The notes under the pieces: model-generated
Databases searched by the model: none
Told to the model about the DNA's origin: nothing
What the model saw: the letters and a program-made list of their open reading frames with translations, nothing else
Position numbers and translations under genes: made by a program
Assembly (NCBI GenBank): GCA_964589775.1
Contig: CAZPUN010000037.1
Span: 1 to 32,000, forward strand
DNA: 32,000 nt
Direction: 5' to 3'
Source of the DNA: an uncultured archaeon
GTDB lineage: Archaea > Asgardarchaeota > Thorarchaeia > Thorarchaeales > CAZPUN01
In this document: positions 1 through 32,000 of the stretch, in pieces
Layout: each line of letters opens with the position of its first letter
Position numbering within the stretch: the stretch's first letter is position 1

Positions 1-1
1 T

Positions 2-1261
2 CTTTCAATTACAAATATAACAGAAAAACCAATTCAAGAGGTATCGGGAAAAATATATTGGTATCCCAAGGAAAATATTACAATCAACCCAATTGCAATT
101 AAAATACCAAAATTAGACCCAAATGAAAGAGTAGATTTTAAGATTACAATAAAGAGTAATGTTGTTGGAACATCAATTATTCGACCGTTAGTTATTAAAT
201 TCATAGATCAAAATGGTGTAGAACATAGAGCTAGTATCAATGAAATTCCGGTCTATGTAACAGAAGAAGAAGTAGTATCCCCAGAAATTGAAGCTGCACT
301 ACAGCAAGCTGAGGCAATTAGTACTCAACCGATGTCTGCTGCAGAATCACAAAAAATAATAAAAGACGAAATCGAAGCGGCAAAAGCATTTTTAGAAACA
401 CTAGATTCATTAATGAAATCACCACAAAAAGCTTCCACAGAAGCAAGTACAACAACTACTGAACCAGTGGCAACAAGCACAACACCGGAAGTGTCGCCAT
501 TCTCAACGCCATCTGTAACAGAATCTGCATCTACAATAAAACCATCAGAACCACTCGAGATTCCGGAACACGCATTATTCGCACCACAAAAGACAGAAGA
601 ACCACTATTTGAAAGTACTACTGAAGAAAAAGTTGAAGAGAAACACGAACCATGTACTTCACCATTCAAAGATGTACCACCTAAACCAAGAAAACCAGGA
701 CGCCCTGAAGATAGCTATGATTACTTGTTCAAAGCTGTAGTTCTTGGAGAAGGAGCAGTTGGAAAAACATCGTTAGTAAATAGATTTGCAACAGGCAAAT
801 TCACGACAGATTACAAAGTTACAGTTGGTTCTCAATTTGCAGTAAAATTAACTGACATATATCCACCAGATTCAGAATATGCAATACGCGTAAAACTACA
901 AGTATGGGACCTTGCAGGCCAGGAGCGATTCCAAGGAGTTAGAAACTTATACTATGCAGGAGCAAGCGGAGGATTACTAGTATATGACGTGACTCGACGT
1001 AGATCATTCCTCGCATTAGAAAAATGGCTACAAGAGGCAGATAAATCAATCGGAAGACGAGTGCCATTCATAGTTGTAGGAAATAAGATAGACTTACCAG
1101 ACCGAGTTGTATCATTCGAAGAAGGAAAAGAATGGGCAGACAAACATGGATTCCTATATTGCGAATCAAGTGCGAAGACCGGAGAAAATGTCGGAGATAT
1201 ATTCAAAATAGTCGCAGAGATAATGTGGCTTGATATAAAAAAGAGACAAACAAAAAAATAA
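2..1261 (+). CDS. 5'-truncated fusion protein: Ig-like beta-sandwich + S/T/P/E-rich linker + C-terminal Rab-like small GTPase
   Basis: The frame is open from position 2 (LSITNITEKPIQEVSGKIYW...), so the ORF-track ATG at 332 is internal. GTPase from about 710: YDYLFK, G1 GEGAVGKT, G3 WDLAGQ, G4 NKID, G5 SAK; RabF-like VGSQF, KLQVW, YYAGA, LVYDVT. Confidence 0.9.
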   Translation, partial: LSITNITEKPIQEVSGKIYWYPKENITINPIAIKIPKLDPNERVDFKITIKSNVVGTSIIRPLVIKFIDQNGVEHRASINEIPVYVTEEEVVSPEIEAALQQAEAISTQPMSAAESQKIIKDEIEAAKAFLETLDSLMKSPQKASTEASTTTTEPVATSTTPEVSPFSTPSVTESASTIKPSEPLEIPEHALFAPQKTEEPLFESTTEEKVEEKHEPCTSPFKDVPPKPRKPGRPEDSYDYLFKAVVLGEGAVGKTSLVNRFATGKFTTDYKVTVGSQFAVKLTDIYPPDSEYAIRVKLQVWDLAGQERFQGVRNLYYAGASGGLLVYDVTRRRSFLALEKWLQEADKSIGRRVPFIVVGNKIDLPDRVVSFEEGKEWADKHGFLYCESSAKTGENVGDIFKIVAEIMWLDIKKRQTKK

Positions 1262-1348
1262 AAATATAGGAAGATAACGCCAAATTTATAAGAGTATTCG
1301 GAAGGGTTCCATATTAGTATTTAATATAACAAAGGAAGGTGCGTAACA

Positions 1349-1567
1349 CTGGGAACTGTAAGACCAAAGTACATAAAAAATGCCGCACGAAAACTAGTTG
1401 AGTTGTACCCAGACCGCTTTAATACAGACTTTGAAAATAACAAGAGAGTTGTGGATGAAGTCACAGACGCATATTCAAAGAAGCTTAGAAATAGAATTGC
1501 AGGGTACGTCACTAGATATATTAGAACCAAGATCCAAGAAGAAGAAATTGAAGCTAGTTCTAGCTAA
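1349..1567 (+). CDS. rps17e: 30S ribosomal protein eS17 (S17e)
   Basis: Manual translation: (M)GTVRPKYIKNAARKLVELYPDRFNTDFENNKRVVDEVTDAYSKKLRNRIAGYVTR...; DFENNK and SKKLRNRIAGYVT are eS17 signatures. Apparent start is CTG at 1349, after GGAAGGTG. Absent from the ORF track. Confidence 0.95.
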   Translation: MGTVRPKYIKNAARKLVELYPDRFNTDFENNKRVVDEVTDAYSKKLRNRIAGYVTRYIRTKIQEEEIEASSS

Positions 1568-1592
1568 TTCTTTTTAAAAATAAAAGTGCCAA

Positions 1593-2657
1593 TTAGGCAC
1601 TCTTTATCCATACTTTTGTTGTACTAAGTTCATGTAAGATATCATCACAAGCAGATTCAAAATTACTATAACCTACATATTCTGCTCCAGCGGCGTATTC
1701 ATGACCACCGCCACCAAACATTTTTGCAATTTCATTACATAAAACATCGTCAGTCGTTCGACGAATACCCATTAATCCGGAATTACCGACCGTAATAAGT
1801 ACATCTGCAACTTCATAACTTTTCCCAGATTTATCAACTAGATTCTTAGGGTCGCTCAAATAATTTGCAACATCAGTAGTTGTAATCCCTTCAGGAATAA
1901 AAACAATACGGACAAGCTTTCCATGAATCTTTTGAGAACATGATTTTTCCAATAGGCCTTTCATTTTTTTCGCTCTAAGCTTTCGATAAGCTTTCACTTG
2001 AAGCCTATAATTATCATCAGGTATTATCTTTCGTTTTTCATCCCAAAGAGCTGAGATTCCTTTGTTAGCCAATAATAATGAGATGTGGTGTAACTCTTTT
2101 TGTAGCTCTGCATTACTATCACTAAAGCTATATCTAATATGGGTTATAAGATCTGAAAGCACTTGTGATGATTCCAGTTCTTGCAAATTAAAGTCAGAAT
2201 CATGTGCTACCCTTGCAAGCTCGATACTAATATCATCGTTTGGCATTAATACTTTTTGAGCAATTTCTGCAGCACATAATGATTTGACAATTTTAAGAAC
2301 GGGTGAATTTGGTAGGGATAATATGAATTTAATTGCCGATGCATGCCATTCGTGATGATCCAACCATACAATCCGACAACCTTGTTTCGCTAATGAGGAT
2401 AACGTGCTCAATACTACTTTTTCTGAACTCTTATCAATACCAAGATCTGTAATTAAAACCAATGTATCATGATAAGACTTTAAATTAGGAAAATATTCTT
2501 CGAGATCACCATAATCCAAAAATAAAGTCTTATATTCCATATTCTTTTTCATGGCGTATCGAATAGATATAGCTGCAGAACATATACCATCAGGATCTTT
2601 TGCATGCGATATAATTAGTACTTTCGAATATTTTTTAGACTTATCACTTGTAGCCAT
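1593..2657 (-). CDS. DHH/DHHA1 family phosphoesterase (NrnA/RecJ-like)
   Basis: Motifs HxxDPDG, TDLG, LDHH and C-terminal GGGGHEYAAG. Start moved to ATG 2657, downstream of a GAGGAG SD. Confidence 0.9.
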   Translation of the reverse strand: MATSDKSKKYSKVLIISHAKDPDGICSAAISIRYAMKKNMEYKTLFLDYGDLEEYFPNLKSYHDTLVLITDLGIDKSSEKVVLSTLSSLAKQGCRIVWLDHHEWHASAIKFILSLPNSPVLKIVKSLCAAEIAQKVLMPNDDISIELARVAHDSDFNLQELESSQVLSDLITHIRYSFSDSNAELQKELHHISLLLANKGISALWDEKRKIIPDDNYRLQVKAYRKLRAKKMKGLLEKSCSQKIHGKLVRIVFIPEGITTTDVANYLSDPKNLVDKSGKSYEVADVLITVGNSGLMGIRRTTDDVLCNEIAKMFGGGGHEYAAGAEYVGYSNFESACDDILHELSTTKVWIKSA

Positions 2658-2714
2658 TGTAAACTCCTCGAAGTACAACTAAGTAGGGAAAGATTAAAAT
2701 ATTCTTTAATTTTG

Positions 2715-3674
2715 CTATTTGAGATATTCTTTTTCTTTTGCAATACACAATTTACGGATAATTGCAATCATTTCATCACGCCTAGATGGGTCTATGGCAA
2801 CCATTCCAAATGTAGGTACACCCAAGAGTTTTTCCACAACCTTAGGCGGCAGTGCATTCGGTAAATCTTGAAAATTTGCAATTGCCCAAACTATGGCATC
2901 AGGAACAATACTCTTCGCAAATTCTAGAACTTTCTTAGATTGAAGAACCTCACTTAGCAAAGATTTAACGACAAGCAACATGCCGTCGGTTCCACGTAAA
3001 TATACATTCCAAGTGCCTCTAAGGAGCCTTTGTCCAGGCATATCATGCACAACAATAACCTTATTTCCAATAAATAGCCATTCATCATCTTCTTTAATAT
3101 TGACATGTTTTAACAAATCTGAAATAGATGCCCCGGCATGAGCAATATGGGGTTGTATTGTTGGTGAATATTCCAGCGATGGGTCGCCTGTTGCTACTAG
3201 TCGAGCAATTGTAGTCTTTCCAACACCAGGAAGACCAATGATAGATATTTTTGCAATTGATACAAGTTGCTCATTCAATATTTTATCTAATTCATTTATT
3301 TGTTCGGGATCAGTAATAGGATACAGCTTCAAACCATATCGTTGTATGAATAACTTGCGAATATTCTTAATTTTTGCATAAAGCTCATCTACATTCTCAG
3401 TGGGGTCTGAATAAATTACAAAACAATTCTTAGCGAATGTTTCAAAAACAAATTTTAGTTTCATATGGTCCTCATTAATAATATCAAACTCCCCCGGAAA
3501 ATCGATGCTTTCGCCTATGAAAGTCAAATGAGATATTTTTCGCCTATATTCATTTATTTTTATTCTTAGTTCATCCATAATACGTTTTGAAATTTTTACA
3601 GGCCAGAATTCCTTCTTGAATACAATCTCAAATGCTGAATTTAATACAAACATCCCATATATCAACCACGACAC
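2715..3674 (-). CDS. Longin-like N-terminal domain fused to Arf/Sar-like small GTPase
   Basis: G1 GLPGVGKT, switch I PTI, G3 DMPGQ followed by Arf-like RGTWNVY, G4 NFQD. The first ~135 aa show a beta-beta-alpha-beta-beta-beta-alpha-alpha hydrophobic pattern (IYGMFVLN..IVFKKEF) typical of longin domains. Confidence 0.75.
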   Translation of the reverse strand: MSWLIYGMFVLNSAFEIVFKKEFWPVKISKRIMDELRIKINEYRRKISHLTFIGESIDFPGEFDIINEDHMKLKFVFETFAKNCFVIYSDPTENVDELYAKIKNIRKLFIQRYGLKLYPITDPEQINELDKILNEQLVSIAKISIIGLPGVGKTTIARLVATGDPSLEYSPTIQPHIAHAGASISDLLKHVNIKEDDEWLFIGNKVIVVHDMPGQRLLRGTWNVYLRGTDGMLLVVKSLLSEVLQSKKVLEFAKSIVPDAIVWAIANFQDLPNALPPKVVEKLLGVPTFGMVAIDPSRRDEMIAIIRKLCIAKEKEYLK

Positions 3675-3735
3675 CTATCAAACAATATAATTTATCTAAT
3701 ATATATTAATTATGTATAAAAAAAGGAAAAAAGCT

Positions 3736-6396
3736 CTATATAACGAGAGCTTTCTTTTCTTCTGTAATTTCTTTTGCTTCCTGCATTGCAACATCATAAA
3801 TATCAATTACGCATCGATTAAATAAAGGACTCTTTGAACCTATCTGAGCAAGCTTGTATAATGGATATGAAAGAACACGCATCTTTCCAGTCATATCAAC
3901 AGAACGCTTGAATTCACTTAGAGTATTATTATCCCAACTACCAGTAAGTCCAGTAAAGAAGCTATACCAGTAAACGGATATAAACGTGCCAATGAAGAAT
4001 AATAACACTGAGCTAAGTATCCCAGCATCCCAAATCAAACGGGATATAAATTCCAGTAATGCAAAGTTCATTATTGCAGCAAGCCCGGGTCCAATATAGG
4101 TCTGCCACACATAGAACTTAGGTGCAGTAATTTTACGACGAATGATTGCCCATGTTGAGACGTCCTTTATTGCAAGAGCGATAACATAAGCATATATGAT
4201 ACCCACCATACCTGCAGACCAATACACTACAAAGTATACCATAAGAATTGCACGAATTGCCTGTTCTTCGATCCAGACTAATGCAGCAAGCCCAGTACGT
4301 CCTACACCTGCATAAACATTATCAGAACACCAGCTAAAATATCCAATAAGCTGGAATAGTAGAAGCCCCGGCAAAAGAACATTTGCGGGTTCCCATTCTG
4401 GACCAGCAGCACCTGATATAAATCGCCAACCAACAGCATATAATGAAGACACGATCCAGAATACAATAAATGAACCCCATTTGAGACCTTCTGCAGCATA
4501 TAGTTCCACTAATTTATGCTTCTTGTGAGAATATGCTTCAGATATTCCCCCCATCAGACTGTCCATAAATAGTCCTGCAACACTAACGATCAATACAAGA
4601 TTCCATGCCAGACTGAAATACCCTTGTTGTGCAGACCAACTAAGCAATTGGGTACTTACAATAATCATTTGCAACATCCAGACAGCGGGAACCCAAACTT
4701 GACCTGCAGTCCATTTTGCTCCAAACTTAAGTGCTTGCTTTACCTGTGCAACACCAAAGTCAACCCTAAAGAAAGTCGTAGCGTGAAATCCTAATTTTTT
4801 AAATAGATATAACGTAAATAGAAACATCATCCATTCTTGGAAATATCCACCTAGTGCATAACCAATCGCACCACCTAATGCCTCGCCAAAAATCGGATTT
4901 TGAGAACCCCACCAGCGAAATATAAGGATTCCAGTATAAGGTCCAATTATGCTGAAAACAGCGTAATACATAAGATTCGATAATTGCTGGAGATCAATAC
5001 GCTGAAGTGCTCTAAATACAAACAAAAAGACTAACGTAAATCCTGGATATTGAACTAAACTATGTGCAATAAAAATCCACGTTAAGTGTGCAAGAAATGT
5101 ATGTGGGAAGAAGATAGAACCTAAGAATGAGATTAGAAATACTTGTACCACACCTGTAAGCATCTGAAACCAGATAAAAATCTGAACATATTTTATAGCT
5201 TCTAAAGGCTTATCAACACGATATTGTGCGAAATATTTTACAAGAGCAACACTTGTACCAAGATCGAATACAACCCAAATTGCTTGGAAAAGATTTATTG
5301 AAAAGCTATACCATCCAGCAGCCTGAGGATATGGCAGAATAAATCGGGGTAAGATCATAGATTGCATGATCGCATTAGGAATAACAATAAGCATAACAAC
5401 AAAGAACATGTAAAGAAATCCACCAATTTGCCTGTGAAGCCCAACCTGTTCCCATTCGTCTTGCTTTTGCTTTTTCTCAACCTCTTCAAGAATTTCTTCA
5501 GAGAGCGTTTCAATACGCGGTTTATGCGATTTAGAATACGAACGAATTTTTATGAAAACACCAACAGCAAACAATGCAAGAATGAAAACAAAAACCCCAA
5601 TTAGCACTTGCTGTTCGAAATGTGGTACTGGAGAATATGGCCAATCGGGATAAGAAAGAAATGAATGACCAGCAGAATACATTGCAGATGAATAGATAAA
5701 GTAATTAAAATAAGGCCATAAGGTGATCTCAACATTAAATGGTTCGCCAGTTTGAGAATTTATTGTAGTCCACGGAGTATACACAACAATCCTGCCAGCA
5801 CCAACTTGCTTTTCAAAAAGTAAAGGAATTCCAGTACCAGATATTGTGTTATTTCTAAGGATTATATCAACATCGGAGGAGATATTAGAGAAAATTGTTG
5901 TAGCATGCGTTTCAGGCACAGATGCCCAGTCAATTTGCGCAAGTGGATTGCTAGGATTGGAGATATATGTAAACAATGTCGCATTTATGGTATAACTTAA
6001 TGTTTTTGCGTTAGTAAGAGTGAAATTTGAAAAACCATAGGGATTTGAAGTCATCTTGGGGCCCATGAAAATATTGATGCCCCCACCAGCATTCAAATAA
6101 TCTAATAATAGCTGCACCGCACTATTATTTAATGGTTTATCAACAATAAATATCGAATCATAACCGGAAATAGAACTTGGCAATACATCTGTTTTAGTAA
6201 CATTAATCGATTTATCAAGCTCAATACTTTCTTCAATTTTACTGGAATCTTCATCTGTAAACAAAAGAACATCCAAAGTAATAGAACCTGAAGATTGAGC
6301 TTGAGCTGTTAAAACCGTATATCCAATAACAAACATAGGACTTCCAGTTAAAAATAACATTAATGAAATCAAGCCAATTTTACGAATATCCATCAT
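3736..6396 (-). CDS. MOP-superfamily (Wzx/MurJ/Rft1-like) flippase fused to an N-terminal extracytoplasmic alpha/beta domain
   Basis: N-terminal signal/TM segment, ~230-aa soluble domain with N-x-S/T sequons, one TM, a charged linker, then about 12-14 hydrophobic helices containing FDLGTSVALVKYFA (Wzx-like DLG..ALVRY motif). Confidence 0.7.
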   Translation of the reverse strand: MMDIRKIGLISLMLFLTGSPMFVIGYTVLTAQAQSSGSITLDVLLFTDEDSSKIEESIELDKSINVTKTDVLPSSISGYDSIFIVDKPLNNSAVQLLLDYLNAGGGINIFMGPKMTSNPYGFSNFTLTNAKTLSYTINATLFTYISNPSNPLAQIDWASVPETHATTIFSNISSDVDIILRNNTISGTGIPLLFEKQVGAGRIVVYTPWTTINSQTGEPFNVEITLWPYFNYFIYSSAMYSAGHSFLSYPDWPYSPVPHFEQQVLIGVFVFILALFAVGVFIKIRSYSKSHKPRIETLSEEILEEVEKKQKQDEWEQVGLHRQIGGFLYMFFVVMLIVIPNAIMQSMILPRFILPYPQAAGWYSFSINLFQAIWVVFDLGTSVALVKYFAQYRVDKPLEAIKYVQIFIWFQMLTGVVQVFLISFLGSIFFPHTFLAHLTWIFIAHSLVQYPGFTLVFLFVFRALQRIDLQQLSNLMYYAVFSIIGPYTGILIFRWWGSQNPIFGEALGGAIGYALGGYFQEWMMFLFTLYLFKKLGFHATTFFRVDFGVAQVKQALKFGAKWTAGQVWVPAVWMLQMIIVSTQLLSWSAQQGYFSLAWNLVLIVSVAGLFMDSLMGGISEAYSHKKHKLVELYAAEGLKWGSFIVFWIVSSLYAVGWRFISGAAGPEWEPANVLLPGLLLFQLIGYFSWCSDNVYAGVGRTGLAALVWIEEQAIRAILMVYFVVYWSAGMVGIIYAYVIALAIKDVSTWAIIRRKITAPKFYVWQTYIGPGLAAIMNFALLEFISRLIWDAGILSSVLLFFIGTFISVYWYSFFTGLTGSWDNNTLSEFKRSVDMTGKMRVLSYPLYKLAQIGSKSPLFNRCVIDIYDVAMQEAKEITEEKKALVI

Positions 6397-6523
6397 TTAA
6401 GCACCTATTTCTTTCATTTCTATAAATAAAAAGTATTGTAAATCAAAAATAAAAAGTTAGTGTAAACATTGTTTTTTTATACTAAAGAAATAAATAAATA
6501 TTAGATAAATTGAGGTGTGCATA

Positions 6524-7435
6524 ATGTTTGTACGACTTACGAAAGAAGGAAATGTTGGGATTGGAAGAGGCGATCCTGAAGAAGAAATCTTGATTAGTTT
6601 TGGTGAAATTTACGATATGATTGAAGTCTTAAAAAAAGCAATAGCAACACCAAAATATGAGGGATACATAAAAAGGACTTCGCCAAACCTGCCAAGACAA
6701 AAAGTTGGGGCAAAATCAAAATCCGCATCACAGATTTATTTAATTGACGGAAAAACATCAATTGTTTTCCATAATAATGAAGTGAATAAAATTATAGATA
6801 TATTACAAAACCTACCCGCACCAGCTACAAAATCATCAGGTGGTAAATACGTATTTATTCCAGAAAAGAACAGCAAACAGATAAATATAGGAAAAGACCC
6901 ATCAAAACCGATTGTTGAACTATCTGTTGTTGATGCAAGTAGATTATATTTGTTATTTAAAGCAAGTTTAAAGGCGGATTATTTCATATCGGAAATCAAT
7001 CTTATTAACGAAGGAACCCTAATTTTGGAGAAACCTGAAGGCCCCAAATGGATATTAAAATCCGATAAAAGCTCGATATCAATAAACGCATTTGATGTTG
7101 AAAGTCTTCTATTTGATTTAGGAACAAATATATCAAAAATATTAGGTGAATCAATTGGTTCCATAGAGCGCGATAAATTAGGATCCATTAGACGTAAAAG
7201 CCTAATCAATGGTTTTGATGAAAGAATGACAAATACTATTGAAAAAACATATGGAAAGAAACCACCCTTCAAACAAAAAATCAAAAAATTACTAGAAAAG
7301 GCTATGGACCCCACATTAGACGCAGATAGTCGTTTTGATACGTTCTTAAAAATAATTGACAACATAGAGAAAAACATCGACATTCATACAGCAGAGATTA
7401 TCCTAAAGGATTTGAACCAACTGATCAATATTTAG
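6524..7435 (+). CDS. Hypothetical protein with about 4 beta-hairpin-helix repeats
   Basis: Long ORF with GAGGTG SD before ATG 6524; no recognised family. Confidence 0.75.
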   Translation: MFVRLTKEGNVGIGRGDPEEEILISFGEIYDMIEVLKKAIATPKYEGYIKRTSPNLPRQKVGAKSKSASQIYLIDGKTSIVFHNNEVNKIIDILQNLPAPATKSSGGKYVFIPEKNSKQINIGKDPSKPIVELSVVDASRLYLLFKASLKADYFISEINLINEGTLILEKPEGPKWILKSDKSSISINAFDVESLLFDLGTNISKILGESIGSIERDKLGSIRRKSLINGFDERMTNTIEKTYGKKPPFKQKIKKLLEKAMDPTLDADSRFDTFLKIIDNIEKNIDIHTAEIILKDLNQLINI

Positions 7436-8127
7436 AAGCTCGTATCATACGAGCTAATATTTTTCACTTTCTTGATTACAGATTTTATTAATTCATTCTT
7501 TTTCAGATTTTCAATTGCTTGTTTTACAACGCTATTAGGCAATCTGAGCTTTTCAGCAATATCATCAACACTTAGAGGTTTCTCGGATGCTAATATTAAA
7601 AAGAATATTTTCTTGGTTGTTTCATCAAATCCGGCTTCAAATAAAGCTTCATCTAACGATCCTAAAATTCTCTGTCGTTCTCTTAAAATTAAAATCCGCT
7701 CTTTTTCGATTTTCTTAAGACGTTCATCTAAATCTTTAATACGACCAATTTGGGATCTTATGAATTCATTAAGTTCTTTACTAATCGATCTAGATTCATC
7801 ATCATATTCTTCATCTAAATCAGGGAAATCAACCATACGAATTCGAAATTCATGAGGACCAAACCACATAGAAATCGCAATACTACGATTGATTTCAAAA
7901 TATGTACGCTGGGGTCCTAATGGGCTTGGAACTGTGCGTTCTGTAATAAATCCTTTTTGATGTAAAATTTCGAGATGTTTAACTACTGCGCGCTGACTGA
8001 TGCCAAGTTCTTTTGCTAACTCGAATGCATAATATGGCTTATGTGACAACAGCTCGAGAATTGCCCGTCGTGTAGGATTCCCGAGGATAAATAAGATATC
8101 GTCAATGAACATACCATTAGGACTCAT
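7432..8127 (-). CDS. ArsR-like wHTH heat-shock regulator, Phr/HSR1 family
   Basis: LGNPTRRAILELLSHKPYYAFELAKELGISQRAVVKHL resembles the Pyrococcus Phr N-terminus, followed by a coiled coil and a second HTH. Lies downstream of hsp20-cdc48. GGGGTGA SD precedes ATG 8127. Confidence 0.85.
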   Translation of the reverse strand: MSPNGMFIDDILFILGNPTRRAILELLSHKPYYAFELAKELGISQRAVVKHLEILHQKGFITERTVPSPLGPQRTYFEINRSIAISMWFGPHEFRIRMVDFPDLDEEYDDESRSISKELNEFIRSQIGRIKDLDERLKKIEKERILILRERQRILGSLDEALFEAGFDETTKKIFFLILASEKPLSVDDIAEKLRLPNSVVKQAIENLKKNELIKSVIKKVKNISSYDTSF

Positions 8128-8139
8128 GTTAATCACCCC

Positions 8140-8173
8140 AAAAAAATGTTTTGGATGGAGAATATTCTCCATC
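8140..8173 (-). terminator. Perfect 20-bp palindrome plus T tract between cdc48 and the regulator
   Basis: GATGGAGAATATTCTCCATC (8154-8173) lies just after the cdc48 stop and is followed on the minus strand by CAAAACATTTTTTT. Confidence 0.55.
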
Positions 8174-8178
8174 AGGGT

Positions 8179-10329
8179 TTATTTACCTAACGCTTCGCGA
8201 GATTTCTTGATGTTTTCAAATGCCTGCTCGAAGTGCTTCTTCTTGACCGTGTATTTTTCAAGTTCTTCTTCAGATTCTGGAATCTTACCGGATGTAATGT
8301 ATTCGCGAATTGCTAGCATTACAGCATCATTGACCAATGCCTCAATTTCAGCACCTGTGAATCCATCAGTCTTCTCAACCCATTCTTCAATATTTACATC
8401 TTTATCAATGGGCTTTCCACGAGTGTGTATCTTGAAGATCTCTTCACGTGCTTTCTTATCGGGCAAGCCAATCTCGATGATTCTATCAAATCGACCGGGT
8501 CTCAGTAGTGCTTTATCGACCATATCAAGACGGTTTGTAGCTGCAATTACTGTGACACCTTTCAATTCTTCAAGCCCATCTAGCTCGGTTAGTAGCTGAC
8601 TAATTACACGTTCAGTTACTCTGGCATCACCAAATCCTGAACCGCGTGTTGGAGCAATTGCATCGATCTCATCAAGGAATACTACACATGGTGCTGCACT
8701 TCTTGCTTTTCTGAAGGTCTCACGAACAGCTTTCTCACTTTCGCCAACCCATTTGCTGAGAAATTCAGGTCCTTTGACACTAATGAAGTTAGCTTGACTC
8801 TCATGTGCTACTGCTTTTGCAAGTAGAGTCTTTCCGGTTCCAGGAGGACCATATAGCATTATTCCCTTGGGTGGCTTTGCCTTCATGTGCTTGAAGAGCT
8901 TTCCATATTTCAATGGCCATTCAATTGTTTCACGAAGTTGTTGCTTGGCTTCTTCTAATCCACCAATGTCATCCCATGTGACTTCAGGCGTCTCAATCAT
9001 TACTTCGCGCATTGCAGATGGCTCAACTTCCAAGAGCGCATTCATGAAATCATCCTGTGTGACTACAATCTTGTTAAGTATCTCAGCAGGAATGACCTCT
9101 TGTTCAAGATCGATTTCTGGCAATACACGTCTTAGTGCATGAATTGCAGCTTCTTTACATAGCATTTGCAAATCTGCACCTACAAAGCCATGAGTTAGAT
9201 CCGCAATCTTCATGAGATCTACATCTTTGTCTAATGGCATACCACGAGTGTGTATCTGCAAGATCTCATATCGACCCTTCTTATCGGGAATTCCGATTTC
9301 GATTTCTCTATCGAATCGACCACCACGCCTTAGAGCAGGATCTAATGCATTAGGTCTGTTTGTTGCTCCAATTACTACAACTTGACCACGATCTTTGAGA
9401 CCGTCCATCAATGCCAATAGTTGTGCAACCACTCTACGTTCAACTTCACCTGTAACTTCCTCACGCTTTGGTGCAATTGAATCAAGTTCATCAATGAAGA
9501 TTATACTTGGCGCATTTTTCTGTGCTTCTTCAAAGATCTCTCTTAATCTGCCTTCACTTTCACCATAGAACTTGGACATGATTTCAGGACCACTGATCGA
9601 ATAGAAGTTCGAATCAGTTTCATTAGCAACTGCTTTTGCCAATAAGGTCTTTCCAGTTCCGGGAGGACCGTAAAGCAATACACCCTTTGGTGCTTCGATT
9701 CCAAGTCTCTTGAATAGTTCAGGATGTCGTAGAGGTAGTTCAATCATTTCACGAATCTTTTGGATTGCTTTGTCCAAGCCACCAATGTCTTCATAAGTGA
9801 CACGTGGTACTTTCTGAGGTAATTCAGTTACAGGCTTGTCAGCTAATTCAACTGTAGTATCAATACCAATTAACGCTGCATCGCCCTTTGGTGTAAATCC
9901 AGTGATCATGAAAGGAATCTTGCGACCCATAATATTGACATCAATAATATCACCAATCATAACGACACGATTCTCAAGTAAGCGTGCTAAGTATTCTTCA
10001 CCACCAGATATTGTGTATTGTGTTGTCGGTGCAATTTTTACAGTTTTTGCTACCTTAGGTACAATCTTTCGAATAGTTACTTTGTCATCAATACCAACAC
10101 CTGCATTCTTTCGAATCGCACCATCAATTCTAATTATTCCTTTTCCTGTATCTTCAGGATAACCTCTCCAAGATATTGCAGCTGTTGCTTTTCGACCAGT
10201 GATCTCAATAACATCTCCGGTTCCAATACCCAATTCTTCTGCAACTTTTGGATCTAATCGTGCAATACCACGACCGACATCGCGAGTCTTGGCTTCTGCA
10301 ACTCTGACTACTGCTGTCTTTTCACTCAT
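8179..10329 (-). CDS. cdc48: Cdc48/VCP/VAT AAA+ ATPase
   Basis: N-domain ([10 protein letters not shown]) and two AAA modules with [20 protein letters not shown] and SRH ([19 protein letters not shown]). Start at ATG 10329 after GGAGGT. Confidence 0.97.
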
Positions 10330-10382
10330 AGTCATCAACCTCCATTTCCATTTTATTTTTTTATATATAATTTCAATAAACG

Positions 10383-10403
10383 AAAAAAAGGACTGAAAAG
10401 TCC
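10383..10403 (-). terminator. Hairpin plus U7 after hsp20
   Basis: Minus strand reads GGACT-TTTC-AGTCC-TTTTTTT, 8 nt after the hsp20 stop. Confidence 0.6.
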
Positions 10404-10411
10404 AATTAATC

Positions 10412-10921
10412 TTACTCAATCTTGATATCGTATTCTTCAGGCTTCAAAGGCTTCTTGGTTTTAATGGTGACTTCAAGGATTCCATTCTTGAATGTCGCCT
10501 TGATCGATTTGGGATCAATTTCAACATCGAATGGAATTGTATTCTTGAACTTTCTCTTTTCACCTTCAGCACTTATGGATAGTGAATTCTCAGTCGCCTT
10601 TAGCTTGATATTTTCTTTTTCAACACCGGGTAGTTCTGCAGTGACTCTAATGACACCAGCTTCACTGTCATATACTACATCAGTGTATGGCTTTCTAATA
10701 CCTTCTTCAATAAGTTGCCCTCGCATAGGATCAACATTTCCAAAGGTTCTCACATGTGGCACACCATCAGGACCAATCGTAGCTGTGAATCCATACACGA
10801 TGGGTTCGTCGCCTTTTGGTTCGATGGTTCTTAGATTCTTGAATATTCTTTCAAACATTTCTTCGGTTTCTCTGAATGTCTTATCGAATTCATCGAATAT
10901 GTCTCTGAATCTCCATGACAT
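10412..10921 (-). CDS. hsp20: Small heat shock protein Hsp20 (archaeal type)
   Basis: [34 protein letters not shown] alpha-crystallin motifs; GGAGGTGA SD. Confidence 0.95.
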
Positions 10922-10936
10922 ATTCCATCACCTCCA

Positions 10937-10990
10937 TACTTGAGGTATTGTACTTCAGGTATAATACCGAAGTTAAATAATATAAAAATA
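10937..10990 (-). promoter_or_regulatory. hsp20 promoter with three operator-like boxes
   Basis: TTTTTATATT TATA-like element (about 10979-10988). Boxes TACTTGAGGTA, TACTTCAGGTA and TACCGAAGTTA (plus-strand reading) at 10937, 10951 and 10965. Confidence 0.6.
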
Positions 10991-11035
10991 ACTAAATAGG
11001 CAAAATTTGCAAAGATTATAAAAATAGAGGAAAAA

Positions 11036-11440
11036 TTAGCCGCTTTCGGCTTTCTTCCGTCTTGCCATCAGTGCCGCTTTAAGATCACCCATCAAAGCTG
11101 CACGAGGATTCATAGGACGACGGGGTGCAGGTGATGGGGCTGCCGCCATTGATGGGGTAGGTTTGGGTGCAGAAGCCATTGATGCAGCAGGGGAGGGGGC
11201 GCCTATTGAGGAACCACCAGAGGGGGCAGAAGCTGCAACAGGGCGAGATGCTAACTCAGAAACTTTTCTATTTAAATCAGATATTTTAGATTCCAAATCG
11301 GCTACCGTTTCCTCTAGCTTAACAATGTGGTCAGATAATATAGTCACCACTCGCGTTACAATTTGTCCAAGTTCTTTAATTCTTTCAGCTGTAGGATCTT
11401 CGAGTACCCATTCAAATTCTTTCTCTAATTCATCGGTAAT
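11036..11440 (-). CDS. Small coiled-coil / Pro-Ala-Ser-rich / WH2- or VASP-FAB-like protein
   Basis: The frame stays open upstream of the GTG at 11350 with helical sequence (TDELEKEFEWVLED...). Heptad repeat IVKLEETVADLESKISDLNRKVSEL. C-terminus PRAALMGDLKAALMARRKKAESG. Start is uncertain (ATT 11440 or GTG 11350). Confidence 0.8.
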   Translation of the reverse strand: MTDELEKEFEWVLEDPTAERIKELGQIVTRVVTILSDHIVKLEETVADLESKISDLNRKVSELASRPVAASAPSGGSSIGAPSPAASMASAPKPTPSMAAAPSPAPRRPMNPRAALMGDLKAALMARRKKAESG

Positions 11441-11515
11441 TGTGATAGCCCCCTGAACGGAGTTCTTCTTAATAATAATTTATATTTTGATTAATATAAC
11501 AGTTTCTATACGATA

Positions 11516-12886
11516 CTATGAAATTATGGACTTCATTAAGTCTAATATGACATTAATATATTGATTCATCTTTTGATTATTCGTAGATTCACATGTAACC
11601 CTTATTTTTGGTTCGGTTCCGGATGGACGTACTAGAACCCACCCATCATCAAGCACCATACCAAAACCATCAACATCAACTATTTCGACAATGTTATTAA
11701 ATTTTTCAGGTAGAATTTTACTTACTTGTTTCATAACATCCGCTTTCTTATCATCATCACATTTTATACTGACACGCCTATGAGGAAATTCTGGAATTTC
11801 AGACATAAGTTCGCTAAACTTTTTATTTTCTTTTGCCATGATTTCTAAAAGTACTCCTATTGCCATTAGCGTATCAGGGCCATAATGGTGTTCTGGAAAG
11901 ATATATACACCACAGGATTCGCCACCAAAAATACCTTTTTTATTATACAAGGCATAAGCGACATTTATATCGCCGACAGGTGTGCGTATGACATTCCCAC
12001 CAGCTTTTTTTACTAAATCGTCCAATACAAAAGAGCTATCAACAGTAGTAACAATTGTACCCTTTTTGTTTTTCAAATATCGCAATGCGATCATAGTAAT
12101 TACTCGGTCTGCGCTATGCAGTTTTCCGGTCTCATCAATAAATACTACACGGTCTGCATCACCATCGTGCGCAATCCCAAGATCATAATGCCTTTGCCGT
12201 ATTAGAGAGAACAACTCTTCAAGAGATTCTTCATTAGGTTCAGATTTTCGCCCCGGAAAATATCCATCAGGATGTGAATTTAATGTTGATACACGTGCAT
12301 TTAATTTTCGAAGAAGATAAGGTGAAACTAACGATGCCGCACCATTCCCGGGATCTATTAGAATTTCAAATTTTTTAGATCGGATAAGTTCACTTGAAAT
12401 GCTTCGGATAACGTAATCAATATGATCATCGACTAAGGAATCATCAACAGAATATTTACCTATATTATCCCAATTTGCATAATTAAATGCTTTATCAAAA
12501 TAAATTTTTTCAATTTTCAATTCTTCTTCAGGGGGAATACCTAACCCATCTTTTCCCCAAAATTTAATTCCAACATATTCAGGAGGATTATGAGAAGCAG
12601 TTATTATTACACCCGCACGATATTTATTTTTTTTAAGACTAAAAGCAAGAGTTGGTGTTGGAATTACACCTGCATCAACTACATTAATAGACGTTGCCAT
12701 AAGACCGCTCTGAAATGCCATCTGTATAATTGGAGACGTCGTACGAACATCACGGCCTACTAAAACAGTTCCTTGCTTCAAATATGTTCCAAACGCAAGA
12801 CCAAGTTCCAAAGCCATTTCTGGAGTAATGCCACTTCCAAATATCTTTCGAATACCAGTCGTACCAAATAGTTTTCTGCGACTCAT
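11516..12886 (-). CDS. glmM: Phosphoglucosamine mutase / phosphohexomutase
   Basis: FGTTGIR, TASHNP (catalytic Ser), DGDADR, GESCG, RPSGTEP. Substrate specificity (GlmM versus PMM/PGM) is not resolvable by eye. Confidence 0.85.
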   Translation of the reverse strand: MSRRKLFGTTGIRKIFGSGITPEMALELGLAFGTYLKQGTVLVGRDVRTTSPIIQMAFQSGLMATSINVVDAGVIPTPTLAFSLKKNKYRAGVIITASHNPPEYVGIKFWGKDGLGIPPEEELKIEKIYFDKAFNYANWDNIGKYSVDDSLVDDHIDYVIRSISSELIRSKKFEILIDPGNGAASLVSPYLLRKLNARVSTLNSHPDGYFPGRKSEPNEESLEELFSLIRQRHYDLGIAHDGDADRVVFIDETGKLHSADRVITMIALRYLKNKKGTIVTTVDSSFVLDDLVKKAGGNVIRTPVGDINVAYALYNKKGIFGGESCGVYIFPEHHYGPDTLMAIGVLLEIMAKENKKFSELMSEIPEFPHRRVSIKCDDDKKADVMKQVSKILPEKFNNIVEIVDVDGFGMVLDDGWVLVRPSGTEPKIRVTCESTNNQKMNQYINVILDLMKSIIS

Positions 12887-13128
12887 AAAAAGCACCTAAG
12901 GATATAAAAAATATTTAGCGTTTAAATATTATGGACGCCATATTTTCAAATAATCGAAAAGACTTAATAATAGAGTTGATATGATATATGTTCAGAGAAA
13001 TATCTATTAAAGATGAAAAATAATAATTAGTCATAACCACATTATGGTGAAAATACATCGCATTTCAAAGCGATGATGAATCGCCTAAAAGTTAATAAAA
13101 GTGTAAGCATATAATATAAATCGAGCAA

Positions 13129-13306
13129 ATTGAGGATTTAGATGATGGATCGCGACTTGAACATATCGCATCCAAGAATATCCTCAATAAATGGAGCAAA
13201 TAACATAGCTCCCTCGCTGGGCACAGCGAGTATATGTGCGAAATGGCTATCCCACAGCAGCCTATTCGCAGAGCCTCCGCAGTTCATCGCGGAGAGTGTG
13301 CCATGT
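13129..13306. ncRNA. Candidate structured non-coding RNA of unknown family
   Basis: GC-rich island (59 of 104 nt G+C over 13203-13306) in AT-rich intergenic DNA, with at least five stems and no convincing ORF. Confidence 0.55.
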
Positions 13307-13371
13307 CAAATTAATATAAATGTAATATAATTTAGAAAGGAAAATCTTTATACATGCAAGGATGTGACCCC

Positions 13372-13914
13372 ATGAGCTCTACAAGTTACGATTATCTCTT
13401 TAAAGTTGTAGTTCTTGGAGAAGGAGCAGTTGGAAAAACCGCACTTACCACGAGATTCGCACATGGTTTCTTTAAGTCTGATTATAAGACAACAATTGGC
13501 TCTCAGTTTGCAGTTAAAGCTGTAGCAATTAAAAATCCAAGACCTGCAAATGTAAAATTACAAATATGGGATGTCGCTGGACAACAGCGATTCCAAATTC
13601 TAAGGCCAACATACTATAAAGGCGCTGCAGGTGGAATATTAGTCTATGATGTAACTCGACGAAGAACATTTTTACTATTGGACGAATGGCTTCAAGAAAT
13701 TAAGAAAGCCATTGGTAAAATGATTCCGCTAGTTCTCGTAGCAAATAAAATAGATTTACCAGATAGAGCGGTCACAACTGAGGAAGGAAAAGCTTTTGCT
13801 GAAGCACACGGCATGCCATATATAGAATCCAGCGCTGCAACCGGAGAAAATGTAGTTGACTTATTCGCAACCCTTGCGGAGTTGCTTGTGAAACAAAGGG
13901 AGGGAATAATTTAA
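13372..13914 (+). CDS. Rab-like small GTPase (stand-alone)
   Basis: YDYLFK, GEGAVGKT, IGSQF, KLQIWDVAGQ, YYKGA, LVYDVT, NKID, SAA. GAAAATCTTTATA lies about 25 nt upstream of ATG 13372, suggesting a leaderless transcript. Confidence 0.93.
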   Translation: MSSTSYDYLFKVVVLGEGAVGKTALTTRFAHGFFKSDYKTTIGSQFAVKAVAIKNPRPANVKLQIWDVAGQQRFQILRPTYYKGAAGGILVYDVTRRRTFLLLDEWLQEIKKAIGKMIPLVLVANKIDLPDRAVTTEEGKAFAEAHGMPYIESSAATGENVVDLFATLAELLVKQREGII

Positions 13915-13929
13915 TCTTAATTTTATTCT

Positions 13930-14346
13930 TTATTCTTCATCCCTAATCAGTTTTTTAACGAGCGAACTACCGATATCTGATGTTTTATCAAGTATTTCAA
14001 TTGCGTCGTACAGATTTGGAGATACGTTTTCTTTGCTTGATATCATTACTTTTTCGATATAGTGATTACTTAGTTCAAAAAGACCAAGAGCTTGCCCAAG
14101 TTCTAGTAATTTGTCTTCCTTTACAAGTAGGAAAGATTTTGCAAAGTGCTTGAAAGCCAGCGAATGTATAATTTCCAAGATCAATAAAATAGTTTCTTGA
14201 GAGTCTTTATTGGACCATAGTTCCATAAGATTTTCAATTGGTAATTTAGACGCATTTTCAAAAATCTCACTAGCCGCATCAAAATTTCCGGCATCCATCT
14301 TTTTTAGACCATCATCAATTAATTTACCGAATTCTGAGTGTAACAT
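13930..14346 (-). CDS. Hypothetical alpha-helical (TPR-like) protein
   Basis: 138-aa ORF; LIDDGLKKMDAGNFDAASEIFENA resembles one TPR unit. Confidence 0.6.
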   Translation of the reverse strand: MLHSEFGKLIDDGLKKMDAGNFDAASEIFENASKLPIENLMELWSNKDSQETILLILEIIHSLAFKHFAKSFLLVKEDKLLELGQALGLFELSNHYIEKVMISSKENVSPNLYDAIEILDKTSDIGSSLVKKLIRDEE

Positions 14347-14433
14347 AGAACATCACAAATAAGGATATAATGAAAACATATTTAAAATAATAGCAGTTTG
14401 AAGACTTGAATTGAAACATGGAAGTGGGAAAAT

Positions 14434-15792
14434 ATGACGATTATGAAATATAATCCCGACGAAATTCAAGATTTACTAAAATCAGGCAAAATAACAATTG
14501 CAGTTATAGGTCTTGGGAGAATTGGATTACCAACTGCGGTTTTATTTGCAAATGCCGGAGCTAAAGTAATTGGTGTAGATGTTGATGAAAAGAAAGTCGA
14601 AATGGTAAATAATGTGCAAAACTATATTGATGAACCGGGACTTGACGAATTATTTGAAAAAGTTGTAAAGAGCAAAAATCTTGTAGCAACTACAGATGGA
14701 GTAGATGCTGTAAAGAAAGCACACGTATCAATTATATGCGTTCCTACACCAGTAATTGAGACAAAAGCACCAGATTATAGATGGGTAATTAGTGCAACTG
14801 AGACTATTGCGAAAGGAATTCAGAAAGATGCAATGGTTATCATTGAAAGTACTGTGGCACCTGGGACTTTAGAAGAGTTAGTAATTCCAATTATCGAAAA
14901 GAAAACTGGAATGAAAGCAGGGATCGATTTTGGAGCTGCCAGCTGCCCCGAACGTGCAGACCCGGGAACTATAATTACAAAATTCGATAAAATCCCCAGA
15001 ATTGTAGGGGGTATAAATGAAAAGTCTACCCAGATTGCTAAGAACTTGTATTCACCAATTGTAAATGGCAAGATTGTTACCGTATCAAATCCAAAGACAG
15101 CAAACGCAGTAAAGCTTACTGAAAATATATTTAGAGATGTAAATATCGCTTTGATGAATGAATTTGCTGTACTCTATGAAAAATTAGGTATAAATGCTTT
15201 TGAAGTGATTCAAGGGGCATCTACAAAATGGAATTTCTTGCCACACTATCCAGGTGCAGGAGTTGGAGGACCGTGCCTACCTGCAAACTCATATTATATT
15301 GTTGAAAAGGGCTTTAAAGTCGGATTCATTCCATATATTATAAGACTTGCAAGAGAAGTTAATGATCGTATGCCTCATGAAGTAGTTAGAATCACTATGG
15401 AAGCATTAAACGAAGCGAAAAAACCACTAAATGGATCTAAAATTGCCATATTAGGCATTACATACAAGCCAGGTGTTAAAGATACACAAATTTCTCCAGC
15501 ACATATAATTGTTGATGAACTAATAGCACGGAAAGTAAATCTTCTAATATATGATCCATTGTACAAAGGAGAAGAATTCCACGGCATAAAGATAGAGAAC
15601 TCAATTGATGATGCAATTAAAGATGCAGATGCAATAGTTTTCATAACTGCCCATAAGGAATTCAAGGAATTATCATTAGAATCATTAGCAAAGAAAATTA
15701 AGAGCCCACCCGTCATAGTTGATGGAAGAGGTATTTTTGCTCTAACTGAAAAACCAAGCGATATAATATATAGAGGTATAGGCCTGCCATAA
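14434..15792 (+). CDS. wecC: UDP-N-acetyl-D-mannosamine / nucleotide-sugar dehydrogenase
   Basis: GLGRIG Rossmann motif, CVPTP, ESTV, CPER, KLTENIFRDVNIA, GVGGPCLP catalytic Cys. Confidence 0.88.
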   Translation: MTIMKYNPDEIQDLLKSGKITIAVIGLGRIGLPTAVLFANAGAKVIGVDVDEKKVEMVNNVQNYIDEPGLDELFEKVVKSKNLVATTDGVDAVKKAHVSIICVPTPVIETKAPDYRWVISATETIAKGIQKDAMVIIESTVAPGTLEELVIPIIEKKTGMKAGIDFGAASCPERADPGTIITKFDKIPRIVGGINEKSTQIAKNLYSPIVNGKIVTVSNPKTANAVKLTENIFRDVNIALMNEFAVLYEKLGINAFEVIQGASTKWNFLPHYPGAGVGGPCLPANSYYIVEKGFKVGFIPYIIRLAREVNDRMPHEVVRITMEALNEAKKPLNGSKIAILGITYKPGVKDTQISPAHIIVDELIARKVNLLIYDPLYKGEEFHGIKIENSIDDAIKDADAIVFITAHKEFKELSLESLAKKIKSPPVIVDGRGIFALTEKPSDIIYRGIGLP

Positions 15793-15804
15793 AAAAGGCA
15801 AGCC
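15781..15804. terminator. Hairpin between convergent wecC and serS
   Basis: GGCcTGCC-ATAAAAAA-GGCAaGCC spans the wecC stop. Confidence 0.35.
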
Positions 15805-15813
15805 TTCAATTAT

Positions 15814-17373
15814 TTATTTTTTAGGCCATGTCAATAACTTAAGTGGCTCGGGTAACTTATCGCCAATTATTCTGCGAATCTCTTTAGGCCAATTATCATA
15901 ATCAAACCCATAGCGAATTAGAAATACATACGCCCAACGTGATGGCCCAATTCCAGTACAACCAGTCCAAACAGTTCTCTTGTTCTTATCCTTAAAGTGA
16001 AATCGATTAGCATAGAAATCAGTATGTACATGGAATGATGCAATTTCAAGTTCTGCCTCGGGACGACTAATAGTCTTGAACGGTAGAAGTGCAGTTAGAT
16101 CATATGTTTTTACAAATTCGGAAGATTCAGATTCAACATTGCCAGAATGTTCAAGATAAACTGCAGTCGTCGCATCAATTCGATATTCTAGATCAAATAT
16201 TTTATCGATCACATTTTCAGCTAAATCAAGTAGTTTATCTCGGATTTCAATGACTTTTTCTGGGCTAGAAAGATATACAAATTCCAATCTGTGAAATTCA
16301 TTTAGCCGCTCAATTCCTTTTAATCCACCGCCCTCATAACGCCAAGTTGGACCATTCCTATCAAAATATCGTATAGGATTTTCAATGAATTTATCAATAT
16401 CCATTTTTTCGCCACTGAATATTTCATAAAATGGTTCACACTGGGCATATGCAAGACCGTATGCAGGCGCTTTTAATTTTGTACGTAGTAATTCTTCTTG
16501 AGGCGAGCCCGTAATTTCAACTAGATCAATGTAATCTTCAAAGTCTTTTGCATTACGGGATATAGGTGGAGATACCCAGAATAATTCGTAAGGAATTGCC
16601 AAGTGCCCTTTTTTCATTTGAACTTCAATAGGTACTAATCGGGGAAGAAAAACTTCGACAAATCCTGCAGGTTTGACTATTTTCTCAATTACTAATTGTT
16701 CAATCGCTCTAAGTAATGCAGCATATGGAGGTAAGATCTGCCACACACCAGCAGCCGGAAATTCCTTTATCCAACCTAATTTTAATAGATCACGGGTTGG
16801 ATCTTTGTCTAATACATACTTATCCAATTTTGGAGAACTTCTACGAATTGTACGGGAATATGCAGCTTTACCTTTGATACTTTGAGCGCGAACTTTTTCA
16901 TGAATTCGTTTAATAATACGATCAACATAATTCTTTCTAAGTCCTTCTTCATCAATTCCTTCAATTTCTAATTTTACATGCTTTCCATCAATTTCTAAAG
17001 ATTTTGAGAACGGAATAGTAATTGATTCAATGGGTTCGGTGTCTAATTCAAATTCTACTAATAACTCATCAATCTCAATGTTTCTTAATCCAATGTGATA
17101 TTTACGGCCCAGGTCGGATACCAAACTATTCTTGAAGCGAAGCACAGCTACATGAGCACGCAACCTTGTTCCGCTAATAATATGAAGATATAGACTATCA
17201 TCACGAATTTCCCATGAGGTGATTTTGGCACCTTCATCAAGCTGGTCTTTAGGAATTCCTTTCGTAAATAACTTTTCATTTGCATTGTCGACAAATTCCT
17301 TTATGAACTCTGCACCTTCTTTCGGGAATGGACCACTGAATTTCATATGAACTTTCATATCAATTTTGAACAT
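15814..17373 (-). CDS. serS: Seryl-tRNA synthetase, methanogen (Zn-dependent) type
   Basis: Long alpha/beta N-domain, YAQCEPFY, motif 2 TWRYEGGG..GIERLNEFHRLE, motif 3 WTGCTGIG.SRW. Confidence 0.9.
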   Translation of the reverse strand: MFKIDMKVHMKFSGPFPKEGAEFIKEFVDNANEKLFTKGIPKDQLDEGAKITSWEIRDDSLYLHIISGTRLRAHVAVLRFKNSLVSDLGRKYHIGLRNIEIDELLVEFELDTEPIESITIPFSKSLEIDGKHVKLEIEGIDEEGLRKNYVDRIIKRIHEKVRAQSIKGKAAYSRTIRRSSPKLDKYVLDKDPTRDLLKLGWIKEFPAAGVWQILPPYAALLRAIEQLVIEKIVKPAGFVEVFLPRLVPIEVQMKKGHLAIPYELFWVSPPISRNAKDFEDYIDLVEITGSPQEELLRTKLKAPAYGLAYAQCEPFYEIFSGEKMDIDKFIENPIRYFDRNGPTWRYEGGGLKGIERLNEFHRLEFVYLSSPEKVIEIRDKLLDLAENVIDKIFDLEYRIDATTAVYLEHSGNVESESSEFVKTYDLTALLPFKTISRPEAELEIASFHVHTDFYANRFHFKDKNKRTVWTGCTGIGPSRWAYVFLIRYGFDYDNWPKEIRRIIGDKLPEPLKLLTWPKK

Positions 17374-17494
17374 TTTTTTCCGTCCCACATTTATTTTTGT
17401 ATAAGAGTACAATAAATGAAATATAAGTCTTTTAATGCAGATAATAAATTGTGGTGTTTATCAATATTTTTCTTGTTAACAAATTGATTAAAAA

Positions 17495-18451
17495 ATGACG
17501 GCGCGTAGGAAAATCAAAGATGCGGATGTTAAGAAGATTTCGGATATTATATTAAATCAAGGATTTACAACCATAAATGGGCTTGCAAATGCAACTGCAC
17601 TAACATATACTACGATTAAGAAACTCCTTTTTGATCGCTTAAAACTAAGAATCAAAGGTTATATTGATTGGAAACGATTAGGATTAATTCCAATAATTAT
17701 TAAATTTAGACACCCAAGACAATTACTCACAGGTGATTACGTCCTGGGAACATTCATTTCAAATTTTCCAATTGGAGCATACTTTCAATATATGTTACTC
17801 CCACCAGAAGTTATTTTAGACTTAAAGCGAGCACTGCACTTAGTAGATGCGCAAGATACAACAATGTACGATATTTCATTAATTAATTATGAAGTAAATT
17901 TACATAATGATTTTAATTTAAATTTAAGAACATTCAAGTATACTCCACTTGATGAATGGAACGTTCACCAGATTACGCAAAAACATCTAGAAATATTGAG
18001 AGAACTCCATAAAAATTACTTAATACAAAATAAAATCATCTCAAGATTAATCAAATTAAGCACGATAACAACGTCCAAGTATAAACAAGAATTAATAAAA
18101 AACAAAATATTGATTCCACTTTTTGTATTCTCTGAGGAACAAAAGGAATGGTATATCTCAATATTTTCAAAGAGAAATAATGAAAAATCTTATTCTTTTC
18201 AAGATAAGTATGTCTTTGAACTGAGCAATTTGCAAACGGGAGAAAAGGAATATTTGACTGTTTTTGGAGCTAAATATGTAAGTCCAAGAAAAATCATAGA
18301 GATATATTATGAAAAGAAAAAACAAGAAGAAGATCTATATTTATTCATGAATATAAACAAGCTTAGATTTCCAGATATCAAGTTGTATGATGAAAAAAAT
18401 AAAAAATGGATTTGGAATTATGAAAGCATTGGACTTTCTGATATCATCTGA
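17495..18451 (+). CDS. Putative transcription regulator with two wHTH (Lrp-like) modules
   Basis: HTH-like segments TINGLANATALTYTTIKKLL and HLEILRELH...ISRLIKLSTITTSKYKQEL; IDWKRLGL resembles the Lrp linker. Confidence 0.55.
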   Translation: MTARRKIKDADVKKISDIILNQGFTTINGLANATALTYTTIKKLLFDRLKLRIKGYIDWKRLGLIPIIIKFRHPRQLLTGDYVLGTFISNFPIGAYFQYMLLPPEVILDLKRALHLVDAQDTTMYDISLINYEVNLHNDFNLNLRTFKYTPLDEWNVHQITQKHLEILRELHKNYLIQNKIISRLIKLSTITTSKYKQELIKNKILIPLFVFSEEQKEWYISIFSKRNNEKSYSFQDKYVFELSNLQTGEKEYLTVFGAKYVSPRKIIEIYYEKKKQEEDLYLFMNINKLRFPDIKLYDEKNKKWIWNYESIGLSDII

Positions 18452-19925
18452 TTCCAAATAATTTTCGGATCTTTTTGATAGGAGATGCATGAACAATACG
18501 TACCTGTAATAAACTCCATGACTCTTTTCTCATCGGATAATAGTCTAATGCAGCAATACGATTCTTATTCCTAAGCTCATAAATTGTACGGAAAAGAAAT
18601 TCGATCCATGCGCGCTCACTCATAGAACTAACTTTGAACAGAGTATCAAATAATGAATAGCTCATATCAAAAACTAATGCACCATCTTCCAATAGGTCTG
18701 CAAGCTTATCTGTAACATATTTTTTATCTTCAACCTCAGATGATGCAAGAATTGGAACGATTGAAAAATTATCAAATTGATTTATTAAAGTATCAAATAC
18801 ATTAGTTGATAGCTTGTATTTGAGTAAATTAATAAACGAATCGTATATTAGGGTCACACGAGGAATAATAGCATTATTTTGCGATGCTTCATTAGATTTT
18901 TCGATATTTTCATTTGTTTCACTATTCGCTTCATCTGTAATTTCCTCGTTCTTTTCAGATTCTTGCTTTTGCGCGCCTAAGTCGTATAAGATATTTTCAA
19001 TTAATAATGGAGCAAAAATCTCATAGATCGTTTTCTTTGTATCATTAAAAATAATTGTAATTCTATGATTTCGAATTGCTTCAATTAACTGCTCATGCTC
19101 ATCATCAGAAATAAATTCCTTGAGCTTTTCGGGAGCATAACCTTCACGAACGCGATCATCCCATTCTTGAAATACTTGCTGAACTTCTTTCTTCCTACGG
19201 TCCTTAACTAAACTCATAAATCGTGACAAATATTTTACGCCTTTAGAAACAGCAGTTCCGGGACTTACAAACACCGTTAAAAGTGTAAGAGCTTCACCTG
19301 CAACATCAGAGGACTCTGCTTCTTTTATTTTACCCATCAATTCGTCGGTAATGGAAGGAGGACCCAGTTGCTCTACCAATAACTCATATAGATCTTCAAA
19401 ATTGCTTATTTGAGCTTCTTCTTGAGATACGTCACGCATAACAGGAGATGCATCAGTCAATATTTTTGCGAGCTCATCTGAATGTTTTGATAACCAATCC
19501 ATTGATAGTTTTGCATGCGGAAATTCGTTTAACCACGGTTTAACATTATTGTTGATACCCAGACGAAATATAGTGTAGTCTTCTAATTCTCCAGAGAGAA
19601 TAGACATGAACTGCTGAAATCCCTCTAATGTAGATAAATTATATTCATGATTATGAAGGGTATCTAAGAAAATTATAATATGCGATTGATTATCAAGAAT
19701 CCAATTTGTAAGTGCAATTGTTGCTTGTTCAGAAGTCATTAATGCATCTTCACTATCATGAAAAGGTTGATCATAATAGGTAAGAATTGAAAAGCGCTTT
19801 ATATCTCTTTTAGTAACTTTTTCAAAAAGATGTTTGAATACAGCGTAACCTGATTGATATCGCGACAACATTTCTGCATTCAATTCAAAGGTATCGGACA
19901 TTTCATCATTCAATTCGTCTGACAT
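18444..19925 (-). CDS. Hypothetical acidic protein, possible degenerate HerA/VirB4-like fold
   Basis: 493-aa ORF; C-terminal pattern RITIIFND...LLIENIL...PRVTLIYDS; no Walker A found. Confidence 0.6.
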   Translation of the reverse strand: MSDELNDEMSDTFELNAEMLSRYQSGYAVFKHLFEKVTKRDIKRFSILTYYDQPFHDSEDALMTSEQATIALTNWILDNQSHIIIFLDTLHNHEYNLSTLEGFQQFMSILSGELEDYTIFRLGINNNVKPWLNEFPHAKLSMDWLSKHSDELAKILTDASPVMRDVSQEEAQISNFEDLYELLVEQLGPPSITDELMGKIKEAESSDVAGEALTLLTVFVSPGTAVSKGVKYLSRFMSLVKDRRKKEVQQVFQEWDDRVREGYAPEKLKEFISDDEHEQLIEAIRNHRITIIFNDTKKTIYEIFAPLLIENILYDLGAQKQESEKNEEITDEANSETNENIEKSNEASQNNAIIPRVTLIYDSFINLLKYKLSTNVFDTLINQFDNFSIVPILASSEVEDKKYVTDKLADLLEDGALVFDMSYSLFDTLFKVSSMSERAWIEFLFRTIYELRNKNRIAALDYYPMRKESWSLLQVRIVHASPIKKIRKLFGIR

Positions 19926-20010
19926 AAGCTATCCCGTGTCTAAAATAGTACATTTACTATTAAAAAGCTATCTAAATCGCAACAAAATAAAAAAGAAAAA
20001 AGAATAGATT

Positions 20011-21153
20011 TTATTCTATTTTTAGACCAATTCCAATCAATATAACAGCAATTGCAACAAGCATAATCAAAGTAATATATTCCCATGGGAATGGTCCTTC
20101 AGGAACTAATGGATTTGGTTCAGAAAGTCTGTCAATCTGCCCTAATGCATTAAGTGATACAATTGCATTATATATATGATGTAATGAGCCAATGGAATTT
20201 AGTGGAGATAATGTAAAGCTGCCATCTGCTAATTGGCACTTTAAGATAAAATCAACAACGGCATTATTGATTAACTGTAAGGAATCTAACGCTTGTAATG
20301 TTAAAATTGCGAATGTAGTAGATTGTAAATTGGTAGTATTGGAAATGTCAGATTCCACAAAACCACCATAAGTAGTTGAGTTTTCATTGAGATCTTGAAG
20401 ACTGAGAACCCAATTTATAATTGATGTGCGATTAGGTAACTGATCTAATGTGCCAAGGGCTTGTAAAGTTAAAACGCCCATCATTGTATTATATAGACTT
20501 GTAATGTTCTCATCAGGTTTAAACTTGAGACCATTTGCAGTTGTACAATTGATTATCCAATTTGTAATTGCAGTTTTATTGACATATTCATTAAGATAAT
20601 TTTCACCTAATGCAGAATAACTTTTTACTACAAGGAAAATAGATTCCATTGTGACTGTACCATTTGCATCGGTATATGTAAATAATCCATCATTTGTTTT
20701 TGTTTGGTTTAGCCATAAAGCTGCAGCTGTGATATTAGGCGATACTGTTGTTACAGATTCAAGGTATGTCAATGCTTGCGCAGCATGAAACATACCATAA
20801 ATATCAGGGGTACCACCTTCAACATTTGCAAAACCACCATAATGGCGAGTCCCAGTCGTCTCAACCCATTGAGAATCATTTATGAATTCTTTAGCTTGCG
20901 TAATGTTAAGATTGTCTCGGTTCAGAGCATTCAAAGCATCCAATGAAGCTATTGCCCAATGGGTTGCTGAAATACTCGCAATAGCGCCAGATTTTACACC
21001 ATATCCACCAGTATCAGGTACCCATAAGTCTTTCAAATAAGATAGTACAGTATCGCGGCGGGAGGTGGGAGAAGCCGCAGCGAATGAAATAGATGATCCT
21101 GAAATCACGATTACTAATAATAATGTCGCAAATACATATCTTGATACTTTCAA
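20011..21153 (-). CDS. Secreted, membrane-anchored prenyltransferase/squalene-oxidase-repeat protein
   Basis: Signal peptide, about 6 repeats of the type FILKCQLADGSF / WVLSLQ..YGGF, many sequons, C-terminal TM helix. TTG start after GGAGG. Confidence 0.8.
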   Translation of the reverse strand: MKVSRYVFATLLLVIVISGSSISFAAASPTSRRDTVLSYLKDLWVPDTGGYGVKSGAIASISATHWAIASLDALNALNRDNLNITQAKEFINDSQWVETTGTRHYGGFANVEGGTPDIYGMFHAAQALTYLESVTTVSPNITAAALWLNQTKTNDGLFTYTDANGTVTMESIFLVVKSYSALGENYLNEYVNKTAITNWIINCTTANGLKFKPDENITSLYNTMMGVLTLQALGTLDQLPNRTSIINWVLSLQDLNENSTTYGGFVESDISNTTNLQSTTFAILTLQALDSLQLINNAVVDFILKCQLADGSFTLSPLNSIGSLHHIYNAIVSLNALGQIDRLSEPNPLVPEGPFPWEYITLIMLVAIAVILIGIGLKIE

Positions 21154-21319
21154 ACTGTAAGCCTCCGTGAGCTTGAGATTTTAGCTTCTCGGAATAGGAG
21201 CCGCTTTTGAAAACGACGTTGTGACAGCATCTTATAATTCTTTTGCATTAAAACAAAATTCACTCTTAAATATTTTCATTATATAATCTTATCACAATAA
21301 AAAAGAAAAAGAGAGAAGA

Positions 21320-22285
21320 TTATTTCTTAGCGTACCAGCCACCTTGAATGTGAAGATAGGCGGAGTTTGCAGCAGTTGCACCCTGACCAACTGCAACAGA
21401 GATCTGTTTAAATCCTAAAGACACATCACCCGCAGCATAAACACCAGGAATATTTGTTTCCTGTTGCATATTTGTTATAATTTCACCAGACTCATTAACT
21501 TTGACACCAGCCTCAGCTGCAATCTTACTTTCGGGAATTTCACCAATTTCTACAAAAACACCATCACATTCAATTGTTCGTTCTTCACCCGTCTTATTAT
21601 TTATTATTCTCACACCTTTGACTCTATCTTCACCAAGAATCTCCTTGACCTCGGTATTCCAGAGTACTTCAATATTGCTAGCTAAAACTCGCTCTTTTAA
21701 TACTTTTTCAGCTCTAAAATCATCACGCCTATGAACAAGATAGGTTTTTGAAGCCACATCTTTTATGTATAGTGCATCTGTTAAGGCAGTATTTCCTCCA
21801 CCAACTACGACAACTGTTTTTCCACGAAATAGAGGTGCATCACAAGTTGCGCACTGACTAACACCACGTCCTTGCAATTCTTCCTCACCAGGAACACCTA
21901 ATTTTCGGTGATGCGTTCCGGTAGCAATAATTATTGCTTTAGCCGTGAAAACTTCAGAACCAACATACACCTTTTTAGAATCTCCGTTTAACTCCAATTT
22001 TGTAACTTCAGTAATTTCTTTAATAGTTGCACCCGCTCGCTTAACTTGATTCTTCATACGATCAGTAAGTTCAGAGCCAGATATTTCTTCAAATCCAGGA
22101 TAATTCTCAATTAATGGTGATACTGCTTGATTCCCGCCAACTACTGCTTTTTCCATTATTAATGTTTTTAATCCATAGCGTGCACCATAAATTGCAGCAG
22201 TCATACCGGCAGGACCACCACCAATAATAATAAGGTCCCAATCTTTTTCAATACCAGTACTTGTTCCCAATCCTAAACTAAACAT
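21320..22285 (-). CDS. trxB: Thioredoxin-disulfide reductase (low-MW type)
   Basis: GGGPAG, CATCD redox motif, GGGNTA, HRRD, GVYAAGD. Confidence 0.95.
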   Translation of the reverse strand: MFSLGLGTSTGIEKDWDLIIIGGGPAGMTAAIYGARYGLKTLIMEKAVVGGNQAVSPLIENYPGFEEISGSELTDRMKNQVKRAGATIKEITEVTKLELNGDSKKVYVGSEVFTAKAIIIATGTHHRKLGVPGEEELQGRGVSQCATCDAPLFRGKTVVVVGGGNTALTDALYIKDVASKTYLVHRRDDFRAEKVLKERVLASNIEVLWNTEVKEILGEDRVKGVRIINNKTGEERTIECDGVFVEIGEIPESKIAAEAGVKVNESGEIITNMQQETNIPGVYAAGDVSLGFKQISVAVGQGATAANSAYLHIQGGWYAKK

Positions 22286-22333
22286 TTTAATCGACCTCTT
22301 TTAATTTTATTCAATATGATATTCTATTATATC

Positions 22334-23209
22334 TCATCTTTTTATTATTTTATGAATGTATTTATATAGCTCATCTTTTCGATTTGCCTCAGGAGATAAA
22401 TACAAAGGAATCTCACTTTTCAAATAAGACATAGCTTCTTGTGCCTTAATAGTATATATTTTTGAAGAATCTGGTGAAATGTAGTCTATGGCCTTCTTAA
22501 AGCGTTCACCACTATAAGGAAATACATGACCTGGAGCAACTACAAGTACTAAATCAACACTATTTATTTCTTGAAAAGGCCATGCCAAATTATTAAAGCT
22601 TTCAATAATCAGAAAATCAGACTTGCCTTTTAAATAATTAAAAGTACTATAAATTGATTCCTCATAATATCTATAAAATAAACTATTCAATTGTGCGATA
22701 CTATCTACAACAATCAATTCATTAACATTTGAAAGTAATGCATCAGTCTCCTCATCAGATAAGAAAGTAACTCCTGTTTCGATAGGTTGCTTAGCATATA
22801 GAAAAATATTATGGATCGTGTTGTTTTTGTAAAGAGAATACCGTTCGATTGCAAATATAGAAACCCAGCTAGTCAAAAACAAATTATACATTGCAAAAGG
22901 TTCTGTAGGTGATTGTAATCTTGCAGGTACAGCAAGGCGATGATTTGGATTTATTATTTCATATGGGATTCCACTTTTGGCTATGGTTTCTAGCTGGTCA
23001 ATATCGCTACTGAATAACCTTTTTTGATCGATACACTTTTTTGTGTGGTCATATTTAAACCAATAATGGTGACCACTCTTAGGCTTATACGGAATAACTG
23101 AATAGCCCATTTCTTTAATGGTCTGAATGACGCGTTTAGCAACTGTAGTTTTTCCGGAATCAAACTCAAGCATACCTGTGATCAAGATTGTATAAGTCAT
23201 CAAGCTCAC
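22334..23209 (-). CDS. Archaeal P-loop NTPase (BioD/CobQ-like, COG4028-type)
   Basis: ITGMLEFDSGKTT, YKPKSGH, IIESFNN. Confidence 0.7.
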   Translation of the reverse strand: MSLMTYTILITGMLEFDSGKTTVAKRVIQTIKEMGYSVIPYKPKSGHHYWFKYDHTKKCIDQKRLFSSDIDQLETIAKSGIPYEIINPNHRLAVPARLQSPTEPFAMYNLFLTSWVSIFAIERYSLYKNNTIHNIFLYAKQPIETGVTFLSDEETDALLSNVNELIVVDSIAQLNSLFYRYYEESIYSTFNYLKGKSDFLIIESFNNLAWPFQEINSVDLVLVVAPGHVFPYSGERFKKAIDYISPDSSKIYTIKAQEAMSYLKSEIPLYLSPEANRKDELYKYIHKIIKR

Positions 23210-23234
23210 CTATAAAATATACACAACAATACAA

Positions 23235-23282
23235 AGAAAAATAAAAATATAAGAAAATTTATCGCGGATTAAAACCGCGATA
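23235..23282 (-). terminator. Hairpin plus U-rich tract ending the Hdr operon
   Basis: TATCGCGG-N7-CCGCGATA (23260-23282), 5 nt after the flavoprotein stop, followed by T-rich runs on the minus strand. Confidence 0.65.
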
Positions 23283-23287
23283 TGCAT

Positions 23288-24922
23288 TTAGAAAATGTCA
23301 ATTGTTCTTGCAATAGTTTCTTTTCTGCGATAATCAGGCAGTAACATAGGAGCTTTACGAGTGGGCGGGATTCCGGCGTTTTGAAGTTCAGTGATATAGT
23401 CTTTGACATGTTGTAAAGTGAGCTTGCCAAGCTTTACCTTCTTCGCTTTCTTTGCAGCATGAATTCCAGCACGTCTGCCAAATACACTGATTTCAAGTAA
23501 TGAGTTACCCATCAGACGGTTTCTGCCATGAACACCACCACTTGTCTCACCAGCGGAGTATAGATTAGGAACCTGTGTTTCAGCATTTGCATTAATTATT
23601 ATTCCACCGTTCATATAATGTAATGTTGGAAATACAAGGATTGGATCTTCAGCCATATTAATTCCGAATCGCTTAAACATACGAAACATAGCCGGTAGTT
23701 CTTTTTGAATGGTTCCTTCACCATGAATTACTTCAATCAATGGAGAATCCAGCCACACTCCACGCATGCCGGTAGGAGTGATAATGCCATTATTTCGCTC
23801 ATAACATTCACGTATTATAACAGAAGACTCAACATCTCGTGTTTCCAGCGGATATGTAAATTGCTCGCCAAATTTGTTTAATAGCTGCCCACCTAAACCA
23901 CGGACCTTTTCAGTAATTAATAATCCAACAATCTGCTCAGGATAAGCAGCACCTGTTGGATGATACTGTACGGCGTCTAAGAATATTGTTTTTGCGCCAG
24001 CACGATATGCCATAACTACGCCATCCATTGTAGCACCATAGTGGTTTGTTGTTGGAAAGCCTTGTACATGTAATCTGCCAAATCCACCAACGGCCATAAT
24101 TGTAGTTTTTGCACGTACAACATGATACTCTTCAGTTTCCATATTGAATAATACTGCACCTGCAACTTGTCCTTTATCGTCTTTAATTAATTCAACTGCA
24201 GGAGAGAATTCAATAACAGGAATGTCAAGATTCTGTACTTCATCACGTAATGTTTTCATGATTTCTCCGCCAGAGTAGTCACGTGCAGAATGCATACGTT
24301 TTCTACTAGTTCCACCACCGTGTTTTGTACGCATGGTTCCATCAGGTTCTTTATCGTACATGACTCCAAGTTCTTCATGCCATTTAATAATTAAAGGAGC
24401 ATCCATAACAAGAGCTTCTACAAGTTCAGGAATGTTATAGAAGTGTCCGCCACCCATTACATCAAGATAATGAATCATGGGAGAATCATTTGGTTTATCT
24501 GCAGCTTGAATTCCACCTTGCGCCATCATAGTATTAGCGTCGCCATGGCGTAATTTTGTTGCAATCATTACATCTGCGCCATTGTATTTTGCCCAAAGTG
24601 CAGCAGTAGAACCTGCGCCACCACCACCTAGAACAAGCACATCCACGTCATATTCGATATCAGTAAGATCAATTTCATCAGGATCAATATGTGGATATGC
24701 TTCTAACAAGTCGACAACTTCGTGATTCATTTTGTCGCCCTTATTGGGACCAACTTTAACAGCACGCTTTGCTTCAGGTTTGTAGTCAGGGTGGTACTTG
24801 TGAAGAACTTCTTGAATCTCATCTTCAGTCAACCGGCGATATACTTCATTAAGTCTTTTATCCCGGGTAGAATGAACTTTTTCAATTAATTCACGCATAT
24901 AATCAGGATATCCATCACTCAT
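23288..24922 (-). CDS. SdhA/FrdA/TfrA-family flavoprotein
   Basis: GGGGAG, MAQGG, QYHPTG, LITEKVRG, TRD, PTLHYMNGG, HGRNRLMGNSL; SD GAGGTGA before ATG 24922. Confidence 0.9.
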   Translation of the reverse strand: MSDGYPDYMRELIEKVHSTRDKRLNEVYRRLTEDEIQEVLHKYHPDYKPEAKRAVKVGPNKGDKMNHEVVDLLEAYPHIDPDEIDLTDIEYDVDVLVLGGGGAGSTAALWAKYNGADVMIATKLRHGDANTMMAQGGIQAADKPNDSPMIHYLDVMGGGHFYNIPELVEALVMDAPLIIKWHEELGVMYDKEPDGTMRTKHGGGTSRKRMHSARDYSGGEIMKTLRDEVQNLDIPVIEFSPAVELIKDDKGQVAGAVLFNMETEEYHVVRAKTTIMAVGGFGRLHVQGFPTTNHYGATMDGVVMAYRAGAKTIFLDAVQYHPTGAAYPEQIVGLLITEKVRGLGGQLLNKFGEQFTYPLETRDVESSVIIRECYERNNGIITPTGMRGVWLDSPLIEVIHGEGTIQKELPAMFRMFKRFGINMAEDPILVFPTLHYMNGGIIINANAETQVPNLYSAGETSGGVHGRNRLMGNSLLEISVFGRRAGIHAAKKAKKVKLGKLTLQHVKDYITELQNAGIPPTRKAPMLLPDYRRKETIARTIDIF

Positions 24923-24932
24923 TTGATTCACC

Positions 24933-25658
24933 TCATTTTTCTATGTCCCTTGCTTCATAGAGTTTCAAAAGCTCTTCCCGGGACATCTTCTTTAGTTTCT
25001 CCATTTCTTTGTCAAACTTTCCAGATTCTATTTCCTTTACACGCTCAGCGAGGTGCTTTGCAGGCTTTGCAATATGTCGAGCATATAACCGCCGTGCAAG
25101 TAAGGCAATATAATATTGAGGCATTTCAGCGGGACAACGTGATGCACAAAGACCACACATAATACAATCAAATGATAGATCTGCTGTCTTTGCAATGTCA
25201 CCACGAAGTGCCGTATTTATATAGTCCATGACTGAAAGTTCCTGAGGACATATTTTTGTACAAGAGTTACAACTGACACATCGTGCCGCTTCAGGGTAAT
25301 ATTTCAAAATTGTATTTACAGTTGGTTCGAGTTCTTGAATGTTGTATTTTGCTTTATTTGCAGGTACAAAAGGTATCTGCGCAAGATACATGCCATCTTG
25401 TACAACAGTCTGACAGGCTAATCCACTTCGTAACTTATAGTCACCTTTTAACCGATATATTGTTGCACATGCACCGCAAAAACCAGCTCGGCAACCGGCA
25501 CCTCGTATATATCGATAACCTGCATACTCAACGGCTTTCATAATGGTAAGATTTTCAGGAACTTCATACTTCTTACCCATTATGAAAATATTTACCATCT
25601 TTACAGGTATAGATTCATCTTGTGATTTTTTCTTAGTTTTTGATGCAGCCTTAACCAT
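24933..25658 (-). CDS. SdhB/FrdB-like Fe-S protein (2Fe-2S + 2x4Fe-4S)
   Basis: CRAGFCGAC...LAC; CVSCNSCTKICP; CIMCGLCASRCP. The start could be 25661. Confidence 0.88.
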   Translation of the reverse strand: MVKAASKTKKKSQDESIPVKMVNIFIMGKKYEVPENLTIMKAVEYAGYRYIRGAGCRAGFCGACATIYRLKGDYKLRSGLACQTVVQDGMYLAQIPFVPANKAKYNIQELEPTVNTILKYYPEAARCVSCNSCTKICPQELSVMDYINTALRGDIAKTADLSFDCIMCGLCASRCPAEMPQYYIALLARRLYARHIAKPAKHLAERVKEIESGKFDKEMEKLKKMSREELLKLYEARDIEK

Positions 25659-25668
25659 CATTAACACC

Positions 25669-26802
25669 TTACAATGGTTCTAGCTCGTGTTCTTTAAATG
25701 TACTTAGAGGGACTGGCTCATCTAAGCTACGACCGGCGACATAGTCAAACACATTCTGTACATTGAATGCAACTGTCTTAAATATACGGCCAATTGGAAT
25801 ATCCGATGGACATGCTTGTTCACACATACCGCAACTGACACATGATGTTGCCATGTGTGCCATTCTGCCAATATGGAACAGGAATCGATCAGTAGGCATT
25901 GTCATTGCATCTCTTGCATCGAGCCACATATCGAATGTTCTGCCTTCGTATTCAACAGCTGATGATTCAAAGAAACATTCTTTACAGAAACAAATAGGAC
26001 ATGCAGTCTTACAGTTATGGCAGTTGATACATGATGCAAACGTCTTTGATAATCCTTCGACTCCAGCAATGGATTTATTGAATTCATCGAAATACTCATC
26101 TCGAACCTTTGTTCTACGGTCTATCCACTCAGTCACCGCGTCCTCTCGGCCCACAGGGGGCTTTTCTTCTATTTGTATTTCCATCGCACCTAGCAGCGAT
26201 AGTCCCTTCTCAGTAGTCACTTTAAGGAGGACTTCCTTATTGAAGTCCAAGCCAATTAATCCTAATACAAAATCAGTATTTAAAGGCTCAGGATATTCAC
26301 ACATTTTACATATTTCGCGTGAATTTTGTATATTTTGTCCCGATGAAAATGCGTCAAAAACCCACGAGGACGTGTCTGTACCACCCTTAATAAGCGCTTT
26401 ATACGTAGAAATATTGATTGTTCCAGGGCAATCAACGCCAAAAAATATCAAATTTTCAGGGTTTATTTGCTTTAATTTAATTAATTCAATCGTAGCACGC
26501 ATTTCGCATGGTTTTAGAACAACCGCAATTTTCTTAGATGGGGCGCCATTCCTTGTTAAATTCTTGAGTAACGTTGCACTATTTACAGCCATAACTGGAC
26601 TGAATGCATTAGCATTCTCAAGTTCTTTAGGATTCGTAATTAGGCGCTGCATGTAAGAGGTTTTATCAAGTGTTTCTACTGGGATCATAACTGCATCTAC
26701 AATTTTCTTCTCAAGAAGAGATTTGAAAAATGCATTCACTGAAGTTCTAGGGTTGCTATCGGTTACTGGTATCTTTGCATATTTTGTCAACTTATTCACC
26801 AC
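25669..26802 (-). CDS. FdhB/FrhB-like (FlxC-like) Fe-S subunit
   Basis: LKPCEMRA, GVDCPG, REICKMC, CINCHNCKTACPICFCKEC, CVSCGMCEQACP. Confidence 0.85.
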   Translation of the reverse strand: MVNKLTKYAKIPVTDSNPRTSVNAFFKSLLEKKIVDAVMIPVETLDKTSYMQRLITNPKELENANAFSPVMAVNSATLLKNLTRNGAPSKKIAVVLKPCEMRATIELIKLKQINPENLIFFGVDCPGTINISTYKALIKGGTDTSSWVFDAFSSGQNIQNSREICKMCEYPEPLNTDFVLGLIGLDFNKEVLLKVTTEKGLSLLGAMEIQIEEKPPVGREDAVTEWIDRRTKVRDEYFDEFNKSIAGVEGLSKTFASCINCHNCKTACPICFCKECFFESSAVEYEGRTFDMWLDARDAMTMPTDRFLFHIGRMAHMATSCVSCGMCEQACPSDIPIGRIFKTVAFNVQNVFDYVAGRSLDEPVPLSTFKEHELEPL

Positions 26803-26803
26803 C

Positions 26804-27226
26804 CTAAATCGTACCTAGCTTTTTAATTTCGCTTGGACCTAATTGCTTCAATTCTTCAGTAAATTCGGTTACTACATCTGCAAATCGCTTTCCTTCACTT
26901 GCAGAAATCCATTCAAGCCTAACGCGCTTTTCATTTAGCCCAAGTGTTTTTAGAATTGATTTTACTATCGCAACTCTACGGCGAGCTTTATAGTTTCCAG
27001 AAACATAGTGGCAATCGCCAGGATGACAACCTCCAATCATTACACCATCAGCGCCTTCTAATAGTGCTCTAATGATGTAAGAGGTGTCTACGGAACCACT
27101 ACACATAACACGAATAGGTCTAATATTAGGTGGATAGTGAATTCGAGATGTACCCGCAAGATCTGCTGCAGATGAAGTACACCAATTACAGAAGAATCCA
27201 ACAATTTTTGGTTCAAATTCGCTCAT
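26804..27226 (-). CDS. mvhD: MvhD/FlpD 2Fe-2S subunit
   Basis: FEPKIVGFFCNWC, RVMCSG, GGCHPGDCHY, WISASEG. Confidence 0.95.
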   Translation of the reverse strand: MSEFEPKIVGFFCNWCTSSAADLAGTSRIHYPPNIRPIRVMCSGSVDTSYIIRALLEGADGVMIGGCHPGDCHYVSGNYKARRRVAIVKSILKTLGLNEKRVRLEWISASEGKRFADVVTEFTEELKQLGPSEIKKLGTI

Positions 27227-27250
27227 TATGGATATTCCTCCAGTTAATTA

Positions 27251-30200
27251 TCATGATTCTTTATTATTATTAGTTGAACCCCAAATGAGTGAATCAATAG
27301 CTGCGAACATTTGTGGTTCAGTAAATAATCGTAATTTAGCAGCTCCGCTGGGGCATGCAGCCGCACATGCACCACAGCCATCACATATAGTTTCACGTAC
27401 AACTGAGACTTTACGCTCAGGATCAATAAAGCGCGCATCATAAGGACACGCATCAACACATAATGCACAACCAGAACAGAAACGTTCAATTGTATATGCG
27501 ATTAGTCTTCCAGAAGGTGCTTGAACTTTCTTCTTTGATACAATGAATAATGCACTTTGGGCTGCGGAGTCAGCCAAACGTATAGTGTCTTCAACTGTCC
27601 GAGGCGAATAGGAAAGCCCAGCAACAAATACCCCATGTGTTCCAAGATCATATGGTCTGAATTGAATGTTTATGAATTCATATGGATCATCAGGCGTATC
27701 GAAAAAGCCTTCAGGGTCCAGATATGTTTCAAACTTTGTTGCAAGCTCTTTACTTACGGAAATGTCTGGGAGGACCGATGTGGCAATCAGTAAGGTATTT
27801 ACTGTAAGTTCTTGTTGCTTTCCAGAGTAGAAGTCTGTTAAAGATATTGTTACATTGGAACCATCTGAATTTATTTTTACACCGTAATCAGGATCAATTT
27901 TCATGAATTTAACACCCATATCCAGAGCTTTTCGATAATATTTATCAAATAGTCCATATGAAATAGTCTTGTTATAAATTACAAAGACATCCTGCTCTGG
28001 ATTTTGTTCTTTGACATGTATTGCACTACGTAGCATGTGTGGCGTGCATAATCGAGCGTTTGATACATAGTTTGGTTTTCTAATGCATTCATCATTTATA
28101 ATCACAATAGAACCAAGTTTCTTCGAATATGATTTATCTTCACGTATATGTTTATCAAAATCTAAAAGGCTGATGATATTCTGATCATTGATTAGATCAA
28201 GTGATTTTGGCTTTGCACCAATTGCGATTATTACTACACCGTATTTTATGGTAACTCTCTTATCGCCTTCATCAGTCTTAATTAATAGATTTGATTGAAA
28301 TCTTCCAGCCCATCCGGTGACATCTAATACAGATGCATTAAGATATATGGAAACACGCTCATGAGTAGATATTTTATTTACTAAGTTTTTAGTGTATTCA
28401 GATATTTTTACATCATCTAATTCCAAAGATATTTCACTAGCAGTCCCACCAAGATGGTCTGAAGATTCAACCAGAATTACCTCATAACCACGATCTGCGA
28501 GAATTTCAGCAGACCTAAGTCCAGCTAAACCGCCACCAATAATGAGAACATGCTTATCGTATTCTTCAGTAGGGATGCCATATGGCTCAGAATGAATTGC
28601 TTTTTCAATGGCAAATCTTGTCAAATCTATAGCTTTTTGTGTTGCCGCATCTTTATCATCATGAACCCATGCGACAAATTCGCGTATCTGAACAAGTTCG
28701 CTTAATGCAGGATTTAGACCACCTTGTGCAACAACTTGTTGTAATTTACGACCTTTTGCGTTTATACCACAACCAGCTAGAATTACACGATTAATTGAAG
28801 GATCTGCAGATACTTGTTTTACTTTCGCAATGCCATCTTTGAGACATAGATAATCAACAAATTCAACTTTTGAAACACTATAGACAGAAGATAATGCATC
28901 TTTCACTCTATCATAATCAATTGTTTTATCGAATTGGCCTCCACATTTACAGAATAAGACTGCTGTACTAGGTTCTTCAAATTCAACATTACGGAATTTT
29001 GGTTGTGGCTTAGGTTTGACATATTTTGAACTTAGATTCGAAATAACGTGAGGAATTACAGCAGTACCATCATAAATCGATTCAGAATCGCCCAAAGGAC
29101 GCACGAATTCACCTATTGCAAAAATACCATCACGTGTAGTAGCACCGGAACTTAGAGGGCGTACTTTGCAGAATCCAGTTTCGTCCAATTCAATTCCAAA
29201 TCGTTTAGCCAATTCATTCCAATTAGGGTCAGGTTTTTGACCGGGAGATATTACTAAAAGGTTTACAGAGAGTGATTTTGGTTCGCCATGATCAACATAT
29301 TCTATTAAAATATCATCATTTGATTTGGAAACATCAAGCTTATTCGTTTCAATAATTTTTATTCCGTTATTCTGCGCACGCTCATAGTAAGCGATGTGCC
29401 CCTTACCATATATGCGCAGATCTTTTACAAAAACATATACGTCAATTTCAGGATTTAATTTCTTTATTTGCATTGCTTCTTCAAGAACTAACATATCAGA
29501 ACTATAAGAAGCAACTTCAGTATCTGAAAAGCCAACTGTTGAAATTAATCCGACTGATCCGGGAATTTTACCATCAGATGGACGAGATAAAGATTCCAAC
29601 TGAGGCCCCGTACCCATATACCAAAGCTCAAGCTCAGAACTTTTTATGACATTTGGATGAGACCCGTATAGGAATTTAGGCAACATTTCATCGGATTCAT
29701 GATATTCTGGACCAAGAACGATCGCACCAACATTTAGTGTTTCCTCAACTTCCTTAGGTTCGAGATTTATTGCATTGGTTGGACATACGTTTACGCATTC
29801 GCCACATTTCGTGCAATTGTCAAAATCCACATAATAATCAATAGGAGTAACAGGTCGCAATACGGCAACCATAGCCTTCCTTTCAATGGCTCTACCACGT
29901 ATATCTTGATCAGTTACAGAAATAGGACATACATCCAAACATTTGTTACAGCCAATACAAAGGTTGGGATCTACAGATTGCTCAGTTCTTTTGATTTTTA
30001 CTTGGAAATTACCAGCTTCGCCAGTTACGGAAATAACATCGGCTTGATTGATAAGTTCAACATGTGGAATCTTGTTGATTACAAATCTTAAACAAGTATT
30101 ACAGATCGCACGAGGATGTTGTAAGCCTAATTGAGACGGAATCTCACCAAGAAACTTTCCTTTATTTATAATGAGTGCGCGATATCCAGATTTTCCAAGA

Positions 30201-30265
30201 TTCGCTGCTGCTCTCTGGGCTGCAACATTAGTTCCATATACGAGTACCGTATCCATATTGCTCAT
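27251..30265 (-). CDS. Large divergent HdrA-like protein (two tandem HdrA flavin modules)
   Basis: Two HdrA-like repeats with inserted and terminal ferredoxin motifs, internal CKCG...LC...AGC cluster, GLNP...IRE, GGGLAG. The first Rossmann motif is degenerate. Confidence 0.85.
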   Translation of the reverse strand: MSNMDTVLVYGTNVAAQRAAANLGKSGYRALIINKGKFLGEIPSQLGLQHPRAICNTCLRFVINKIPHVELINQADVISVTGEAGNFQVKIKRTEQSVDPNLCIGCNKCLDVCPISVTDQDIRGRAIERKAMVAVLRPVTPIDYYVDFDNCTKCGECVNVCPTNAINLEPKEVEETLNVGAIVLGPEYHESDEMLPKFLYGSHPNVIKSSELELWYMGTGPQLESLSRPSDGKIPGSVGLISTVGFSDTEVASYSSDMLVLEEAMQIKKLNPEIDVYVFVKDLRIYGKGHIAYYERAQNNGIKIIETNKLDVSKSNDDILIEYVDHGEPKSLSVNLLVISPGQKPDPNWNELAKRFGIELDETGFCKVRPLSSGATTRDGIFAIGEFVRPLGDSESIYDGTAVIPHVISNLSSKYVKPKPQPKFRNVEFEEPSTAVLFCKCGGQFDKTIDYDRVKDALSSVYSVSKVEFVDYLCLKDGIAKVKQVSADPSINRVILAGCGINAKGRKLQQVVAQGGLNPALSELVQIREFVAWVHDDKDAATQKAIDLTRFAIEKAIHSEPYGIPTEEYDKHVLIIGGGLAGLRSAEILADRGYEVILVESSDHLGGTASEISLELDDVKISEYTKNLVNKISTHERVSIYLNASVLDVTGWAGRFQSNLLIKTDEGDKRVTIKYGVVIIAIGAKPKSLDLINDQNIISLLDFDKHIREDKSYSKKLGSIVIINDECIRKPNYVSNARLCTPHMLRSAIHVKEQNPEQDVFVIYNKTISYGLFDKYYRKALDMGVKFMKIDPDYGVKINSDGSNVTISLTDFYSGKQQELTVNTLLIATSVLPDISVSKELATKFETYLDPEGFFDTPDDPYEFINIQFRPYDLGTHGVFVAGLSYSPRTVEDTIRLADSAAQSALFIVSKKKVQAPSGRLIAYTIERFCSGCALCVDACPYDARFIDPERKVSVVRETICDGCGACAAACPSGAAKLRLFTEPQMFAAIDSLIWGSTNNNKES

Positions 30266-30277
30266 TTTTGTACCTCC

Positions 30278-31999
30278 TTAATAGTCCCTCGCAAGAATTT
30301 CCACCATATCGAGAATTTGGTCCTTTCTGAAGTTTTGTACTTGTGCCGCACCTGAAGGACATGCAGCAGAACATGCAGCACACCCTTCACAAAGGGTTTC
30401 ATTAACTTCTGCTTTCTTAGTTTTTGGATTCACTTTTATTGCGCCATAAGCACATGCGGCTTCACAAAAACCACAGCCTGCGCAAATAGTATGATCAACG
30501 GTTGCAACAATTGGTTCATGCTCAATTTGCTCCTTTGAGAACAATGCCAATACCTTTCCAGCAGCACCACTAGCTTGTGAAACAGTATCAGTAATATCCT
30601 TTGGAAATTGAGCTACTCCTGCTATGTAAATACCGGGCGTCATTGTTTCTAAAGGTCTAAGCTTAAGATGAGCCTCCTTTAACCAGCCATATTCATCAGT
30701 TGTAATTCTTAACTTGGAAGCTAGCTCTCTGATACCCGCACTTGGGAGCATCGCAGGAGCCAATACAACTAGATCTGCATCAACCTCAATGCTACGACCA
30801 GTTAATGTATCTGAGCCATATACTTTTACGACACCGTTTTCCTCAATCACTTTAGAAACTTTACCTCGAAGATACAATACACGGTCTTCTTCCATGACAC
30901 GTTGCACAAATTCTTCGTATCCCTTACCATTAGAACGTATATCTATGTAGAAAACATAGGCCTGCCCATCAGGCACAGCATGCTTGTATAATAAAGCTTG
31001 TTTTGCAACATACATACAACAGATACGAGAACAATATGCTACACCTAGATTTGGATCTCTAGATCCAGCACATTGAATAAATACAACATCTTTTGGAACC
31101 TTTTTATCAGATGGTCTAAGAACTTCACCACCAGTTGGTCCAGATGCTGCCAATAATCGTTCGAATTGTATTGCATCAATTACGTCAGGATATTCTCCGC
31201 CACCATACTCTTTAAAGTGCTCCATAGGCATTAAGTCAAATCCAGTAGCTACAATAATTGCACCTACTTTGACATCAATATATTCATCAGTCTGGTCAAA
31301 ATTAATTGCTTTAGGTTCGCATTTTCTCATACATACCTTACACTTAAGACAATTTTCCATATCAATGGTATATACACTTGGTACGGCTTGATCAAATGGA
31401 CGATATATTGCTTTACGAATACTCAAATTACGATCAAATTCATTTGGAACTTTCTTCGGACAGATCTTTGCACATTCACCGCAGCCAAGACATTTATCAT
31501 AATCAACATATGATGCTTTCTTCTTTATTGTAACATCAAAATTGCCCACAAATCCATTAACTTCTTCAACTTCAGAGTATGTATAAAGATGTATATTGGG
31601 GTGCTGGCTCACAGCAGTCATTTTGGGAGTCATTATACATTGCGGACAATCAAGTGTTGGAAACGTTTCAGATAATTGTGCCATTCTACCGCCAATAGTA
31701 GGACTCTTTTCAACTAAATAGACTTCATATCCACCATCAGCAATATCTAAGGCGGCTTGCATACCTGCAATACCACCACCAATGACAAGTGCTTTACGAG
31801 TCAATGGTACCTTTAATGGAAGTAAAGATGCATTCGATTTTAGCCGCTCAATGGTGGCTTGAATGATCCTAATAGCTTTTTTAGTTGCAGTCTCGGGCTC
31901 ATGTTCATGTGGCCATGAAACTTGTTCACGAATATTTGCAATTTCAACACGATAAGGATTCAAACCAGCTGCAGCCGCAGCATTGCGAAATGTCTTTTC
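30278..31999 (-). CDS. hdrA: Heterodisulfide reductase subunit A (5' part outside window)
   Basis: Frame open to the window edge (EKTFRNAAAAAGLNPY); GGGIAG, TFPTLDCPQC, IQCAGSRD, YCSRICCMY, ferredoxin motifs. Confidence 0.95.
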   Translation of the reverse strand, partial: EKTFRNAAAAAGLNPYRVEIANIREQVSWPHEHEPETATKKAIRIIQATIERLKSNASLLPLKVPLTRKALVIGGGIAGMQAALDIADGGYEVYLVEKSPTIGGRMAQLSETFPTLDCPQCIMTPKMTAVSQHPNIHLYTYSEVEEVNGFVGNFDVTIKKKASYVDYDKCLGCGECAKICPKKVPNEFDRNLSIRKAIYRPFDQAVPSVYTIDMENCLKCKVCMRKCEPKAINFDQTDEYIDVKVGAIIVATGFDLMPMEHFKEYGGGEYPDVIDAIQFERLLAASGPTGGEVLRPSDKKVPKDVVFIQCAGSRDPNLGVAYCSRICCMYVAKQALLYKHAVPDGQAYVFYIDIRSNGKGYEEFVQRVMEEDRVLYLRGKVSKVIEENGVVKVYGSDTLTGRSIEVDADLVVLAPAMLPSAGIRELASKLRITTDEYGWLKEAHLKLRPLETMTPGIYIAGVAQFPKDITDTVSQASGAAGKVLALFSKEQIEHEPIVATVDHTICAGCGFCEAACAYGAIKVNPKTKKAEVNETLCEGCAACSAACPSGAAQVQNFRKDQILDMVEILARDY

Positions 32000-32000
32000 A

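Follow-up and report, generated by a model that had tools for sequence, protein, structure and literature searches.

Introduction

Does a small coiled-coil protein encoded on the minus strand of a Thorarchaeales contig act on the archaeal actin skeleton? The only Asgard actin regulators named in the literature that we found are profilins and gelsolins, and WH2-like motifs have been described in Asgards only within gelsolin linkers (PMC9433394; bioRxiv 10.1101/2025.11.30.690169). The polyproline partners of Asgard profilins are still to be identified (PMC8410842). A 2026 study of crawling motility names formins and Ena/VASP as the polymerases known elsewhere, reports that motility occurs without known formins or Ena/VASP, and recovered profilin, gelsolins, an ARF GTPase and BAR proteins by co-immunoprecipitation with Lokiactin (PMC13716822).

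The window analyzed here is a stretch of 32,000 nucleotides from an uncultured Thorarchaeales archaeon (contig CAZPUN010000037.1, positions 1–32,000). An earlier sequence-only reading of one gene in it had proposed an actin regulator composed of a coiled coil, a Pro-rich linker and a tail resembling WH2 or the F-actin-binding (FAB) helix of VASP. A literature search for this Asgard coiled-coil family returned no describing paper, and the family is unannotated and undescribed in the sources that we found.

Gene and reading frame

The gene, the start assigned to it by automatic calling and its putative promoter are as follows.

11036..11440, minus strand: coding sequence of 134 residues plus a TAA stop (open frame and synonymous bias; non-canonical start).
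11348..11350, minus strand: GTG taken as the start by automatic gene calling, giving a truncated form of 104 residues (gene calling; ESM Atlas).
11485..11510, minus strand: putative archaeal promoter, TATA-like TTATATTAA inside an intergenic block (inferred from alignment A7).

In the translation of 11036–11515, the minus-strand open frame spans 147 codons (11036..11479), ends with TAA at 11036–11038 and holds both of the peptides quoted in the sequence-only reading. No in-frame ATG, GTG or TTG is present in this frame upstream of the GTG at 11350, so the 134-residue form either requires a near-cognate start, with ATT at 11440 (the one previously assumed) or ATC at 11446 as the options, or conceals an assembly flaw. 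Comparison with a 90%-identical relative (P0001/L210) shows 12 synonymous-only differences and one replacement over the 34 codons from Gly-Ala-Ile-Thr (∼11452) to GTG 11350; the nine codons further 5′ are unrelated between the two. The family-invariant residues F9, W11, L13, D15, P16, L24 and G25 are all encoded 5′ of GTG 11350 (alignment A1). Judged from these comparisons, the stretch upstream of the GTG is translated, and the synonymous bias and the invariant residues together place the true protein start near 11440–11452. The relative has an ATG at the start of its protein, where the window lacks the equivalent bases (a 7-nt gap in alignment A7). Automatic annotation truncates the gene as a result of this start-codon problem, and the ESM Atlas entry is the GTG form only. 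Approximately 20 bases with a TATA-like core at 11485–11510 are identical to those of L210 and are flanked on both sides by diverged sequence (alignment A7); this block is plausibly the promoter of the coiled-coil gene.

Protein architecture

An AlphaFold2 (AF2) model built on a 36-sequence alignment bears out the three-part layout that had been claimed for the protein (a coiled coil, a Pro/Ala/Ser linker and a terminal helix), with helices at residues 3–14, 18–65 and 112–133 and disorder at residues 66–111. The segments map to the minus strand as follows.

11399..11434, minus strand: helix 1, residues 3–14, with the order-wide motif [DE]-F-E-W-[AV]-L-x-D-P (AF2; F9, W11, L13, D15 and P16 invariant in alignment A1).
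11246..11389, minus strand: long helix, residues 18–65 (AF2 pLDDT 93–98; heptad register).
11108..11245, minus strand: disordered Pro/Ala/Ser linker, residues 66–111 (AF2 pLDDT ∼50; composition).
11042..11107, minus strand: conserved C-terminal helix, residues 112–133 (AF2 pLDDT 80–92; alignment A1).

The first part of the long helix is a conserved L-G-x-V-V segment and the second part is a heptad coiled coil of variable sequence, with Leu, Ile, Val, Met or Phe at 76% of the a and d positions and mostly Leu at d. The linker contains 23% Pro without any run of three or more. The core of the C-terminal helix reads h-M-G-[DE]-L-K-x-x-L-x-A-R-R-K-K and is followed by a short acidic end; M117, L120, K121, L124, A126, R127 and R128 are invariant within the order (alignment A1).

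Searches of Pfam and NCBIfam with the whole protein gave nothing above threshold, with sub-threshold coiled-coil noise only. Matches of the full profile to PDB sequences are to generic coiled coils, many of them trimeric. No usable named neighbor was found in the ESM Atlas, where the structural matches are generic long helices. An ESCRT-III MIM1 motif ([DE]-x-x-L-x-x-R-L-x-x-L-[KR]) was considered for the tail and rejected after alignments A4 and A5 had been inspected: its hydrophobic residues are suitably spaced, but Glu and Phe/Leu stand where the motif has its Arg and its terminal basic residues. Snf7 gave no match in the protein.

Family distribution and conservation

Sequence comparison assigns the gene to an unnamed Asgard-only protein family, of which it is a Thorarchaeota-type member. 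An ortholog, almost always single and full-length, is present in all 41 genomes searched in the order of the window, and 75 loci were collected from a species-representative set of public Asgard metagenome-assembled genomes (MAGs), nearly all labeled Thorarchaeota. A profile built from the proteins of the order matches 279 of 400 genomes of the phylum, including three single-contig genomes of 4.3–6.0 Mb, with E values of 1e-44 to 1e-57 for members of the order and, for those of other Asgard families, 1e-8 to 1e-17. The remote Asgard orthologs retain the whole architecture of head helices, coiled coil, Pro-rich arm and end helix; the one in G178 (G178:C1:2628799–2629257) is 152 residues long. 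That the protein is real, and conserved far beyond chance, is confirmed at this level of comparison.

Named family records are `hypothetical proteins' of Thor-, Loki-, Hel-, Hod- and Promethearchaeota, and the expected restriction to Asgards holds for all of them apart from one contig. This record (P0068, labeled `Candidatus Deferrimicrobium sp.' by NCBI) is identical in sequence to a protein of an Asgard genome (G164, locus L119), so its bacterial label probably reflects a mis-binned contig. Homologs in archaea lacking actin would have spoken against a role in actin biology; every genome checked has actin except G148, an 80%-complete MAG in which no match was found. Tandem duplicates of the family gene occur in two non-Thor Asgard genomes, G164 (L119:85–447 and 599–973, minus strand) and G167 (L125:1040–1445 and 1428–1884, plus strand).

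Selective conservation of the tail had also been predicted and is borne out: in the order the tail has a mean majority fraction of 0.82 and the linker one of 0.51, and across the Asgards the values are 0.62 and 0.46, respectively, making the tail the most conserved part of the protein. Its pan-Asgard core is P-x-S-x-R-x-x-h-[MQ]-x-E-L-K-x-L-[FL]-x-[KR]-[RK], in which E-L-K is nearly invariant. The protein from the window follows the N-terminal pattern of the family, a [DE]-F motif helix, x-P-x-x-E-K and then an L-x-x-[IV]-[IV] helix (alignments A1 and A5), as well as its C-terminal helix pattern h-[MQ]-x-E-L-K-x-[LF]-[FL]-x-[KR]-[RK], with one conservative change of Glu to Asp (G-D-L-K).

The linkers differ between lineages. 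In Loki-type members the linker, which lies directly before the tail and is 25–33% Pro, contains between one and four runs of PPPP or longer, PPPPP runs included, whereas members of the order of the window, its own included, have no polyproline run. The earlier caveat that a pure polyproline run is missing thus applies to the window and its order and fails for the remote orthologs. In the ortholog from the 6.0 Mb single-contig Loki-type genome (L133:1459–1914, plus strand) the basic helix is followed by six Asp at the end of the protein, a basic-then-acidic finish that is absent from Thor members.

Genomic context in the window and in Thor loci

The gene lies between a phosphoglucosamine/phosphomannomutase-type gene and an hsp20–cdc48 pair; the nearby genes are as follows.

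7432..8172, minus strand: HTH regulator gene.
8179..10419, minus strand: cdc48.
10412..10921, minus strand: hsp20.
11516..12895: phosphoglucosamine/phosphomannomutase-type gene.
13354..13914, plus strand: gene for a Ras/Rab-like small GTPase, divergent from the mutase gene.

Across 7432–10921 hsp20 overlaps cdc48 by 8 nt and the HTH regulator gene follows; the group looks like a heat-shock unit. Since the coiled-coil gene lies 114 nt upstream of hsp20 in the same orientation, its product might serve the adjacent Hsp20 and CDC48 as a cofactor, for example through a VIM-like helix on the CDC48 N domain, and the Arg-rich tail helix would suit such a role. We regard this as extremely improbable. 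The neighborhood is not kept: a PIG-L deacetylase gene in the opposite orientation lies downstream in 73 of 73 Thor loci, and these different downstream neighbors count against a CDC48 link. Moreover, hsp20 has an upstream region of its own, and the VIM spacing R-x5-A-A-x2-R is absent on inspection. A CDC48/Hsp20 cofactor is disfavored by the non-conserved synteny.

On the other side, the pair formed by the mutase and the coiled-coil gene is kept in 72 of 74 Thor loci, a synteny that probably reflects relatedness more than function. Genes +1 to +3 of Thor loci L022–L096 encode the PIG-L deacetylase, a GT4 glycosyltransferase and a BshC-like protein, a set resembling that for bacillithiol-type thiol biosynthesis. 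In many Thor loci a Ras-family gene is found upstream of the family gene, two to three genes away (cluster 6).

The presence of an actin toolkit, which the sequence-only reading had assumed, could be verified: besides an actin gene at G000:C35:13466–14608 (439 bits), the genome of the window encodes a two-domain gelsolin and a profilin that scores at the Pfam cut-off. The actin gene is on a different contig (C35) from the coiled-coil gene (C37).

Comparison with WH2 and VASP motifs

The proposed likeness of the tail to WH2 or to VASP EVH2 finds no support as homology, with no Pfam match to WH2, WH1 or VASP_tetra and no PDB sequence match for the tail. Pfam WH2 (PF02205) gave no match at E ≤ 10 with the whole protein or with any of 38 tails, and comparison of tail profiles with PDB chains returned nothing relevant. 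LKK[TV] after the amphipathic helix is absent from every member in the alignments inspected, which contain only a Lys/Arg cluster at this position, in agreement with the earlier caveat that a canonical LKKT/V is lacking. Neither EVH1/WH1 nor a C-terminal VASP tetramerization domain was matched in Pfam, the coiled coil being N-terminal instead. The earlier interpretation is supported for the architecture, the tail conservation, the Asgard restriction and the actin toolkit and not supported for membership in WH2 or VASP EVH2.

By inspection, the tail fits the hydrophobic pattern of the WH2 helix and of the VASP FAB. For scoring, the human FAB 20-mer (FAB 259–278) was taken from PMC10340426. A pan-Asgard tail HMM of 21 positions gives 7.6 bits on this peptide, a value equaled by four of 2000 shuffles, and unrelated frames of the genome of the window reach 9.8, 9.0 and 7.2 bits at best on the same HMM; at this score the pan-Asgard tail is at chance level with respect to FAB. 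In raw BLOSUM62 scores against FAB, the tail from the window reaches 33 and a Loki tail 34, as do 20 and 17 unrelated open reading frames (those for the window tail from its own genome), respectively. One Thor subset (L018 tail, which starts with a Gly run) scores 61 raw (∼28 bits), with 14 identities in 20 and one gap, and none of 31,130 own-genome open reading frames reaches 61; part of this score is owing to the Gly run and the Arg/Lys cluster. We estimate that ∼28 bits over ∼20–25 residues corresponds to an E value near 1 in a human-sized proteome. Given the chance-level family scores, the silence of Pfam and the contribution of the Gly run, the FAB likeness is a lead and not evidence of homology.

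Common descent of the tail with the eukaryotic WH2 or Ena/VASP FAB motif is accordingly very unlikely. The Thor-subset match to human FAB and the hydrophobic spacing shared with WH2 helices would favor it, but the likeness is limited to one derived subset, the score of the family consensus is no better than chance, and the domains come in the opposite order to those of VASP, with no EVH1, GAB or VASP_tetra.

Neighbors and fusions of remote homologs

Three kinds of association were observed. The first is with an unannotated BAR-like gene, and the second and third are with small GTPases and with a gelsolin gene; the features concerned are as follows.

L111:4248–4865, plus strand; L223–L242; L109:4290–4961, minus strand: BAR-like gene (∼206 residues) beside the family gene in Loki-type genomes.
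P0021; L204:1378–2607, minus strand; L205:571–1812, plus strand; L220:202–1629, plus strand: Arf/Rag-like GTPases with the module or a tail-like end.
L195:3612–4673, plus strand: two-domain gelsolin with a Zn-ribbon end.
L195:4811–6901, plus strand: protein P0132, with an internal Pro-rich and tail motif.

In 21 of 23 loci of the Loki-type family f22, the family gene comes after the BAR-like gene in the same orientation (five of six, the sixth having an inserted gene, and 16 of 17 further loci). The order is inverted in another lineage (L109 and L122), with the BAR-like gene directly downstream, and the gene is absent from the genome of the window. The AF2 model of the BAR-like protein (pLDDT 89.9, pTM 0.72) contains three long helices. 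BAR domains make up nearly all of its top Foldseek matches, with weak E values (∼1e-2) and TM scores of 0.63/0.65 for arfaptin-2, and VIA-align against arfaptin and FAM92A BAR domains gives Z scores of 13.7, 13.5 and 13.3 over 186–191 residues, although a Z of ∼13 can be generic for helical bundles.

Arf/Rag-like small GTPases are followed by a fused module of head helix, coiled coil and E-L-K tail in P0021 (426 residues) and in proteins of G187 (409 residues) and G225 (413 residues). A fourth Arf/Rag-like GTPase (475 residues, L220), also from G187, matches more weakly and with the tail alone (E = 0.001); G187 thus carries two tail-bearing GTPase genes (L204 and L220). In G183 a Pro-rich and tail motif (31.7 bits, E = 7.7e-7) occurs in the middle of the 697-residue protein P0132, which has a C-terminal transmembrane helix and no Pfam match and is encoded 135 nt downstream of the gelsolin gene. 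The module is portable between proteins. No fusion of it to gelsolin or profilin was found in G175, G178, G183, G187, G225 or the genome of the window. A search for longer fused forms likewise found none, which is weak evidence as Pro-rich proteins crowd the results, and 14 remote loci have no actin gene within 5 kb.

These observations bear on what the end helix binds. Lipid-binding helices usually conserve periodicity only. The end helix could be a membrane-binding amphipathic polybasic helix, which would make the protein a membrane-tethered coiled coil and the tail of the GTPase fusions a Ras/Rho-type C-terminal anchor. The tail is amphipathic with a basic end (maximum 11-mer hydrophobic moment of 0.49–0.55 and net charge of +3 to +5 in Loki tails), it occupies the extreme C-terminus behind a flexible linker and is also found at the C-terminus of small GTPases, and the neighboring gene encodes a BAR-like membrane-curvature fold. 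A near-invariant Glu and a fixed E-L-K would nevertheless be unusual for a lipid-binding helix, the hydrophobic moment is low in Thor tails and that of the window (0.28–0.30), and the G183 copy of the motif lies inside a protein with a transmembrane anchor of its own, where it must be more than a membrane anchor at the C-terminus. On balance we consider a membrane helix unlikely, though a serious rival. The fixed E-L-K triplet, the conserved P-x-S-x-R cap and the internal copy in the TM-anchored protein favor a protein interface over pure lipid binding.

Which protein would dock on this interface is a closer question. With the same adaptor design, the end helix could bind a partner other than actin, such as a small GTPase, the BAR-like neighbor or another Asgard-specific protein, and the coiled coil and arm would only present the peptide. 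Strictly kept charged positions (E-L-K and P-x-S-x-R) suggest a specific protein interface, the fusions to Arf/Rag-like GTPases and the conserved pairing with an arfaptin-like BAR gene in Loki-type genomes offer partners, and no sequence test links the tail to actin binders. Arfaptin BAR domains bind Arf, Arl and Rac, as the titles of PDB entries 4dcn and 1i4d indicate. Against such a partner, no neighbor is kept across lineages (the mutase gene in Thor, an Elf1-like gene and a membrane protein in Loki f21 and the BAR-like gene in f22), the genome of the window retains the tail without the BAR-like gene, and the polyproline tracts are left unaccounted for. A non-actin partner is a possibility to be taken seriously, though we doubt it.

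Proposed function and comparison with known systems

Actin was chosen as the likeliest target because the Loki-type polyproline, the gelsolin neighbor, the BAR-like neighbor and the GTPase fusions point to a membrane–actin interface. We tentatively propose that the coiled-coil protein serves the actin and membrane machinery of Asgards as a small oligomeric adaptor, its tail docking on actin; its oligomeric state, its partner and any effect on actin are inferred. The N-terminal helices and the heptad coiled coil would pair or trimerize the protein, and the disordered Pro-rich arm would act as a flexible spacer, to which Loki-type arms may add GPPPPP-type profilin-binding sites. The near-invariant C-terminal helix would be the docking peptide, with actin as its putative target, and could lie in the hydrophobic groove flanked by subdomains 1 and 3 of actin or on the filament surface. 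With two or three such tails, each oligomer could then bring actin subunits together, tether filaments or pass on profilin–actin in the manner of VASP, BimA or MIM.

An adaptor docking on actin is consistent with the three-part build of the AF2 model and its best-conserved tail, with the distribution over all 41 genomes of the order and 279 of 400 of the phylum, restricted to Asgards and accompanied by actin in the genomes checked except G148, and with PPPPP runs placed right before the tail in Loki-type members, the layout of profilin-recruiting tracts beside actin-binding helices. The WH2/FAB-like hydrophobic pattern of the tail, the raw score of 61 for one Thor subset against human FAB (PMC10340426), the G183 motif in a membrane protein beside a gelsolin gene and the BAR-like pairing in 21 of 23 f22 loci point the same way. 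So do the ARF GTPase and BAR proteins in the Lokiactin co-immunoprecipitate (PMC13716822), considered with the fusions to Arf/Rag-like GTPases, and the archaeal precedent of arcadin-2, the last 17 residues of which form a helix that binds the crenactin groove (PMC5173319).

Several points weigh against actin. WH2/FAB homology lacks statistical support and there is no LKKT/V; Thor-order members, including that of the window, have no polyproline run; no actin gene lies within 5 kb in the 14 remote loci and no gelsolin or profilin fusion was found in the five Loki-type genomes. According to work cited in PMC8410842, published Loki profilins do not bind polyproline, and the family protein is not named in the text of the Lokiactin co-immunoprecipitation paper (PMC13716822). 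A basic amphipathic C-terminal helix after a floppy linker on small GTPases resembles a membrane anchor equally well. Taken together, the family is a plausible candidate regulator of the archaeal actin skeleton.

Four known systems show related designs, and a fifth relates to membrane anchoring. Ena/VASP EVH2 (Pro-rich region, GAB, FAB 259–278 and tetramerizing coiled coil; PMC10340426) likewise has a short basic helix together with a Pro-rich tract and an oligomerizing coiled coil, and one Thor subset comes close to its FAB pattern h-M-x-E-h-x-x-h-h-A-R-R-R-K. In contrast to Ena/VASP, the family has the coiled coil first, lacks EVH1, GAB and VASP_tetra, matches FAB at chance level in its consensus and is without polyproline in Thor members. 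MIM/MTSS1 and IRSp53 (I-BAR, Pro/Ser-rich linker and C-terminal WH2) likewise join a helical oligomerizing head through a long disordered Pro-rich linker to an actin-type helix at the C-terminus, a likeness extended by the BAR-like gene immediately beside the family gene in Loki-type genomes; the family head, however, is a simple coiled coil of ∼65 residues and not a BAR domain, and there is no LKKT/V or Pfam WH2. BimA of Burkholderia pseudomallei and B. mallei reportedly consists of a trimeric coiled coil, a Pro-rich region and WH2, and is said to mimic Ena/VASP. Its likeness to the family lies in the logic of multimerized actin-binding helices on flexible Pro-rich arms, with no sequence relation expected, BimA being a surface autotransporter with canonical WH2 motifs.

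Arcadin-2 of Pyrobaculum (PDB entry 5LY3; PMC5173319) is likened to the family by design: it is also archaeal, and its conserved C-terminal helix, made up of the last 17 residues, suffices for binding in the hydrophobic groove of an archaeal actin. It differs in being encoded in the arcade cluster beside crenactin, in its dependence on Trp and in sequestering monomers (PMC5173319), whereas the family gene lies away from actin (contigs C35 and C37 in the window genome; none within 5 kb in 14 loci) and the tail contains no Trp. C-terminal membrane-targeting helices of the MinD/FtsA type and the polybasic hypervariable regions of Ras and Rho place a terminal basic stretch after a flexible linker. 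The family shares with them a terminal amphipathic basic helix behind such a linker, on the GTPase fusions too, but differs in the invariant acidic and basic positions of its motif and in the internal copy in a TM-anchored protein.

A more specific version of the proposal is that the family is the long-sought Asgard actin assembly factor, in which a dimeric or trimeric coiled coil would display actin-binding end helices, with polyproline for profilin in Loki-type lineages, and would nucleate, elongate or tether Lokiactin filaments at the membrane in partnership with BAR-like proteins and Arf-like GTPases. We hold this version to be improbable as it stands. If it were true, the family would represent a functional equivalent of Ena/VASP, WASP or MIM from before eukaryotes, independent of or preceding the eukaryotic WH2 machinery. 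Should the tail bind membrane or another partner instead, the family would still be an undescribed Asgard-specific adaptor. It is small, widespread and unannotated, combines oligomerization, Pro-rich tracts and a conserved docking helix, and is tied by fusion or gene order to GTPases, gelsolin and BAR-like genes, and as such it offers a concrete and cheap-to-test candidate for how Lokiactin assembly starts or is coupled to membranes.

Follow-up and report, generated by a model that had tools for sequence, protein, structure and literature searches.

A probable relic copy of a non-autonomous IS200/IS605-type element family beside a Rab-like GTPase gene in an Asgard archaeon

Positions 13038-13304 (+) of the window, the whole stretch of 32,000 nt of archaeal DNA that was analysed, are best explained, with a probability of roughly 85%, as an old copy that has lost the ability to be mobilised and belongs to some 40 non-autonomous IS200/IS605-type elements, a family of palindrome-associated transposable elements (PATEs) whose members would be relics decaying in place. 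By analogy with IS608, a Y1 (HUH) TnpA acting in trans would have bound the pair of similar hairpins near the ends of the top strand in its single-stranded form, with the tetranucleotide on the 5' side of each hairpin foot guiding it to the cleavage sites, and would then have excised the strand as a circle and inserted it 3' of a TTAC. The original prediction for this region was a structured element, possibly an RNA. A structured element is indeed present, with stems that are conserved in the family through compensatory changes and with neither an Rfam family nor a tRNA match.

Element limits and the repeat family in the host genome

The position of the element and its two flanking genes are as follows.

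13038-13304 (+): whole non-autonomous IS200/IS605-type element (probable PATE copy), 267 nt, with limits set by homology among 36 copies
11516-12895 (-): flanking phosphoglucosamine/phosphomannomutase family gene (glmM-like), matching all four Pfam PGM_PMM domains
13354-13914 (+): flanking Ras/Rab-like small GTPase gene (Pfam Ras, 3.7e-50)

Identity to the family consensus drops to 0.45-0.47 in both flanks of the element. The region first noted, 13129-13306, holds stems that do lie inside these limits, but the element starts 91 nt further left, at 13038, and includes a left hairpin (13056-13075) that had not been seen; the part first noted is the right two-thirds of the element. The Pfam matches agree with the earlier naming of the neighbours as glmM-like and Rab-like, and the GTPase gene starts 50 nt past the right end. 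A 211-nt region here forms a GC island (55% against about 30% GC in the flanks), and its predicted folding beats all 200 dinucleotide shuffles on either strand, with z-scores of -4.15 (plus) and -4.26 (minus). Against Rfam, the region had no match at the gathering threshold, matches at E<=10 amounted to noise, and no tRNA was predicted in it by ARAGORN. A 62-codon ORF with an ATG start begins inside the element (13142-13330, +). That it encodes a small protein is scarcely credible: although the frame is open, it has no Pfam match and is not kept among copies, the indels between copies are not multiples of three, and the longest open frame is anywhere between 30 and 90 codons, depending on the copy. 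Judged from its sequence, the ORF is a chance frame in GC-rich DNA.

The host genome is represented by a 2.16-Mb Asgard MAG of 64 contigs that is 96.75% complete. Searched against this genome, the stretch gave 17 BLAST matches, iterated nhmmer recovered 36 near-full copies plus about a dozen fragments, and a covariance model gave 41 matches. The copies are 193-276 nt long, too short for a transposase gene, and diverged, with a median pairwise identity of about 60% and an identity to the nearest copy of 58-88%; the window copy is 71% identical to its nearest relative. The youngest members (82-88% identity) form a shorter subfamily that lacks the long H1/H2 hairpin described below. In many copies, stems are disrupted, GC is lower and the model scores are poor (46-70 bits, compared with 100-136); C21:174571-174801 and C57:6088-6358 are examples of copies that resemble the consensus. 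All copies are intergenic and their neighbouring genes are unrelated. Their orientation relative to these neighbours is random (18/15 for the upstream gene; 18 same and 17 opposite for the downstream gene). Every pair of left and right ends is spaced 139-228 nt apart, and therefore no copy encloses a gene and there is no long version of the element. The family also accounts for several similar GC-rich islands elsewhere in the host genome.

Outside this genome, the family appears restricted to its host lineage. BLAST found it in 0 of 40 relatives, and the family model R1 in none of 236 other Asgard genomes (0/86 of the order and 0/150 sampled from the phylum). The left-end 20-mer had two matches in the genome contig collection, both by chance, and one true match among metagenome contigs, which is the same organism at 99.8% identity. 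Two exact patterns gave only chance matches in viral contigs, and blastn against plasmids gave noise.

These copies bear directly on the earlier classification. The region had been treated as a single-copy RNA, and many dispersed copies, as an indication of a MITE, had been named beforehand as an observation that would refute it; about 40 such copies were found. A host structured RNA present once, whether of U1/Sm type or other, or a 5' leader of the Rab-like GTPase gene would account for stems located 50 nt upstream of the GTPase start and for a region that folds well. Against it stand the dispersed copies beside unrelated genes in both orientations, the lack of an Rfam match, the absence from the other Asgard genomes and a junction-closing stem that pairs only at background level, which together leave this explanation a very slim chance. 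The proposed U1 snRNA or Sm-class RNA fails on the same grounds, being multicopy and lineage-restricted, and a cis-regulatory leader is unlikely because copies occur in either orientation beside unrelated genes. Recognising the family thus removes a false lead, namely a 'U1-like' RNA beside a eukaryote-type GTPase in an Asgard archaeon.

Several further observations concern the genomic surroundings of the copies. In the contigs of two DNA runs that were examined for mobility, no clean empty site or insertion polymorphism was seen, and a 91-nt 'skip' in those contigs is most likely another, shorter copy at 80% likeness. Comparison of the contig ends of the host genome revealed assembly overlaps only and no common IS. 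At two places (G000:C21:44364-44490 and G000:C64:26089-26232), a second right-end hairpin with its tail is found about 60-85 nt past the right end of a full copy; on C21, a rare variant letter is shared by both right ends, pointing to a local duplication or to the use of an alternative boundary. Solo left-end hairpins are located at G000:C39:50107-50167, C39:61696-61733 and C59:20997-21051, each just past the stop codon of a gene and followed by a T-run, and these may be core-deleted remnants that now occupy a terminator-like position. An unrelated dispersed repeat is present at the right end of G000:C48 (last 400 nt) and at C40:13403-13514, C50:1118-1295 and C44:5824-5942. One contig end yielded 15 BLAST matches to this repeat, one copy of which directly follows the PATE at C50:795-1120.

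Element ends, missing enzymes and a gene-bearing relative

The ends of the family were defined as consensus sequences from anchored alignments of left ends (n=36) and right ends (n=40). In the window copy, the corresponding features are:

13034-13037 (+): putative target/cleavage tetranucleotide outside the left end, degenerate here (TAAC; family consensus TTAC)
13052-13055 (+): putative left 'guide' tetranucleotide, adjoining the left hairpin foot on its 5' side (AATA here; consensus AAAG)
13056-13075 (+): subterminal hairpin of the left end (IPL-like), separated from the border by 18 nt; 82% of family cells pair
13076-13100 (+): conserved post-hairpin box and AT-rich promoter-like box, TATA-like at 13092-13099; consensus identity 0.72-0.79
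13271-13274 (+): putative right 'guide' tetranucleotide on the 5' side of the right hairpin foot (GAGC here; consensus GAAC)
13275-13294 (+): right-end subterminal hairpin (IPR-like); 83% of family cells pair, with two-sided changes at 7 of the 8 pairs
13295-13304 (+): right tail of 10 nt with the putative right cleavage motif; the consensus ends TCAG, and 4 of 10 letters differ here

The hallmarks of IS200/IS605-type ends recur throughout the family. TTAC directly borders 18 of the 36 left ends, against about 0.6% expected by a rough estimate from base composition, and the sequence further to the left shows no conservation. The consensus left spacer measures 18 nt, as it does in the window copy, and ends in AAAG, which precedes the left hairpin foot in 18/36 copies; GAAC precedes the right hairpin foot in 15/40 right ends. 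The left and right hairpins are alike, with a TCGC/GCGG core and a T.G mismatch common to both, and the consensus wobble of the right hairpin is valid on the plus strand only. The right tail is 10 nt long in both the consensus and the window copy. Presumably, the right end of IS608 resembles this tail. Terminal inverted repeats are lacking, as the consensus left end and the reverse-complemented right end agree in only 4 of 30 letters, and no target duplication was detected, the four letters after the right end being AT-rich and unrelated to TTAC. Inspection by eye for pairing of the right tail with upstream sequence, and for a kink-turn in the left-end internal loop, gave nothing convincing. 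The changes to TAAC, AATA and GAGC, together with the four altered tail letters, imply that the window copy would not be mobilisable even with TnpA present; nearly all of its stems are kept despite these degenerate cleavage and guide motifs.

The enzymes expected for such a family are not detectable in the host genome, in which neither Y1 TnpA (PF01797) nor, above cut-off, TnpB (PF07282, PF01385) was matched, and for this reason the copies look like relics. Among 40 genomes of the same order, Y1 TnpA is found in three, and the TnpB zinc-ribbon domain (PF07282) in 34, with up to 45 matches per genome. The host genome is smaller and more AT-rich than those of its same-order relatives. The missing cognate TnpA bears on the current activity of the family and not on the identity of the element. 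A PATE family in an Asgard genome without tnpA or tnpB, in an order where TnpB is common, is a small data point on the decay of such elements after enzyme loss.

A gene-bearing relative can be highlighted in another genome of the order, G031 (G031:C338:5537-8530, locus L110), where an element at positions 1383-2932 of the locus carries tnpA (Y1_Tnp) followed by tnpB. Its left end consists of TTAC, an 18-nt spacer ending in GAAAG, a hairpin at the same position as in the family and the same post-hairpin box, and its right end of GAAC, a hairpin and a 10-nt tail identical to the family consensus tail. Local alignment scores exceed those of shuffled sequences at both ends (left end, 36 vs 17.6±3.4; right end, 30 vs 11.7±2.3). 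The interior, in contrast, scores 23 against the 3' region of the G031 tnpB, compared with 19.3±3.1 for shuffles, which is not significant and indicates that the two are unrelated. The G031 element further differs from the family in that it encodes tnpA and tnpB and has hairpin stems of other sequence, and the family model R1 has no match in the G031 genome. Judging by the shared ends, the family consists of PATEs from an IS605 lineage of which this related Asgard genome carries a gene-bearing member. The L110 element itself looks complete: its tnpA of 133 aa is leaderless-looking, and the tnpB frame runs past the right end without a stop as far as the end of the contig.

Positions 13076-13100 align with the stretch between left hairpin and tnpA in G031, in which a TATA-like box is located about 26 nt before the ATG. 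In the window copy, the TATA-like sequence at 13092-13099, for which we infer a promoter function from this alignment, would place the start of transcription near 13120, immediately ahead of H1.

Two elements of about 50 nt are found in the host genome outside the window (G000:C61:~22735-22790 and G000:C56:~44405-44460). They are composed of TTAC, a 19-nt spacer ending in AGAAAG, a single hairpin of G031 type and a 10-nt right tail, and by analogy they look like the 'terminal-only' PATEs described in Haloquadratum. On C61, the element directly adjoins a truncated main-family copy that has the opposite orientation.

The interior structured module

Between the promoter-like box and the right end, the following structures are predicted on the plus strand.

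13129-13188 (+): long bipartite hairpin, in which H1 (13129-13137/13180-13188) encloses H2 (13146-13155/13166-13174)
13208-13230 (+): two crossing helices, H4' (13208-13211/13219-13222) and H4 (13213-13218/13225-13230)
13237-13270 (+): helix H5 (13237-13242/13265-13270 and 13245-13248/13259-13262) with a highly conserved internal loop

The pairing statistics for the helices of the 3' half rest on a model-based realignment of the copies; on an unrefined MAFFT alignment of the full set, RNAalifold detected hardly any structure, owing to misalignment and decayed copies. In H1 and H2, 86% and 75% of family cells pair, with 5 and 2 pairs, respectively, that change on both sides. The corresponding values are 72% for H4', a helix that was not part of the model used to build the alignment, and 78.5% for H4, and several copies carry distinct compensated variants of these two helices. 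For H4', compensation is seen in many copies. As there is no linker between them, H4' and H4 would form either a tight, strained pseudoknot or alternative hairpins. The two parts of H5 pair in 81% and 81.5% of cells, and the letters of its loop, together with the preceding 6-mer (13231-13236), are the best conserved of the element (0.87-0.94), above the ends. Over the five helices of the 3' half, 79.6% of cells pair, compared with 75.6±0.6 in column shuffles (reached in 0/500) and with 31-47% when the partners are slid as a control. Cells with changes on both sides of a pair number 62 in these helices, compared with 37.5±6.2 in shuffles, a modest excess over a control that itself overstates covariation because the copies share descent. 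Wobble pairs favour the plus strand (253 vs 149), and several consensus pairs are U.G on this strand only.

All plus-strand stems of the original prediction are present where it had placed them, including 13146-13155/13166-13174, 13213-13219/13224-13230 and 13275-13280/13289-13294, and all but one are kept in the family, with 72-86% of cells pairing against the slid-partner values. In the competing stem 13193-13197/13208-13212, 57% of cells pair, without compensation. The predicted set was also incomplete, as it missed the crossing helix H4', and the family consensus lacks, on either side of the long hairpin, the 8-mer reported to occur there twice. The minus-strand closing stem (13203-13209/13300-13306) did not hold up either: only 45-46% of family cells pair in it, which equals background, and it straddles the right border of the element. 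G-U pairs had been taken to favour the minus strand, opposite to the wobble bias observed across the family. The minus-strand cloverleaf, or four-way junction, was considered as a candidate fold and rejected, since it is not conserved in the family.

Nothing but the ends is required by TnpA, so the interior of the active master copies must have served a separate function. As arranged, the module (H1/H2, H4'/H4 and H5) would be situated downstream of a retained, putative promoter box of tnpA type and directly upstream of the right end. Its most likely product would be a guide-RNA scaffold of omegaRNA-like type that was read out past the right border and served a TnpB in trans; this proposal, to which we give slightly less than an even chance, follows from the frequent coding of omegaRNAs by PATEs, from the scaffold layout of ISDra2 and from the need for an interior function. 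Under the simplest reading, the compensated differences would have arisen among active master copies, whereas inserted copies would now be decaying. Searches for a direct link to TnpB were negative: the family profile had no nhmmer match in 30 TnpB loci from relatives, and no blastx match between the copies and TnpB proteins had an E-value under 0.02. In tblastn, ORFs from the relatives' TnpB loci matched housekeeping neighbours only. In addition, no pairing of the last nucleotides before the right border was found. The conserved interior, with its compensated stems and crossing helix, represents a candidate guide-RNA scaffold without a known TnpB.

It is also conceivable, though unlikely, that the interior stems act at the DNA level only, by folding the excised strand or by helping TnpA to join the ends, or that the interior is a passenger, so that no RNA is involved. 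IS200/IS605 transposition uses folded single-stranded top-strand DNA, and IS608 has a second hairpin (PMC3201880). The excess of wobble pairs on the plus strand would be expected of RNA and top-strand DNA alike. However, a TnpA that requires only the subterminal ends has no need of such an interior, as the terminal-only elements of about 50 nt here and in Haloquadratum illustrate, and the interior is more conserved than the ends.

Another explanation holds that the copies are lineage-specific, functional small-RNA genes under host selection, domesticated from or carried by transposon ends and equipped with their own promoter box. The interior stems with their many compensated variants, the very well conserved unpaired loops, the promoter-like box about 25-30 nt upstream of H1 and a window copy that retains nearly all stems while its transposition motifs degenerate would all be in keeping with this scenario. 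We nevertheless regard it as improbable, given that so many copies have broken stems, lower GC and low scores, that one subfamily has H1/H2 deleted and that the family is found in no relative. Moreover, once consensus-wobble columns are set aside, wobble and A.C outcomes are about equally frequent by a rough count, as neutral decay predicts. Poorer still are the prospects of a bolder version, in which the roughly 40 elements would be working, promoter-bearing omegaRNA-like guide RNAs that use their own flank as guide, either for an unrecognised RNA-binding partner or in modulating adjacent genes, in an archaeon that lacks TnpB. If it were true, the would-be guide of the window copy would overlap the promoter region of the Rab-like GTPase gene.

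Comparison with IS608, PATEs and ISDra2

The best reference for the ends is IS608 of Helicobacter pylori, which is cleaved 3' of TTAC, 19 nt 5' of its left palindrome, and at a second site 10 nt 3' of the right one (PMC3201880). Recognition of these sites depends on guide tetranucleotides that lie on the 5' side of the hairpin feet, AAAG being the left one, and transposition involves the top strand only. IS608 lacks inverted repeats and causes no target duplication; complex formation is affected by a second hairpin, located 3' of the left palindrome (PMC3201880). Compared with this published geometry, the family has TTAC and AAAG in common with IS608 and spacings of 18/10 nt in place of 19/10 nt. 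Differences are that IS608 encodes TnpA and TnpB, ends in TCAA (TCAG in the family) and resides in a bacterial host.

PATEs are defined by near-terminal palindromes, the lack of inverted repeats and of target duplication, a 5' spacing that exceeds the 3' spacing, and heterogeneous copies (PMC3119063). This definition fits the family, and the PATEs of Haloquadratum walsbyi and Geobacillus stearothermophilus are likewise gene-less, with IS605-like palindromes and with core-deleted and terminal-only derivatives (PMC3119063). In those two species, cognate tnpA/tnpB genes or pseudogenes are present in the genome, whereas none are detectable in the Asgard host. A limited literature search found no description of PATEs in Asgard archaea, which is weak evidence of their absence. 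PATEs often encode omegaRNAs, which are used in trans (PMC10055086).

For the interior, the closest counterpart is the omegaRNA (reRNA) of ISDra2 TnpB, whose scaffold of at least 116 nt is located directly 5' of the right end and contains several stems and a pseudoknot, with the flank beyond the transposon border serving as the guide (PMC10097598). The family and ISDra2 differ in that ISDra2 has its TnpB partner and in that the candidate crossing helix of the family is confined to the scaffold, leaving out the nucleotides that immediately precede the border. No similarity is seen at the level of sequence or model. The predicted module of the family has several stems and, like the ISDra2 scaffold, is located directly 5' of the right end.
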